Source: Promethearchaeota archaeon (lineage in GTDB: Archaea > Asgardarchaeota > Lokiarchaeia > Sigyniarchaeales > SOKP01). Taken from it: a stretch of 64,000 bases of DNA. Numbering within the stretch: position 1 is the stretch's first letter; each line of letters starts with the position of its first letter. The notes below the pieces were generated by a model. It was not told the origin of the DNA. It did not search any database and saw only the letters and a list, made by a program, of their open reading frames with translations. The translations under genes were made by a program, and so were the position numbers. Location of the stretch: contig JBHLOC010000023.1 in the NCBI GenBank assembly GCA_048940925.1, positions 1 through 64,000 on the forward strand, read 5' to 3'. This document shows positions 1 to 64,000 of the stretch, in pieces.

Positions 1-1431
1 GAAAGACCAACAAGACCATTTGAAATCGGTTCTGATGTCTTCATGGCGAAAGAAGAACAAATTTCAAAAATTTTAGGAATTTTTAATCCACCAGAAGAGT
101 CTTTATCTTTAGGGAAGCTCGTTGGATATCCTTATGAAGTTTATTTATTAATAAAAAATTTTGGTAGAATTTTTATTACAGGCAAATCTGGTTCTGGAAA
201 ATCCTATACAATGGGTGTATTATGTGAAGAATTTCTTAAAAAAGGTATTCCTATAGTCATTTTAGATAGGCATGGAGAATATGGGAGTTTAAAGGTTGCG
301 GGTGAAGATCTTCCAGAAGGAGAAAGTGAATTTGTAGACCGTATAGTTGAATTTTCTGATTTAAAAAAGAATAAAGGGGGAGATGTTGATATTGAATACT
401 TATTTTCATTAAAACCTTCAGATATTGTCGCACCCAATCTTTGTAGTGTAATTAATTTGAATGGGATGGCCTTGGAGGTGCAAGAGGCTATAGCTGGCAA
501 ACTTCTCAAAAAACTTTATGATGCTAGCACAACAAGAAGTATTCCTCCATTCTATTTATTCTTGGATGAGGCACACTTATTCGCTGGGAAAAAGCAGACA
601 GAAACTTGTGAAGTTGTGAAATTATTTGCTCAAGAGGGAAGAAAATTCGGAGCTAATATAGTAATTGGAACACAGCGTCCCCAATTATTAGACACTACAA
701 TAAGAGCTCAAGCAGGAACATGGGTGGTCCATAATTTAAGTGATATAAGAGACATTGGAATAACCATATCAAGTGCTGAAGATTTAAGTAATGAAAATAA
801 ATCAGACATATCTGGATTAGATAAAGGGGAAGCTATTATCTGTGGGGAAGCTGTTAAGGGGATTCCACTCTTCGTTAAAATAAGAAAAAGACGAACAAAG
901 CATGGTGGAGTTAGCTTTAATCCATTAGATTTTCTTTCACAACAAACTGTAGAAGAACTTAAAAGGCGAAAAACAAGACTTTTAGGGGGGAAATCTGCTG
1001 ATGAATTAGAAACAGGAAAATCTATGTATGAAGAAATGTTGGAACCAAAAAGAGCAACTGATTATTTGGATGAAATTGCTGCCTTAAAAGTTAGAATTCA
1101 AGAATTAGAGGATGAAGTATCTCGATTGAAAGAAAAAATTGCTGATGTAAAAGAAGGAAAAGAGATCCCTCTGATAGCAACAGATGAGACTATTGAAGAA
1201 TTACAAACTGAAATAAATGTTTGGAAAGAGAAGTATAATTATCTTAAAGAAATGGCACAATCAGGTGAAGGAGACATCATCACATTAACTGAGGATAGCG
1301 AAAAAGTTTTAGATCTAAATAACAGGATAATTGAATTAGAGGCGCAAGTAAAGAAATATAAGTCAAGATCTGATGATGCTATAATTTTAGCCGAAAAATC
1401 GATTGCAGAATTGAAAAAACGTAAAAAATAA
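1..1431 (+). CDS. HerA/DUF87-family P-loop ATPase with C-terminal coiled coil (5' end outside window)
   Basis: Walker A GKSGSGKS, ILDRHGEY, Walker B FLDEAH, EGRKFG and TQRP. Frame is open from base 1 (ERPTRPFEIGSDVFMA), so the true start is probably upstream of the window. Confidence 0.85.
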   Translation, partial: ERPTRPFEIGSDVFMAKEEQISKILGIFNPPEESLSLGKLVGYPYEVYLLIKNFGRIFITGKSGSGKSYTMGVLCEEFLKKGIPIVILDRHGEYGSLKVAGEDLPEGESEFVDRIVEFSDLKKNKGGDVDIEYLFSLKPSDIVAPNLCSVINLNGMALEVQEAIAGKLLKKLYDASTTRSIPPFYLFLDEAHLFAGKKQTETCEVVKLFAQEGRKFGANIVIGTQRPQLLDTTIRAQAGTWVVHNLSDIRDIGITISSAEDLSNENKSDISGLDKGEAIICGEAVKGIPLFVKIRKRRTKHGGVSFNPLDFLSQQTVEELKRRKTRLLGGKSADELETGKSMYEEMLEPKRATDYLDEIAALKVRIQELEDEVSRLKEKIADVKEGKEIPLIATDETIEELQTEINVWKEKYNYLKEMAQSGEGDIITLTEDSEKVLDLNNRIIELEAQVKKYKSRSDDAIILAEKSIAELKKRKK

Positions 1432-1554
1432 TTTTTTGAAAAAATCTAATTTTTAGTTTATTCTTAATTTTTTTAAGTAGTTCAAAAATTTGATTAAATA
1501 TTTTTAATTATTTGATATTATTTAGTGAAATATTAGCATTGGTTTAGATCAATT

Positions 1555-2636
1555 ATGAAGTTTAAAACTTTAAGTATTGAAAGTATTAAAAACTTACAGC
1601 GAAATTTGTCCTCCCTTTTTGGTGTATCTGGATATGAAGAAGAAGTAAGTAGCTTTATTTTTAGTGAAATTGAAAAAAATGCTTTAGCAGACAAAATTGG
1701 ATTGACCAACTAGGAAATGTTCTAGCATTAAAGAAAGGAAATGAAGGAGCAAATAGAATATTACTAGATGCACATACTGATGAAATTGGATTCATGGTTT
1801 CTCATATTGAAAATAATGGTTTTTTAAGATTTGTCCCCGTTGGTGGTTGGGACGTACGTATATTATTAGGTCATTCAGTAATAATAAGATCCGAAACTGG
1901 AGAAATCTTACCAGGAATTATAGGATCTAAACCGCCACATCTTACATCTGTAAAAGAAAGAAAAAAGATAGTAGAACTCAAAGAGCTGTATATTGACATA
2001 GGTATGAGTTCAAAAGATGAAGTTTTAAAATCTAAAATTAATATTGGTTCTGTTGGTACTCTTTCTGCCTTTTTTGAAGAATTTCCGAATAATATGGTAT
2101 GTGGGAAAGCTTTTGATGATAGAACAGGATGTAATGTTCTTCTTCATCTAATGAAGTTATTAAATGAGAATTCCCCACTTAATGATACTGTATTGTTCAA
2201 TTTTGCTGTACAAGAAGAAATAGGAAGAATCGGTGCGACTACAGGAGCTTTTAAACTTGATCCAACTATGGGAATTGCAATTGAAAATACTACAGCTGCT
2301 GATGTGCCGGGTATTAAGGAATCAGAGATTCCTGTTTATATTGGTAAAGGTCCAGCTATAACAATAGCAGATAAGTCGATTATCTCAAGCCCAAAAATAA
2401 ATAGAAGACTTATTAAAAATGCAGAGCTAGAGAAAATTCCATATCAACTCAAAAAACCCATGTATGGATTAACAGATGCTGGGAAAATTCAAATCACTCG
2501 AGAAGGTGTGCCTAGTTCTGTAGTATCAGTCCCCTGTCGGTATATTCACTCTCCCACTTCATTATTAAAACTTAAAGATATCTATGACACAATCCGATTA
2601 CTTGAAGTTTCTATTAGAAACCCAGCTAATATCTAA
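1555..2636 (+). pseudogene. M42 (TET-like) aminopeptidase with a 1-nt frameshift at ~1697
   Basis: ATG at 1555 gives MKFK...GVSGYEEEV...ADKI, then stops. The shifted frame continues WIDQLGNV...DAHTDEIGF into the 1794 ORF (KAFDDRTG, QEEIG, RYIHSP). One base is missing in 'aaaattgg'. Confidence 0.8.
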
Positions 2637-2656
2637 CTTTATGTATTTTTTTCTTA

Positions 2657-4096
2657 TTAGCTTTCAACCTGTTTATAATTATAAAGAGAAGTCTGTTTAA
2701 TTCTAATTTTTCTAATAGCTAGAAAAGCTATGAAGTAAAAGATGCCCATAGATACAAAAAGTAATACGAGTATTGTAGCATTCGATTCATTTGCTCCAGA
2801 TAGAAGGAATCCAATAAATATTGAAGCAGTAGCTGGCCCCATTGACGCGATAAATTGAGATAATCCATAATACGATCCCGAAATTTTCGACATAGCTTCA
2901 TCGATTTTAAAATCATTAGTATCTTCTGCAGCTTCATTAACAAGCGCTGCTGTTATAGGAATTGAAAATAAAGGAACTGAATACATTGAACCCAATACTG
3001 TGCTCCAAGTTAAAATATATAAAATAATTTGTAATTCAAAAGGAAGTATTCCTACTAAAAAGAAAGTTCCCAGAAACGAAGCAATTATCGCCAATGTAAT
3101 CGCATAAGAATATGATTTAAGTAACTGATTCCTTTTCCTAAGCCTCATCCAAACAAGATACCAGCCATACTTGCCAAGTATTGAGATTAAAACGTAAAAA
3201 TAAAAAAGACCAGCTGTAAAATTTAGTACATATGTTTGAAACGGAAAAACTAAAACCCCTACTATCCTTCCAGATATTCCCCCAAAAAATCCTGCAATTA
3301 TTAAAAATCTAAAGTTACGATCTTTAGCCGGTAGTGCCATTCCTTTAAAAGTTTCTGTTAAACTAATTTTCTTTTTTTCAGTTGGTGGTGATTTTTTGTG
3401 GAAACTCTCATCAACCGAGAAAAATATAATAATAACCGCAATTAATCCAAAGATAGCAAAACAAACAGCAATGATTGGGATATAAAAGAGAACAATTTTA
3501 CCAGATGGTTGCCACCATTTAACGTTTGTAGGATCTTCTACAATACTCTGAATTATTATTGGTAACAACAATGCTACGATGGACGCAGTTATTGCAAAAC
3601 CAGACCTTATAGATGCTACAGACTCTCTATTTTTTAAAGTTTGAGACTGTTCAGGGAGCATGGACACATATACATTAAATAATAACGATCTTGAAATTGA
3701 TCTTATTATAATTAATACCCAAAAATAGATTGCTGTTGGTATATACATTGAATTTCCTTCTGGACATTTCCACGGAGGAATCCATATCAAAATACCAGTA
3801 ATAAACCATATAGGTATACCAATTAGTAAAAATGGTCGTCTCTTTCCTAATTTACCTGGTCTTTTGTTGTCAACAATTACTCCAAATATAATAGAGAAGA
3901 GTGCTCCTATAATAAGTTGTGTCGTTGTCCCAATTGAGACCAAAAGAGCATTTAAATTAATTGTATAAACATAATATTGAAAAATAAAAACACCTAAAAA
4001 AATATTACCTAAAGATAAGCCCAGATCACCCATAGAATATCCAATAAGGCGTTTACCTTTTAATTCTCGTGGTGGTAGTAATAAGCTATCTTCCAT
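2657..4096 (-). CDS. MFS transporter, GPH/MelB-like
   Basis: About 12 hydrophobic segments; GVIVDNKRPGKLGKRRPF loop motif. Confidence 0.85.
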   Translation of the reverse strand: MEDSLLLPPRELKGKRLIGYSMGDLGLSLGNIFLGVFIFQYYVYTINLNALLVSIGTTTQLIIGALFSIIFGVIVDNKRPGKLGKRRPFLLIGIPIWFITGILIWIPPWKCPEGNSMYIPTAIYFWVLIIIRSISRSLLFNVYVSMLPEQSQTLKNRESVASIRSGFAITASIVALLLPIIIQSIVEDPTNVKWWQPSGKIVLFYIPIIAVCFAIFGLIAVIIIFFSVDESFHKKSPPTEKKKISLTETFKGMALPAKDRNFRFLIIAGFFGGISGRIVGVLVFPFQTYVLNFTAGLFYFYVLISILGKYGWYLVWMRLRKRNQLLKSYSYAITLAIIASFLGTFFLVGILPFELQIILYILTWSTVLGSMYSVPLFSIPITAALVNEAAEDTNDFKIDEAMSKISGSYYGLSQFIASMGPATASIFIGFLLSGANESNATILVLLFVSMGIFYFIAFLAIRKIRIKQTSLYNYKQVES

Positions 4097-4482
4097 AAAT
4101 AATCAAACAAGAAATAGTTGTTAATGAAAATAAAAGGATATTGAAATAGTTTTTGTATCTGATTATTCAAAAAAGTCATAAATATGAAGTAATAAAGCCT
4201 AATTTTTTTATAATTAGCTTAAAAAACAAGTAGATTCATTATTTATAATTTTTTAGAAAGGTAAAGCTTACAATTTTAATTCTCAAATGTATGATTTTTA
4301 AATTTGACAAATATTGGACTCTTGAAGTCATTAATATTGATTATCCTTATAATTTCATAGTCAATGATAAAAAAAAATGAAAATAAAAATAGATGAAATG
4401 ATTCGCTTTAAATCTATTTTTAAGATATTAAGGGATTTCTATACGCGGGGTATAAGGTCTTAAGCAAACTCTTATTTAGATT

Positions 4483-4540
4483 AGTTGCAGAAGGGAGGGA
4501 ATATTAGCTTGGTTAAAGCTCCCCCTTCTCAACTTTTTTT
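4483..4540 (+). other. GC-rich stem-loop followed by a T-tract (terminator-like or part of a small RNA)
   Basis: AGTTG/CAACT, AGAAGGG/CCCTTCT and AGCTT/AAGCT nested inverted repeats, then a poly-T run, in an otherwise very AT-rich spacer. Confidence 0.5.
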
Positions 4541-4558
4541 AAAAATGATGATTAAAGA

Positions 4559-5437
4559 TCATTTTTCTACTTTTTTCTTCTGCTTTTTTCGCTTTTTTAC
4601 GTTCTTTTGTTGTTCAACAATGACGTTGCTTATAAATTGTGTCGTAGAATAAGCAGTTTCAGCTTCACCTAAACTCAATCCTTCTAACTCTTCCATATCC
4701 GCTTCTTTTTCAGAGAGCCCAACTTCTTTCATAGCATATTCCTTTGCACTCATTTTGTGTCGTTTTGTTCTAAGTTCTGCTCTTTGTAGATAATAATGAC
4801 TTGTCATATGTAAAACTGTACCACCATCACCATAATTAAAAATAATAACAATTGGGGCTTCACCATATTTCTGTTGCATTTCTCTGCTTTTTACTAATAC
4901 TTTTACTTTCTCTTTATCGAGAATCTGGATTGGATAAGATGAACTTTCAAGCCACCAAATAGGATCGGCATCTTCATTAAATAATCCCTCTAAAAATTTA
5001 TTACTCTTATCTACAACTTCCACTCTAACGCAATCATCACCAGTAGGACGTTCATTATATTTTACATACTCTGGAAAAACTTTTTCTAAAATATGTAATA
5101 GAGCCCAATCAGTAGTAAATAAGAAACCTCCTTTTTTTACAAATTCTCTTATTTTTTCTAAGCCTTCGTGTATTTCTCCCGGGCAATTTATAATTAAAAT
5201 TTGGTCAGGAGTTAAATCAATTTGACTGAATTCGTGAGGTTCAATTAGCACATAGGGAACCTTAATCATTTCTAAAACTAATTCTATTTTGTCATAAGAA
5301 CCAGCAACGATAACTATTGAAGATTCTTTTACCTTCTTTAGGATTTCTAAATCCATTGGACGCTCTTTTGCCATACGTTTCTCAAGTATTTTGGAAGAAG
5401 CTTGATAAGCTTGTTCCATCTTTTTAAAATCTCCCAT
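4559..5437 (-). CDS. Hypothetical protein, class I glutamine amidotransferase-like fold
   Basis: ILIINCPG and IREFVKKGGFLFTTDWAL resemble the GATase-like/DJ-1 superfamily. Confidence 0.5.
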   Translation of the reverse strand: MGDFKKMEQAYQASSKILEKRMAKERPMDLEILKKVKESSIVIVAGSYDKIELVLEMIKVPYVLIEPHEFSQIDLTPDQILIINCPGEIHEGLEKIREFVKKGGFLFTTDWALLHILEKVFPEYVKYNERPTGDDCVRVEVVDKSNKFLEGLFNEDADPIWWLESSSYPIQILDKEKVKVLVKSREMQQKYGEAPIVIIFNYGDGGTVLHMTSHYYLQRAELRTKRHKMSAKEYAMKEVGLSEKEADMEELEGLSLGEAETAYSTTQFISNVIVEQQKNVKKRKKQKKKVEK

Positions 5438-5571
5438 AAAGTTTTACCTCTATTTATTTTAAATAATATGAAAATTTTCTCTTATAAAATTATACAGGAT
5501 ATGTTTTTAACATGATTTCGAATAAAAAGGTGTGAAAAAAGTTAAATTTATTATTAATAGTCCAGTTATTA

Positions 5572-6798
5572 TTACTTTTTTGAAGGTTTTAGTAGAAAGA
5601 TCAGGATAATTGACCCTATTGTAAAGAACGCCATAACTATATATAACTGAAGATAACCTCCGAAAGCTAAAACTAATGCGTTTGTAGCAACAGCTTGAAT
5701 AAATCCTGCAATTCCATACGCTGTAAAAACGACTCCATAATTTTCTCCTAAATGTTTATTTCCGAAAAGATCAGCAGTTCCAGTAGGAAATAGGCTTAGA
5801 TTCCCTCCAAAACAGAGTAGGATCACGCACGTAATAATCATATAGTAAATAATATCTATATTAGTCGAAAAATACAAGAATAATAAAACTGCTTGTACCA
5901 TAAACATCATTAACATAGCTCTTTTATAAGTAAAAATGTCAGCAATTTTTCCCCAAAAAATTCTACCAAGTCCATTAAATAATGCTCCTATACTCCCTAC
6001 AAACACAAAATCAGCAGCAGAAATTACAAATGAAGAATCACTTTTAGCAAATGATGAAAATGTACCAATTACTAAAAGACCAGGCATACATCCTAATATA
6101 TAAGCTAACCATAACAGCCAAAACTGTTTTTGTTTAACCATTTCAGTACGTTCAAATTCGATTAATCCTACCGCAGTATCTTCGCTAATAGTTGGGGGTA
6201 TATATCCCTCTGGAAGCCACCCTTCTGGGGGAACATTCATTGTCATAGCCCCAGCTAGAATAAACGCTATATAAATAATCCCTAACAATAGATACATAAC
6301 CGGAATCCCAAGTGGAGCGAAGTATCGAATTAAATAATTAAAGATGAAAGATCCCGCACCAAAACCAGCAACAGCAATACCGCTTATTAAACCTTTTTTT
6401 TCAGGATACCATTTAGTAGCTGTAGCAATTGGACATACATATGTAAATCCTATTCCCATTCCATATATAATCCCATAAGTAATAAATAATCCTATGAAAT
6501 TTGTCATTAAAGCAGATAAAAGAGTTCCAGTTCCTATTAACCCTGCTCCGAGTATAGAAATCTTCTTTGGACCATATTTTTGTTGCAACTTTCCTGCAAA
6601 TATCATTGTAATAGCAAAAGCGGCTAATCCAATACCGAAAATATATATAGTCACTTCTGCTGGCTCAGATAAATATTCTCCTTCACTGATAAACTGAGTC
6701 ATAGTTCCCCAAGAGTAAATTGAACCTAGAGCAAGTTGAATTAAAATTGCTCCTATTACCACAATCCATCTTTTCATAATCGTTTGTTCTGTACTCAT
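5572..6798 (-). CDS. OFA-family (oxalate:formate antiporter-like) MFS transporter
   Basis: GSIYSW, KWYPEKKGLISGIAVAGFGAG, FNGLGRIFWGKIAD, ENYG. Confidence 0.9.
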   Translation of the reverse strand: MSTEQTIMKRWIVVIGAILIQLALGSIYSWGTMTQFISEGEYLSEPAEVTIYIFGIGLAAFAITMIFAGKLQQKYGPKKISILGAGLIGTGTLLSALMTNFIGLFITYGIIYGMGIGFTYVCPIATATKWYPEKKGLISGIAVAGFGAGSFIFNYLIRYFAPLGIPVMYLLLGIIYIAFILAGAMTMNVPPEGWLPEGYIPPTISEDTAVGLIEFERTEMVKQKQFWLLWLAYILGCMPGLLVIGTFSSFAKSDSSFVISAADFVFVGSIGALFNGLGRIFWGKIADIFTYKRAMLMMFMVQAVLLFLYFSTNIDIIYYMIITCVILLCFGGNLSLFPTGTADLFGNKHLGENYGVVFTAYGIAGFIQAVATNALVLAFGGYLQLYIVMAFFTIGSIILIFLLKPSKK

Positions 6799-6998
6799 GC
6801 TAAATTTGCCTAAATATTATGATGCTAATCAAAATTTTTTGACTGATAAAAAAGTTTCATTAATAAATTAAAGATCTTAAAATAAAAAAGCATCAACTTA
6901 CTGCTAAAACAAAAATATCCTAAAAGATAATATTAATAAATCGGATACTCTAATAGAATATAAATTAATTTTTATTAGGATTTTTTTCGTAGATAAAA

Positions 6999-8687
6999 AT
7001 GAGAAAAAATGACATAACTAAAAAGAGATTTATTCTTATCTGGGTCTTTCTGGCATTCTTTATCATTGGAACAATTTTAATCTTTTTAGTACCAATCGGG
7101 ATAAAATCCACTTATGGAAAAACAATTAGAACTGCAGATGGAGTTACAATTGTGTTTAACGTTTTTGAGCCGAAAAATGAAGATTCAAATAAGAAGGCTA
7201 TTATTTTAGGGCATGGGGTAATGTCAAATAAGGAAATGCTCAAGGATTATGCATTAGAATTTGCAGAAGCAGGTTTTGTAGCAGTTGCTTTTGATTTTAG
7301 GGGACATGGACAGAGTTCTGGAGATCATAGAAGCGGATCATTGATATATGATATAGAAGCGATTGTTTCATACCTAAATTCTAGATCAGATATTGATATG
7401 AACAACCTTGCTTATTTAGGTTATTCAATGGGGGGTATTGGTTTGCGATTAGTAAATCAATCCACAGCTTTTAAATGTTTTATCGGAGCTGGCACAATGT
7501 TATCAAAGAACATAAGAAAAGGAAATTCAACATCACCATTAAATATCCTTATGCTTCTAGGACGGTATGATGAATTGATTACCCCAAAAGATTTAAAAGA
7601 AGCTTTATCTGATTACACAGGTGTTCCTACTGCTAATCTCGACGTTAATAAGTTATATGGAAGTTTTCAAGATGGAAACGCAACAAAGATTTATTTGGAT
7701 GATCTTACTAACCATGTTTTAGGAAATTGGGATCCCGATTTCATAAGTGAAGCCCGAAATTTTCTGGCAAGTGCTTTTCCAGATGTAAGACCTGTAGATG
7801 AGAATTTTGTGGTAAATACAAGATTCTTTATACTTTCCTTGCAGCTTTTTGGTGGTTTTGGATTTTTAGTATTAATAATTCCACCTCTATCTAAATTATT
7901 TCTAACAACAGAAGAAGATAAAGGATTTAAGTTAGAATTAGAAAATGGAAATTTAATTAATATTGGGGGGAAATTGTTTACATTTTCTTTGATATTTGGA
8001 TTACCAGGAGTAATGATTTTTATGCCAGTTCTATTCATCTCGTTTTTAGCAATTGCAGGATTTATTACAGCATTATTATTTGGACAAGCTTTTGGAATTC
8101 TAATACTACTTTGGAGAATCGGGAAAAAGAAAGGTATACGATTAATTGAGATAATAAGGAAGCCTTTTAACACATCAAGGGAAAATCTTATCCGACAATT
8201 CTTACTGGGAATTTTATTAGCGGGAATTTTAACTATAATAGTGTATCTTTCAGGAGGATTAAATTATATAGGGATGATACCTTCATTAATGAAAATACCA
8301 TGGCTACTCTTATTTTTAGTAATAAATTTCATTATCTTTATGATTTATGGCTTATTCTTTCATGGAATTCTACAAATCAAATTTGAACATGGATTTAAAT
8401 CATTAATCAAAGGATCCTTGATGATATTTGGTCTTCTATTTATATACTGGTTTGTATATCTTTTTGTCATTGCAATTGTTACGGGCAGCTTTTTCTATTT
8501 TGGAAATTTTATTCCTTTCTCTATTCCATTATTCTTATTATTAGCTATTCTTTCTACGCTTACATACCAAAAAACTGGAAATATAATACCTGGTGCGATT
8601 ATAAACACATTGTTCTTTACATTATTAATATGTACAATTTCACCATATCAATCTGGATTGACTTTTATTCTGGGTTTCCTCCATTAA
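6999..8687 (+). CDS. Alpha/beta hydrolase with N-terminal anchor and C-terminal multi-TM domain
   Basis: HG motif, DFRGHGQS, nucleophile elbow GYSMG; about 8 C-terminal TM helices. Confidence 0.8.
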   Translation: MRKNDITKKRFILIWVFLAFFIIGTILIFLVPIGIKSTYGKTIRTADGVTIVFNVFEPKNEDSNKKAIILGHGVMSNKEMLKDYALEFAEAGFVAVAFDFRGHGQSSGDHRSGSLIYDIEAIVSYLNSRSDIDMNNLAYLGYSMGGIGLRLVNQSTAFKCFIGAGTMLSKNIRKGNSTSPLNILMLLGRYDELITPKDLKEALSDYTGVPTANLDVNKLYGSFQDGNATKIYLDDLTNHVLGNWDPDFISEARNFLASAFPDVRPVDENFVVNTRFFILSLQLFGGFGFLVLIIPPLSKLFLTTEEDKGFKLELENGNLINIGGKLFTFSLIFGLPGVMIFMPVLFISFLAIAGFITALLFGQAFGILILLWRIGKKKGIRLIEIIRKPFNTSRENLIRQFLLGILLAGILTIIVYLSGGLNYIGMIPSLMKIPWLLLFLVINFIIFMIYGLFFHGILQIKFEHGFKSLIKGSLMIFGLLFIYWFVYLFVIAIVTGSFFYFGNFIPFSIPLFLLLAILSTLTYQKTGNIIPGAIINTLFFTLLICTISPYQSGLTFILGFLH

Positions 8688-8839
8688 TTAAAATAATCTC
8701 AATTAATTTTTTAAAAACCTCAAATTAAATAAATACAAGATATTTCATTTTATATTGTAAATTTTAAATTAAATCTCAACTTATTATTTCAATGTGCTTT
8801 TAGTATTTTTTTTGAAATTATAAAAGATTTAAAGTCAAA

Positions 8840-9877
8840 ATGTCCCAAGACCAAATACTCTGTGTTTCTTATTTTGATCAAGTTATCGGCCCAAATTTGT
8901 TATATTCAAATGAGAATTTGAATGAGATAGCAGGAACCCCAGACTTAGGAAGAATTCTTGAATTTAATGATGAAGAGGGTACGTTTATTTTTGCCTATAG
9001 AAAATTCCAGACTGTAAACCATATATTCTATATCGATTCTCAATATGCTCGTGGTGGGAAAGAATTATTAATGATAAGTTATTTAGTTAGAAGCGCTATT
9101 TTCAAAGATCAAATTGTAGATGTTTTCAAATATCTAGATTCAAAATCTCCAATATTAGAAGATTTTGCTGTAGAATTAAGAAAATTAAACGATCTTGCGT
9201 CACTACTTCATTCAAAAAAGAATAATACACCAGAGGACAGTGTTTTAAATATAGCTAATAAAGATTTTAAAATGAAATTCTTAGAAATCTTTAATAAATA
9301 TTTTAAAAGGTTATCTCCAAATTATCAAATTGAAACCCCAATAACCAGTAAAAGAATTATTAAGAAAGTATTCATTGTAGGGGCTCCAAAAACTGGTAGA
9401 ACAACTTTTCTAAAAAATGTTGAATTAATCCAATTTCTTAATATAAGAACTGATGATTTACCTACTCGTATTTATGAAGTTCTTGTAGAAAATCTCGAAA
9501 TTTTAAATTTTGACGAAAATGAATGTGAATTTTATTGTAAGGGCTATGAATCTTTTGAAAAATGTATGGAGCATGCACAGGGATTTATATTAATTTTTAA
9601 TACCTCTGATAAAGAATCTTTAAACGAAACAAAAAGATTGTTTCAGATAATTGATGACAAACGTTTAGAACTGGGAAATAGGTTAGTTCCAATATTAATT
9701 ATTGGAAATAAATTTTATAATAAAGCAAAATTATCCCCAGAATACGTTCAAGAATCGTTTACTATAAAAGATTTAAAAGAACTAGGAATGAGAATTAGAT
9801 ATTTTCCAATTAATGTTTTGGAGGAAGATGCGAGAATTATGAAAGCATTACGCTGGATGATTAAAAATATGCTATAA
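8840..9877 (+). CDS. uDENN/longin (FLCN/SMCR8-like) domain fused to a degenerate small GTPase
   Basis: N-terminal YFDQVIGP and HIFYIDSQYARG; C-terminal GAPKTGRTT (G1), AQGFILIFN and IIGNKF (G4). Confidence 0.65.
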   Translation: MSQDQILCVSYFDQVIGPNLLYSNENLNEIAGTPDLGRILEFNDEEGTFIFAYRKFQTVNHIFYIDSQYARGGKELLMISYLVRSAIFKDQIVDVFKYLDSKSPILEDFAVELRKLNDLASLLHSKKNNTPEDSVLNIANKDFKMKFLEIFNKYFKRLSPNYQIETPITSKRIIKKVFIVGAPKTGRTTFLKNVELIQFLNIRTDDLPTRIYEVLVENLEILNFDENECEFYCKGYESFEKCMEHAQGFILIFNTSDKESLNETKRLFQIIDDKRLELGNRLVPILIIGNKFYNKAKLSPEYVQESFTIKDLKELGMRIRYFPINVLEEDARIMKALRWMIKNML

Positions 9878-9968
9878 ACTTAAAATTATGTAACATTAAA
9901 TAAATTGTAAATAAATTAAAAATACACTTCCAACAAATCTTTTAAATTATCATTAATATTTTAAATAG

Positions 9969-10325
9969 ATGACAACTCAATCTTTGAAAGGTATTGCTTG
10001 GGGTATAGTATTTCTTTTCACTGCAGTTATTTATGGTACAATTCCTAGTTATTTAATCATTAGATTTTGGGTTTGGCTTGATAGTTTTCCTGTTTATACT
10101 TTATCCCTATTTATGCTGTTTTTATGGATAATTGCGATAATAATTGTTCTAATATATATTACTGCGATGATCCGTGCTTTTGTCCAAAGAAAGAGTGAAG
10201 ATTTAGGAATACCAAAAGGAGTAAAGGGTTTTGGTTTAGTTTCGACAGTAATAGTGGTTGTATTTATGTTGATATGGTATTTTATCTTTAACCAAATCGC
10301 GTTCTTTTCAATGATTCCTCCTTAA
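9969..10325 (+). CDS. Small 3-TM membrane protein
   Basis: 118-aa ORF with three hydrophobic helices. Confidence 0.7.
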   Translation: MTTQSLKGIAWGIVFLFTAVIYGTIPSYLIIRFWVWLDSFPVYTLSLFMLFLWIIAIIIVLIYITAMIRAFVQRKSEDLGIPKGVKGFGLVSTVIVVVFMLIWYFIFNQIAFFSMIPP

Positions 10326-10342
10326 ATACTATTAAAATAGCT

Positions 10343-11518
10343 TTAGAAATCTAAGGGGTAATTCCCAAATTCTCGAGTTGCATCAACCATCCACCTTAAA
10401 TTTTGAACCTTAACAGCGGGATGCATATTAGCTGCACTTACTATAAAACCTCCTCCAGGTCCAGCAGTTTTTATAGCAAATTTTACAGCATCAAACACTT
10501 CTTCTTTAGTACCATACGTTAATACATGGGCAACATCGATGTTTCCCATAAGACAAAGCTTTTCTCCTACTTTCTTCTTTACCACTGCTAAATCTACACC
10601 CGCAGTAGGTTCAAGAGATTGAAGACCATCAAATCCACAATCCACAACAAAATCTAATAGAGGGGTTATTCGTCCATCAGAGTGAAGAACAATTTTTCCT
10701 CCTCGTTCATGAACCGTATCTGTTATAATCCTATATCCTGGAAGGACGAGTTCTCTAAACTTCTTTGGGCTCATCATAGGACCTGTTTTATATGCAAGAT
10801 CTCCTGATTCAACAAATACTTCTGCTCCTGCTTCCATATAACTTTTATATAATTCGGCTGTAAATTGTGCGATAACTGTATGCACTTCTTTAATAAACCT
10901 TGGATCTTTTCTCACCATCCGAGCATAATAAGGCCATCCTAATCCTTGACTAGCAGCTTCAAATGTACCTAGATAATCATTTGTAACAATTACAAATATT
11001 TTATCTTTATGCTTCTTATTTATCCGCCTAAAAAATTTTTTAACCATATTTTTATATTTATCAACAGCAGGACCCTCTAAGTACTCTCGAACTTCTCTCC
11101 ATTTCTCTTTTGAAGTAGTAGTACCATAGAGATAATATGGATTAAAATTTCCCTCATTATTCAACACTGACCAGACCCTACCATAGATATCCCCTAAAAG
11201 TAATGTTCCATCATTTTGTTCTCCTAATGCATAAAATGGGATAATTCCTACCTGCATAACATCTAATCCAATTTTTGCAGCAGCTTCTACGCACCGTGAA
11301 AAAACATTTTTTTCAATTCCTTCAATTAGATTACTCATATCTTCAATCCAACCATCTGGATTATTTTGTTTAATTTGATTGAGTGTATCAAAATCATCAA
11401 TTTCAGGTTTTCCAAGAATTTCATCACTATTATTAGCATCAATTAAAATGGTATGGCATGGGACGCGATCTGGTTCTTCTAGATTAAGAGCAGCAAGAAC
11501 TCTCTCTCTACATTCCAA
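10343..11518 (-). CDS. Uroporphyrinogen decarboxylase-family (MtaA/CmuA-like) protein
   Basis: RERVLAALNLEEPDRVP, GDLAYKTGPMMSP, LHSDG, LMGNID, GPGGGFI; TTG start after GGTGAT. Confidence 0.85.
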   Translation of the reverse strand: MECRERVLAALNLEEPDRVPCHTILIDANNSDEILGKPEIDDFDTLNQIKQNNPDGWIEDMSNLIEGIEKNVFSRCVEAAAKIGLDVMQVGIIPFYALGEQNDGTLLLGDIYGRVWSVLNNEGNFNPYYLYGTTTSKEKWREVREYLEGPAVDKYKNMVKKFFRRINKKHKDKIFVIVTNDYLGTFEAASQGLGWPYYARMVRKDPRFIKEVHTVIAQFTAELYKSYMEAGAEVFVESGDLAYKTGPMMSPKKFRELVLPGYRIITDTVHERGGKIVLHSDGRITPLLDFVVDCGFDGLQSLEPTAGVDLAVVKKKVGEKLCLMGNIDVAHVLTYGTKEEVFDAVKFAIKTAGPGGGFIVSAANMHPAVKVQNLRWMVDATREFGNYPLDF

Positions 11519-11595
11519 AAAAATATCACCTTTAGAAATATAATATTACACTTTAGATTTATTAAATTATCCAAATGAGAAAAATATAATAGTTT

Positions 11596-12801
11596 CTATT
11601 TTTTTGCCATCTTCAATAAAATAAATAAGATGTCTGGATTTTTAATAAAAAATTTCAATAAAAATGAAATTACATTTGGGATTCTTAAAAATTTAAATAT
11701 TAAGGTTTTTGGAAAATCCATATCCCCATAAATATTAATTAAGTTCTCAATTTTGCTAGTTTTTATGATTTCAAATAGCTTTATGAAATCTTTGTTTCTT
11801 AATCTTTCCAAAACTGCTCGGATTAAGTAATGAATTTTTAACTGTTTTCCGATTGTTGACATGCAAGGTTTCTCATAATATTTCTTTATTATTTTTCTTG
11901 ATAAATTATTAATCTTAAAAGATTTTTTAATACAATAAGCTGCATACTTTGATGCTGTTAGTAGATTTATTATACCTCCTCCTGTTGTAGCTTTAACTTG
12001 ACATGCGGCATCTCCTAGTAACAATATGTTGTTAAACGCAAGTTTATTCATCATTCCGTAAGGGATAAGACCACCTTGTTGATTTATCTTTTGTTCAAAA
12101 TCTATTTTAAGCTGTTTAAGGAAAATTTGAAAATTTTTTCTTATATTTTGAGAGCATGCCATACCGATTCGGAAAATACCGTTCCCTTCGGGAACAATCC
12201 ATCCAAATAATTCTCTCCATCTAGGATCAAAATACATAGCAGCTTCATTTTCTTCAAGATTAGCTGTGATTCGGATCTGTGTTGCATATAAATTTTTATT
12301 TTTTATCCCTAATAATTTGGCTACTACGGAAAGCGGACCATCACACCCAACTAATACTTTCACTTTAAGAATTCTGTTTGATGTTTCGACTATTAATAGT
12401 TTTTGGTGATCATTTCTCATATATTTAAATAATTTGAATTTTTCTCCAAGAAAAAACTTAATATTATTATTATTTCTTACTCTTTCATAAAAATAAAGAT
12501 CTAAAGCAGTTCTATCAATAATATAAGGTTCTTCATTTCCAGATATTTTGATAAACCGTCCTTTAGGGGCAACTATTTTTGCTATTTTCACGCGATTTAA
12601 AATAATCTCTTCTGATAACTCTATCAATTTAATTATTTTCTCAGAGATAATACCTGCACATTGAAGTGGAAGCCCAATTTCTTTATGTTCTTCAATAACA
12701 GCTATTTTTAAATTGGTATTTGACAGTAAATAACATAAATAATTTCCAGCAATACTTGCTCCCACAATGCAAATATCAAATCTTTCAATATTTATTTCCA
12801 T
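11596..12801 (-). CDS. Geranylgeranyl reductase-family FAD oxidoreductase
   Basis: Rossmann IVGASIAG, PLQCAG, GCDG, FGWIVP, GDAACQVKATTGGGI. Confidence 0.85.
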   Translation of the reverse strand: MEINIERFDICIVGASIAGNYLCYLLSNTNLKIAVIEEHKEIGLPLQCAGIISEKIIKLIELSEEIILNRVKIAKIVAPKGRFIKISGNEEPYIIDRTALDLYFYERVRNNNNIKFFLGEKFKLFKYMRNDHQKLLIVETSNRILKVKVLVGCDGPLSVVAKLLGIKNKNLYATQIRITANLEENEAAMYFDPRWRELFGWIVPEGNGIFRIGMACSQNIRKNFQIFLKQLKIDFEQKINQQGGLIPYGMMNKLAFNNILLLGDAACQVKATTGGGIINLLTASKYAAYCIKKSFKINNLSRKIIKKYYEKPCMSTIGKQLKIHYLIRAVLERLRNKDFIKLFEIIKTSKIENLINIYGDMDFPKTLIFKFLRIPNVISFLLKFFIKNPDILFILLKMAKK

Positions 12802-12875
12802 TAAGAGATTTTATGTAAATAATAAATTAGAACTTTTAGGAAAAAACAGTTTTGATGAATAAAATCAAGAACAGT

Positions 12876-13913
12876 TCATAAAGCATAATACTTATTATAG
12901 TATACTAATTCTTCTTCTGGAAATTCTCTATAACCAAGTGCAATCATCTCTCCATAGATAATTGCCAAAACAATTCCACCAAAAACAGGATTATTATCTA
13001 TAGACAAATCTGTCCTAGAAGTTAATAATAGCATCATTTTTTTAAATATATATCTAGTTTTAGGCTTTTCTTTATAAAATTTTATTATACTCTTACGAAA
13101 TTGCTTCATAAAGGATTCATTATCTAGGATCAATTCTCGAACATTTTCTTTGCCTTTAACAAGACCAAAATGTCCAAATCCTGCCTTTAAAGGAATCAAT
13201 TTTTTAATATTGTCAAGGCTTTCCATGTATTTTTCATGATTATAATAGATTGGCATGGATGTGGGTAATGGTACAAGTTTCGTGGAATGATATATTGTGC
13301 CCACTGCTTCACCAAAATGAATAAAATCAGGATTCCCGTCTTTAACGAATGCAGGGCATTGATGATCTGGTGTATGCCCAGGTGTTTTAAATATGATCAA
13401 TTTAACATCCGAACTATTAATATGAAATGTCGAAACGCTTTCAAGTTTATTTACATTTGATTCGAATTTTATCGTAGGCTCTACAATCTGAAACGCTGAT
13501 TCCTCTATAGGTTCCATAACACCTGTTAAATCCCCATAAGTTCTCACTCCGCGTTTTAAATGAAGTTCAAAATTATTTAGTAATTATTTTGTAATACAAT
13601 TTGTAAGAATTTTTACTTCTGGGTCATATCTTTTTAATTCTTCATATAGCTTCCATATTCCACCAATATGGTCAAAATGGTGATGACTGGTAACTAAATA
13701 TTTGAATGATGATAAAGGAATATCATTTTTCTTGAAATATTTTAAAATTTTCTTTATATCTAAAGATGAGCCATAATCGAACAAAACCGCTCCATCATCA
13801 AATTCAGCAAGAAAGACAGATAACATTCGACTTAATCTATATGCATTCGCATCGATATGATGGAGATATTCATTTATCTTTCCCGAATTTAGTGTAATAA
13901 AACTATTTCCCAT
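12876..13913 (-). pseudogene. MBL-fold metallo-hydrolase interrupted by an in-frame TAA (13586..13584)
   Basis: Upstream ORF has SHHHFDH and downstream ORF has TPGHTPDH. They are in the same frame: ...TNCITK*LLNNFELHLKRGVRTYGD... Confidence 0.8.
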
Positions 13914-13984
13914 AAAACAAGTAATAATGAATTAAATAATAATTATTTTATTAACAAAAATAAAAGAAATTTTAAATAAAAAAA

Positions 13985-16165
13985 TTAAAGATCAAGTTGT
14001 CGACGCCAAAGGTTCATAGTTGTTTTTAATTCATCTTTTTCTTGACGACTTAACATTTCAGTATTCTCTTTAAGTTCATCAGTTCTTATATGAATACTTT
14101 TTAATACAGTATGATAACCTTTTTGTTTAACATATTCACCTTGAAATTTCTCTAAAGCTTTAGAAACTTCTAAGCCAGTTGATCTTTCAAGACTGTTTAT
14201 TATCTCATCAAGTTGTTGAGATAAGAGTGATGGAGGTTTCATTTCAGGAGCTTCTGAAACTAAAGGAGCTTCCTTTTTAGTCTCTTCTCCTTTTGATGGG
14301 ATTGTGGCAGGTTCTTCTGCCTCTCTTGAAAGAGATGTTTTGATTGTCCGCATAATTTCTTTTCGAGCTCCAACCCATGCATCTTCCAATATTGGAACAA
14401 AAATTTTGATATGTTCTTCAATGATACTTCCGATTCCCGCAATTTCCGTGACTTCTTCCCCTCTAAATTCAGTTTTTGAAAGAACACATAAGATTACTTC
14501 TTCATAATCTCTATTAATCCCCCAGAGGTTTTGTAAAGTTCTATTTCTATAATCTACATTATCCATTTTATCTAATTCTTGCATAACAGCTTCATGAGCA
14601 GATATAGCTGGATTAATATGAGTCGCAATTCTAAAATTTATTCTTGAGGGGCGTGATTTAATAGCATCAATATCAATATCTAAAAGATCAGGTGCTACTA
14701 TTAAAACTCTCATCTTCGCTTTCGATACCTCATCGTTGATGTGTGCTTTAGCAGCTTCTGGAGAACGAATAAACCAGATATCTTTCATCGTGATAGCTCC
14801 TTTTGCTTTTTTCGATTGTTCCCAGAATTCCCTTGTAGTTTTTTCACTAACCTCCAATCTATTCAAAATATCACTTAGAGTGTTGTCTAAAGTATCAAGT
14901 ATACCCTTAGAAAATATTTCCCTAACATTTCCAAATGATTGAAAAATATCTCCAGATAATCCCTCGATTTTTGCTTCGGCCAACTTTGCCGCTTTATTGA
15001 AATTTTCAATAATTTCAGAAAATGCTTTTTCTTTTTGTTCATCTGTCTTTATTGATATGCCCTCAATATTTTTGACAGCATCTTCAATCGAACTCCTTAA
15101 TTTAGACACAAATTCAGAGTCAACGCCTTGAGTTAGTTTTTTCAACTCATCTGCAAATACAGTTTGACTTACACTTAATTGAACATTAAGATTATCAGTG
15201 ATATCTTTTAATCTGGAACTAATTACTTTTTCAATTATATCTCCTACAGCTTGCTGAATAACCCCTAACCGTAATTTCTGTAAATTATCAGAAACTATTT
15301 TCTTTACATCACCTAGTTGATTTCTCAACTCACTTACCTGATTTCTGATAACTTGTGAAGTTTTTCGATTAAGATTATCAAATTGTGAGGTTAGACTTCC
15401 AAGTTGGTCTTCTGAAATACTTCTTGTCACATCTCCTAAACCGGAAATATCTTTTGTAATGTTTCTTATCTGATCTATAGCAGATAATGTTTGATCAAAT
15501 TCCTTCTTTTGGGCTTGGATTTGAGTGAGCATTTTTTCCTTCAATTCAGTCATAGCTTCTGTAGAATCCTTAAGCTTTTCCATACCTTTAGCTTCTGATT
15601 CTAGTTGAGCAAAAGATTTATCCAACTGAATAGGTATTTTAGATTTAATATCAGCGATGTAAGTATAAAAATTATTTAATTGAGATACTAAAGCAGCATA
15701 AGGGGGTAAGGCAGCATAATGAGGTGTAGCACCAATTATTTCCTTAAATAATCCTTTTTCTAGAAATTTATCAACAGTCTGTTTACATTCTTCCTTCGAT
15801 TTACCTGTTAGAATAGAAATCTCTCCGAGAGATACTGTTTCACGTCCAGTTGTTCGAAAATATAACTCTATCTCTTCATCCGAAAGTTCAATATTGCTTA
15901 ATACTTGTTTCATTAATTTTTCTGAATACGTTACTTCTTCTTCCTTTTCTGTTAAGTCTTCTATCTCAAAATTATCTATCTCTAAACTCATATTAATAAA
16001 AACAGTTAATTTATGAAGTGGGTCACCATGAGTACTTTCTTTCTTTATTGGAAATTTTCTGACTTCTCTATATTCCTCCGATGATACTGGAAACTTAATT
16101 TCTTTCAAACAAAATTTACAGGTAATGGGTACTTCAATTACATCCTTATCTTTAAATAAATACAT
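13985..16165 (-). CDS. TrmB-like regulator: N-terminal CxxC/HGDPxH domain, wHTH, long coiled coil, PLD-like domain, C-terminal helical domain
   Basis: CKFC...HGDPLH; LSDEEIELY...LGEISILTG...LEKGLF...HYAALPP (TrmB HTH); WFIRSPEAAKAHINDEVSKAKMRVLIVAP (TrmB PLD-like). Confidence 0.65.
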   Translation of the reverse strand: MYLFKDKDVIEVPITCKFCLKEIKFPVSSEEYREVRKFPIKKESTHGDPLHKLTVFINMSLEIDNFEIEDLTEKEEEVTYSEKLMKQVLSNIELSDEEIELYFRTTGRETVSLGEISILTGKSKEECKQTVDKFLEKGLFKEIIGATPHYAALPPYAALVSQLNNFYTYIADIKSKIPIQLDKSFAQLESEAKGMEKLKDSTEAMTELKEKMLTQIQAQKKEFDQTLSAIDQIRNITKDISGLGDVTRSISEDQLGSLTSQFDNLNRKTSQVIRNQVSELRNQLGDVKKIVSDNLQKLRLGVIQQAVGDIIEKVISSRLKDITDNLNVQLSVSQTVFADELKKLTQGVDSEFVSKLRSSIEDAVKNIEGISIKTDEQKEKAFSEIIENFNKAAKLAEAKIEGLSGDIFQSFGNVREIFSKGILDTLDNTLSDILNRLEVSEKTTREFWEQSKKAKGAITMKDIWFIRSPEAAKAHINDEVSKAKMRVLIVAPDLLDIDIDAIKSRPSRINFRIATHINPAISAHEAVMQELDKMDNVDYRNRTLQNLWGINRDYEEVILCVLSKTEFRGEEVTEIAGIGSIIEEHIKIFVPILEDAWVGARKEIMRTIKTSLSREAEEPATIPSKGEETKKEAPLVSEAPEMKPPSLLSQQLDEIINSLERSTGLEVSKALEKFQGEYVKQKGYHTVLKSIHIRTDELKENTEMLSRQEKDELKTTMNLWRRQLDL

Positions 16166-16192
16166 TTTATAATCCTCTCTAATTTAATTAAA

Positions 16193-17446
16193 TTAGAATT
16201 CGACCTTTTCGGGATATGTAACCTCTAATAAGCTAAGAGCTTTCTTCGCAATTTCATAAGTAATACCACCATCTACATCTTTATTCTTAAAAGCTTCTCT
16301 TATCTTCGGGAGTAGGTATTCTGGAAAAACGATTAATGGTTTAATATCTGTTAATAGACATATCCATGTCCTATTATTATCATCAATAACTTCAGTGATT
16401 ATATTTAATTTTTTCAAGTCCTCTAATAGTATTTCAGTAACAGCAAATTCTGAAAAGATTTTAGGAATTTTATCTAATGGATAATGATTATGTCGCATTA
16501 ATATGAAAAAATCATAAGCATCTGGACTTAAAAGAATAGAAGCTAATTTCTTAGTTTCCTCAATTCCTCGAGTGTAAGGGTCATAATCCGAAAAAAATTC
16601 AACAACTTTTTGGCGATATAATGGAAGTAATTCATTTTTAGTTTCTTTAAAATGATTTAGTAAAGTCTCATTTGGAATTCGAGCTAAAATTAGATCTTTT
16701 ACTAAAAATAAGTATTCTCCTTGATGTGTAATTTCCCCAGTTTTTTTATCTTTCTCTCCTGCTATCCAGTCGCGACGAATTAAATTTAATTCTAAAAATG
16801 GTTGAAGTAAGACATCCACGTTCACAGTTGCTGACATTTTTTCTAATGTTTTTTTCATCTCATTTTTAGATATAGGTCTTTCTCTTAACATCTCTAAAAT
16901 TTTCAAACGTTCATCGCTATTGTAGATTAATCCTACTTTTTGAAGTTTATCAAGATTCGATAATCTATCTACTTGAAAAATAGTGAATTTTATTTCATTT
17001 TTTAACCTAATATTGATGTTTTCTATTAAGGATAATTGCTTTGAATTTTTGGCTCTGGTTAGTTTGTCAAAAATAGTGTCTAACCTATTTCCCATCTCTT
17101 TGATTAAATCTTCAAATATTTCAATCTCATCATCTAATTCAAATACGGAGATTACCAAATATTGAGTTCCATCAGCAACTTGTTTAAAATATGAGATAAC
17201 TTGATAGGGAGTTTCTTTTAATCTACCTGTATAGAAATTACTATAACTATATTTCACTCCAAAAAGACCAGTCGTATGTTGATAGAAAATAGCAAAGATA
17301 TCGTTTTCAATGATTAATTCTGAAAAATTTTCTTCGTTAAATTCTTCATCCCTAAATACTACTTGTATAGGATCGAATTCTGGTTCTATTTCACCTGTCT
17401 CTTTTTGATTAATCTTGAACTGGAATGTCAAAATTCCTTGAATCAA
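16193..17446 (-). CDS. Hypothetical protein, possible longin-like N-terminus plus winged-helix domains
   Basis: RLKILEMLRERPISKNEM...LLQPFLELNLIRRDW is wHTH-like; beta/alpha N-terminal pattern; TTG start; probably co-transcribed with the TrmB-like gene. Confidence 0.5.
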   Translation of the reverse strand: MIQGILTFQFKINQKETGEIEPEFDPIQVVFRDEEFNEENFSELIIENDIFAIFYQHTTGLFGVKYSYSNFYTGRLKETPYQVISYFKQVADGTQYLVISVFELDDEIEIFEDLIKEMGNRLDTIFDKLTRAKNSKQLSLIENINIRLKNEIKFTIFQVDRLSNLDKLQKVGLIYNSDERLKILEMLRERPISKNEMKKTLEKMSATVNVDVLLQPFLELNLIRRDWIAGEKDKKTGEITHQGEYLFLVKDLILARIPNETLLNHFKETKNELLPLYRQKVVEFFSDYDPYTRGIEETKKLASILLSPDAYDFFILMRHNHYPLDKIPKIFSEFAVTEILLEDLKKLNIITEVIDDNNRTWICLLTDIKPLIVFPEYLLPKIREAFKNKDVDGGITYEIAKKALSLLEVTYPEKVEF

Positions 17447-17505
17447 TTTTAAGTTCCTCTTAAATTTATTTATTAAATTTCAGTAATTAAAATATATATT
17501 ATAAT

Positions 17506-17522
17506 TTCTTAAGTAACTTATT
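17506..17522. promoter_or_regulatory. Palindromic operator-like motif TAAGT(A)ACTTA upstream of surface protein 1
   Basis: ttcTTAAGTAACTTAtt directly before a TTAAA box; near-identical copy at 23176..23192. Confidence 0.5.
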
Positions 17523-17590
17523 AAATTAAATTTATCCTATTTTAGATTAAAAAATATATATAATGGAAATGATAACGGGTTGATTTAGCT

Positions 17591-20500
17591 TTGAAAAAAT
17601 TAAACGTTAAAAAAAGATATTTTATGATTTTCATCTTATTTTCATTAATACTTTCAGTTTATTCTTTCATTTTGTTTTCAAATATTCTTCAAAACAATTA
17701 TTATAAGGTAGATGAAAAATCCGAGATAGATGATTTAAATAAAGAGAAGAATCCTAATTTATCAGCACAAGAAACCCTTACTACTGTTTGGTATAAAAAT
17801 CCTACATTTGAAGATCCAATCGAACCAATATGGTATTCAGAATTAAATGGTGATTTATCTGATATAAATGCTACTTCAGGCTCTGGACAAGCAAATTATG
17901 AGATTCTGGGAGAAACTCACACCTTTTCAGAGATCTCAGGAATACCTCTCAGTACTGAATGGACACAAGTCCATAATCCAGACTTTCCTGATTTTCCTGA
18001 TACTGCGACAATAATTGCTAATGAAGGATGTTATGTCTCTCATTACTGGGATGAAAAATCTGACCAAGCTCCAAGTGTTCATTGGGAAAGAAATATAACT
18101 ATGCCTGTTAATATGTCAGATTATATAATCACATCTGTATCACTAAGCGCTCTTGTCAATGCTACAGTACAAGCAACTGATTACGATAATGGAGGAATTG
18201 ACGTTTTTGGTGATACCGATGTTAATGGTGCGACATATGATTATGTTAAATTTTATATATTATTTTCTGATATTACTAAAAATAAAGTTTATGAGGTTGC
18301 TGCTTATCAATCAACAGATTTAGGAAAGGATAGTGCTGGAACTTGGGATTATCTTTATGATACCTATTTAGAAAATGAACCTCAGGATAAATTAATTGAA
18401 TATCTTACTTCAGTTTTAAATACTGATTATAAAAATTTTACAATTACATTAGGAATAAGATTATGGTGTGAAGATAGTTCACCTGGTCTTCCACCCGATG
18501 ACTGGGATGAAGACAATTGGCAAGATGTAATAATTAAAAGTTGTAATTTATCATTTACATATGAAAAAAAAATAGATCAATTTAATTCTATTTCATGGAA
18601 CCAAGATGGAGATAAAATAAATACTACTGTAGATGGAACGACAGTCACCATTAAAGAAGCTAAACTAAATTTTAAATATAAAATTAATGAAAATTGGACA
18701 AATTTATCACCTAACTCTGAATTTAGGATTTTCATTAATAATAACAAACTTACAGAGACAATAAAACTTAGTAAGGCTACTTCAGACTTTCAATTAGCAA
18801 AAGAAGGTGGATTTGATGTGACTTCATTGACTCTACCAGATATTAAACTTAATTTATCGATTGAAGTGTATCTCGCAGATGAATTTAATTTGGGTGTTAA
18901 GAAAATTATATCAATAGATGATGTTTATTTGAATATAACTTATACAGTTAACTTTCCAGACACACAAACAAATTTACAAGTATTTTTTAATGGTGAAAAT
19001 AAAACTAATAATCCAATATTTCAAATATCTGCTAAAACAGATTTAAATATCACTGTTAAATATCCTGACGCAATGGGCAATCATATTCCTCAAGCTATTG
19101 TAGAATTAACTGGAAATCTTACGGGTTTTCTACAAGAGAATGAGACTTTGGAACAATATACGATTATCATTGATACAGAAGATTTACCTATAGGAGAAAT
19201 ATATTTTGATATAGTAGCTCATAGAATAAATTATGAAGCCCAAAAAGTAGGTGCTTTACTAACAGTTTCTAAAATCAATACCCAAAGTTTACAAATTTTT
19301 TTAAATGGAGAAGAAAAAACTTCATTTCCTTTCTTAGATGTACCTCTCAATAAGTTATTAAATATAACCGTAAAGTATAAAGATACCACAGGAGATCATA
19401 TTTCAGGTGCTGCAGTACAACTAATCGGAGAAGGAATTTTAGAAGATTTAGAGGAAGATTTTAATTTTGAACAATATACAGTTCTACTCAATACATCAAT
19501 AAAATTTCAATTAGGAGTTAATAATTTATTAATAAATGCTGAAAAAGAAAGGTATCAAGAAGAAAGTATCAATCCAAAAATAACAGTAAGAAAAATAAAC
19601 ACACAAATTATATCTATGACTGGATCAAATAATATAAACATTAGACCAGGAAAAAGTGCTACAATTAGTGTTTTCATTAATGATACAGATTTCAATAAAA
19701 TCATAAAGGGATTAACACTCACTTATACATGGGAATTTGGAGATGGGATTTTAAAAGATGATAATAATGATGGAATATATGAAGTGATACTTAATAATGT
19801 GCCTGTTGGGACGCATTATGTTAATATTAGCGCCTTTGGGAGCGATATTTATAGGTTTGAGACTTATAGAATAACAATTAATGCTCTAAGACCAAAACAA
19901 AATATGCTTCTTTTTCAAATTTTATTAACAATAGGAATTATTGCGTCTGGAGTAATCGCTGGCTATATTTATGCTTATCAGAAAATTTTGAAATATCCAA
20001 GACAAGTGAGAAAAGTTCGTAAGTATAGAAAAACGCTAAAGAAGAAAAAAGCACCTAGTGGGGTAATTAAAACTCGTGAAACCACTTTTAACAGTGCATA
20101 TCAAAAAGAATTAAATAAAACATCAAGATTTGTAAAAGGAAAAGCTACTTTTAAAAAATCGGAAGAACAAGAAACCCCTGAAAAAAAAAGAGGGGAACCT
20201 AAATTGAATTCGGGATCTAAAAGTGAAAATAATATAAATTCAAATACAAACAGCACTGGTTTTGATAAACAAAAATCCTTCAGTAAACAAAAATTGATCA
20301 TATTAAGAAAATTAAGATTAGGTCTTTTAAAACCAAAAAAAATTCGTCGATTTATTTCTATTTTAATTGTTACCATTTTACTTTTGAGTCCTTTTATCAT
20401 TAGTTTTTACATATACCAAAATTCAAAAAATCCTCTAAGAGATGATAATTCAAGTAAAATAAGAATATCTGGTCAAAAAACTAACTCTACAGAATGGTTG

Positions 20501-23029
20501 AAAGATACATCTTTTGATAATCTGATAGATCCTATTTGGTTTGCATCTTATGGAGATTTGGGAGATAGGAAAGATGTAAATGCAATATTAGGTCCTGGTT
20601 ATGCTAATATGACTGTTAGAGGTGATAATGGAACATTCTCAGCAATTTCAGGGATACCATCTTCAACAGATTGGCTAAATGTGACTAATCCGGATTTTCC
20701 AGCATTACCTGATTTTAACGAAATCGATGAGGATGGTTGTCGTGTATCTCATACTTGGATAGATCCGGATGATCCTTTCCAGATTGTAAGTATTCACTGG
20801 GATAATAATATCACTTTACCGGTTAATATGTCAGATTATATTATTACATCAGTTTCATTGAGCGCAGTGATAAATGCTTCTGTCACAACTGTTGGAACAG
20901 GTCCTCTTTACCGAGGAGGCGTAGATGTAGAGGGTGATACAATTGATGGGTCTGATCCGGATTTTGCAAGAGAATATGATTATGTAAGGTTTTATGTGTT
21001 AATATCAGATTTAGATAAAAATGATGTGTTTGAAGCAGCATATAATCAAACAACTAACCTAGGGCAAGATTCTCCTCCTATTGCTACTATATCAGATACG
21101 GAAATTTTTACAAGACCAGAGGAGAGTTTAATTTCATATTTAAATACTGTTTTAGAGAATGACCCCGATCATCAAAATTTTACATTAACTTTAGGAATGA
21201 GAATATATTGTGCGGATAATGGTCAAGGGGATAGGGATACTTGGGACTCACTTCGATTTAAATCATGTAATTTTTCATTGAGTTATGAAAAAAAGATTGA
21301 TCAATTCACCTCTGTATCATGGAATCAAGATGCTAAAAAAATAAGTGATATTAGTAGTGATCCAGAAGAAGAAGTGGTAGTTAATGAAGCGATAATGAAT
21401 TTCAAATATAAAATTGATCAAAATTGGACTGAATTATCTCCTAATTCAGAATTAAGGATTCTAATTAATGGTAATCCTCATACTGAAACTGTAAAGCTGA
21501 GTACTGCTAATGAAACATTTCAAGAAGGAAAAATAGATGGATTTGATGTCACACATCTGATAACTGATGATGTAAATGTCTCTATTCAACTCTTTTTGAC
21601 AGATAAATTCAGACTAAACCGCAACATTACTGTTTCTATAGATGATGTTACTCTTAATATTACGTATACAATATTTTTTCCGCCTCGCGGATCGAGCCTT
21701 CAACTCTTTATAAATAATGAAAATAAAACTTTAGATCCTAATTTTGAGTTATATGTAGGAGAACAATTAAATATAACTATAAAATACCTTAATGAGACAG
21801 GTGTACCTATCCCTAATGCTACAGTTTCGTTATCAGGCAATTTTACAGGAACCTTGAAGGAAAATAAAACATTTGGACAATATTCTATTATTATCGATAC
21901 TGATATATCCAATATTGGTGTTAATTTTCTGACCATCACGGCTTATGCAGAGGATTATGTCAGTATGTTAATAACGCCCGTAATATCTATTATCAAATTT
22001 GATACAAAAAATCTTCAAGTATTCTTAAATAATGAAAATAAGACTCTCAATCCAGAGATTGAACTTAGAATTGAACAGGAATTAAATATCACTGTTAGGT
22101 ATAGTGATTCAATGGGAAATTATGTTCCTAATGCTACAGTAAGGCTGAAATCCGAAGGGATAACAAAAGATCTGAATGAAAGTTCAATTTTCAAGCAATA
22201 TACAACTATTATAAATACTGCTGATAGATTTAAAATTGGGCTTAATTATTTAACAATCGAGGCACAGCATATAATTCATCAAACCGAATTTGCTGTTATA
22301 AGACTCTATATTCGAAAGATTAATATTGATATTGCAACTGTATCTGGGTCAGACAGAATAAATACTCAAGCGGGAAAGGACATTACTTTAAAAGTAAATC
22401 TTAATAATACTGATTTAGGCGTGTTAGTTACAGGTGCTAATGTAACATATAGCTGGGTGAATGGTGGTGGAATACTTAAAGATCCTGATAATGATGGTAT
22501 ATATGAAGCTACTATTGAAAATATTCCGCAAGGTACTTTTACGATCACAATTTCTGCTTTTGCTGGTGATGATTATGAAGCTCAAGATTATGAGATAACA
22601 GTTGTAGCTGCCGGAGAAGATGAAGCAGCTACTTTGTTATTTCAAACATTATTTATCCTTTCTGTAGTAATTGCGTTAGGGTTAGTGAGTTATCTTATCG
22701 CATATCAAAAATACTTAAAATTTCCAAGGCCAGTTAGGAAAGTTCGAAAATTTAGAAAAACTTTAAGAAAGAAAAAAGCTCCCTCCATAAATATTGTAGG
22801 GCGAGAAGTAGCCTTTAAATCAGTATATAATAAAGAAGTAGGCACATTTCCCAGTGATATCAAGTTAAAGCGAATACAACCGAAATTTAAAAAAACTGAA
22901 GAAAAAGAAATTCCTGATAAAATTAAAGCCAAGCCGTTAGAACAAGAAATGGAATCAGATAAACTTATTGACAAATCAATTGAAAAAAAGGAAGAATTAG
23001 ATGAGTTAGTCGATAAATCCTCAAAATAA
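17591..23029 (+). CDS. Large membrane-anchored cell-surface glycoprotein made of two tandem modules with Ig-like stalks
   Basis: Four TM segments; internal duplication (PVNMSDYIITSVSLSA and LSPNSE twice each); DxNDGIYE motifs; post-TM K(Y/F)PR(Q/P)VRKVRK(Y/F)RKTL twice; many NxS/T sequons. Confidence 0.8.
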   Translation: MKKLNVKKRYFMIFILFSLILSVYSFILFSNILQNNYYKVDEKSEIDDLNKEKNPNLSAQETLTTVWYKNPTFEDPIEPIWYSELNGDLSDINATSGSGQANYEILGETHTFSEISGIPLSTEWTQVHNPDFPDFPDTATIIANEGCYVSHYWDEKSDQAPSVHWERNITMPVNMSDYIITSVSLSALVNATVQATDYDNGGIDVFGDTDVNGATYDYVKFYILFSDITKNKVYEVAAYQSTDLGKDSAGTWDYLYDTYLENEPQDKLIEYLTSVLNTDYKNFTITLGIRLWCEDSSPGLPPDDWDEDNWQDVIIKSCNLSFTYEKKIDQFNSISWNQDGDKINTTVDGTTVTIKEAKLNFKYKINENWTNLSPNSEFRIFINNNKLTETIKLSKATSDFQLAKEGGFDVTSLTLPDIKLNLSIEVYLADEFNLGVKKIISIDDVYLNITYTVNFPDTQTNLQVFFNGENKTNNPIFQISAKTDLNITVKYPDAMGNHIPQAIVELTGNLTGFLQENETLEQYTIIIDTEDLPIGEIYFDIVAHRINYEAQKVGALLTVSKINTQSLQIFLNGEEKTSFPFLDVPLNKLLNITVKYKDTTGDHISGAAVQLIGEGILEDLEEDFNFEQYTVLLNTSIKFQLGVNNLLINAEKERYQEESINPKITVRKINTQIISMTGSNNINIRPGKSATISVFINDTDFNKIIKGLTLTYTWEFGDGILKDDNNDGIYEVILNNVPVGTHYVNISAFGSDIYRFETYRITINALRPKQNMLLFQILLTIGIIASGVIAGYIYAYQKILKYPRQVRKVRKYRKTLKKKKAPSGVIKTRETTFNSAYQKELNKTSRFVKGKATFKKSEEQETPEKKRGEPKLNSGSKSENNINSNTNSTGFDKQKSFSKQKLIILRKLRLGLLKPKKIRRFISILIVTILLLSPFIISFYIYQNSKNPLRDDNSSKIRISGQKTNSTEWLKDTSFDNLIDPIWFASYGDLGDRKDVNAILGPGYANMTVRGDNGTFSAISGIPSSTDWLNVTNPDFPALPDFNEIDEDGCRVSHTWIDPDDPFQIVSIHWDNNITLPVNMSDYIITSVSLSAVINASVTTVGTGPLYRGGVDVEGDTIDGSDPDFAREYDYVRFYVLISDLDKNDVFEAAYNQTTNLGQDSPPIATISDTEIFTRPEESLISYLNTVLENDPDHQNFTLTLGMRIYCADNGQGDRDTWDSLRFKSCNFSLSYEKKIDQFTSVSWNQDAKKISDISSDPEEEVVVNEAIMNFKYKIDQNWTELSPNSELRILINGNPHTETVKLSTANETFQEGKIDGFDVTHLITDDVNVSIQLFLTDKFRLNRNITVSIDDVTLNITYTIFFPPRGSSLQLFINNENKTLDPNFELYVGEQLNITIKYLNETGVPIPNATVSLSGNFTGTLKENKTFGQYSIIIDTDISNIGVNFLTITAYAEDYVSMLITPVISIIKFDTKNLQVFLNNENKTLNPEIELRIEQELNITVRYSDSMGNYVPNATVRLKSEGITKDLNESSIFKQYTTIINTADRFKIGLNYLTIEAQHIIHQTEFAVIRLYIRKINIDIATVSGSDRINTQAGKDITLKVNLNNTDLGVLVTGANVTYSWVNGGGILKDPDNDGIYEATIENIPQGTFTITISAFAGDDYEAQDYEITVVAAGEDEAATLLFQTLFILSVVIALGLVSYLIAYQKYLKFPRPVRKVRKFRKTLRKKKAPSINIVGREVAFKSVYNKEVGTFPSDIKLKRIQPKFKKTEEKEIPDKIKAKPLEQEMESDKLIDKSIEKKEELDELVDKSSK

Positions 23030-23175
23030 GGAGTTGGACATTGAAAAAAAGGAATAAAAACTATGAATTATAATTATCAATAAATTATTTTTTTTACTTT
23101 TTTTTTCCATTCTTTAAATGAATATAGTATTTGAAATAATTCTCCAAATATATAATTTAAATTATATATCATTTT

Positions 23176-23192
23176 TCCTTAAGTTACTTATT
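23176..23192. promoter_or_regulatory. Palindromic operator-like motif TAAGT(T)ACTTA upstream of surface protein 2
   Basis: tccTTAAGTTACTTAtt directly before TTTAAA; matches 17506..17522. Confidence 0.5.
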
Positions 23193-23249
23193 TAAAAGTA
23201 AAAGGATTTTAGAATATATTATCATTCAATTTAAAGGTAAATTTAAGAT

Positions 23250-26200
23250 TTGAAGTCTAAAAGTCTGAAAAATGTAAAATTTCTCCTTACTATTATTTTT
23301 TTGTTCATTCTATCTCTAAATATTTTTACGGTAATTTTAAGCGAACATCAAAAAGTATATTTTAATTCTAGTAACTCTTTTTACAATAATGAACTTGAAT
23401 TCAGAAACAATCTACATATTTCCGCTGCTCAATTAACTAAAAAAACTTATGTAGATCAATGGATAGAGAATTCAGATTTTAATAATAACACTAATTGGAT
23501 ATCAGAAATCACTGGTGATAAAACAGATATTACTACTGACATCAATGAAGGAGTTGCAAACTTTAATGTAGAAGGAGCAAGCTACACAGAAACACTGATA
23601 TCAGGCACCCCCAATTCATCAACATCAGAAAATTGGTATAATACTACAAATCCTGATATCCCTGTTTATCCTACTCAAGGCTATGGAATTGATGAGTCTG
23701 GTTGTTTTGCTTCTCATTTGTGGGCAGAGCATAGTGGGACCACCACAAATGCCTATCAAAAAACTAGTGTCCAATGGGAAAAAGTAATAACGGCACCACA
23801 CAATTTATCTGATTATACTATAACGGATGTTTCTCTTGATCTATTAATTAATGCTACTGCAAAAGCCTATGAAGGAGGCAACGATTTAGATATTTGGAGC
23901 TGGGAAGGTGTTGAAGTATATGGGGATACCTATGCGAGATTTAATGAAGGAGATTACATAAAATTTTATGTTAGATTCTTAAATTTGGATAAAACTGTAA
24001 ATTATAAGGTTTTTGAATATCAAACTAGCACATTAGGACAAGATGGAGACAAAGTCCTCGATAGTTATGATTATCTATATGATGTCTTATTTGAAGCAAA
24101 TAATACAAGTGATCTTATATTTTACTTGAATCAAGTATTAGAAAATGGAGATTATCAAAATTTTATAATAGCATTGGGAATGGAGTTCAATTGCGAAGAT
24201 AACCAAGTAACAGATTTAGACGAATTTACTGAAGCATATATTAAGTCCTGTAATTTTACAATTTCATACATCAAAAAAATAAATAGATTAACCTCAGCAT
24301 CATGGAAATATCTTGGAAATAAAATTGATAATAGAGGGGGTATTGTTGAAATAAATAATGCAAATCTACAGTTTGATTTTAAAATTAATAAAGACTGGCC
24401 AACTAATTTATCACCAAATTCAGAAATTAGGATTTTGATAAATGATAAAGAGCATACTGAGGCTATTGGATTAAGGTATGCTGAAGAAAAGTTTATCCCT
24501 GCAAAAGCTGAGGGTTTTGAAGTAGGCACATTAATTCCTATAGCTGATGTGATAAATATCTCTATACTAATATTTCTTGGAGATGAGTTTAATTTAGCAG
24601 AAGATCTAATAATTAGTATAGATAATGTTAAATTAAACATATCGTATGATATTTTCCTTCCCACTAAGGGAGATACCCTCTTTATAGGCTTACTAATTGG
24701 AGCTTTAATTAGCTCTATTTTATTAGGAGGATATTTCATTTATTATAGAATGGTTTTAAGATTTCCTAAGCAAGTTAGAAAAGTAAGAAAATATCGTAAA
24801 ACTCTCAATAAAAAAGAGCCCCCAAAAATTACAATTAAAAATCGTGAAAAATCTTTCGGCTCAAATTATAATAAGGAGATAAAGAAGACTTCAAGTTTAA
24901 CTAATTTAAAACACATTAAAAAAGCGGTACCGAAAAAGCAAAACGCACATTCAATGAAAGAGAACCCCGAATTTTTTAAAAAACTTGTGCTTGTCTTATT
25001 TATTATTTTAGGCTTGCTTTTTATACCAATCTATGGATACCTCGTTCCTAATTCATATATTACCGAAGAAAAAACAATGAGTTTAAATTTGCTCCAGGTT
25101 GGAAACTCTAATTTATTTAGAAAAGTTTCTCATAATGAACAATGGATCGAAAATCCCAATTTTGATACAAGTGATAATTGGTCTTTATCTCAGCAAGGTG
25201 ATTTTTCAGATCTATCTTTAGATATTAGTGATGGTAGTGGAAATTATGAAATTCTAGGAGATTATGGTAAACAAGATTTTTTAGAAGATGGTACAAGTTC
25301 GAATTGGACTAAACTCCAAAATGAGGATAATATTGTGTTACCAGATAATTTTACTATTGGTGATTCCGGTATGAATGAAAGTGGATGGTATGCATACTTT
25401 TTTTGGCCAGATAATGAGCCTCAGTCGGTAAGAGTTCAATGGAGAAAAAATTTTTCGATGAGTGTAAATATGTCTGATTATTATATTACATCTGCATCAT
25501 TAAAAACTTGGATTAATGGCTCAGTTCAGGCAACATCTATGGATAATGGGGGAATTGATCGCCCAGGAGATACATTAGTTAATAATCCAAGTAATGAACT
25601 TCAAATAGCTACTGGAGATTTTGCTCGGTATTTTATCATGATTTCAGATATTGAACAAAATAGAGAATTTGTTGCCGCTCAATATCAAACCGATGAGTTA
25701 GGTAAGGATGGTCCTCCTGCTATTACTCAGTTAAATGACACTCTCATTATGCCTATTAATGAAGAAACCTTGGTATTTTACCTTGAACAAGCTTTACAAT
25801 ACGATCATCAACACTTCGCTATCACTTTGGGGATGTATTTCTGGTGTGAAGATAGTGGTCATCCAGGAGATTCGGATAACTGGCAAATGATGATAATTAA
25901 AAACTTTTCTTTATCAATATCTTATGAAAAAAAGATTAATCAATTTAATAGCGGAACATGGAAATATAGGGGAAAAAGAATTGAAGCTAATGGGTATAGA
26001 GTTGAAGTTACTGATGCCCAACTCAATTTCGAATATAAAGTGGATCAAACCTGGCCTTCTGATTTATCACCAAATTCTAGATTTAAAATTTCGATAAATG
26101 AAGTTGAACATAATGAAACAATTAGATTAAGTGAAGCAGACACGTCATTCAAGAATGCTACAGAAAATGGATTTGATGTTGGAAAAATTATTCCAAATGA

Positions 26201-26744
26201 TAAAGAGATTAATGTTTCAATCCAAGTATATATTGCAGATGAATTTGCATTGCGAGAAAATATTAAAATTTCAATTGATAATATTTACTTATGGATTTCT
26301 TATGATGTTTATATACCCGTAAAAGAGTCTATTCTATTTCAAGCATTATTTATTTTAGCTTGTATTGGTGCTGGAATTTTAGCAGCTTATACAATACTTT
26401 ATCAACGAGTATTAAAATATCCCAGACAAGTTAGAAAAGTGAGAAAATATCGTAAAACTTTACGCCAAGAAAAGATTCCTGAAGTTCCCATCTTAAGTCA
26501 GGAAGAAGCATTCAAAAGAAGATATAATCAAGTAATACTTAAAACAACTCAATTATTAACTGCTAAATTAATGCTTCGTAGAGGTGAATCAATTGAGTCA
26601 ACGGAAAAAGAATCAAAACTGCTAAAAACTACTTATAAAAAATTGGAGAAAGAATCTAATTCTGAAGAATTAATAACTAAATCTTTAGAGAAAAAGGAAG
26701 AATTGGATAAAATAGTTAAAAAATTATCTAAAGAAAGTAATTAA
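23250..26744 (+). CDS. Paralogous two-module cell-surface protein lacking the Ig-like stalks
   Basis: Same core motifs (N[LM]SDY, CED, KKIN, LSPNS, DEFxL) twice; four TMs; RFPKQVRKVRKYRKTL and KYPRQVRKVRKYRKTL; C-terminal KSLEKKEELD like protein 1. Confidence 0.8.
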   Translation: MKSKSLKNVKFLLTIIFLFILSLNIFTVILSEHQKVYFNSSNSFYNNELEFRNNLHISAAQLTKKTYVDQWIENSDFNNNTNWISEITGDKTDITTDINEGVANFNVEGASYTETLISGTPNSSTSENWYNTTNPDIPVYPTQGYGIDESGCFASHLWAEHSGTTTNAYQKTSVQWEKVITAPHNLSDYTITDVSLDLLINATAKAYEGGNDLDIWSWEGVEVYGDTYARFNEGDYIKFYVRFLNLDKTVNYKVFEYQTSTLGQDGDKVLDSYDYLYDVLFEANNTSDLIFYLNQVLENGDYQNFIIALGMEFNCEDNQVTDLDEFTEAYIKSCNFTISYIKKINRLTSASWKYLGNKIDNRGGIVEINNANLQFDFKINKDWPTNLSPNSEIRILINDKEHTEAIGLRYAEEKFIPAKAEGFEVGTLIPIADVINISILIFLGDEFNLAEDLIISIDNVKLNISYDIFLPTKGDTLFIGLLIGALISSILLGGYFIYYRMVLRFPKQVRKVRKYRKTLNKKEPPKITIKNREKSFGSNYNKEIKKTSSLTNLKHIKKAVPKKQNAHSMKENPEFFKKLVLVLFIILGLLFIPIYGYLVPNSYITEEKTMSLNLLQVGNSNLFRKVSHNEQWIENPNFDTSDNWSLSQQGDFSDLSLDISDGSGNYEILGDYGKQDFLEDGTSSNWTKLQNEDNIVLPDNFTIGDSGMNESGWYAYFFWPDNEPQSVRVQWRKNFSMSVNMSDYYITSASLKTWINGSVQATSMDNGGIDRPGDTLVNNPSNELQIATGDFARYFIMISDIEQNREFVAAQYQTDELGKDGPPAITQLNDTLIMPINEETLVFYLEQALQYDHQHFAITLGMYFWCEDSGHPGDSDNWQMMIIKNFSLSISYEKKINQFNSGTWKYRGKRIEANGYRVEVTDAQLNFEYKVDQTWPSDLSPNSRFKISINEVEHNETIRLSEADTSFKNATENGFDVGKIIPNDKEINVSIQVYIADEFALRENIKISIDNIYLWISYDVYIPVKESILFQALFILACIGAGILAAYTILYQRVLKYPRQVRKVRKYRKTLRQEKIPEVPILSQEEAFKRRYNQVILKTTQLLTAKLMLRRGESIESTEKESKLLKTTYKKLEKESNSEELITKSLEKKEELDKIVKKLSKESN

Positions 26745-26754
26745 ATAATAGAAA

Positions 26755-27309
26755 TTAATCTTTTTTATTTTTTGTGTAAGCTAGAACGATAGCATCATAA
26801 TATTTTCCTTGAAATTTTAAATATTGCTTTAAGGTACCTTCTTGTAAAAAATCGCACTTTTTAAAAAGAATTATTGATCGTAGATTATCAACAGCAATAT
26901 GAGCCTCAAGTCTATTTAATTTGAGATGATTAAATCCTATTATTTTGATTAAGTTTAAAGATTTTTCCCCATGTCCTTTATTCCAGTACGGAGGAATTAT
27001 CCAAATACCAATTTCAGCTCTCATATGTCTCCAATTTACATTCCAAAGGCTTATAGATCCTATTTTTTCTTTTTTATCTTCTCTTACTTCTATAATATAA
27101 TTGAATTGCGCATAATTATCCCAGTATTTTAAATAATTCTTTATGAGCCTTTTGGAATACTCTAAAGTTGATAATGGACCAAGTGATAAATAAGTGGTTA
27201 AATCTTTCAAATTCAAACTGTGAAAAAGAAACTCAGCATCATGTTTTGAGATTTTTCTTAGAAAGAGATTTCCATCATTGATTTCTTCGATTAACTCTGC
27301 GTTATACAT
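26755..27309 (-). CDS. GNAT acetyltransferase, RimJ/RimL family
   Basis: AEIGIWIIPPYWNKGHG, LNRLEA, NLRS, FLQEGTLK. Confidence 0.9.
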   Translation of the reverse strand: MYNAELIEEINDGNLFLRKISKHDAEFLFHSLNLKDLTTYLSLGPLSTLEYSKRLIKNYLKYWDNYAQFNYIIEVREDKKEKIGSISLWNVNWRHMRAEIGIWIIPPYWNKGHGEKSLNLIKIIGFNHLKLNRLEAHIAVDNLRSIILFKKCDFLQEGTLKQYLKFQGKYYDAIVLAYTKNKKD

Positions 27310-27417
27310 ATTATCACTAATACTGAATGTATATATCTCTAGAATTATAAATTCTTATTATAAATTTATCAAAAAAAAAGAATTAAAAAAATTATGAAAA
27401 ATTAGATTTATGGTTTT

Positions 27418-28248
27418 TTACATTCCACCAGTGAATTTAGGTTCTCGTTTTTGTAAGAAAGCCATAATTCCTTCGTTAACATCTTTAGAACCTGCATTAA
27501 CACCAAATCCTAACATCTCGAATATATTCCCTATCTCTATAGGTACCTGAGTACCAAATTTCACTGCTTTTTTAATAACAAATAAACTAGTTGTGGCAGC
27601 ATTCCCTAACCATGAAGCTTTCTCATGAATCAATTTTTCAAATTCCTCACCATCATCACATACATAACTAACATGACCCCATTCTAACATCTTTTCTGCA
27701 GGTATACGCTCTCCAAAATAGATTATGTTCAATGCACGATTCACTCCAATACGTCGAGCCATTCTCTGAGTACCTCCATTACCAGGAAATATTCCTCTTA
27801 AAATTTCTGGGAATCCAAATTCAGATCTTTTAGTAGCAATTATTATATCACATACTAAAGTCAATTCACAGCCTCCTCCGAAAGCATATCCATCTACTGC
27901 AGCAATCACAGGTTTAGGATATTGTTCAATTAGGGTATAATATTTATGTTTTTGTTGCATTGCTAACGCTTGGTGCGCGGGAATATTAGGTTTAAGACCT
28001 TTTCCCATACCAGCAGATAAATCAGCACCAGCAGAAAAAGCAGCTTTCTTAGTAATATTTTTAGTACCTCTCAGCACAATACATCTTACATTGCTGTCGA
28101 TTTCAAATTGTTCCATCGCTTCATAAATTTCTCTTAATGTGTCGGTTGTAAGGGCATTTAATTTGTCTGGTCTGTTTATAGAAATAACAGCATAGTTTCC
28201 ATCTTCATTTATTTCTACAAGTACGTCTTCAAATTTTTTTTCTGACAT
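27418..28248 (-). CDS. Enoyl-CoA hydratase/isomerase
   Basis: INRPDKLNAL, AFSAGADL, GYAFGGGCEL, FGFPE, GGTQR. Confidence 0.92.
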   Translation of the reverse strand: MSEKKFEDVLVEINEDGNYAVISINRPDKLNALTTDTLREIYEAMEQFEIDSNVRCIVLRGTKNITKKAAFSAGADLSAGMGKGLKPNIPAHQALAMQQKHKYYTLIEQYPKPVIAAVDGYAFGGGCELTLVCDIIIATKRSEFGFPEILRGIFPGNGGTQRMARRIGVNRALNIIYFGERIPAEKMLEWGHVSYVCDDGEEFEKLIHEKASWLGNAATTSLFVIKKAVKFGTQVPIEIGNIFEMLGFGVNAGSKDVNEGIMAFLQKREPKFTGGM

Positions 28249-28431
28249 TTTCTCAACTTTACTTTAATTGGCTTTTAATTTAATATTCTTTAATCTTTAT
28301 TTAGATGATTTAAAGATAGTTAGTATTATTTTTACTAGAATTAAAAATTTTCAAATAGAATTTTAAGAGCTTTTTTATTAATTACCCAAATAGTAAAAGA
28401 AATAAGAAAAAAAATATAATTTTAAAAATTT

Positions 28432-29604
28432 CTATTTATATTCAACCCATTTCCCACTCTTTAAGAGTTCACAAGGTTTAAAATACTCTACTCCTGTTAA
28501 TTCAACAAGTTCATTTAAAACTTCGACTTGGCGTTCCCATGTTTTTACATTTGCAGCCATGGGTCCGGGCATATTCATCCCTGCCATTAGTGTATCGTCT
28601 ATGACTTTCCAGCTAGTTGTAATACCTTCCTCGAGTACTCTACATGCTTCATTCATCATGATAGCTAGAGGATATTTCAACTGGTAAATCTTTGCTTTTC
28701 CTGCTTTTTTATCTGGTTGTGGTCTTCCTTTAGACCAATCTCGGAATCCTTGACCTGTTTTAGCGCCTAATTTTCCTTCATTAAATAACTTTGTTATAAC
28801 CTTTCCAGGTTTAAAGTCAGGAGAGAGTGTTTCTGAATAATACATCTGACCATGATATAATACATCAATGCCTACATAATCAGCTAAGACTGTCATAGAC
28901 ATAGGACCACCCATACCATCATTATCAAGTTGGTCCCATGAAAAACCTTCTTCAGCAGCTTTATCGAAGCAATAATTTTGATAAATCTGAGCAGGAGCAG
29001 TTACTCGATTACAAATAAAACCAGGTCTGTCTTTTAAAACTTTTGGGACATATCTTTTTCCCCTGAGGCAAGGAATATATTCTGCAAATTCTACACCTTT
29101 ATCAACGCTTTCATCTGAAGAATGATCACTGTAAATAACTTCAATTAATCTCATTAAAGGAACAGGATTGAAAAAATGCATACCTATACACTTATCTTGT
29201 CTGCCAGAATCTTTACCTATCTCAGTTATGCTCATAGTTGAAGTATTTGAAGCAAGTATACAATGTGGAGGTGCGTTCTCTCCTGCGGTTTTAAATACAG
29301 CTTTTTTAATCTCCATCCTTTCGACAACAGCTTCAATCATGATATCAGCATCTTTAACAGCTGAAGCCAAATCTGTTGACTTCTTACAATTTGCCATTAT
29401 AGTAGATGCTGTTTTACCTTCAGGTAATGTTCCTTTTTGTTCAAGCTTTTTCATACCTTCATCTATTTTAGCTACTCCCTTATCAACAAATTCATCTTTG
29501 ATATCCACCATAGTTATATTATAACCTGCTAGCAACGCCATCTGGCCAATACCATGCCCCATTTGACCCGCTCCAACGACTACAACGTTTTTTATATCAA
29601 CCAT
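28432..29604 (-). CDS. 3-hydroxyacyl-CoA dehydrogenase
   Basis: VVGAGQMGHGI, EAVVE, ASNTS, GMHFFNP, PGFICNR, LGAKTGQGF. Confidence 0.92.
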   Translation of the reverse strand: MVDIKNVVVVGAGQMGHGIGQMALLAGYNITMVDIKDEFVDKGVAKIDEGMKKLEQKGTLPEGKTASTIMANCKKSTDLASAVKDADIMIEAVVERMEIKKAVFKTAGENAPPHCILASNTSTMSITEIGKDSGRQDKCIGMHFFNPVPLMRLIEVIYSDHSSDESVDKGVEFAEYIPCLRGKRYVPKVLKDRPGFICNRVTAPAQIYQNYCFDKAAEEGFSWDQLDNDGMGGPMSMTVLADYVGIDVLYHGQMYYSETLSPDFKPGKVITKLFNEGKLGAKTGQGFRDWSKGRPQPDKKAGKAKIYQLKYPLAIMMNEACRVLEEGITTSWKVIDDTLMAGMNMPGPMAANVKTWERQVEVLNELVELTGVEYFKPCELLKSGKWVEYK

Positions 29605-30034
29605 TCTAAACCAACCTTTTTGAATTTAAAATTTAAGTTTTTATAATATGAAGTTAATTGATGTAATATTGTTTTTTTTTTAATCTTTGACATTTTATAC
29701 ACCAAAAGTAACAATCCATAATCTAAATGAATATAATTACTTATCATTTTCTAAATCCTTAATGACTAAATTTAAAAAAATAAAGTTCAGAAGCTTTAAA
29801 GATTAATAATTTGAATATTTTGAAATATAAGGAAATATGAATTTGATTTTAAAATTATAATTGATAATAAATACTCCATTTCTATTAATAATACCAAGAG
29901 TTTAATTGGTGTGTTTGTATTATAAGTTTAGAAATCGAAATATACGAATTCTTTGAAGTAAATTTAGTTATTACTAAAATAGATTTGAATCAAAAATTTC
30001 GATTTTAAAAAGCAATTATATTAGAGGAAAAATT

Positions 30035-31159
30035 GTGAAAATAGGTACAATAAAAGGTATTGGAATTAAAATTCATTTATCGACGCTTTTAATTGTTGGG
30101 TTAGTAGGTTTTTATGCTGCTAGTTTCTATATTTCAATAAATAATAATGCTCCATTCATTGAGATTTTTACAGTAGGTCTGTTAAATGGATTAATAATTT
30201 TAATTTCAATTCTGATTCATGAATTAAGCCATTCTATTATGGCTCAACGATATGGTCTTGAAGTAAAGGAAATTGAATTATACATATTTGGCGGAGTTTC
30301 TAAAATAGAAGAAGAGCCAAAAACCCCAAATTCAGAAATGCTAATAACTTTTGTTGGTCCTTTATCAAGTTTATTAACAGGAGGGATTTTACTAATAATA
30401 AATCTTTTACCCTTATCTGCTCCCGCTTTAATTTCGTTTACTTTATTTTATTCCGGTATTTCAAATATAGGATTAGGAATTTTTAATTTACTTCCTGCAT
30501 TTCCTATTGATGGAGGAAGAATATTACGTGCTCTTTTATGGAAACGTCGAAATAATTTGATATCTGCTACACGAACTGCATCTAATGTTGGTGTTATAGT
30601 TGGTTATGGTTTAATAGTATATGGAATCTTCCAAATTTTTACATTAGGATTTATAAACGGATTATGGTTAATCTTAATGGGTTCATTTTTAAACTCATCT
30701 GCAAGGCAATCTTATACTCAAACTGTAAATGATGTGGCTCTCTCAAGCATAACTGCAAAGGAAATTGTTAATTTACCCAATTTTAAAATTCCATTTGAAA
30801 TAAATATATTAGAAGCATTACGAAGTTACTTTTTTCCTTATAAAAAATCTTATTTCCCTGTCGTTCAAGACTATAAAATAGTAGGATTAGTTCATATTGA
30901 AGATATCAAAAAAATACCTATAGAACAAAGATCCAATATAATTATTGGATATGTCATGAGAAAAATCTCTGAATTTCCTTATGTAAACATCGACGACACA
31001 GGAAAAGAAGTGATGAAAAAATTAAGAAAATCAGGCAAAAAACCATATATTGGTATTGTACGAGAAAGAGAGAATGGCGCTTTAATAGGATTCATAGCAG
31101 AGGAAGATTTGATTTCTTCATTAAAATTCTGGGATTTAAATCAAAAAAACCTTAATTAA
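30035..31159 (+). CDS. Site-2 protease (M50) with C-terminal CBS domains
   Basis: HELSH, FNLLPAFPIDGGR, CBS-like FPVVQDYKIVGLV. Confidence 0.9.
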   Translation: MKIGTIKGIGIKIHLSTLLIVGLVGFYAASFYISINNNAPFIEIFTVGLLNGLIILISILIHELSHSIMAQRYGLEVKEIELYIFGGVSKIEEEPKTPNSEMLITFVGPLSSLLTGGILLIINLLPLSAPALISFTLFYSGISNIGLGIFNLLPAFPIDGGRILRALLWKRRNNLISATRTASNVGVIVGYGLIVYGIFQIFTLGFINGLWLILMGSFLNSSARQSYTQTVNDVALSSITAKEIVNLPNFKIPFEINILEALRSYFFPYKKSYFPVVQDYKIVGLVHIEDIKKIPIEQRSNIIIGYVMRKISEFPYVNIDDTGKEVMKKLRKSGKKPYIGIVRERENGALIGFIAEEDLISSLKFWDLNQKNLN

Positions 31160-31191
31160 AATTTTTTTAAAAAACAAACTAGATGAAAAAG

Positions 31192-31719
31192 CTAGATAAA
31201 GAAATTTAATTCTTCAATACATACATCTTTTTCAACATCATTTTCAAGAAAGTTAACTTCAACCTTTTTTATTTTATTACCCAATAATTTTTGAAACACT
31301 GTTTCAAAGTATCCCTTATTTACTCTGCAAAATGTTTTACCATAATCTAATCTTTCACGGTTTTTGATGGATTGACGCAAGAAACAATGATTTTCTATGA
31401 TTATTCTATATCTATCAGCATATTGTTCAATATCACGGATTTGCACCGAGTAATATTCTTTTAATTCATCCATTAAAATTACAATAGCTTCCATCATTTC
31501 AAATTCTTCCTTATTATATTCTTTTTTGATTCTCTCTGCTATTATAGTACCTGGAAAGACTCCTATTTGATATAAAATTGAAAGCAGACTATTTCTCCCA
31601 AAAACATCATATACTTTGTATACAAGACTCTCTGTAATAATCTCAAATCCTTTAACAGAATTAATATTTTCAATTGGATTATGAATTCTTTCATTTAATT
31701 TCTTTTTATACTCTTCCAA
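31192..31719 (-). CDS. V4R/Bet3-like domain protein
   Basis: LYQIG...G helix, IIIENHCF, FCRVNKGYFETVF and terminal C resemble the V4R Cys pattern. Confidence 0.6.
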   Translation of the reverse strand: MEEYKKKLNERIHNPIENINSVKGFEIITESLVYKVYDVFGRNSLLSILYQIGVFPGTIIAERIKKEYNKEEFEMMEAIVILMDELKEYYSVQIRDIEQYADRYRIIIENHCFLRQSIKNRERLDYGKTFCRVNKGYFETVFQKLLGNKIKKVEVNFLENDVEKDVCIEELNFFI

Positions 31720-31846
31720 TATTGAGTTCCCCTAATTACAAGAATGAGGTGTGATAACTTTTCTTTTGCTAATAAATAAATATAACATTCAATCTATTTA
31801 AAAATATAATTTAAAAAAAAAAAATTCGTTATATTGTAATAGAAAT

Positions 31847-32593
31847 TTATAATATCGCTGTTTTTCTCTGAAATAAAACAATGCCAATCACTATTAATCC
31901 TAGTCCCCACAGAGCGACGTAAATTAAATTTAATCCAACCACATCAAATGCAATACTACCCTCAAGCATTACAGCAACCATAGCTTCTTTAGCTAAAGAT
32001 GTAGGTATAAAGTTTATAATAGGATCAGTAAGTAATCCGCCCAAAAACTGGAGAGGTAAAATGATAAACCAGGCTATACCTGAAGCTGATCCACCAGATT
32101 TAACAAATGATGCAAGTAATAGACCAAATCCAAGAGATACAAATGCAACCAAGAATGGAATAAAGAATAATAAGAATATATTAGCATTAGAATTAAAATA
32201 AGCCCCGAACAATAAACACAATAATAGCATAATAATAATTTGTATTGTTCCTACTATTAATTGTGAAGCCATACCTGAAGCTAATACTGCTGAACGTGAG
32301 ACAGGAGTAGTTATTAGGCGTTGTAATGTTCCTGATTCTTTTTCTTCAGCAAAATGACTTGCTAATTGTGAAATTAATACAATTGGAGCTAATATTATAA
32401 TACCTGGAGCAAATAGTTCAAATACCGTATATGGTGTTCCTTCAACAAGTCCTTCTCCATATCCAAACCTTAATAAGAGTATGAAAACAAATGGATACCC
32501 TAAAATCCATATTACTTGAAATTTGTCGCGGATCATGGATTTAAAATTTTTAATAGTTAAGTACCATACCTGTTTGGTGAATTTGGGTTCCAT
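31847..32593 (-). CDS. ABC-2 type permease
   Basis: EEKESGTLQRLITTPVSR; six TMs. Confidence 0.9.
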   Translation of the reverse strand: MEPKFTKQVWYLTIKNFKSMIRDKFQVIWILGYPFVFILLLRFGYGEGLVEGTPYTVFELFAPGIIILAPIVLISQLASHFAEEKESGTLQRLITTPVSRSAVLASGMASQLIVGTIQIIIMLLLCLLFGAYFNSNANIFLLFFIPFLVAFVSLGFGLLLASFVKSGGSASGIAWFIILPLQFLGGLLTDPIINFIPTSLAKEAMVAVMLEGSIAFDVVGLNLIYVALWGLGLIVIGIVLFQRKTAIL

Positions 32594-33531
32594 TAATCTC
32601 TCAACCTCCTACCTGTTAAATCAATAAATACATCTTCCAATGTATTTTTACGAACAGAAATATCTTCCATTCTTACTACAACTTTATCCATAATTTCAGA
32701 TACCCGCCTTAATCCATCGAGAGCATTAAGAACAACTCTGTGCTTTCCAACAGACTTTCCCCATCTAACAAAATCTAAAGTCTTTACTCGCTCAATTATT
32801 TCTTCTCTCTGGTCTGCTTCTTTAACTTTGAATTCTAATATATCTCCTTCACCTAATTTTCCTTTTAATTCTTCAGGAGTGCCTTGAGCAATAATCTTTC
32901 CATAATCAATTATAACTAGTTCATCTGAAAGATCATCTGCTTCTTCCATGCTATGTGTTGTTAATATAATTGTACTTTCTTTTTCTTGAAAATCTCGAAT
33001 AAAATCCCATACAACTCGCCGTGATTGAGGATCAAGTCCAGCTGTGGGCTCATCAAAAAATAATAGTTCTGGTTCATGAATCACAGCCATTAGCACGTTT
33101 ATTCGTCGTTTCATTCCACCAGAAAAGTTTTTAACTAAATCACCAGAACGATCTAATAAATTCATTTTTCCTAATAATTCATCTGTTCTTTCTTTATAAT
33201 CTTTTTTTACCATCCCGTGCATTTGTGCAATTAGATGAATATTCTCTTTTGCATTTAATCGCGGATAAATTACAAGTTCTTGAGGACATACCCCAATACG
33301 TTTTCTAATTTCACGAGCTTCTTTTCTGATATCAAAACCTAATACTTTAGCATCTCCGTCAGTAGGGTGTAAAACAGTTGACAACATTCTAATTGTGGTT
33401 GTTTTACCTGCTCCATTTGGTCCAAGAACACCATATAATGAACCTTTTAGTATTTTTAAATCTATTCCATCCACAGCATGAATATCATCAAAATACTTTT
33501 TTAAATTGTTGGTTTCAATCGCTATTTCCAT
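32593..33531 (-). CDS. ABC transporter ATP-binding protein (DrrA-like)
   Basis: GPNGAGKTT, FSGGMKRR, DEPTAGLD, TTH, TLEDVF. Confidence 0.93.
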   Translation of the reverse strand: MEIAIETNNLKKYFDDIHAVDGIDLKILKGSLYGVLGPNGAGKTTTIRMLSTVLHPTDGDAKVLGFDIRKEAREIRKRIGVCPQELVIYPRLNAKENIHLIAQMHGMVKKDYKERTDELLGKMNLLDRSGDLVKNFSGGMKRRINVLMAVIHEPELLFFDEPTAGLDPQSRRVVWDFIRDFQEKESTIILTTHSMEEADDLSDELVIIDYGKIIAQGTPEELKGKLGEGDILEFKVKEADQREEIIERVKTLDFVRWGKSVGKHRVVLNALDGLRRVSEIMDKVVVRMEDISVRKNTLEDVFIDLTGRRLRD

Positions 33532-33666
33532 AAAAATCCCTCTATTAAAAATTATAATAGATAGTGTTTGTTTTAATTTTTTTAAATATAAATCTTTCCA
33601 ATACCTTACAAGAATGATTAAGAATATTTTATGATAAAAAGTTCCGTTAATAAAGAAGAAAGAAGA

Positions 33667-34149
33667 TCATGGAGAGTTGTTTAAAAAAATAATTTTATCT
33701 ATTGCTTTCTTAACGTTCTTGTCAATATTCTTTAAAACATTTCTATAAGTAGCACTTGAAGTAAAATAAGGATCGATTATATCTAGGTCTTCCATTTCTC
33801 CGTTAAATTTTCTTAATGTACAAGTTTTTTTATCAATATTTTTGATGTTATTAAAACGACTTTTAATATCTTTAGAATGTTTTCTTTCCATTGTAAGGAT
33901 TAAATCTTGGTTTTTTAATAAAGAATGAGTAATTAATTGAGGATGAAAATCTGAGTGATCAATATTTTTTAAATTTAAATATTCTTGAGACTCTCTTTGC
34001 ATATATGAAAACGCATTTATAAATCCAGCACTGCTAAAAATTAGATCAACGTTACTTCTTTTAGCATAATAACGAGCTAGGTATTCAGCTGCAGGAGATC
34101 GTGCCGTATTTCCTAAACATACAAAGAGAACATGCTTAATTTTATTCAT
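33667..34149 (-). CDS. Low-molecular-weight protein tyrosine phosphatase family
   Basis: P-loop CLGNTARS; DIIDPY. Confidence 0.88.
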   Translation of the reverse strand: MNKIKHVLFVCLGNTARSPAAEYLARYYAKRSNVDLIFSSAGFINAFSYMQRESQEYLNLKNIDHSDFHPQLITHSLLKNQDLILTMERKHSKDIKSRFNNIKNIDKKTCTLRKFNGEMEDLDIIDPYFTSSATYRNVLKNIDKNVKKAIDKIIFLNNSP

Positions 34150-34274
34150 ACTATATCAATTATGAAAAAAACTTGAAATTTAATTAAAATTTATGGTTAA
34201 AATTCTAACAAAAGTATTAAATAAAATAAAACCTCTAAAGAGTAATAATAATAATTATTTTTTGAATATTTAAA

Positions 34275-35918
34275 ATGAAAAGTGAATCCGTTAAACAATG
34301 GTTTATTAGAGTATTTGTAAGAGATATCAACATACCTAAGAACACATGGATTTATTTATTCTTCTCTTTACTTTCTATTGTATTGGTTGCTGAATCTTTT
34401 TTATTTAGATATACAGTTATAACTGGTGGAGTGTTGTTTGTACAGATTGAAATTTATATTTTTTTACTCATACTTGCTATTAGTTTTATTATATCTGGTA
34501 TTGTTGTTGATTTAATTAAGAACAGAACAAAATATTTCAATTTAATGCTATTATTCTGTATTATTGGGCTTTTTCTAAGTGCTTTTCAGGGAACGATTAT
34601 ATATTATATAGGATTATTAATTATACTCTTAACGATTCCTCAATTAGTTATATTATGGTTCACTATATTTGTTCATGAAACTAATATATTAAATCGGGGC
34701 AGAGTAGCGGCTTATTTATTGATCTCTTGTTTTTCCTTAGGATACATTTCTGTTGTTTTTATATTGTTTGACTTTTTATATATTTATTTCAGCCTTTTAG
34801 AATTCGGACTTTTAATAGTTATTTTATGGGCTTCCCGCAAGTACTCATATATAGAGACCCCAAAAAGATTAAAATCAGACAAGAAATACTTCAAAATTAT
34901 TTTTGAAAAGCATTTTTTTAGATATTCTTCAAGCTTTACAATATTAAGTTTTATTTTGGGAGATTTAATCGCAAGATATACTTTTGAAGTTGATCTTTTA
35001 ATTTATGCAATCGCATCTTTTTCCTATATTATAGCTGCAGGTTGTTTTTTAGATAATATCGGTCGTAAAACTTCAATTGTATTGGGAATTTACGTTCTTT
35101 CATTTTTTCTTATATCTTATGGCTCATATATTAACGCTGATTATATTTTTGGTATGCCTAGAAAAACATTTCTCTCAATTCACTATGGTTTCTCGATATT
35201 ACCTCTTTTGCTTGCAATCTTTACAATTTCGGGAGATTTTTCAACAGAACGAGGGAATTTAAAATTTAGGGGACGTATAAATGGTCTATTTATGTCATTA
35301 TTATTTTTTGGAGCAATAATGGGATTTGTATTTAGTCGTTGGCTAAATGATATATACAGTAGATTTCCAGTTTTATACGAATATTTGCCTAATATCCCAG
35401 ATCTTTTAAATGGATTTATCCTAGTTGCTCTTTTAGTGTGGATGATGGCAATGAAAGAGTTTTTAGTCTCTACAGATAAGAATTGGGCAAAAACATTGAA
35501 AAATATCTTTATTCTTAATAAACATGGAGTATGTCTTTATCATCACAGTTTTGAACATAAAGACTTGTTTAAAGAAGAAGAAGAACACTCTGAATTAGAT
35601 GAAGATCTTATATCAGGAGTTTTATCAGGAGTGATTTCTATAATATCTGAAATAACACGTAGCAAAAAACAGCTGAGACAAATCCAAAAAGAAGAGGCTA
35701 CTTTAATATTTGCATATGGAAAATATCATATTATTGCTTTAATCGTATCTATGGAATTGCCAGTTCTATTTAAAAAACTGGATGAATTCTCAAGAGAGTT
35801 TGAACAGAAATTTAGTAAAGAGCTAAAAAATTTCAAGGGAAATGTTCAGCGTTTTGATCCGACCAAATTTCTTGTAGTGAAGTATTTCAGTCAGAAATAC
35901 GGAGAAATTGCTGAATAA
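34275..35918 (+). CDS. MFS-fold membrane protein with C-terminal longin domain (paralog 1)
   Basis: 11-12 TMs; motif-A-like GCFLDNIGRK; C-terminal IFILNKHGVCLY...DEDLISGVLSGV...FEQKF. Confidence 0.7.
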   Translation: MKSESVKQWFIRVFVRDINIPKNTWIYLFFSLLSIVLVAESFLFRYTVITGGVLFVQIEIYIFLLILAISFIISGIVVDLIKNRTKYFNLMLLFCIIGLFLSAFQGTIIYYIGLLIILLTIPQLVILWFTIFVHETNILNRGRVAAYLLISCFSLGYISVVFILFDFLYIYFSLLEFGLLIVILWASRKYSYIETPKRLKSDKKYFKIIFEKHFFRYSSSFTILSFILGDLIARYTFEVDLLIYAIASFSYIIAAGCFLDNIGRKTSIVLGIYVLSFFLISYGSYINADYIFGMPRKTFLSIHYGFSILPLLLAIFTISGDFSTERGNLKFRGRINGLFMSLLFFGAIMGFVFSRWLNDIYSRFPVLYEYLPNIPDLLNGFILVALLVWMMAMKEFLVSTDKNWAKTLKNIFILNKHGVCLYHHSFEHKDLFKEEEEHSELDEDLISGVLSGVISIISEITRSKKQLRQIQKEEATLIFAYGKYHIIALIVSMELPVLFKKLDEFSREFEQKFSKELKNFKGNVQRFDPTKFLVVKYFSQKYGEIAE

Positions 35919-36150
35919 AATATTCAGTAATATTCATATCTTTTCTTTAGATCTAATAAAAAGTTCATATAAATGAATCAATTTTTACAGCTGTTCTTAT
36001 CAAGATTTAGCCATAAAATTAAATAAAAAAGCATACTAACAGATAATGCAAATATTAAATTTATGAAATTCAGATCTTAACTAAATATTATAAACTATAG
36101 TAAATAAAATAATATCTATTAGATTTAGATATATCTATAATGCGTTCAAG

Positions 36151-37791
36151 ATGAAAAGGAGTGTCAAAGACAGGTTTATCAAAACATTTGCTAGAGATGT
36201 AGAAATAGATAGAAACATATTCTTTTACTTATTTTTTACATTTCTGGCAGTTATATTTATAGTTGAATATTTCATCATTAAATCATTAATTAACATGCAG
36301 AAGGGATTAACACGGGAGCTTCCAGCGATTTATATTCTTTTAATAATCTCACTCATTTTTCTATTGTCTGGTTTTCTTGTTGATATCATTAAAAATAAGA
36401 CACGATTATATATCGCAGCTCTTCTTATTTGCATAATAGGTTTATGTTTAACTTTTCATCCGTCTCCCCTCATAGATCTTTTTAGCATATTAATTATCCT
36501 ATTTACAATACCAATATTAATAATTGTATGGTTTTCAACTTTAATCCATGAAACGAATATTTTAAATCGATCAAGAATTACTGCCATAATATTAGTATTT
36601 TCTTTCCTATTTGGTTTGATCAACCTTATCTTTGTATTTTTCAAAGATTTTTTCATATTTCTTATAATTATAGAGTTTATATTTTTGATAATTATCGTAT
36701 TATATTCAAAAAACTATCAATATATTGAAACTGAAGAGAGACTTAAATCTGAAAAGAAATATTTGAAAATAATTTTTGAGAAGCATTTCTCTAGATATTC
36801 AATTAGTTTGGCCTTGTTAAGTGGTCTTTTAGGAGGATTATTGTATACTACCATAGATATATTTGACAGATTTGAGATAGATATTATTACATTTTCTATT
36901 ATATCGTTTTTTTATGTTCTAGCAGCAGGTTGGTTCTTTGATAATATTGGTCGAAAGACAACTCTAGTCATCGGGATTTTGATTGTATCTTTTTTTTATA
37001 TAACACATGGTTCTTTTTATCATGCTCCTATGCCAAGTATATTTGGTATCCCCCTAAATATCCATATATCTATTCATTATGCGTTCGCGATTCTTCCACT
37101 TATATTAGCAATATTTACGATATCTGGAGATTTTTCGACTGAAAGAGGTAACTTGAAATATAGAGGCGCTATTAATGGACTTTTTTTGGCTTTAATGTGT
37201 TTTGGTATCGCATTAGGTTATTTATTATATCGATTAATTAATTTGATCCCCGAAATAGAAGAATGGGCACCAAATTTACCAAATCTGTTAAACTCATTTG
37301 TTTTAGTTATTGTATTAGTGTGGATGATGGCAGGAAAAGAAATCCTAATCTCAAAAGAAAGGGAATGGGCTTCTTCTATCAAACAACTTTATGTATTAAA
37401 TTATCATGGGGTGTGCCTTTACCATAAAAACTTTGAACTAAAGGAAAAGAATAAAGATAAGCATGATATAGATGAAGATCTTGTATCAGGCACTCTTTCA
37501 GGAATAGTAACAATCGTAACAGAAATAACAAAAAGTAAAAAACATCTTAGAAAGATAATTAAGGAAAATAACTATTTTTATTTTTCATACGGAAAATATC
37601 ATATTGCAACTTTAATATCAAGTTTAGAATTACCCGTTTTATTAAAAAAACTTGATGAATTTTCAGGAGAATTTGAGGAATCCTTTGTAGAAGATCTTAA
37701 AAATTTTCAAGGAAATGTCACACGGTTTGAACCAACTAAGTATTTAGTTAAGAAATACTTTGAACAAAAACATATCTTACTTGGTAAGTAA
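36151..37791 (+). CDS. MFS-fold membrane protein with C-terminal longin domain (paralog 2)
   Basis: Shares HETNILNR, IIFEKHF, DNIGRKT, FTISGDFSTERGNLK and YGKYHI with paralog 1. Confidence 0.7.
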   Translation: MKRSVKDRFIKTFARDVEIDRNIFFYLFFTFLAVIFIVEYFIIKSLINMQKGLTRELPAIYILLIISLIFLLSGFLVDIIKNKTRLYIAALLICIIGLCLTFHPSPLIDLFSILIILFTIPILIIVWFSTLIHETNILNRSRITAIILVFSFLFGLINLIFVFFKDFFIFLIIIEFIFLIIIVLYSKNYQYIETEERLKSEKKYLKIIFEKHFSRYSISLALLSGLLGGLLYTTIDIFDRFEIDIITFSIISFFYVLAAGWFFDNIGRKTTLVIGILIVSFFYITHGSFYHAPMPSIFGIPLNIHISIHYAFAILPLILAIFTISGDFSTERGNLKYRGAINGLFLALMCFGIALGYLLYRLINLIPEIEEWAPNLPNLLNSFVLVIVLVWMMAGKEILISKEREWASSIKQLYVLNYHGVCLYHKNFELKEKNKDKHDIDEDLVSGTLSGIVTIVTEITKSKKHLRKIIKENNYFYFSYGKYHIATLISSLELPVLLKKLDEFSGEFEESFVEDLKNFQGNVTRFEPTKYLVKKYFEQKHILLGK

Positions 37792-37805
37792 TTTAACATT
37801 AATTT

Positions 37806-38300
37806 TTATGATTTATTAATTTCAATAATTTTCCTAAGAGTATTTATAACACCCTTTTCAATTCGCTCAAGAACCATATTATATTCTTGTTGAGGTAAAT
37901 AAAATGGATCTTTAATCTCTAAATTCTCTTTTTCTCCGGCAAAAGTTAATAATAAATATAATTTCTTATCAAGATTTTCAAGATTTTTAAACTTTCTTTT
38001 CAATTTGTTAATATGGTGCTTTTGTTCGAATCCTAAAATTAGATCTTGTTTTTCCAATAATTGAATATCAATTTTTTTTGTTTTAAAATCCCCAATCTCT
38101 ATACCTTTAGATTTTAAATAATTGATAGTTTTTGGTTGAGCAGTTTTATAGTAATGATAGATCCCAGCAGAATCGAATTCGACTTCCTTTAATTCTTTTT
38201 TATATACTGTATTTTTTAGCCAATTTGCATATGCTTCAGCAAATGGGCTTCTACAAGTATTTCCTGCACAATAAAAGAGGACATGTTTTATCTTTGCCAT
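37806..38300 (-). CDS. Low-molecular-weight protein tyrosine phosphatase family
   Basis: CAGNTCRS; EIKDPF. Confidence 0.88.
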   Translation of the reverse strand: MAKIKHVLFYCAGNTCRSPFAEAYANWLKNTVYKKELKEVEFDSAGIYHYYKTAQPKTINYLKSKGIEIGDFKTKKIDIQLLEKQDLILGFEQKHHINKLKRKFKNLENLDKKLYLLLTFAGEKENLEIKDPFYLPQQEYNMVLERIEKGVINTLRKIIEINKS

Positions 38301-38521
38301 TTAAATCATTTCCCAATCTTACTTGATCTTGAATTTATACTTTCAAAAAAAATTTTTGATTGACTTCAAAAGTGAATAAAATTATGAACAAAACAATGAA
38401 TAAGAACTTAGCAGTTAATTGAAATAACCATGGATTGTGAAAAAAATACAGAATTTAATTTTCTAAGAAATAAATTTTTAATGTGATTATTTGTATTTTA
38501 ATATAAGTTTCTATTTTATTA

Positions 38522-40114
38522 TTGGAAAAAAGTAAAAGTCTATTGAAGTCAAAAACAGATTTTTTAATTATTGGGAGCGGAATTTCTGGGCTATCCTTAG
38601 CTCTTTATCTTTCAAAATTAGTTCCAGATGAAAGAATTTTATTAATCACCAAGGAAAGCCTTCACCAAAGTAGTACCTATAATGCTCAGGGAGGGATTGC
38701 TTGCGTCTGGAATAATAATGATAATTTTGAAAAGCATATACAAGATACTTTAATTGCAGGAGATGGATTATGTGATGAAAAAGTAGTAAGGCATATTATT
38801 ACTCAAGCTCCAGAAAGAATAAAAGACTTAATAGATTTCGGTGTGGAATTTAATAGAAATGAAGATGGTGAATTTAATCTTGGACAAGAAGGGGGACATT
38901 CAGAAAGAAGAATACTCCATGTAAACGATCAAACAGGTCAGACCATCGAACAAACTTTAATAAAAAATGTAAAAAAAATAACAAATCTTGAAATTAAGGA
39001 AAAATGGTGTGCGGTTAATTTATATGTTAAAAATTTAAAATGTCATGGTGCGTATGTTTTAGATCAGGAAACTGATGAAATTTATAATATTGCTTCAAAA
39101 GCTACCATTTTAGCCACAGGAGGTGCAGGTAAGATATATCTTTACACCACTAATCCCGACATAATTTCGGGAGATGGTATTGCAATGGCGTATCGAGCAG
39201 GTGCTATGATATCTAACATGGAATTTTATCAGTTTCACCCTACCTGTTTGTATCATCCTTATGCAAAAGCATTTTTAATCACAGAAGCATTAAGAGGTGA
39301 AGGGGCAATCTTAAAAGATTTTAGGGGAAATGAATTTATGCAAAAATATCATCCACAAAAAGATTTAGCCCCACGTGATATTGTATCAAGAGCTATTGAT
39401 GCAGAACTAAAAAAGTCTGGAGATGATTATGTCTACCTAGATATTGCATCCTATAGAGATCCTAATTTCATTAAAGATCATTTTCCTGGAATCTATGAAA
39501 AATGCTTAGAGTTTAATATAGATATTACAAATGAACCTATTCCAGTAGTTCCCGCAGCACATTATTGTTGTGGAGGTGTGAAGGCTGGAATTGATGGTAC
39601 TACAGATATAAAAAATCTTTTTGTCATTGGGGAAGCTTCATGTACAGGATTTCATGGAGCAAATAGATTAGCAAGTAATTCATTACTTGAAGGTTTAGTT
39701 GGAGCATATGAATGTGCAAATTATTTATCAAAACACATTTCTAATTTAAAGATCAAGGATTTTATTGAATGGGAGCATGGTAATGCTGTTCCTTCAACTG
39801 AAGCAGTAGTAATAACACAGAATTGGGATGAAATAAGAACTTTAATGCAAAATTTTGTAGGAATCGTCAGATCAGATATGCGACTTAAAAACGCACTTAA
39901 AAGAATAAACTTATTTTCAGAAGAAATTGATTTCTATTACTGGAATTATAAGATTGAGAAGAATTTAATAGAGTTAAGAAATCTATCTATGGTAGCTGAA
40001 ATCATAATCAGATGTGCCTTATCTAGAAAAGAAAGTAGAGGAACTCATTTTAATGAGAATCACCCCATTAGATTAAAGTTAGCAAGAAATTCTTACATAA
40101 AAAGACCTTGGTAA
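38522..40114 (+). CDS. nadB: L-aspartate oxidase
   Basis: IIGSGISG, AQGGIA, EGGHSERRILH, QFHPT, TEALRGEG, AAHY, HGANRLASNSLLE, ESRGTH. Confidence 0.93.
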   Translation: MEKSKSLLKSKTDFLIIGSGISGLSLALYLSKLVPDERILLITKESLHQSSTYNAQGGIACVWNNNDNFEKHIQDTLIAGDGLCDEKVVRHIITQAPERIKDLIDFGVEFNRNEDGEFNLGQEGGHSERRILHVNDQTGQTIEQTLIKNVKKITNLEIKEKWCAVNLYVKNLKCHGAYVLDQETDEIYNIASKATILATGGAGKIYLYTTNPDIISGDGIAMAYRAGAMISNMEFYQFHPTCLYHPYAKAFLITEALRGEGAILKDFRGNEFMQKYHPQKDLAPRDIVSRAIDAELKKSGDDYVYLDIASYRDPNFIKDHFPGIYEKCLEFNIDITNEPIPVVPAAHYCCGGVKAGIDGTTDIKNLFVIGEASCTGFHGANRLASNSLLEGLVGAYECANYLSKHISNLKIKDFIEWEHGNAVPSTEAVVITQNWDEIRTLMQNFVGIVRSDMRLKNALKRINLFSEEIDFYYWNYKIEKNLIELRNLSMVAEIIIRCALSRKESRGTHFNENHPIRLKLARNSYIKRPW

Positions 40115-40199
40115 GAATAATTTACCTTATAGAACTATAATTTTAAATTCTTACTCTCATTTATATTGATAAACTTAAACTTAAAGATTTTGAGCCTTA

Positions 40200-41003
40200 A
40201 TGTCGAATATTGGCAAGAATATTAGGATAGAACGAATAATCGATCGGAAAAGTAAGAGAACTATTATAATTCCCATGGATCATGGACTCACACTGGGAAC
40301 TATTAAAGGTCTTGAAAATATTGCTAAAATGGTTGACGAAGTTGCACGAGGAGGAGCAAATGCAGTGTTAATGCATTCAGGGATGGTCGGAGCAGGACAT
40401 CGCCAATATGGAAAAGATATTGGTTTAATTATACATTTATCTGGAGCTACAACTTTAGCACCCGATCCAGATAGAAAAGTACTTGTCTGTTCTGTAGAAA
40501 GAGCATTAAAAATGGGTGCTGATGGTGTTTCCATCCATATTAATATAGGTGCCGATGAAGAACCTGAAATGCTCCAAGATGCAAGTAAAGTAGTAGAAGC
40601 TTCAAGAGTATGGGGTATGCCATTGGTGGCAATGATGTACCCTAGAGGAAAAAAAATAATAGATGAGAACGATCCAGAAGTTGTAAATATAGCTGTAAGA
40701 GCAGGAGTTGAATTGGGAGCTGATATTATTAAAACAAATTATACAGGAGATATAGATTCCTTTCAATATATAGTTAAAAGTGTTCATCCTCCAGTAATAA
40801 TTGCTGGAGGTCCTAAAATGGATACAATTCCAGATTTGTTCCAAATGGTCTATGATTCAATTCAAGCGGGAGGAGCTGGTGTAGCATTTGGTCGAAACAT
40901 ATTTCAGTCGGAAGATCCAGCAAAAATTGTTTCAGGGATCTCGAAAATCGTTCATGAAAATTACACTGTCGATGAAGTTTTAAAAGAGTATAAATTTGCA
41001 TAA
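40200..41003 (+). CDS. aroA': 2-amino-3,7-dideoxy-D-threo-hept-6-ulosonate synthase (class I DhnA-type aldolase)
   Basis: [48 protein letters not shown]. Confidence 0.8.
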
Positions 41004-41024
41004 CAGAAAAAAACAATTACAAAC

Positions 41025-42275
41025 ATGAATAATCAAAAAATCTATGCACCATTTCAGGAAAAAATTAAAAATCAAAGTAAGGAAATAAAGTCTAAAGTAA
41101 TTTTTTCATTTGAGAATATATCCCAAAGAGATGCTTTTATCTCAAAAAATAAAAAATTAGAGACATTATTTAAATTTAACATTATACCGTCAGTTTGTAT
41201 GAGTTTAAGTAATGATGAAATACGTAAATTTGAAAAAAGTAAAAGCATAAAAAGAATTGAAGAGGATCAAAAACTCCGACTTTCAATATTTAATGTATCT
41301 AAAATACTGGGATTAGATGAATTTAAAGCATCGGAGTTTTCATATACAGGAAAAAATATTAAAATTGGTATAATTGATACTGGAATTACAGGATATTTCC
41401 CTTCAGTAACTAATATTGTTTCCAGACATTATAACCTGAATAAAGAAATAAGACCTAAAAAGGAAATTTCACATGGCACCATTATGGCAAGTTTAATAGG
41501 AAATCAATTTAAAGATTCAGAAGGACATTTCATAGGAATTGCTCCAGATGCGAAAATTTTAGATTTCAACATTTCAAATTCAGAACAACAATATTACTTT
41601 TCTGATGTTTTAAGGGTATTTGATTTAATTATTGAGAAAAATATTAAAGTTGATGTCCTTTTAGTATCTTTGACAACTATCACTCCTTCAGATGGGAAGG
41701 ATATCCTATCTTTAGCATGCAATTTATTAATAGAAAAAGGTATCATAATAGTTTGCCCTGCTGGTAATAATGGTCCACAATATTACACAATTGGGAGCCC
41801 TGGTGCTGCTGAGAATGTCATTACCATAGGAGCTCTTACGGAAAAGGAAAAAATCTCTCATTTCAGTGGAAAAGGACCAAGTTTAGACGGAAGAATAAAA
41901 CCAGATTTTTGCTTACCAGGATCAGAGATTAAAATTCCTTTATCAAAAGAATTAACAATAAAAGTAACAGGGACAAGCGTAGCTGCAGCTTTATGTGTAG
42001 GTATAATTTCTCTTATTAAAGAATATAATCTAAACATTTCTCTTTATGAAATAAAAGAATTACTTGTAAGGACAAGTATAAATCTTAATCAAAATATATA
42101 CTCTCAAGGATTTGGACTTCTAAACGCTGTCAATATCTTTAAAAGTTTGAATGTATTCAATGAAAGAATAATTCCTTATGGTTATTTGATTAAAAAATCC
42201 TTAGGGATTACAATTGAATTTATTATTATAGCAATTATTATATTCTTTATTTTTTACTTTTTTATGTTCATCTAA
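41025..42275 (+). CDS. S8 subtilase with C-terminal TM anchor
   Basis: IIDTG, HGT, AGNNG, GTSVAA; hydrophobic C-terminus. Confidence 0.85.
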   Translation: MNNQKIYAPFQEKIKNQSKEIKSKVIFSFENISQRDAFISKNKKLETLFKFNIIPSVCMSLSNDEIRKFEKSKSIKRIEEDQKLRLSIFNVSKILGLDEFKASEFSYTGKNIKIGIIDTGITGYFPSVTNIVSRHYNLNKEIRPKKEISHGTIMASLIGNQFKDSEGHFIGIAPDAKILDFNISNSEQQYYFSDVLRVFDLIIEKNIKVDVLLVSLTTITPSDGKDILSLACNLLIEKGIIIVCPAGNNGPQYYTIGSPGAAENVITIGALTEKEKISHFSGKGPSLDGRIKPDFCLPGSEIKIPLSKELTIKVTGTSVAAALCVGIISLIKEYNLNISLYEIKELLVRTSINLNQNIYSQGFGLLNAVNIFKSLNVFNERIIPYGYLIKKSLGITIEFIIIAIIIFFIFYFFMFI

Positions 42276-42303
42276 ATTATTTTTATGTAGAGAGGGAATA
42301 CTA

Positions 42304-42816
42304 ATTTTTCCAATATTTCATTTGGCATTACCATTACTTATCACAGAGATTCCTCAAATTAAAAGATTCAGAATAAATAGATTTGCTTTAATAATTGGTT
42401 CCTTATTACCAGATATAATTGATAAACCTATACTCCTACTAGGTCTAGGAAATGGAAGATTTTTCTCCCATAATCTACTTTTCATTATTACAAGTTTTCT
42501 AATTGTATTCTTTTTATCGAAAAGAAATCTTGAGATTTCTATTCCATTTTTAGTAGGAACATCTATTCATCTTATTTTAGATCTTCCTTATGTTCCTTTA
42601 TTTTATCCATTTATTTCTTATGAGTTTATAGTGGTTGAGGAACCTGTTTTATATTGGTTTAATACTCTCTTTACAAATCCAATTGTTCTTTCAACAGAAA
42701 TCATCGGAATTGCCATTCTTATCTTTATATTGATACATAATAAATTGTATCATGTTGAGGATATTAAAAAATATTTAAATGGAAGTTTACAGATAGCCTA
42801 CAAAAACGAGGATTAA
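42304..42816 (+). CDS. YdjM-like membrane metal-dependent hydrolase, probable ATT start at 42304
   Basis: GSLLPDIIDK, RFFSH, HLILD. Upstream in-frame (ATT)FPIFH supplies the family's N-terminal His. Confidence 0.7.
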   Translation: MFPIFHLALPLLITEIPQIKRFRINRFALIIGSLLPDIIDKPILLLGLGNGRFFSHNLLFIITSFLIVFFLSKRNLEISIPFLVGTSIHLILDLPYVPLFYPFISYEFIVVEEPVLYWFNTLFTNPIVLSTEIIGIAILIFILIHNKLYHVEDIKKYLNGSLQIAYKNED

Positions 42817-42918
42817 AAATTTCTTATTGTCCTTTCCATTTTATTATATGAAATTATTAGTTTAATAATTCTAATATGAAATATTTAATACTTAACGTAT
42901 TTATTTTTTATTTGAAAT

Positions 42919-43662
42919 ATGAACCATAATAAGATACTTCACATTACAATAGATCACAGAGAAAACAAGCTTAAAACTATATTAGATAAGAAAAAGGATA
43001 CAATAACTTATGAATCAAAGCAATTAGATGTAGCAGATATAATCATTACTAATGAAGTTGCTATTGAAAGAAAAGAAGGTTTCGATTTTATTTCTTCAAT
43101 TATGGATAACCGATTATTTGATCAGTTATTTCGACTAAAAGAGATTTATGAAACTCCGATTTTAATATTAGAGGGACTAAATGATGAGGTATTCGAAAAC
43201 ACAGGAATGAAGATCTCATCAATTTATGGGGCTCTTTCCTTTATATCTTATAAATTAGGTATTGCTGTTATCCCTACTAGGAACATTGAAGATACTGCGA
43301 TTGTAATAGAAAGGATTGCTAGTAGAGAACAAGGAGGTAAAGATAGTATGCCAATACTATCAAGAAAAGCGCCCAAAGACATGTCTAAAAAAGAAAGACG
43401 CTCCTTTATTATAGAAGGATTGGAAGATATCGGTCCTAAGAAAGCTAAAACATTGATTGAGAGATATAAAACTCCTTATCAAGTATTTAAGGCAATAAGA
43501 CATACAGAGATTTTATATACTAAGACAGGAAATCCTAAGGGAATACAAGGTCCACTAGAGGTTCTTACTGGATTTGGATGGAAATTTGTAGAAAAAAATC
43601 AAAAAATTCTCTTTGGGAAAAAGAAAAAAAGTCCTCAGAAAAAAATCAATGATCAATATTGA
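42919..43662 (+). CDS. Short XPF/ERCC4 endonuclease with HhH
   Basis: IDHRE, ADI, IERK, DFISSIMDNRLFDQ, LEDIGPKKA. Confidence 0.88.
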   Translation: MNHNKILHITIDHRENKLKTILDKKKDTITYESKQLDVADIIITNEVAIERKEGFDFISSIMDNRLFDQLFRLKEIYETPILILEGLNDEVFENTGMKISSIYGALSFISYKLGIAVIPTRNIEDTAIVIERIASREQGGKDSMPILSRKAPKDMSKKERRSFIIEGLEDIGPKKAKTLIERYKTPYQVFKAIRHTEILYTKTGNPKGIQGPLEVLTGFGWKFVEKNQKILFGKKKKSPQKKINDQY

Positions 43663-43754
43663 TTTTATATTTATTTTTCTCAATTATATGGGAGAATAAT
43701 TTAAATTTAGTGCATTTTTAATCTCTATAATTTTACTAAAAAAGTTACCAAATA

Positions 43755-45149
43755 ATGAAAGAAAAAATCATCCAATTAGAAAAAATAATTCGTAACTATA
43801 TGCGAAAATATAAAGTTCCAGGACTTGCTATTAGTATATTTCAAGAAGACCAGACTATTTATTCAAAAGGATTTGGAGCTCGTGATCTCGAGAAATTTCT
43901 CCCAATGACTCCTCATACTCTTATTGGGATTGGGAGCATAACCAAATCTTTAACAGCATTCGGTATTATGAAACTTGTAGAAAGGGGTCTGCTATCTCTA
44001 GAAGATTCTGTGTCGAAATATCTAAATTTTGCTCCTTTCATCAATCATCCTGATATCCAGATACAACATATTTTATCACATTCAAGTGGAGTTCCTGCAG
44101 CTGATGGAGGACTTGCTTCATTGTTTTATACTTTTGGAGATTATAAAAAAATATATCCCGCTACAAATCGTGATGATTTTATTGCCCATCTTGGTGAACC
44201 TGAAGAGTTCATTATTTTCAAACCAGGAGAAAAATTTTATTACAATAATGATATGTTCACATGTTTAGGTTTTATAATAGAGAAATTATCAGGAATTTCA
44301 TATTCTGAATTTATTCGGAAAGAGATCCTCGATCCACTCGAAATGAAGCGTGCTGTGTTTTCAAAAGAAGATTTTGAGAAAGATCCCTTGAATGACATAA
44401 TGACAGGATACATACCTAAGAAGGAAGATGATAAAATGGTACCCGATAAGAAACCTGTTCCACTTTATGAATATCTAAATGCACCTGGAGGATTATATGT
44501 GTCAATGGAAGAAATGGCGCACTATGCTCAATGTTTACTTCAGAAGGGAAATTACAAGGGTGACAAATTGCTTTCTACACAATTATTTGAAGAATTATGG
44601 AATCCAAGAATTACAAGTCCTTACGGATATGGAAAAGATCCAAAGTATTGTCTGGGATGGGTTTACGAGGATAATTATTATCCTAATACTTATTTTCATC
44701 ATGGAGGAGGATTAGGAACCAGTTGCGCAAGTTTCGGTCTTATCCCAGAAAAAAAATTAGGTGTTTCGGTCGGACAAAATTCTTGTACAGGATTAGTTTC
44801 CTCAATTGAACGAGCTGCTTTATCTCTGTTGCTTGATTTAGATCCAATGAATCATGTTGAAGAACTCAAAATAGGTCAAATATTAGATGATATCAGTGGA
44901 GTTTATAAATCATCTCTTGATCTATATGAATTAAAAATATATCTTAAAGGACCTATACTTTTTGCTGATATTGAAGTTGATGATGGGTTTATGAGCTTTC
45001 CTCTAATTCCAAAACAACTGAAAGACCTTTCTTTTACTATCTGTAGTACTTTACCTATGATGAGAGAAGGTATTCGATTCATTAAGGATAAGACAACAAA
45101 ACAAGTGCAATTTGCTACATACGATAGATATCTTTATCGTAAAGCTTAA
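43755..45149 (+). CDS. Serine hydrolase, beta-lactamase family (S12)
   Basis: GSITK (SxxK), LSHSSG, PGEKFYYNN, HGGG. Confidence 0.88.
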   Translation: MKEKIIQLEKIIRNYMRKYKVPGLAISIFQEDQTIYSKGFGARDLEKFLPMTPHTLIGIGSITKSLTAFGIMKLVERGLLSLEDSVSKYLNFAPFINHPDIQIQHILSHSSGVPAADGGLASLFYTFGDYKKIYPATNRDDFIAHLGEPEEFIIFKPGEKFYYNNDMFTCLGFIIEKLSGISYSEFIRKEILDPLEMKRAVFSKEDFEKDPLNDIMTGYIPKKEDDKMVPDKKPVPLYEYLNAPGGLYVSMEEMAHYAQCLLQKGNYKGDKLLSTQLFEELWNPRITSPYGYGKDPKYCLGWVYEDNYYPNTYFHHGGGLGTSCASFGLIPEKKLGVSVGQNSCTGLVSSIERAALSLLLDLDPMNHVEELKIGQILDDISGVYKSSLDLYELKIYLKGPILFADIEVDDGFMSFPLIPKQLKDLSFTICSTLPMMREGIRFIKDKTTKQVQFATYDRYLYRKA

Positions 45150-45517
45150 ATCAGTTTTTTAATTAAAATTTTTCTTAAAAAAATTAGATTCAAATATCAA
45201 CTTTTCTATATATGCTAAAGATTGCAATAATATATATAAATCTCTAGGTAACTTTACTTGTTTTAACCAATTTTACTGAATATCGGATTTCTTAGACAAA
45301 GATTATTCTTCCGATTCTTATAATTTGGAATTCCTGCTACAATTCGTAATATGTTCATTTTAAATTATATTAATTAATTTGAGTTCATATAAACTCAGTA
45401 AGTTATAATTACTTGATTTAGTAATGATAAAAACCAAAAATCAATCCAGACTTAAAAAGTATTAAATACTTCATTCTCATCTCTTTAATTAACAAAAAAT
45501 ATAAGGTAAGATATACA

Positions 45518-47425
45518 ATGATGTCAAAAAGAGAAAGGTTAATAACCTTATTAATAATTGGGCTTTTAATTCCGTCATTGATAAATAAAAACATTAATTT
45601 CAAGGATAATCATAATATTATAAAAACTGAAATAAAAAGCTCAGGAGAATATACTGAATCATTCATTCATATTGATGGAAGCATGCCTGGTAATTGGACA
45701 GCTACAACGAGTTATGATTGGTGTAGCGGTGATGGGTCATGGAGTAATCCTTATGTCATTGAAAATGTAACTATTGATGCAAGCAATTCCCCTACTGAAT
45801 ATGGAATATTTATCGAAAAATCAAATGTCTTCTTCATAATTCAGAACTGCCATGTTTATAATTCTGTTAATTATGGAATCTTATTGGTCGAGGTGAATAA
45901 TTCTAGATTAATTAATAATAATTGTTCTAATAATGATTATGGTGGAATAAGCGTACAAACTGAATGCTCAAATAATACTATTCAGGAAAATATTGCAAAC
46001 GAAAATGGACAATATGGGATATATTTCTATGAAGAATGTATCAATAATACTGTCTCAAGAAATATAGTAAAATATAATGTTGATACAGGGATTTCGCTAC
46101 ATTGGTATATTAATAATTCTATTATTAATGAAAATATCGTAAACAATAACGGCATTCATGGGATAGAAGTGATTGATTGGTGTGGATTTAATACAATTTC
46201 GAACAACATTGTAAAAGATAACGAAGAAGATGGGATAGATTTTCAATATAATTGCAAAAATAACACTGTTTCAGACAATATCATAAACAATAATGATTTA
46301 TATGGAATATATGTATACTCATACTGTGATGACAATATTCTCTTGGAAAATACTCTAACGAATAACTCTGAAGGGTTAAGATTAGATTCTGATTGTGATT
46401 ATAATATTATAACAGGAAATACTATAAGCGATAATATACAATATGGAATATATTCATTTGGTGGGGTAGAGGATTCCTATAATGATTATAATAAAATTAA
46501 CGATAATGTTTTATTTAAGAATAATATTGGAATACATCTTAATCCCACTTCAAATAACAGCACACTTTCTAATAACTTCTTTGTGAGAAACTTAAAACAT
46601 GCGACTGATGATGGAACTGATAACAAGTGGAATTGTACTACAATAGGCAATTATTGGGATAATCATACAAGTCCAGATGCTAATAATGATGGAATAGTAG
46701 ATGAAATATATACATATATAGGTGGTTCTATGGGAAGTATAGATTATTTGCCTATAGCTGAAGACGGTGAACCACAGATCATTATTAATTCTCCATCTGA
46801 GGGAGATGCATTTAGGTTAGTTGCTCCTAACTATAATGTGACAATAACTGATGATTATTTAGATACTATGTGGTACACTCTAGACGGAGGTTTACATAAC
46901 TTCACTTTTACAGATAATGGCAAAATTAATCAATCTGCATGGGAGGGGATAGATGATGACAATATTACATTAAGTTTTTATGCAAGAGATATACCAAGAA
47001 ATATTGGTTATGCTGAGGTTAATATCATAAAAGACACTACAGCTCCAATCATCATTATCAATTCACCTGAGGAAGGAGATAAATTTGGTAAAAATTCACC
47101 ATTATTCAACATAACTGTTTTAGATGATAACATAGAATTGGTATGGTATTCTTTTGATGAGGGCTTGACTAATTATGATATTACTAATAATATTTTCTCT
47201 AATCAAACAGCATGGTCAGAATTGGATGAGGGAGAGATAACTGTTATGTTCTATGCCAGAGATATTGTAGGAAATGAAGTAACTGAGAGTGTGACAATCT
47301 TTAAAAGCATTCCGAGTGGATTAGAACCAGGTATCATAGCAATTATTGTAGTTATTTCCATAATAGGGGGCATTGCGTTAATAGGTGCTGTCTATATTCT
47401 TATGAAAAAAAGAGGAACAACATAA
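45518..47425 (+). CDS. NosD-like right-handed beta-helix surface protein with Ig-like domains and C-terminal TM
   Basis: Signal peptide, GDGSWSNPYVIEN, repeated NNTIxxNxxxxNxxxGI, GNYW, PxIIINSP repeats, TM followed by KKR. Confidence 0.85.
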   Translation: MMSKRERLITLLIIGLLIPSLINKNINFKDNHNIIKTEIKSSGEYTESFIHIDGSMPGNWTATTSYDWCSGDGSWSNPYVIENVTIDASNSPTEYGIFIEKSNVFFIIQNCHVYNSVNYGILLVEVNNSRLINNNCSNNDYGGISVQTECSNNTIQENIANENGQYGIYFYEECINNTVSRNIVKYNVDTGISLHWYINNSIINENIVNNNGIHGIEVIDWCGFNTISNNIVKDNEEDGIDFQYNCKNNTVSDNIINNNDLYGIYVYSYCDDNILLENTLTNNSEGLRLDSDCDYNIITGNTISDNIQYGIYSFGGVEDSYNDYNKINDNVLFKNNIGIHLNPTSNNSTLSNNFFVRNLKHATDDGTDNKWNCTTIGNYWDNHTSPDANNDGIVDEIYTYIGGSMGSIDYLPIAEDGEPQIIINSPSEGDAFRLVAPNYNVTITDDYLDTMWYTLDGGLHNFTFTDNGKINQSAWEGIDDDNITLSFYARDIPRNIGYAEVNIIKDTTAPIIIINSPEEGDKFGKNSPLFNITVLDDNIELVWYSFDEGLTNYDITNNIFSNQTAWSELDEGEITVMFYARDIVGNEVTESVTIFKSIPSGLEPGIIAIIVVISIIGGIALIGAVYILMKKRGTT

Positions 47426-47574
47426 TAATCCTTACTTAAATAGTTTCTTCTTATTTTTTTCTATTTTCTTGAGATTTATCTTAACATTAGTTAAAACCTC
47501 TAATTTCAGAGTGAATATTACTAAATAGTAGTACTAAAATTATTTAAAAAAAATTTAAAAGAAAAAGAAAAAAA

Positions 47575-48834
47575 TTATAAAAGTCTTACATATCTCTGAA
47601 TTTGTCCTTGAATTAAAAGTAATTGTATATTGCGTGCCCCACCTATAACTTCTTCAATTTTACTCACATCTACTAATTCATCAACAGGAGTATTATCTGT
47701 AACTGATACCCCCCCCATATGCTGTTGTACTTCATAACAGATCTCATGAGTAAGCTTAGCAACATAATATTTGCCTTGTGAAGAAATAGCAGCAACCCAC
47801 TTTTCTGCCTCTTTTGAAGGTTCTTCTGTAAACAGAATTTTTTCATCATAAACCTGAGCTGCTTGGAGAGCTAATGCTGTTGCAGCATTAGATTTTGTTA
47901 TTAAGTCTGCTAAGCCGTAGCCCACCCCTTGATATCTAATAACTGGTTTTCCAAATTGTTTTCTCAAATTGGTATAGATAATACCATATATTACCCCTGC
48001 CCAACAGATCCCTATACCACTGCCCATTATTGAGAGTCTCTCAGGAACCAACCCTTCAAATAATCTTTTATATCCAAGCCCATCATCAGCAAGTATATAA
48101 TCTTTAGGTACTTTTACGTTGTCTAGAATAGTGTGTGCTATATGAACGCGAGGTACTGAAGTAATCTTTAGTCGTTCAGTTTTTACACCGAATTCTCGGG
48201 CAATGATTGCCTGCACCATAGTATCACGTGGATTCGATTCATCATAGACACCATAACAACAAAAATAATCGGCGCTTGGACCATTTGTAGTATATACTTT
48301 TTCGCCGTTATATATAACACCATCATCTGTTTTAGTGCATACGGTGGTTAAATTAACTGCGTCTGAACCTCTTTCAGGTTCAGTGATACCTATACATCCT
48401 ATTTTTTGTCCGGATAATAATTCATCTTGGACTTTGAGTGCAGTATCATATTCCCCTCCATATTGGTAATAGTGAAAGGTAGGATTGCCACATAATATTC
48501 CACTTGCTAAACGTGCCAATTCTAACTGTGGATCGAGCATTGAGATATGGGCACCTAATAATATTTCTTTTTTCATTCCAACCGGTTTGAAGTCTCTCCA
48601 TGGATTGATTCGCTGGATATATCCTTCCTTTCCAAGTTCAGGGAGCAAATAATACACATCTCTCGATTTGTCGATTTTAGGGTGCAAATCTAAGCAAAAT
48701 TCTTGAAGTTTGTGGCAATATTCTCGTTCTTCTTCATTTAACATCGGAAAAACATTATCATTGAAGATTTTAAACACATTTTCTAATGACATCTTCTCAA
48801 GGATTTGGTCATTAATAATTTTCTCTTGAAACAT
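47575..48834 (-). CDS. Acyl-CoA dehydrogenase
   Basis: CIGITEPERGSDA, NGEKVYTTNG, RKQFGKP, QHMGG. Confidence 0.9.
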   Translation of the reverse strand: MFQEKIINDQILEKMSLENVFKIFNDNVFPMLNEEEREYCHKLQEFCLDLHPKIDKSRDVYYLLPELGKEGYIQRINPWRDFKPVGMKKEILLGAHISMLDPQLELARLASGILCGNPTFHYYQYGGEYDTALKVQDELLSGQKIGCIGITEPERGSDAVNLTTVCTKTDDGVIYNGEKVYTTNGPSADYFCCYGVYDESNPRDTMVQAIIAREFGVKTERLKITSVPRVHIAHTILDNVKVPKDYILADDGLGYKRLFEGLVPERLSIMGSGIGICWAGVIYGIIYTNLRKQFGKPVIRYQGVGYGLADLITKSNAATALALQAAQVYDEKILFTEEPSKEAEKWVAAISSQGKYYVAKLTHEICYEVQQHMGGVSVTDNTPVDELVDVSKIEEVIGGARNIQLLLIQGQIQRYVRLL

Positions 48835-49012
48835 TTTTTGTCAACTCAAACTTTTTTGTTTATAATTTGAAAGAATTTTTATTAATTAGTCTAAATTATT
48901 TATTCCAATTAAATCTTTAAGATTAAAAGCGGATTAGCTCTGAGGATTTAACGACTAAAGTAAATAAAATAAGTTTTGAATTATTACAAAAAAATAATAA
49001 TTATTAAAAAAA

Positions 49013-49777
49013 TTAATTTTGAGTAGTTACAGTTTCTATAATTTTTCCATCTCGCATCTTCATAATTCTTTCAGCAAGAGCACCAACCATAGGATCGTGA
49101 GTTACCATTAATATTGTTTGATTAAGCTCTCGATTAAGTTCTCGTAATAGCTTAACAATCTCCATACCCATTATTGTGTCTAATTCGCCGGTTGGCTCAT
49201 CAGCAATTAAGATAGAAGGTTCATTACATAGTGCACGTGCGATAGCAACTCTTTGTTGCTCTCCGCCTGAGAGTTCTGAAGGTAGATGATCTTTCTTCTC
49301 TATTAAACCTACAAGTTCTAGAAATTTATTAACATTTCCTTCTATTTCCTCTTTAGGCCTACCCGCAAAAAGCATTGGAAGTTCAGCATTTTCATAAGCT
49401 GAAAGTACTGGTACAAGATTATAAAACTGAAAAATGAATCCTATTTCTTTAAGTCTTAAATTTGTACGTTGTGTATCATCCATATGAGCTATATTTGTTC
49501 TATCTATGTAGACAGCACCAGTTGTAGGATTATCGAGAGCCCCTATCATGTTTAAAAGGGTTGTTTTTCCCGAACCTGATGGTCCCATAACTGAAACAAA
49601 TTCCCCTTTCTTGATATCTATATTGACTCCATCTAGGGCTCTAATTTCAATCCCTTCAGTAATATTATAAATTTTAGTCAAATCAAATGTTTGGATCATA
49701 GCATTAGGATCTAATTCATAGTCTTTTTCTTCAAGAGATATTAACTTTTTTTTTTTACTCTTTTTGGTGTTTCTCAT
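49013..49777 (-). CDS. LolD/MacB-type ABC ATPase
   Basis: GPSGSGKTT, LSGGEQQR, ADEPTGELD, VTH. ATG at 49777 follows GGAGG and avoids overlapping the upstream gene. Confidence 0.9.
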   Translation of the reverse strand: MRNTKKSKKKKLISLEEKDYELDPNAMIQTFDLTKIYNITEGIEIRALDGVNIDIKKGEFVSVMGPSGSGKTTLLNMIGALDNPTTGAVYIDRTNIAHMDDTQRTNLRLKEIGFIFQFYNLVPVLSAYENAELPMLFAGRPKEEIEGNVNKFLELVGLIEKKDHLPSELSGGEQQRVAIARALCNEPSILIADEPTGELDTIMGMEIVKLLRELNRELNQTILMVTHDPMVGALAERIMKMRDGKIIETVTTQN

Positions 49778-49793
49778 CTTTTTTTCCTCCGAT

Positions 49794-50606
49794 TTAACTA
49801 TTATAGATTTCTTCAATTGGTTTTCCACCCTTTTTTTCACCAACAAATTCTCCATCTGTGAGAGTTATAATCCTATCAGCTACCTCAGCTATTCTTCTAT
49901 TATGCGTAACCATTAAAATTGACTCTCCAGCATTTTTTAAGTCAAGGAAAATTTTCATAATACTGGTAGTAGTCTCTGTATCAAGTTCACCTGTAGGTTC
50001 ATCAGCAAGAATAATAAGAGGGTCATTAACTAAAGCTCTTGCTATCGTGACTCTCTGTTGTTCTCCTCCTGACATCTGCGTAGGTAGATGTTCCATTCGT
50101 TCATCAAGCCCAATTCTTTTTAAAAGATTTTTAACTTTTTCTTCTCTTAGTTTAGGATCCTTTTTATCTAACACCATTGGAAGCTCTACGTTCTCGTAAG
50201 CAGTGAGAATTGGAAAAAGATTATAAAATTGAAAAATTAATCCTATTTTTCTCAATCTCATTTTTTTATGTTGTTTGTTGGTCATTTTTGTGACATCAAG
50301 CCCCATTCCCTTAGCATCAACATTATATATGATCTTGCCTGAGTCTGGAAAATCAAGAGCACCTAGACAATTTATTAAAGTGGTTTTTCCTGAACCAGAT
50401 GGCCCTACAATTGCGATAAATTCACCTTTTCTTACCGTTAGATTAACATTTTTAAGTGCTGTAATTGTGGAATTACCTACAGTGTAAGTTTTGATAAGAT
50501 CATGGACATCTAGAACTATATCGGGATCTATCCTAATTGCTCTTGCTGTAGACCTTTGTTCTTTATTCATCCTTATTTTTTTCTTTTTAGTTGAAATTTT
50601 TACCAC
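49794..50606 (-). CDS. LolD/MacB-type ABC ATPase (second copy)
   Basis: GPSGSGKTT, MSGGEQQR, ADEPTGELD, VTH. Confidence 0.9.
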   Translation of the reverse strand: MVKISTKKKKIRMNKEQRSTARAIRIDPDIVLDVHDLIKTYTVGNSTITALKNVNLTVRKGEFIAIVGPSGSGKTTLINCLGALDFPDSGKIIYNVDAKGMGLDVTKMTNKQHKKMRLRKIGLIFQFYNLFPILTAYENVELPMVLDKKDPKLREEKVKNLLKRIGLDERMEHLPTQMSGGEQQRVTIARALVNDPLIILADEPTGELDTETTTSIMKIFLDLKNAGESILMVTHNRRIAEVADRIITLTDGEFVGEKKGGKPIEEIYNS

Positions 50607-50623
50607 CTTTTTTAAATTCTATA

Positions 50624-53600
50624 TTATCTCGTCCTCACTGCATCTACAATATTTAGATTAGCTGCCCATTTTGCTGGATATCTTGAGCTAAGAATTACTG
50701 TAAGTAATACAGCTCCTACCAGAATACTAATAGTTAACCATGGGATAGTCCAAGTAACGGTGAGAAAACCTCCTCCGGGCATTGTATCCACCATCAAGGT
50801 ACCCTGAATTAAACCCGCAAAAATACCTGTAAATAGGCCTAAAAGTGCTAAAATTAATGTCTCTCCAGATATTGATCGTATGACACCTTTTTTACTTAAT
50901 CCTATGGATCTAAGCATACCTATTTCCCTCCTACGCGCCATAGTTGTAAGAAGACTATGAAGAGTCAAACCTATCATTGCGATGATTATGGATAATACCA
51001 GTAAGCCAGTCGTTATGAAAACAATTAAATTAAGCATAGTTCTGAATGTGGAACTCATAAAAGATTTTGTAAAAGAAAAGATTATAAGATACCCTCTATC
51101 TTCTATATAATTAACTAGTTCTTCTAAAACAATTTCATCTTTTACTCCTTTTTCTGTCCAAGCAAACCAGTCATATACATTGGTTCTATATTGTAGAGTG
51201 AAACTTTTAGGATCTACTATTGACCAATTTCCACCTGCTAGAGATTGTAGATTTTGAGCAAGTAAATTCTTAATAGGGGTAATGTTATATGGATCTTCAC
51301 AATGAATTAGGACTGAAGTTATATTATCATTTGAATAATTAGATCCCTTATAATTTGCGTATATAAGATTTCTTGCTTTATCATAATTAATATATATCGA
51401 ATTTCCACTAATATCAAAACCTGTCTCAAAACCAGCATACCAATTATACTTTTCTGTATTATAATAAGTAGGTGTGTCTATTATACCAACGATTTCAAAT
51501 TTTGGCCAGGTGCTTGGAGGTGATGGAAATGGTGGGAATGGAGAGATACTAATATTATCACCGATTTTCACAGAAGGATGATTTTTTATGAATGTTTCAT
51601 CAACCACACATATATTCTCAGTTGTAATGTTTAAGAGTTCTTCCATTGTATTTCCTTCATATCCAGTTTGTCGTTCAACAAGACTATTATTTCCAAAAAA
51701 TGAATCAGATTTTAATTTTCCATTTGAAATTGTATGAACACCAACAACCGAAGTCATATTATCTATTTTTGAACCATTATATGAATAGGTATAATAATCC
51801 ATTCTTGTAGTATAATACTCAATTCCACTAGCAGTGTTCAATATATTCTTAACTTTAGAAAAATTAAACCAATTTGGTAATGCTGCATCCACCAAAGGAT
51901 CTCCAGTTTGAGGTTTTTGCCTTATAATCATATCAGTTCCTCCACCAGGTAAATTTTTTGACGCAATCTCTTCATAAGTTGTCCAAGAAACAAACATATT
52001 ATAAGCCTTGCCCTGGCTTCTACCCATAAGATTCAAGTTCGAAAAACCTCGCAGATTTCTAATAATTGCAATGACACTCATATTTAATATAATTGTATCT
52101 TCATGTATATTATAATCATCTCCATCCAATATTGCAGTTAAATTCGCATACGTTAGACCTAAAGAGAATTTAACTGACAAATTTTCACCCACTTTTACAT
52201 TATAGTCATCAGCAAATTCCTTATCAATTATAATTTTATATCCCATTTCAATGTCATTCATAATTTCACTTAGTGTCGCTGTTGAAGGTGACACTATTTC
52301 AGCTGTCATATGCTCCTTAATCTTAGCTGTATCTAACACATTTATCGTAATAGATTCATTCCCTGCGGTATCAAGTAAGCTACGTCCAATCCAATCATTA
52401 TTTATTTGAACCTGAGCATTTTGATGGGTTACCCCCATGACATCCTCTACTCCTGATTGGTTGATGAGCCCGTCCTCAAAAGAACGAGGTGTATTAAAAG
52501 TATAAACACGAATATCAGCGCCCATAAAGTTATTAATAGTAGTATTTACACCTGATCTCATTGAATCCATCATAACACTCATCCCAATAAGAAAACTTGT
52601 TGTCAACGCGATCATAGTGAAAGTTAATGTTGTTCTTCTTCGATGCCTTAGAATATTCTTCTCAGTTAATAATCTTGTTTTTCGGAGATAGGGAGAAAAT
52701 ACTAACACAAATGCTCTATTAAGCGGTTTGATACAAAGCGCCATTAACCAAATAATGCCAAATAAGATAAACATTGGACCAAGCATTGCTGTAATTATTC
52801 CCTGAGAAGGTCCAGGCCCTTGAATTTCAGCTCTAGTTTCAGGACTGGAAGTCATAAGCCACACTCCACTGAAAATTAGTATCCCCCCTAAAATGAAGAA
52901 TAGTAGCCTTCTCCAAAAATGTTTTTTCTCTCTTTTAGACTTCTCTTCAATAGGATTTAAGCATTCAATAATAGGTTTACGACTTGCTTTCCAGCTAGGA
53001 TAAAGTGAAGCAATTATACAAGAAATTAGCCCTATTATAAATGTAATAATTAATGTTGTAGGATATAACACAATTTCAAAATCTGAAATTGCAAATCCTC
53101 CCATTTGAGCTGCAATATCTCGGATTGCTTGCAATGTTGCAGAAAATATTAAATAGGCTATAAAATAGGAAAATATTGTTCCTATTGTTGCTCCGATTAT
53201 TCCCATTACTATACCTTGGGTTAAAAACATCTTAAAAGTTTCTGATTTAGATGCTCCTATCGCTTGAAACATACCTGTCTCGTACTCTTGTTCTTTCTTG
53301 ATAATATTAAAAATATTCATCATTAATATGATTGATAAAATTAACGCTATAATACCAAACATTGTAAACATGGTCCGCATCGAGCTCATTGTAGTTTCAA
53401 TCATCTCTAGGCTGTCTGATTTTAAGTCTTTGACTTTCCAATCCATTTCATCATTAAGATCTATTAAATTGTTTTCAATATTCTTGGCTACTGAAGACAC
53501 ACTATATATATTATCAACACCTACAACGCCCAGATTATATTCACCAGTGTGATTTTCTGTGCCATCAACAAGTTCATGAGTGTTATTAATATTAGCAAAT

Positions 53601-54316
53601 ATGCCAGGTCCTTGCGAAAAAAATGAAGTTCCTGAAGACTCTTCAGAGGGATTGAAATCGCGAGCTTCTCCAATATCCCGTATGATAGCGACAACACTAT
53701 ACTCAATCCATGTCCCTGTATCTAGAGGGTTATATCCCAAAGATTCACCTTCATTTGGCAAAATCCAAACACTATCATTCACTTTAAAATCTTTCCCTAA
53801 TTCAATTTTTAGCGATTCTGATATAACTAGTACTCTATCTCCCGTAATTTCTTGTGTATAATCAAGTAGTTCTTCAATAGTATCACCACTACTAATGGAT
53901 TCTAATATATATGGTTTCGCTCCTAATTTTTGCTCATCTATATTTCGATAATCAATACCATAGATTCCAGTCCCTGTACTATTATCTACTTGATCCCCTT
54001 TATCAGTAGCGCTAACATAAACGTTAAATCCTGAAATCCTGAAGGCAATCGATTCAACATGCTTAATATCCTCGATTTCACCCTGTATTTCAGCAGGATT
54101 AAACCAACCATCTGTACTATTAGCAGATCTTATTAATATGTCTGCTGTGCCCAATTGTTCATCAATAGTATTTAACATCATCACTGTAAATGAATCAGAG
54201 ACAATCATAACTCCTCCAAACAAAGCTACACTAATTACAAGTGTAATTGTTGTAAGAATATAGCGAACTTTACGTCTTTTCATATTGCGTAAGGCAATTT
54301 TAGTAATTACACTCAT
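50624..54316 (-). CDS. FtsX/MacB-like ABC permease, duplicated with large extracellular domains
   Basis: ALRNMKRRKVR, ETGMFQAIGASK, RRREIGMLRSIG. Confidence 0.88.
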   Translation of the reverse strand: MSVITKIALRNMKRRKVRYILTTITLVISVALFGGVMIVSDSFTVMMLNTIDEQLGTADILIRSANSTDGWFNPAEIQGEIEDIKHVESIAFRISGFNVYVSATDKGDQVDNSTGTGIYGIDYRNIDEQKLGAKPYILESISSGDTIEELLDYTQEITGDRVLVISESLKIELGKDFKVNDSVWILPNEGESLGYNPLDTGTWIEYSVVAIIRDIGEARDFNPSEESSGTSFFSQGPGIFANINNTHELVDGTENHTGEYNLGVVGVDNIYSVSSVAKNIENNLIDLNDEMDWKVKDLKSDSLEMIETTMSSMRTMFTMFGIIALILSIILMMNIFNIIKKEQEYETGMFQAIGASKSETFKMFLTQGIVMGIIGATIGTIFSYFIAYLIFSATLQAIRDIAAQMGGFAISDFEIVLYPTTLIITFIIGLISCIIASLYPSWKASRKPIIECLNPIEEKSKREKKHFWRRLLFFILGGILIFSGVWLMTSSPETRAEIQGPGPSQGIITAMLGPMFILFGIIWLMALCIKPLNRAFVLVFSPYLRKTRLLTEKNILRHRRRTTLTFTMIALTTSFLIGMSVMMDSMRSGVNTTINNFMGADIRVYTFNTPRSFEDGLINQSGVEDVMGVTHQNAQVQINNDWIGRSLLDTAGNESITINVLDTAKIKEHMTAEIVSPSTATLSEIMNDIEMGYKIIIDKEFADDYNVKVGENLSVKFSLGLTYANLTAILDGDDYNIHEDTIILNMSVIAIIRNLRGFSNLNLMGRSQGKAYNMFVSWTTYEEIASKNLPGGGTDMIIRQKPQTGDPLVDAALPNWFNFSKVKNILNTASGIEYYTTRMDYYTYSYNGSKIDNMTSVVGVHTISNGKLKSDSFFGNNSLVERQTGYEGNTMEELLNITTENICVVDETFIKNHPSVKIGDNISISPFPPFPSPPSTWPKFEIVGIIDTPTYYNTEKYNWYAGFETGFDISGNSIYINYDKARNLIYANYKGSNYSNDNITSVLIHCEDPYNITPIKNLLAQNLQSLAGGNWSIVDPKSFTLQYRTNVYDWFAWTEKGVKDEIVLEELVNYIEDRGYLIIFSFTKSFMSSTFRTMLNLIVFITTGLLVLSIIIAMIGLTLHSLLTTMARRREIGMLRSIGLSKKGVIRSISGETLILALLGLFTGIFAGLIQGTLMVDTMPGGGFLTVTWTIPWLTISILVGAVLLTVILSSRYPAKWAANLNIVDAVRTR

Positions 54317-54350
54317 GAGTATTGATCTCCATTATACAGAATTTTATTTG

Positions 54351-54932
54351 TTAATTCATCTTTATACATTTTTTTTTAAATTTTGATATAGATTTTTCAC
54401 AATGTTGTTTTAATTCATTTAACTCATTAATTTTTCGGGATATTAGTGAATTTTGAAATTCTAAAAATTCTAATTTATCTTCTGTAGATTTTTCTTGATA
54501 ACTCTCGATTTCATTATATTCAAAAGGAAATCTAAAAAGTTGAATTTTATCAAATAGTATAGGTAATAATTCTTTATCAGTTCCAATAGTATACGTTATA
54601 AGAGTATTTATTGCATTTCTCAACTTCAAATACTCTTCAAGAATAATCTTTAAAGTTTCTGTTCCTTTTTTTGTTATCGTATAAATCTTTCTAATCCGGC
54701 TGTCATAAGATTTCTCAGTATATTCTACAAGTTGTTCGTTATACATATTATTAAGTACCGTATATATCGTGGAAAGAGGTGCTTCTAATACTCCGAAGGT
54801 CAAATCTTCTATTATCTTTTTAAGTTTATAACCGTGACAAGGTCCTTTTTCAAGTATTAATAATATTTGAATTCTAATAAAACCCTTTCTTATTGCTTTA
54901 TCAAAATTAATCGCAATTTCCTCAACTTTAAT
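54351..54932 (-). CDS. PadR-family transcriptional regulator, probable ATT start
   Basis: In-frame extension of the 54803 ORF gives KAIRKGFIRIQILLILEKGPCHGYKL...STIYTVL...RKIYTITKKG. No ATG/GTG/TTG lies between the upstream stop and 54803; GGTGAT precedes ATT ATT. Confidence 0.8.
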   Translation of the reverse strand: MKVEEIAINFDKAIRKGFIRIQILLILEKGPCHGYKLKKIIEDLTFGVLEAPLSTIYTVLNNMYNEQLVEYTEKSYDSRIRKIYTITKKGTETLKIILEEYLKLRNAINTLITYTIGTDKELLPILFDKIQLFRFPFEYNEIESYQEKSTEDKLEFLEFQNSLISRKINELNELKQHCEKSISKFKKKCIKMN

Positions 54933-55190
54933 AATATCACCGAAAAATTATTTTAAAAAAAACATATCAATTTCTGAAATATAACCAATTTTGATATATA
55001 AAATTTTTTGATATAATAAGATTTAGCTTTTAAAGATGTCCTTTTATAAGTAATAGATTTCGTGTATTATGAATATAGGAATATTTTCTACAATTATAAA
55101 AATTTCTTTAAAGCAATATATAGAAAATTTATTTAGGTAGTGAATTATGTAATATTTCTACAATTAAATAAATGTTGAATGTGAAAATAA

Positions 55191-55877
55191 ATGGATCTAG
55201 ATGTTTATAAAGATTTATTTCTAAATCAAAAAAGAGATCAAACACCTATTACTGATATTATGGGAAAAATAACTCGAGGTAAAACTTCTAAAGATTTTAA
55301 GACATTGACCCATGATCCTACAAGGAAAATAGTAATGTTAATGGGATCTGATGGTCTTGAGCGTATTTTGGGTAATTCAGGATTAGAAACATTAGTTGAG
55401 ATTGGGTATACACAAGATCATATTCACCATTTGATAAATCAAGGATTTAAGTTTAAACTAGTAATTTTTAATGCAGTAAGCTCTTGTTTATTAGCAACAT
55501 GGGATAATACCGCAAAATTAGCTTCCAAAGTTTATCCTAAAGCGAAAAAGAAAATTTACAACAAATTAGAAGAACTAACACAAGTCTCTTTTGAAAAAAT
55601 TGAGAAAGAGTCATCAATGATCTGGGGTGAAATTGATAAAATCGGAACATCAGATCCAAATTTTATGACTTATAAAAGATTCAAACAATCAAAAGGGACA
55701 TTGATAGATGTAAGGAAGTTTTTTTATTTTACACTTCATTTTAGAGAATTGTTTTCTGGTGATGGCTTTACATATAATCAAAAAGGAGAAAAGACTTTAA
55801 AGGAATATATTTGCCTAAATCAAAAACTTAAGAACTTTTCTGATTATAGATTGATAGATATAGAAATTTCGATATGA
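55191..55877 (+). CDS. Hypothetical protein
   Basis: 228-aa ORF, no motif recognised. Confidence 0.6.
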   Translation: MDLDVYKDLFLNQKRDQTPITDIMGKITRGKTSKDFKTLTHDPTRKIVMLMGSDGLERILGNSGLETLVEIGYTQDHIHHLINQGFKFKLVIFNAVSSCLLATWDNTAKLASKVYPKAKKKIYNKLEELTQVSFEKIEKESSMIWGEIDKIGTSDPNFMTYKRFKQSKGTLIDVRKFFYFTLHFRELFSGDGFTYNQKGEKTLKEYICLNQKLKNFSDYRLIDIEISI

Positions 55878-55985
55878 AATGTATTTTTGAATCCAAAAAA
55901 ATGGAATAATTAGTATAAATAACTTAAACTTTTCGATTAATGAGAATAATATTAATTATTATAATTATATGTATTGAGCTAATTG

Positions 55986-57749
55986 TTATTTATAATTATT
56001 GTCTATATACTTCATTACTTTATGGATTTCTTCTAAATGAGTTTCAATTCGCCCAAAAATATAGAATCTAACCTCTGGTCCTGTTCCACTTGGTCTGAAA
56101 TAAAGTGTAGAATCTTCACTTTTTAATTGATAAATATCAATCATATTATTATTGTCTGATAATGCATGAATTTTATAGTTTTTATCACCTATTTCAATCA
56201 TTTTTCCATCATTTTTTTCAAAATTCTTCATAATTCTTACTTTTTCTTCATCAACGGCAGAAATTGTACGGTTAATTCCTTTTATTGTCCAGTCAATTGC
56301 CTCTGAAATGATATATCCCCTACATAAAAGCTCAGTTATGAGCACCAAAGCAGGAACAGGATACTTATCCGCTATAATTGTAAACTCTGTCGAAAAGCTA
56401 TATTCTCCAGTATTTATATTTTTTGAAACATTCAGAATACTTAATGTATGTCCTCCACTTTCTTCCCAAAAAACCATTAGAAAATCTTGTTTTTCGATAT
56501 CTTGATTTTCCATTAATTTAATCAATTGTTCTCTAAGAGGGACTGCATTATCAATCTTTATCAAATTTCGGTTCTCATTTTCAAAATAAAGAATTGCCGT
56601 ATCAATTTTAGACTTCTCTACTTCTATTCCAAGGAGGAAATACATAATTATACCTAAATGTTTATAACCTACTCCTGTCAGAATATTTATAAAACTTGTA
56701 TGATCTCCACGTAAATCACTCGGTATGGTTCTCACATTAATTATTTTCTTATTATATTCGTTAGCAAGAATATTATGCAAAGCTGTATAGATTTCATTAG
56801 GAATGTAAGTAAAATATTCTCCATTTTGCTTTACATATAATGCAATCCTATCTCTATCAGCATCTAACAACAATGCAATATTGGAATCAACTTGAGTCAT
56901 TAATTCCTGTAATTTTTTCTCGTGGATATTCTTCAAAGGATTTGGAGGATTAAGTTCCTCTTCAATAAGAGTAATATTTGCTCCATAGTATTTGAAGAGA
57001 TCAACAATTCCCCTTGCTTTACCTAAGTATGGCCAAATTATTATATTCCTATCTCGGATGCTCTTTATTTCGAGAACTTTTGATAATAAATGAATAATAT
57101 AATCATTATTTTTTTTCTCAGCATCAATTATATTGGGAGAATATTCTGCTTTAAAGTGAATCTCTTTTAATTCAAGAGCTTTTTTAGATACATCTTTAAT
57201 AAGATTACCAGATATGGGTATTGAGTAGTCGATATAAAACTTTATTCCATTCCATGATAAATCGTTGTGACTAGCAGTCAACACGATAATGAGATTAATA
57301 TCATCATATAATGCAACTGAGGCAGCACCATAAGGAGAAGAAACTTTAGATTCTCCGGGAATGTCTTTCTGATAATAAATTTCATACCCCTCGTAAGAGA
57401 AAATCTGAGAACAATATTTCAAAAGAATATCTTTACTTGGTCTATTATCAGTAACAATTAATATTTTTAAATTTTGATTTTCTTTCATTTCTTTAAATTT
57501 TAGACTAATTGCTTTGAAAACTCTAAGAAATAAAAAGAGTTTTCGTTTGGTTAGTACATACTTTTCTTTATCTTCTTTTAATTCGATGTTAAATATTTGA
57601 ATTCTTAATCCGGATGTAGGTGCCACAATTGGGTCAATTAAATACTCTTCTTCTCTAGTTAAATCTGGTAATTTAAGGTATTTAATACCTCCTTCTAAAT
57701 TTTCTAATTTTATATCTTCAATCTCAAAATCAACCAAGAAACTCACCAA
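55986..57749 (-). CDS. Alpha-D-phosphohexomutase superfamily protein
   Basis: TSGLR, TASHN (phospho-Ser), DADRDR (metal loop), EESGG, RPSGT. Confidence 0.85.
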   Translation of the reverse strand: MVSFLVDFEIEDIKLENLEGGIKYLKLPDLTREEEYLIDPIVAPTSGLRIQIFNIELKEDKEKYVLTKRKLFLFLRVFKAISLKFKEMKENQNLKILIVTDNRPSKDILLKYCSQIFSYEGYEIYYQKDIPGESKVSSPYGAASVALYDDINLIIVLTASHNDLSWNGIKFYIDYSIPISGNLIKDVSKKALELKEIHFKAEYSPNIIDAEKKNNDYIIHLLSKVLEIKSIRDRNIIIWPYLGKARGIVDLFKYYGANITLIEEELNPPNPLKNIHEKKLQELMTQVDSNIALLLDADRDRIALYVKQNGEYFTYIPNEIYTALHNILANEYNKKIINVRTIPSDLRGDHTSFINILTGVGYKHLGIIMYFLLGIEVEKSKIDTAILYFENENRNLIKIDNAVPLREQLIKLMENQDIEKQDFLMVFWEESGGHTLSILNVSKNINTGEYSFSTEFTIIADKYPVPALVLITELLCRGYIISEAIDWTIKGINRTISAVDEEKVRIMKNFEKNDGKMIEIGDKNYKIHALSDNNNMIDIYQLKSEDSTLYFRPSGTGPEVRFYIFGRIETHLEEIHKVMKYIDNNYK

Positions 57750-57833
57750 TTAATTAATAAGATAATAGAGAATAGGATTAACTATTTTATAACTATTTTT
57801 ATTGGAGGGTAAAATAAACTTCTCTCATAAAAT

Positions 57834-58703
57834 TTATGATAAATCTTTAATAGCTTCTTTTAATATTGCTATTATTTTCTCACGATACATTGGTTCAATA
57901 GCAATCATACCATAAGTTTTAATACGACGTTTTTCACTCGACAATATTTTCTCACAAAATTCAGGAGTTAGTCTATTAGGTAAATCCTGTTTATTTGCAA
58001 TACCTAAAACCATTTTGTCCTGAAAAAATTTATCCAACAAATCATGAATAATTTCTTTTGAACCATTAATATTTTCAAAAGTTGAATCCGTAACAAGTAG
58101 AGCAATATCGGAACCTGTCAATAAACTTTTCCACAAAGATCTAAATTGAGCTTGACCTGCAAAATCCCACAGCGTGACCGTTCTTTCAAATTCATCTCCC
58201 TCATAAGACACAATATCAGCTGTGATTGTTGGCACATATTCAAGATTAACATCTTTACCAGCTATAAGACGAGTTAATGTAGTTTTACCTACACCCCCAA
58301 ATCCTATTATGGAGATTTTAATTGCTCCTAGTATTAAATTATCTAATTCTTTTTCAAATTCATAAAATATGGTTCTATTTCCAGCCCAACTTCCATCTTC
58401 TAATAATTTCCCATATTTCTCCATGAATTTGGCTCTTATACTGAGAATCTTAGAATTAACTAGAGAATCATCATCTTCTAAATCTGTACAAACAACAATA
58501 ATGATGGTATCAATTATCGTATAGAAATATTTAAAATCTTCCGTTTGAGTACTCTTAATATCACTCTGGCTAATCTCTTTCATAAATCCTGAAAAAGCAC
58601 TCAAAAAACCAGCTAATAAATCTCTATCTACCTCAGAGGTCCCATAATTTCTGAATAACAATGATTTTCCGTCTCTTGTTAAGATGTTAACATACTGTAT
58701 CAA
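57834..58703 (-). CDS. Longin domain-small GTPase fusion (Asgard eukaryotic signature protein)
   Basis: Longin VNILTRDGKSLL...DLLAGFLSAF; GFGGVGKTT, YVPT, WDFAGQAQF, NKQD. Confidence 0.88.
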   Translation of the reverse strand: MIQYVNILTRDGKSLLFRNYGTSEVDRDLLAGFLSAFSGFMKEISQSDIKSTQTEDFKYFYTIIDTIIIVVCTDLEDDDSLVNSKILSIRAKFMEKYGKLLEDGSWAGNRTIFYEFEKELDNLILGAIKISIIGFGGVGKTTLTRLIAGKDVNLEYVPTITADIVSYEGDEFERTVTLWDFAGQAQFRSLWKSLLTGSDIALLVTDSTFENINGSKEIIHDLLDKFFQDKMVLGIANKQDLPNRLTPEFCEKILSSEKRRIKTYGMIAIEPMYREKIIAILKEAIKDLS

Positions 58704-58836
58704 GTTTTACACGAGAGAAGTTTTTTATAATAGAATTATATTTATTAAATAATAAAATTCAATAAAAAATAAATTTTGTAAAAGATCTACTTTTTATTTA
58801 ACGGCATCTCAATTAACAAGCAAGAGAGGAATATTA

Positions 58837-59409
58837 ATGGAACCTGAAAAAACTGATGAGAAGCTTGATAATTTTGCTTCAGTGCTTGAAAAATTCGGGC
58901 TTGATATTATAACTAAAATGGGACAGACAAATTTAAAAATAAATATGCTCACTGATAAAATCGATGAATTAAGTAAAGCTACTCTCGATGTAAAAGCACT
59001 TTTACCTCAACTAACTAATGTAATCGAAAATCAAAAAATTTTGGAAGCTGAACTTGATTTAATTAGAACCTTAATTCAAAAATCAACTATAACATATCAA
59101 CCGAATGAAATTGAAAGTGAGGGCGTAGAGAGGGATACTTCTGCAACTGATAAAAAAAAAGCGATTATCGATCAATTTCACACCTTAGAAAAGTATATTG
59201 AAGAAAATGATGGCCCTGAACATGTGACAACAAGTTTAGCTAATATTAAAGAAGAGATTTTCGTATTTACTGGAGGTCATAGAATTCTTTATGAAATTGG
59301 ACAATTTACTAGTAAAATGAATGGTTTGGACACCCTTAATGATGATATAAAAAGGGAACTAAAAGAAAAAATCACATTCTGGATCAATAAATTGTCAGTA
59401 AAAGGATAA
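58837..59409 (+). CDS. Hypothetical protein: coiled coil plus C-terminal helical domain
   Basis: N-terminal heptad pattern; C-terminal ~80 aa aligns with the C-terminus of the 13985..16165 protein. Confidence 0.65.
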   Translation: MEPEKTDEKLDNFASVLEKFGLDIITKMGQTNLKINMLTDKIDELSKATLDVKALLPQLTNVIENQKILEAELDLIRTLIQKSTITYQPNEIESEGVERDTSATDKKKAIIDQFHTLEKYIEENDGPEHVTTSLANIKEEIFVFTGGHRILYEIGQFTSKMNGLDTLNDDIKRELKEKITFWINKLSVKG

Positions 59410-59433
59410 AATAAAGTTATAAAAAAATTTCTT

Positions 59434-60045
59434 TTATCTTTCTTCCAATTTTGAAAGTAAGGTAAGTTCTCCTATTTTATGAAATATTAGTTTAACATTA
59501 TCTCCCGTTAATGCTGAGGTTTCGAAAAAAGGAGCGTTCAATTTCTGGCTAAGGTGTTCAGCCATTGGTAATATTATTTTTCTCTCGTCTTTTAAATCTA
59601 TTTTATTGCCGACTAAGATTTTTGGAATACCTGAAAGTCCATATTTAACAGCTGTATTCCACCAATTATTTATATTCGAGAATGAACTAGACCTTGTAAT
59701 ATCATAAACTAACATCATCCCATCAGCTCCGTTAAAATATGGACGATGAAGCATGTAGAATTGCGGATAGACGCAATAGAGGAGAGCTCAATTACTTTGT
59801 CCAGCAATATCCCATACCATAAGAGTTATGTCCATATCTTTTCCCATATCGTTCTTTACTGTTACTTTCTCCTTGGTAATGTTAACTCCAACTGTCGGAA
59901 TATATTCATATTCAAACTTTTCAGCACAGAAAGTCTTCAGAAGACTCGTCTTACCCACAGCGGGATCTCCGATTACAATAATCTTGTATATCATCTCAGA
60001 GGGTTTGTGGAACACTAATTCCTCTTCTTCTTTATCTGTAGTCAT
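59434..60045 (-). CDS. Rab-like small GTPase in two exons (60045..59797 and 59766..59434; 193 aa after splicing)
   Basis: G1 GDPAVGKT, G2 YIPTVG and G3 WDIAGQ in exon 1; PQFYMLHRPYFNGADG, G4 NKID and G5 ETSA in exon 2; same frame, separated by 30 nt. Confidence 0.85.
59767..59796 (-). other. Candidate bulge-helix-bulge mRNA intron (30 nt, contains in-frame UGA)
   Basis: AGUAAUUGAGCUCUCCUCUAUUGCGUCUAU. Central helix GGAC/GUCU, bulges AA|A and AU|C, intron stem GUAAU/AUUGC plus GAG/CUC, exon stem AUUGC/GCAAU. Confidence 0.75.
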
Positions 60046-60330
60046 GGTATATTAGATAATTTTAGATTTTTTAATTAATTAATTAATGAAGTTCCAATAT
60101 AAAAATTTTAATTGTTTTTAATAAGAAGTATAAAAATAAAATAAAAAGAAGATTATTCCATTTCAAAAACACTAATTTATTTCTTCCATCTAAAAATATT
60201 TTTTAAATTTAATTTAAAAGTCAAACTCTATAAGATAGCTTAGAGCTCATTTCGTTAATCAAGAGAAAGTTTATCAATTGCATAATTTTATTTTATTTAA
60301 TTGAATATAACTCCTTTTAATTGACATAAA

Positions 60331-60936
60331 TTGATTAAAAACATTATCTTTGACTTAGGTAACGTTTTATTGAATTTTAAACCAGAAGAATTCCTGTTAA
60401 GATACACCCAAGATGGTAAACTTATTAAAAAATTTATTTCTAAAGTGATTAGAAGTCGAATTTGGTTGAAATTAGATCGTGGTACACTTTCGGTGCAGAA
60501 GGCCAGAGAAGAGTTCCTTTCACGGTTTCCTGAAGATAGTCATTTAATAATTTCATATTTTGATCATTGGATGGAGATGCTGACACCTATACAGAATAAT
60601 GTACGAATTTTAAGGGATTTAAAGATGAAAGGTTATAAACTGTATATTTTATCTAATTTTATTGAAGAAGCTTTCAATTATGTATGTAATAAATATGATT
60701 TCTTTTCTCTTTTTGATGGTGGAATAATTTCATGTAGAATTCATATAATTAAACCCGAGATTGAGATATTTAAAAAAATTATAGAAAAATTCAATCTTGA
60801 TCCTGAAGAATGCCTTTTTATAGATGATGTAGCAACTTTTTTGTTTAAAGCGAGAAAGTTTAAGATTAAAACTATTCAATATCTCCCATATACAGATTTA
60901 CGCGAAGAGTTACGAAATCTGAATATTGATGTTTAA
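60331..60936 (+). CDS. HAD-family phosphatase
   Basis: IIFDLGNVL, LSN, KPE, FIDD. Confidence 0.9.
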   Translation: MIKNIIFDLGNVLLNFKPEEFLLRYTQDGKLIKKFISKVIRSRIWLKLDRGTLSVQKAREEFLSRFPEDSHLIISYFDHWMEMLTPIQNNVRILRDLKMKGYKLYILSNFIEEAFNYVCNKYDFFSLFDGGIISCRIHIIKPEIEIFKKIIEKFNLDPEECLFIDDVATFLFKARKFKIKTIQYLPYTDLREELRNLNIDV

Positions 60937-60959
60937 ATGCTGTGATTATGGAATTTTTC

Positions 60960-61502
60960 TTAGCCATTCAGCTTCATTTGTTTTGAAATTTTAAATTTTG
61001 ATGCTTTGTTGTCTTCTCGGGATATAAAATAAATAGTATTTAGAGAGAATGTGATTTCCTCCCAATTTTTCTGTAATTTGTTTATCAATTTATTTAATTT
61101 GTCTTTCCCCATAATCTGTCCAACGCTTAAATGAGGTCTAAATCCCTTTTTGAATTTATTTACATCATTACAATCAGGTACAATATTTAGAATTTTTGCC
61201 TGTAAAGTTATGATAGATTCAATTGGTTCAGGATCAAGCCATAAAGTAAATCTTTGTCTTCCATGACCAAAGTAATCAAATTTTCTTAAAGAAATCTTAA
61301 ATTGTTTAATAGGTTCGCATATTTCTGAAAAAATCCTCTCCAGTTTCGAATATTCATTTTCAGGCGTAAATGGGTATAATAGCGTTATATGTGGCATCCA
61401 TCTATTGATTTGACGATCATATAGTTTGCGAATCTTTTGAATTGGTGCCCACTTTTCTATAGGAGGGATTATAACTACAGCAGAGTTATAGGATTTATTC
61501 AT
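60960..61502 (-). CDS. 2H phosphoesterase / 2'-5' RNA ligase family
   Basis: Two HxT/S motifs: PHITL and PHLSV. Confidence 0.88.
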   Translation of the reverse strand: MNKSYNSAVVIIPPIEKWAPIQKIRKLYDRQINRWMPHITLLYPFTPENEYSKLERIFSEICEPIKQFKISLRKFDYFGHGRQRFTLWLDPEPIESIITLQAKILNIVPDCNDVNKFKKGFRPHLSVGQIMGKDKLNKLINKLQKNWEEITFSLNTIYFISREDNKASKFKISKQMKLNG

Positions 61503-61524
61503 ATCATTTAATAATTTATCTTTT

Positions 61525-62646
61525 TCAAATTCTATTACTATTTAACTCATTATAGCTATTATTTCTTTTCTCAATAAGTTTTGCAAAGCCTGAACTTAAC
61601 CTAGCTATTTGAACTTTTAAAGACGCCTTACTCCCCCATTTCTTATATACTTCTCTTAATGTAAGCTGAAAACCAATTATGACAATAATAATAACAAAAA
61701 AATAATAGAAAGGATTAATTTGATTCCTAAAAAGAAAATATAAAATGTTATGAGACAAATAGATAGTTAGCGAATAATAAGAGAAATAAAATGTAAATTT
61801 ATAGCTTTTTTTCGTCTCAAAAAGGTTAAATTCTTCAACGGATACCAAAAATGTTACAATAAGCAAATTAAATCCTAATGCAAAAATGATCAATGGAAAA
61901 GGTTGATCTATCAAAATAAGTGGATAAAATGGAAAAAAGTGAAGGCCAATGAGAATGAATCCTAATATTGATGAGGGAACTAAAAACTTATTCTTAAAAG
62001 CAATTCTTCTATCTTGTTGATTATTTATAATAAAAATATCAAAAATTATGTTTCCTACAACGGTTCCAAATAAGAAAAAAGGGAAATATACTAAAATTGG
62101 ATCAAAATCTAAAGAGTTATATAATATATGGAATAACCCTCCATATAAGTTAAATTGTCCTTTATAGGGTAAAAGAAATGCTAAGATAAAGTGATTTATT
62201 ATCCAAATGCCTATTGCAATAAAAATTCTAAAAATTACTGAGCACTTTAATAACGGCCATGCCATAAAAAGTGAAACTGAAATTGATAATAACATGTACC
62301 ATGTCCAAATCCAGGAAATATTGTTCAGCCTTATGACAGTAAAAGAATTATAGATAATTGCAATAATAAAAATTGAGGATGCTCGAAATAGATATTCATT
62401 TCTCATCATGTGAAAATTGTAATTTTCATCAGTACTTACTTCTTGGATTTTGTTCTTATACCATAGAAAAGTGCTTATACCTGAGACGAATAGAAAACTA
62501 GGGGCAAATATTTTAGCTAAAAATAGATTAATTTCATATAAAAGCCAAGAGTTATAATCTACTACCCACCAGTCATATAAATGAATCCAAAGCATTATAA
62601 GAATTATAAATCCTCGAAATGCATCTATGCTTTTTAGTCTCTTCAA
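61525..62646 (-). CDS. Heparan-alpha-glucosaminide N-acetyltransferase-like (DUF1624) membrane acyltransferase
   Basis: RLKSIDAFRGFIILIMLWIH, FLFVSGIS, SLTIYLSH; multi-TM. Confidence 0.8.
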   Translation of the reverse strand: MKRLKSIDAFRGFIILIMLWIHLYDWWVVDYNSWLLYEINLFLAKIFAPSFLFVSGISTFLWYKNKIQEVSTDENYNFHMMRNEYLFRASSIFIIAIIYNSFTVIRLNNISWIWTWYMLLSISVSLFMAWPLLKCSVIFRIFIAIGIWIINHFILAFLLPYKGQFNLYGGLFHILYNSLDFDPILVYFPFFLFGTVVGNIIFDIFIINNQQDRRIAFKNKFLVPSSILGFILIGLHFFPFYPLILIDQPFPLIIFALGFNLLIVTFLVSVEEFNLFETKKSYKFTFYFSYYSLTIYLSHNILYFLFRNQINPFYYFFVIIIVIIGFQLTLREVYKKWGSKASLKVQIARLSSGFAKLIEKRNNSYNELNSNRI

Positions 62647-62782
62647 ATAATATACCTATAATCATAAAAAGAAAGTTAATTTTGCTTTCTAGTATGATAT
62701 TTTTAAAGAATTAAAAGGTTTTTAATACCAAAATCCATAAAATTAATTTATAAAATTATATAAATTTATTAGGGTAAATTCT

Positions 62783-64000
62783 ATGTCTAAAGAATTTGAA
62801 AAAAATTTAGAAAAATATGCTGAACTAATTGTAAAAGTAGGTCTTAATTTACAACCTGGTCAGTACTTGTTGATCGGTGCTCCCGGACCTCCCCTTTATG
62901 GTACTCCTATTGAACTAGCACCTTTAATACGATTGATTGCAGTTAAAGCTTATCAAATTGGTGCGAAGTTTGTTGATGTTATGTGGGAAGATGATCAATT
63001 ACATCATATTCGATTTCAGTATGCCAGCAACGATTCCTTCGAAGAGTTTCCGAGCTGGCGGGCTGATCAGGCAATTAAAATTGCAAAAGCAGGTGATGCA
63101 ATCATAATGATAGCTTCTGAGAATCCCGATTTACTAAATGGACATAATATGAAAAGAACTAGTAAATTCTTGGATACTTGTTGGAAGTATTATAAACCTT
63201 TAATGGACCTGCGGCATAAAAAAGCGATGAATTGTACCCTTATTACTCCAACGCTCGAATCATGGGCTGAAAAAGTTTTACCTGATATTCCTCAAACCAA
63301 GAGAAAAGGAAAATTATGGGATATCATCTTTGATTTATGTCGTGTGAAACAAGATGATCCAGTTACAGCATGGAGGGATCATGTTAATCAACTCATCGCT
63401 AGGGCTAATTATTTAAATAATAAACAGTATTATTCATTAAGATTTGTAGCTCCTGGAACTGATCTGACAATAGGTTTACCTATGGGGCATTTATGGCAAA
63501 GTGCTCATATGACTAGTCAGAAGGGGATCAATTTCCTTGCTAATTTCCCATCTGAAGAAATATTTACAATTCCCCATAAAGATAAAGTGGATGGCATTGT
63601 TAGAGCAACTAAACCTCGGTTTGCAGAAGTAATGATTGAGGATTTTAACTTAACTTTCTCTGAGGGTAAGGTTATTAAAGCAACTGCTAAGAAAGGTGAA
63701 GAAATTTTGCTTGATAAACTCAAAAAAGATGTGGGTGCAAGTCGATTAGGTGAAGTTGCACTTGTTCCTCATAGTTCGCCTATTTCACAATCAGGTTTGA
63801 TTTTTTATAATGTAATTCTTGACGAAAATGCCTCATGTCATCTTGCTCTTGGTCAATGTTTAAGATTATGTATGAAAGAGGGTGAAAAGATGTCTGATGA
63901 TGAACTATTGGCTGCAGGGGGCAATATTAGTGGAATTCATTTAGATTTTATGATTGGATCAGGTGAATTGAATGTTGATGGCATATTTGAAGATGGAAGA
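62783..64000 (+). CDS. M29 (AmpS/AmpT/PepS) aminopeptidase, runs off window
   Basis: Read manually (absent from the ORF track): MSKEFEKNLEKYAELIVKVGLNLQPGQ, ANFPSEEIFT, LGEVALV, DENASCHLALG, IHLDFMIGS. Confidence 0.88.
   Translation, partial: MSKEFEKNLEKYAELIVKVGLNLQPGQYLLIGAPGPPLYGTPIELAPLIRLIAVKAYQIGAKFVDVMWEDDQLHHIRFQYASNDSFEEFPSWRADQAIKIAKAGDAIIMIASENPDLLNGHNMKRTSKFLDTCWKYYKPLMDLRHKKAMNCTLITPTLESWAEKVLPDIPQTKRKGKLWDIIFDLCRVKQDDPVTAWRDHVNQLIARANYLNNKQYYSLRFVAPGTDLTIGLPMGHLWQSAHMTSQKGINFLANFPSEEIFTIPHKDKVDGIVRATKPRFAEVMIEDFNLTFSEGKVIKATAKKGEEILLDKLKKDVGASRLGEVALVPHSSPISQSGLIFYNVILDENASCHLALGQCLRLCMKEGEKMSDDELLAAGGNISGIHLDFMIGSGELNVDGIFEDGR

What the first reader, a model, noticed from the sequence alone, without database searches (positions are those of the whole stretch)
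59755..59812. Bulge-helix-bulge intron in the mRNA of an Asgard Rab-like GTPase
Seen: the minus strand reads TGG GAT ATT GCT GGA CAA [AGT AAT TGA GCT CTC CTC TAT TGC GTC TAT] CCG CAA TTC TAC ATG, i.e. WDIAGQ[SN*ALLYCVY]PQFYM. Removing the 30 nt (59796..59767) gives WDIAGQPQF, the same G3/switch II spacing as the intact paralog at 57834..58703 (WDFAGQAQF), and a complete 193-aa GTPase with G1-G5. The RNA folds independently into a BHB: exon GGAC pairs with intron GUCU (4 bp); 3-nt bulges AA|A and AU|C; intron stem GUAAU/AUUGC, a U.U mismatch, GAG/CUC and a 5-nt loop; exon stem AUUGC/GCAAU behind one U.C mismatch (slightly relaxed, BHL-like). Established: archaeal splicing endonuclease EndA cuts after the second nucleotide of each bulge and RtcB ligates. 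That rule gives exactly the boundaries the protein needs. mRNA introns of this type are rare; the best-known case is crenarchaeal cbf5. Inference: this Asgard archaeon splices a protein-coding eukaryotic-signature gene, and the unspliced mRNA makes only an 85-aa truncation, so splicing could gate GTPase expression. Standard gene callers would miss this and report two fragments.
Basis: partly seen in the sequence, partly recalled or inferred. Interest (0 to 1): 0.97.

Follow-up and report, generated by a model that had tools for sequence, protein, structure and literature searches.

The report
tRNA-type mini-intron in Asgard GTPase gene
A small-GTPase gene of an Asgard (Loki-type) archaeon is interrupted by a 30-base insert shaped like the introns that archaea cut out of tRNAs. 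Related genomes show it is one of many such mini-introns that come and go in ordinary protein genes of this group, which papers describe for only one other archaeal protein gene.

Summary
Minus-strand 59796..59767 is a 30-nt in-frame insert carrying TGA inside a Ras/Rab-like GTPase gene (60045..59434).

About 70 paralogs in this genome and about 80 orthologs elsewhere lack it. Removing it gives the GQPQF junction that all orthologs share, and a 193-aa protein 95.9% identical to an uninterrupted 193-aa relative.

The bulge-helix-bulge (BHB) cut rule, between bulge nucleotides 2 and 3, predicts exactly these boundaries. Homologous 30/31-nt inserts sit at the same site in six other lineages and keep the fold through compensatory changes. 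The 31-nt forms shift the frame, so read-through cannot rescue them.

The same orthologous gene carries BHB inserts of 30-31 nt (the 30-nt ones share one layout) at two other positions in other species. At least six other genes of this genome (an EF-2 paralog, RNase HII, GH38 and others) carry domain-splitting 30-nt BHB inserts.

Host genes are under strong purifying selection (dN/dS 0.02-0.15). [quoted passage not shown] An independent metagenome contig contains the insert.

No RNA data exist, so splicing is inferred, not shown. The idea that splicing gates expression is unsupported. This scan had already noted similar introns in this genome and in other Asgard genomes.

The parts
59434..60045 (-). 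Whole Ras/Rab-like small GTPase gene (two exons plus a 30-nt intron). The spliced product is 193 aa, with G1 GDPAVGKT, G3 WDIAGQ, G4 NKID and G5 ETSA.
   Evidence: the 193-aa uninterrupted relative P0006 is 185/193 identical to the predicted spliced product
59797..60045 (-). Exon 1, 83 codons, ending ...WDIAGQ (CAA).
59767..59796 (-). 30-nt BHB mini-intron: 1 nt of bulge 1, 9-bp stem arm, 5-nt loop, 9-bp stem arm, 4-nt H strand, 2 nt of bulge 2. It carries an in-frame TGA at 59790..59788.
59434..59766 (-). Exon 2, 110 codons plus TAA, starting PQFYMLHRPYFNG.
59799..59802 (-). Central helix H, exon strand GGAC (Gly codon plus the C of the Gln codon). It pairs with 59772..59769.
   Evidence: (pair 15-45 covaries: A-U in five sequences, U-A in one)
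59769..59772 (-). Central helix H, intron strand GUCU.
59796..59798 (-). Bulge 1 (AA|A). The predicted 5' cut lies between 59797 and 59796.
   Evidence: cut rule between bulge nucleotides 2 and 3 as stated in PMC2738675
59766..59768 (-). Bulge 2 (AU|C). The predicted 3' cut lies between 59767 and 59766. A U.C mismatch (59803 opposite 59765) follows it, so this side is relaxed.
59773..59795 (-). Intron hairpin h': arms 59795..59787 and 59781..59773 (8 of 9 pairs, one U.U mismatch), loop 59786..59782.
   Evidence: (4 of the 5 lower-stem pairs show changes on both sides)
59804..59808 (-). Outer exon-exon helix h, 5' strand AUUGC. It pairs with 59764..59760 (GCAAU).
   Evidence: 76% of cells paired; partly dictated by the codons
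59760..59764 (-). Outer exon-exon helix h, 3' strand GCAAU.

Best explanation
The 30 nt at 59796..59767 are an archaeal bulge-helix-bulge (tRNA-type) intron inside the coding region of a functional Ras/Rab-like GTPase gene.

Proposed mechanism:
1. In the pre-mRNA, the exon bases GGAC pair with the intron's GUCU to form the 4-bp central helix.
2. This helix is flanked by the 3-nt bulges AA|A and AU|C, the intron hairpin (9-bp stem, 5-nt loop) and an exon-exon helix.
3. The genome's heterotetramer-type splicing endonuclease cuts between bulge nucleotides 2 and 3 on both sides. It has a catalytic alpha subunit on contig C58 and a non-catalytic beta subunit on C18.
4. RtcB (contig C40) joins the exons, giving ...GGACAA|CCGCAA... 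and a 193-aa GTPase. The 30-nt intron is probably released as a circle.

What is shown: the insert, its exact boundaries, the conserved and covarying fold, purifying selection on the host gene, and the presence of the enzymes.

What is inferred: cleavage, ligation and circularisation.

The intron is one member of a population of BHB mini-introns, mostly a stereotyped 30 nt, in protein-coding genes of this Lokiarchaeial genus. These introns are gained and/or lost quickly. I see no sign of a regulatory role.
For: 1. Boundaries. About 25 genus and order orthologs, about 80 metagenome orthologs and a 193-aa protein that is 95.9% identical all read GQPQF with no insert. The insert boundaries are unambiguous and equal the BHB-predicted cuts. 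The chance of this layout at a fixed position is about 1e-4.

2. Conservation with covariation. Homologous inserts sit at the same site in G044, G041 and L116 (30 nt) and in L139, L136 and L134 (31 nt).
- On alignment A1, 83.8% of cells pair, against 25-47% when partners are slid.
- Five pairs show changes on both sides, and 0 of 500 shuffles reach the observed score.
- The synonymous third base of the Gly codon covaries with the intron (A-U to U-A).

3. The 31-nt variants shift the frame, and the stop codons differ between lineages. Only precise removal restores the protein.

4. Two further positions in the same ortholog carry BHB-register inserts of 30-31 nt. The 30-nt ones share the 30-nt layout; the 31-nt L118 insert keeps the central helix but has a poorly paired stem.
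- Site A, before the P-loop: G069, L081.
- Site B, after TVGV: G018, L118.

5. In this genome, 30-nt inserts in the same BHB register split single Pfam domains of an EF-2 paralog, RNase HII, GH38, a thiolase and an AIRS-family protein, and one lies at the start of the catalytic domain of an AMP/thymidine-phosphorylase-like protein. A paralogous GTPase on C73 has another.

6. dN/dS of intron-bearing alleles against their nearest intron-less alleles is 0.02-0.15, like the intron-less pairs. There is no other lesion in the gene and no intact second copy: the next paralog is 42% identical.

7. Enzymes.
- Two EndA paralogs are present.
- One keeps the catalytic Tyr/His/Lys and the KPR of the Crenarchaea-specific loop, including the Lys44 equivalent. 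Its best solved match is 3p1z_B (role of Lys44 in PMC3241643).
- The other has Tyr to Phe and His to Thr.
- One intact RtcB is present.
- Asgard EndA is reported as (alpha-beta)2 with this loop (PMC5829648).

8. The insert is real DNA. A 1252-nt contig from an independent study spans 59000-59885 with no gaps.
Against: - There is no RNA evidence of any kind. No RNA run holds this DNA.
- The motif is relaxed on the 3' side. A U.C mismatch separates bulge 2 from the exon helix.
- In three of the seven same-site introns the outer H pair is G.A, and in a fourth (L136) an inner H pair is C.A, so H has only 3 standard pairs in four of the seven.
- The nearest-neighbour model puts only about 19% of the ensemble in the BHB register. 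It prefers GGA paired with UCC, and the overall folding z-score is -1.63.
- A structure-only genome scan shows no excess over a mirrored control, 930 against 917. The genome-wide case therefore rests on coding context, where two of the eight candidates I tested were false positives.
- The GTPase is one of about 75 paralogs, so it is not demonstrably essential.
Confidence: 0.85

Rival explanations
1. The insert is a dead insertion scar. The gene is a recently inactivated pseudogene, one of about 75 GTPase paralogs, and the insert is never removed.
For: The gene family is highly redundant. No RNA data exist. The intron is absent from most close relatives. The BHB is relaxed and is not the minimum-free-energy fold.
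Against: - dN/dS is 0.019-0.047 against the nearest relatives, with dS above 1 and no second lesion.
- Homologous inserts persist at this site in seven divergent lineages with compensatory changes.
- Inserts of the same layout sit in RNase HII and other housekeeping-type genes such as an EF-2 paralog, whose domains they split. The cell must therefore be able to remove them.
Confidence: 0.05
2. The insert is dealt with during translation: stop-codon read-through, TGA read as Sec or Trp, or ribosomal bypassing of the hairpin as in phage T4 gene 60. It is not spliced.
For: The insert is in frame in this genome, contains a stop two codons after the junction, and forms a hairpin, all superficially like gene 60. 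ARAGORN finds a tRNA-SeC gene in the genome.
Against: - The 31-nt homologues at the same site shift the frame, and stops vary between lineages (TGA, TAA, TAG).
- Read-through would put 10 residues into switch II that no ortholog or paralog has.
- Bypassing needs matching take-off and landing codons. Take-off would be CAA, but the codon before the resume point is UAU.
- The covariation specifically supports the 4-bp helix between the two bulges, which bypassing does not need.
Confidence: 0.04
3. The insert is removed from the RNA, but by machinery other than EndA and RtcB, such as another endonuclease and ligase or a self-processing hairpin.
For: Cleavage by EndA is untested. A 2H-phosphoesterase / 2'-5' RNA-ligase-family gene lies about 0.9 kb upstream at 60960..61502. 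Several same-site introns have only 3 standard pairs in H.
Against: The conserved features are exactly those EndA reads: two 3-nt bulges 4 bp apart, with cuts between bulge nucleotides 2 and 3 giving the correct junction in every case examined. A 30-nt hairpin has no known self-splicing chemistry. An EndA with the broad-specificity loop and RtcB are both present.
Confidence: 0.05
4. The insert is an assembly or sequencing artefact.
For: The genome is a metagenome-derived assembly of 90 contigs with 8.4% estimated contamination.
Against: A contig from an independent study (run X13) spans the insert with 89 nt or more on each side and no gaps. Homologous inserts occur in six other assemblies from different projects.
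Confidence: 0.01

Closest known systems
BHB intron of the cbf5 (pseudouridine synthase) pre-mRNA in Crenarchaeota (Desulfurococcales, Sulfolobales; Watanabe 2002; Yokobori 2009, PMC2738675)
   Same: - It is a short intron inside a protein-coding region.
- It is bounded by a BHB or relaxed BHB, with cuts between bulge nucleotides 2 and 3.
- The host has a heteromeric EndA with the Crenarchaea-specific loop.
- The distribution shows lineage-specific gain and loss.
- Gene callers split the gene.
   Different: - The host lineage is Asgard (Promethearchaeota), not Thermoproteota.
- The host gene is a eukaryote-like small GTPase.
- The layout is a stereotyped 30 nt, shared with at least seven other genes in the same genome.
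- There are three intron positions within one orthologous gene in a single genus.
- Turnover is much faster, with every carrier having an intron-less sister.
- cbf5 splicing is shown by cDNA and in vitro cleavage. Here splicing is inferred only.
[quoted passage not shown]
   Same: The recognition motif is the same and the enzymes are presumed to be the same. Both show many independent gains, and in both an intron can persist only where the exon sequence can supply half of the motif. ARAGORN finds only 34 tRNA genes in this genome, 22 of them with introns.
   Different: [quoted passage not shown] Splicing must restore a reading frame. That preprint does not mention mRNA introns.
EndA-processed intron in a 5' UTR of Haloferax volcanii (Schwarz et al. 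2020, PMC7714728; appeared in my search, but my attempt to read it failed, so what it reports is from the title, the abstract and my own recollection)
   Same: It is a BHB-type element in an mRNA that is processed by the splicing endonuclease.
   Different: That element lies outside the coding region, so it neither splits nor restores an ORF.
Translational bypass element of phage T4 gene 60
   Same: It is a short non-coding gap inside an ORF, with a stop codon just after the break and a hairpin.
   Different: That element needs matched take-off and landing codons and acts on the ribosome. Here the codons do not match (CAA against UAU), and the conserved and covarying features are those of a BHB.

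Membership tests
Archaeal BHB (EndA-type) intron | [quoted passage not shown] | tested here: met
   GGAC/GUCU (one G.U pair) lies between AA|A and AU|C. The 3' side is relaxed by a U.C mismatch next to bulge 2. In four of the seven homologues H has only 3 standard pairs.
Archaeal BHB (EndA-type) intron | Flanking helices h (exon-exon) and h' (intron) | tested here: met
   h' has 8 of 9 pairs with a 5-nt loop. h is the 5-bp AUUGC/GCAAU helix. h' covaries strongly, while h is largely set by the codons.
Archaeal BHB (EndA-type) intron | Cuts between bulge nucleotides 2 and 3 give a functional joined RNA | tested here: met
   The predicted junction GGACAA|CCGCAA gives GQPQF, identical to all intron-less orthologs and to the 193-aa protein P0006. 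The rule is stated in PMC2738675.
Archaeal BHB (EndA-type) intron | Structure maintained in evolution by compensatory change | tested here: met
   Across seven same-site introns, 5 pairs show changes on both sides, 83.8% of cells pair against 25-47% when slid, and 0 of 500 shuffles reach the score.
Archaeal BHB (EndA-type) intron | Host encodes the splicing endonuclease and an RtcB-type ligase | tested here: met
   PF01974 hits twice: a catalytic alpha subunit and a beta subunit lacking the Tyr and His. PF01139 (RtcB) hits once and is intact.
Archaeal BHB (EndA-type) intron | Observed cleavage and ligation (spliced RNA, circular intron, in vitro cutting) | not testable with these tools
   No RNA run holds this DNA. 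An enzyme assay is a bench experiment.
Ras/Rab-like small GTPase (Pfam PF00071) | Match over the curated cut-off, with G1-G5 motifs in order | tested here: met
   Ras E=4e-42, 143.9 bits against a cut-off of 21.6, model positions 1-157 of 162. GDPAVGKT, T in switch I, WDIAGQ, NKID and ETSA are all seen.
cbf5 pre-mRNA intron family | Located in the cbf5 gene of Desulfurococcales or Sulfolobales | tested here: not met
   The host gene is a small GTPase of a Promethearchaeota genome. It is the same kind of element but not a member of that intron lineage.
Translational bypass (gene 60 type) | Identical take-off and landing codons flanking the gap | tested here: not met
   The take-off codon is CAA, and the codon before the resume point is UAU.
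In-frame recoding (Sec or read-through) | The insert stays in frame and its residues are retained in homologues | tested here: not met
   The 31-nt homologues shift the frame, and no ortholog or paralog has the 10 extra residues.

The most novel reading that the evidence does not exclude
Lokiarchaeial Asgard archaea carry a genome-wide, fast-turnover population of BHB mini-introns of about 30 nt, mostly of one stereotyped layout, in ordinary protein-coding genes. There are at least eight genes in this genome and three different positions in one GTPase ortholog within a single genus. Same-site introns are either lost dozens of times or move between alleles. If so, routine EndA/RtcB splicing of mRNAs, with intron gain and loss dynamics, exists in the closest prokaryotic relatives of eukaryotes.
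Probability: 0.7. Interest if true: 0.9.

Novelty: new member of a known kind. Interest (0 to 1): 0.8.

Why it matters
In the papers I could search, EndA-dependent splicing of an archaeal coding region is documented for one gene only, cbf5 of Crenarchaeota (PMC2738675). It is not reported for Asgard archaea.

This locus shows, by comparative evidence, that a eukaryote-signature GTPase gene of an Asgard archaeon needs RNA splicing to be read. Such introns are also numerous and evolutionarily dynamic in this lineage.

This matters in two ways:
- **Annotation.** Gene callers split or truncate these genes. Both fragments of this one are in public protein sets as separate proteins.
- **Intron evolution.** It bears on how split genes and intron gain and loss could arise in the archaeal relatives of eukaryotes.

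The locus also gives a clean test substrate. It offers one gene with three intron sites, close intron-less alleles as controls, and identified alpha and beta EndA and RtcB genes.

Tried and rejected
- **RNA evidence.** No RNA holder is listed for this DNA, so expression and splicing could not be examined.
- **Rfam and ARAGORN on the window.** Neither found anything.
- **Plain folding statistics.** z = -1.63, and the minimum-free-energy fold uses a different register for the central helix. This is not useful as support.
- **Structure-only genome scans.** BHB hairpins showed no excess over a mirrored-topology control, 930 against 917 for the 30-nt layout.
- **Loose ORF-fusion scan.** It was swamped by junctions between neighbouring genes, 5454 against 5140.
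- **Strict layout plus stops of both frames inside the insert.** Only this gave an excess, 19 against 9.
- **Candidates rejected by Pfam.**
  - C29:24950-24979 is the junction between two separate genes (Fe-ADH and AFOR).
  - Window 54924..54953 lies upstream of the PadR domain of its ORF and is not supported as an intron.
- **Calibrating the cut rule on this genome's own tRNA introns.** This failed, because the ARAGORN intron calls in these heavily interrupted tRNA genes were too imprecise. I relied on the literature statement instead.
- **Intron as a repeated or mobile sequence family.** blastn-short of seven introns against the genome found only the introns themselves.
- **G019 ortholog with an internal TAA.** Its upstream half aligns poorly, so I did not interpret it.
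- **L118 (site B, 31 nt).** Its central helix fits, but its stem does not fit the model cleanly.

Full report
**What is there**

On the minus strand the window carries a 612-nt gene (60045..59434). Its reading frame is broken after codon 83 (...WDIAGQ) by 30 nt (59796..59767) that contain an in-frame TGA at 59790..59788. The frame then resumes with PQFYMLHRPYFNG. A plain ORF listing gives two fragments, of 85 and 106 aa. Both fragments are on record as separately called proteins in public collections. Read through, the product matches Pfam Ras at E=4e-42 over nearly the whole model and shows G1-G5.

- central helix GGAC/GUCU;
- bulges AA|A and AU|C;
- an intron hairpin with 8 of 9 pairs and a 5-nt loop;
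- the exon helix AUUGC/GCAAU behind a U.C mismatch.

**Is the insert real, and are its boundaries right?**

The genome (4.8 Mb, 29.6% G+C, 90 contigs) has about 75 Ras-like paralogs. Every one that aligns across switch II has a 10-residue gap exactly where the insert lies.

Orthologs from the same genus and order read WDIAGQPQFYMLHRPYFNG with nothing in between. At the DNA level the insertion can be placed in only one way. A 193-aa uninterrupted protein from an ENA metagenome is 185/193 identical to the product predicted by removing the 30 nt.

A 1252-nt contig from an independent study covers 59000-59885 without gaps, so the insert is in the DNA and is not an assembly artefact.

The cut rule for BHB motifs, between the second and third bulge nucleotides (PMC2738675), gives exactly these boundaries. 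In my own scan the full 30-nt layout (H 4/4, stem at least 8/9, loop 5) occurs about once per 10,000 strand positions. Its coincidence with a position fixed independently by homology is therefore significant.

**Comparative evidence for the fold**

Homologous inserts lie at the same site in two named Promethearchaeota MAGs (Loki_b32 and LW60_5; G041 and G044) and in four metagenome lineages. Three of the metagenome forms are 31 nt long and shift the frame, so no kind of read-through could rescue them.

I aligned the seven sequences (A1) and scored the common part of the BHB, namely h, H and the lower stem:
- 83.8% of cells pair, against 25-47% when partners are slid by 1-3 columns.
- Five pairs show changes on both sides.
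- None of 500 shuffles reaches the observed covariation.

The third base of the Gly codon, which is exon sequence and synonymous, covaries with its intron partner (A-U in five sequences, U-A in one). The upper stem differs between the 30- and 31-nt forms but is fully paired in each form (and hand analysis).

**Not an isolated case**

The same orthologous gene carries other BHB-register inserts of 30-31 nt at two further positions:
- before the P-loop strand in G069 and L081/L082;
- after TVGV in G018, the closest relative at 91% identity, and in L118. The 31-nt L118 insert keeps the central helix, but its stem fits the model poorly.

In each case the best BHB register equals the boundaries that the protein alignment requires.

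Within this genome, my scan for this layout combined with an ORF-fusion test gave 19 hits against 9 for a mirrored control. I checked eight of these with Pfam. Five split a single domain: an EF-2 paralog, RNase HII, GH38, a thiolase and an AIRS-family protein. One lies at the start of the catalytic domain of an AMP/thymidine-phosphorylase-like protein. Two were false positives. A paralogous GTPase on C73 has one more such insert that the strict scan missed.

The introns share layout but not sequence, and each is unique in the genome. Earlier notes of this scan list further candidates in this genome (aIF2-gamma, purA, gyrB, E1, mvk) and in other Asgard genomes. I re-found three of them independently and did not test the rest.

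**The host gene is alive**

- dN/dS between each intron-bearing allele and its nearest intron-less relative is 0.02-0.15, the same range as intron-less pairs.
- For this gene the values are 0.019-0.041, with dS above 1.
- There is no other lesion and no second copy.

**The machinery**

The genome has two EndA paralogs.
- One aligns end to end with the catalytic subunit of the Aeropyrum pernix enzyme (3p1z_B). It keeps the catalytic Tyr, His and Lys and the KPR of the Crenarchaea-specific loop, including the equivalent of Lys44, which confers broad substrate range.
- The other has Phe and Thr in place of the catalytic Tyr and His.

This is the (alpha-beta)2 architecture reported for Asgard archaea (PMC5829648). 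One intact RtcB is present. ARAGORN recognises only 34 tRNA genes, 22 of them with introns. That is in line with the heavy tRNA-intron load described for Asgard archaea.

**Evolution and function**

On a tree of 86 distinct orthologs, all six carriers of the site-C intron that are on the tree are singletons with intron-less sisters. That means six gains at one site or at least 24 losses (the tree rests on 579 nt and is only a guide).

Intron divergence (about 77% identity between this genome and G044 or L116) is similar to exon divergence (74-75%). This fits old vertical descent with frequent precise loss somewhat better than recent transfer, but I cannot decide between them.

The intron behaves like a tolerated passenger.

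**Weak points**

- No RNA data exist, so cutting and joining are inferred.
- The motif is relaxed on its 3' side.
- Several homologues have only three standard pairs in H.
- Thermodynamic folding prefers another register for the GGA bases.

These points keep my confidence at about 0.85 rather than higher.

**Comparison with what is known**

The element works like the cbf5 pre-mRNA intron of Crenarchaeota and like non-canonical tRNA introns. It meets every sequence-level criterion of a BHB intron that I could test.

It is not a member of the cbf5 intron lineage, because the gene and the phylum both differ. I found no paper in the searchable library that reports BHB introns in Asgard protein-coding genes.

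Noticed in passing
G000 contig C73:29874-29903 (+), outside the window: A paralogous Ras-like GTPase (start 29839) is interrupted just before its P-loop strand by another 30-nt insert of the same layout. H is GATA/TATC, the bulges are AC|A and TA|A, the stem has 7 of 9 pairs and the loop is 5 nt. Removal gives KITLFGPGGVGKTS.
   Followed up: partly
L164, L165, L166, L167, L163, L168 (G000 C32:27895-27924, C40:190863-190892, C43:76068-76097, C64:13177-13206, C30:66095-66124, C77:31160-31189): Six other genes of this genome carry 30-nt BHB inserts inside, or at the edge of, single Pfam domains. They are an EF-2 paralog, RNase HII, a GH38 mannosidase, an AMP/thymidine-phosphorylase-like protein, an AIRS-family protein and a thiolase.
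   Followed up: partly
L031:1663-1692 region (G018), L118, L075 (G069), L081/L082: Orthologs of the same GTPase in other species carry 30/31-nt BHB inserts at two other positions, after TVGV and before IIVIGD. The closest relative, G018, has the upstream one and lacks the one in this window.
   Followed up: yes
window 60960..61502 (-): A 180-aa gene of the 2'-5' RNA ligase / 2H phosphoesterase superfamily (PF13563, E=2e-34) lies about 0.9 kb upstream of the intron-bearing GTPase. Enzymes of this family act on 2',3'-cyclic phosphate RNA ends. The adjacency may be a coincidence.
   Followed up: no
window 57834..58703 (-): An intact 289-aa paralog has a GTPase domain preceded by an N-terminal extension of about 125 aa with no Pfam match. 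Its position downstream of the intron-bearing gene is conserved in distant relatives (L136, L139, L157, L158).
   Followed up: no
window 58837..59409 (+): A 190-aa ORF between the two GTPase genes, on the opposite strand, has no Pfam family.
   Followed up: no
whole genome G000: ARAGORN finds only 34 tRNA genes, 22 of them with called introns of up to 89 nt, plus a tRNA-SeC at C3:50049-50141. Many tRNA genes are probably too interrupted to be recognised.
   Followed up: no
G000 C40:183124-183154 (L169) and C62:7960-7991 (L170): A 31-nt BHB candidate appears to join GHKVD|KIELIIMGGT, which looks like an Elp3 / radical-SAM protein. A 32-nt candidate sits in a long ORF on C62. Neither was checked by Pfam, because both shift the frame and I had no reference for the joined sequence.
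   Followed up: no
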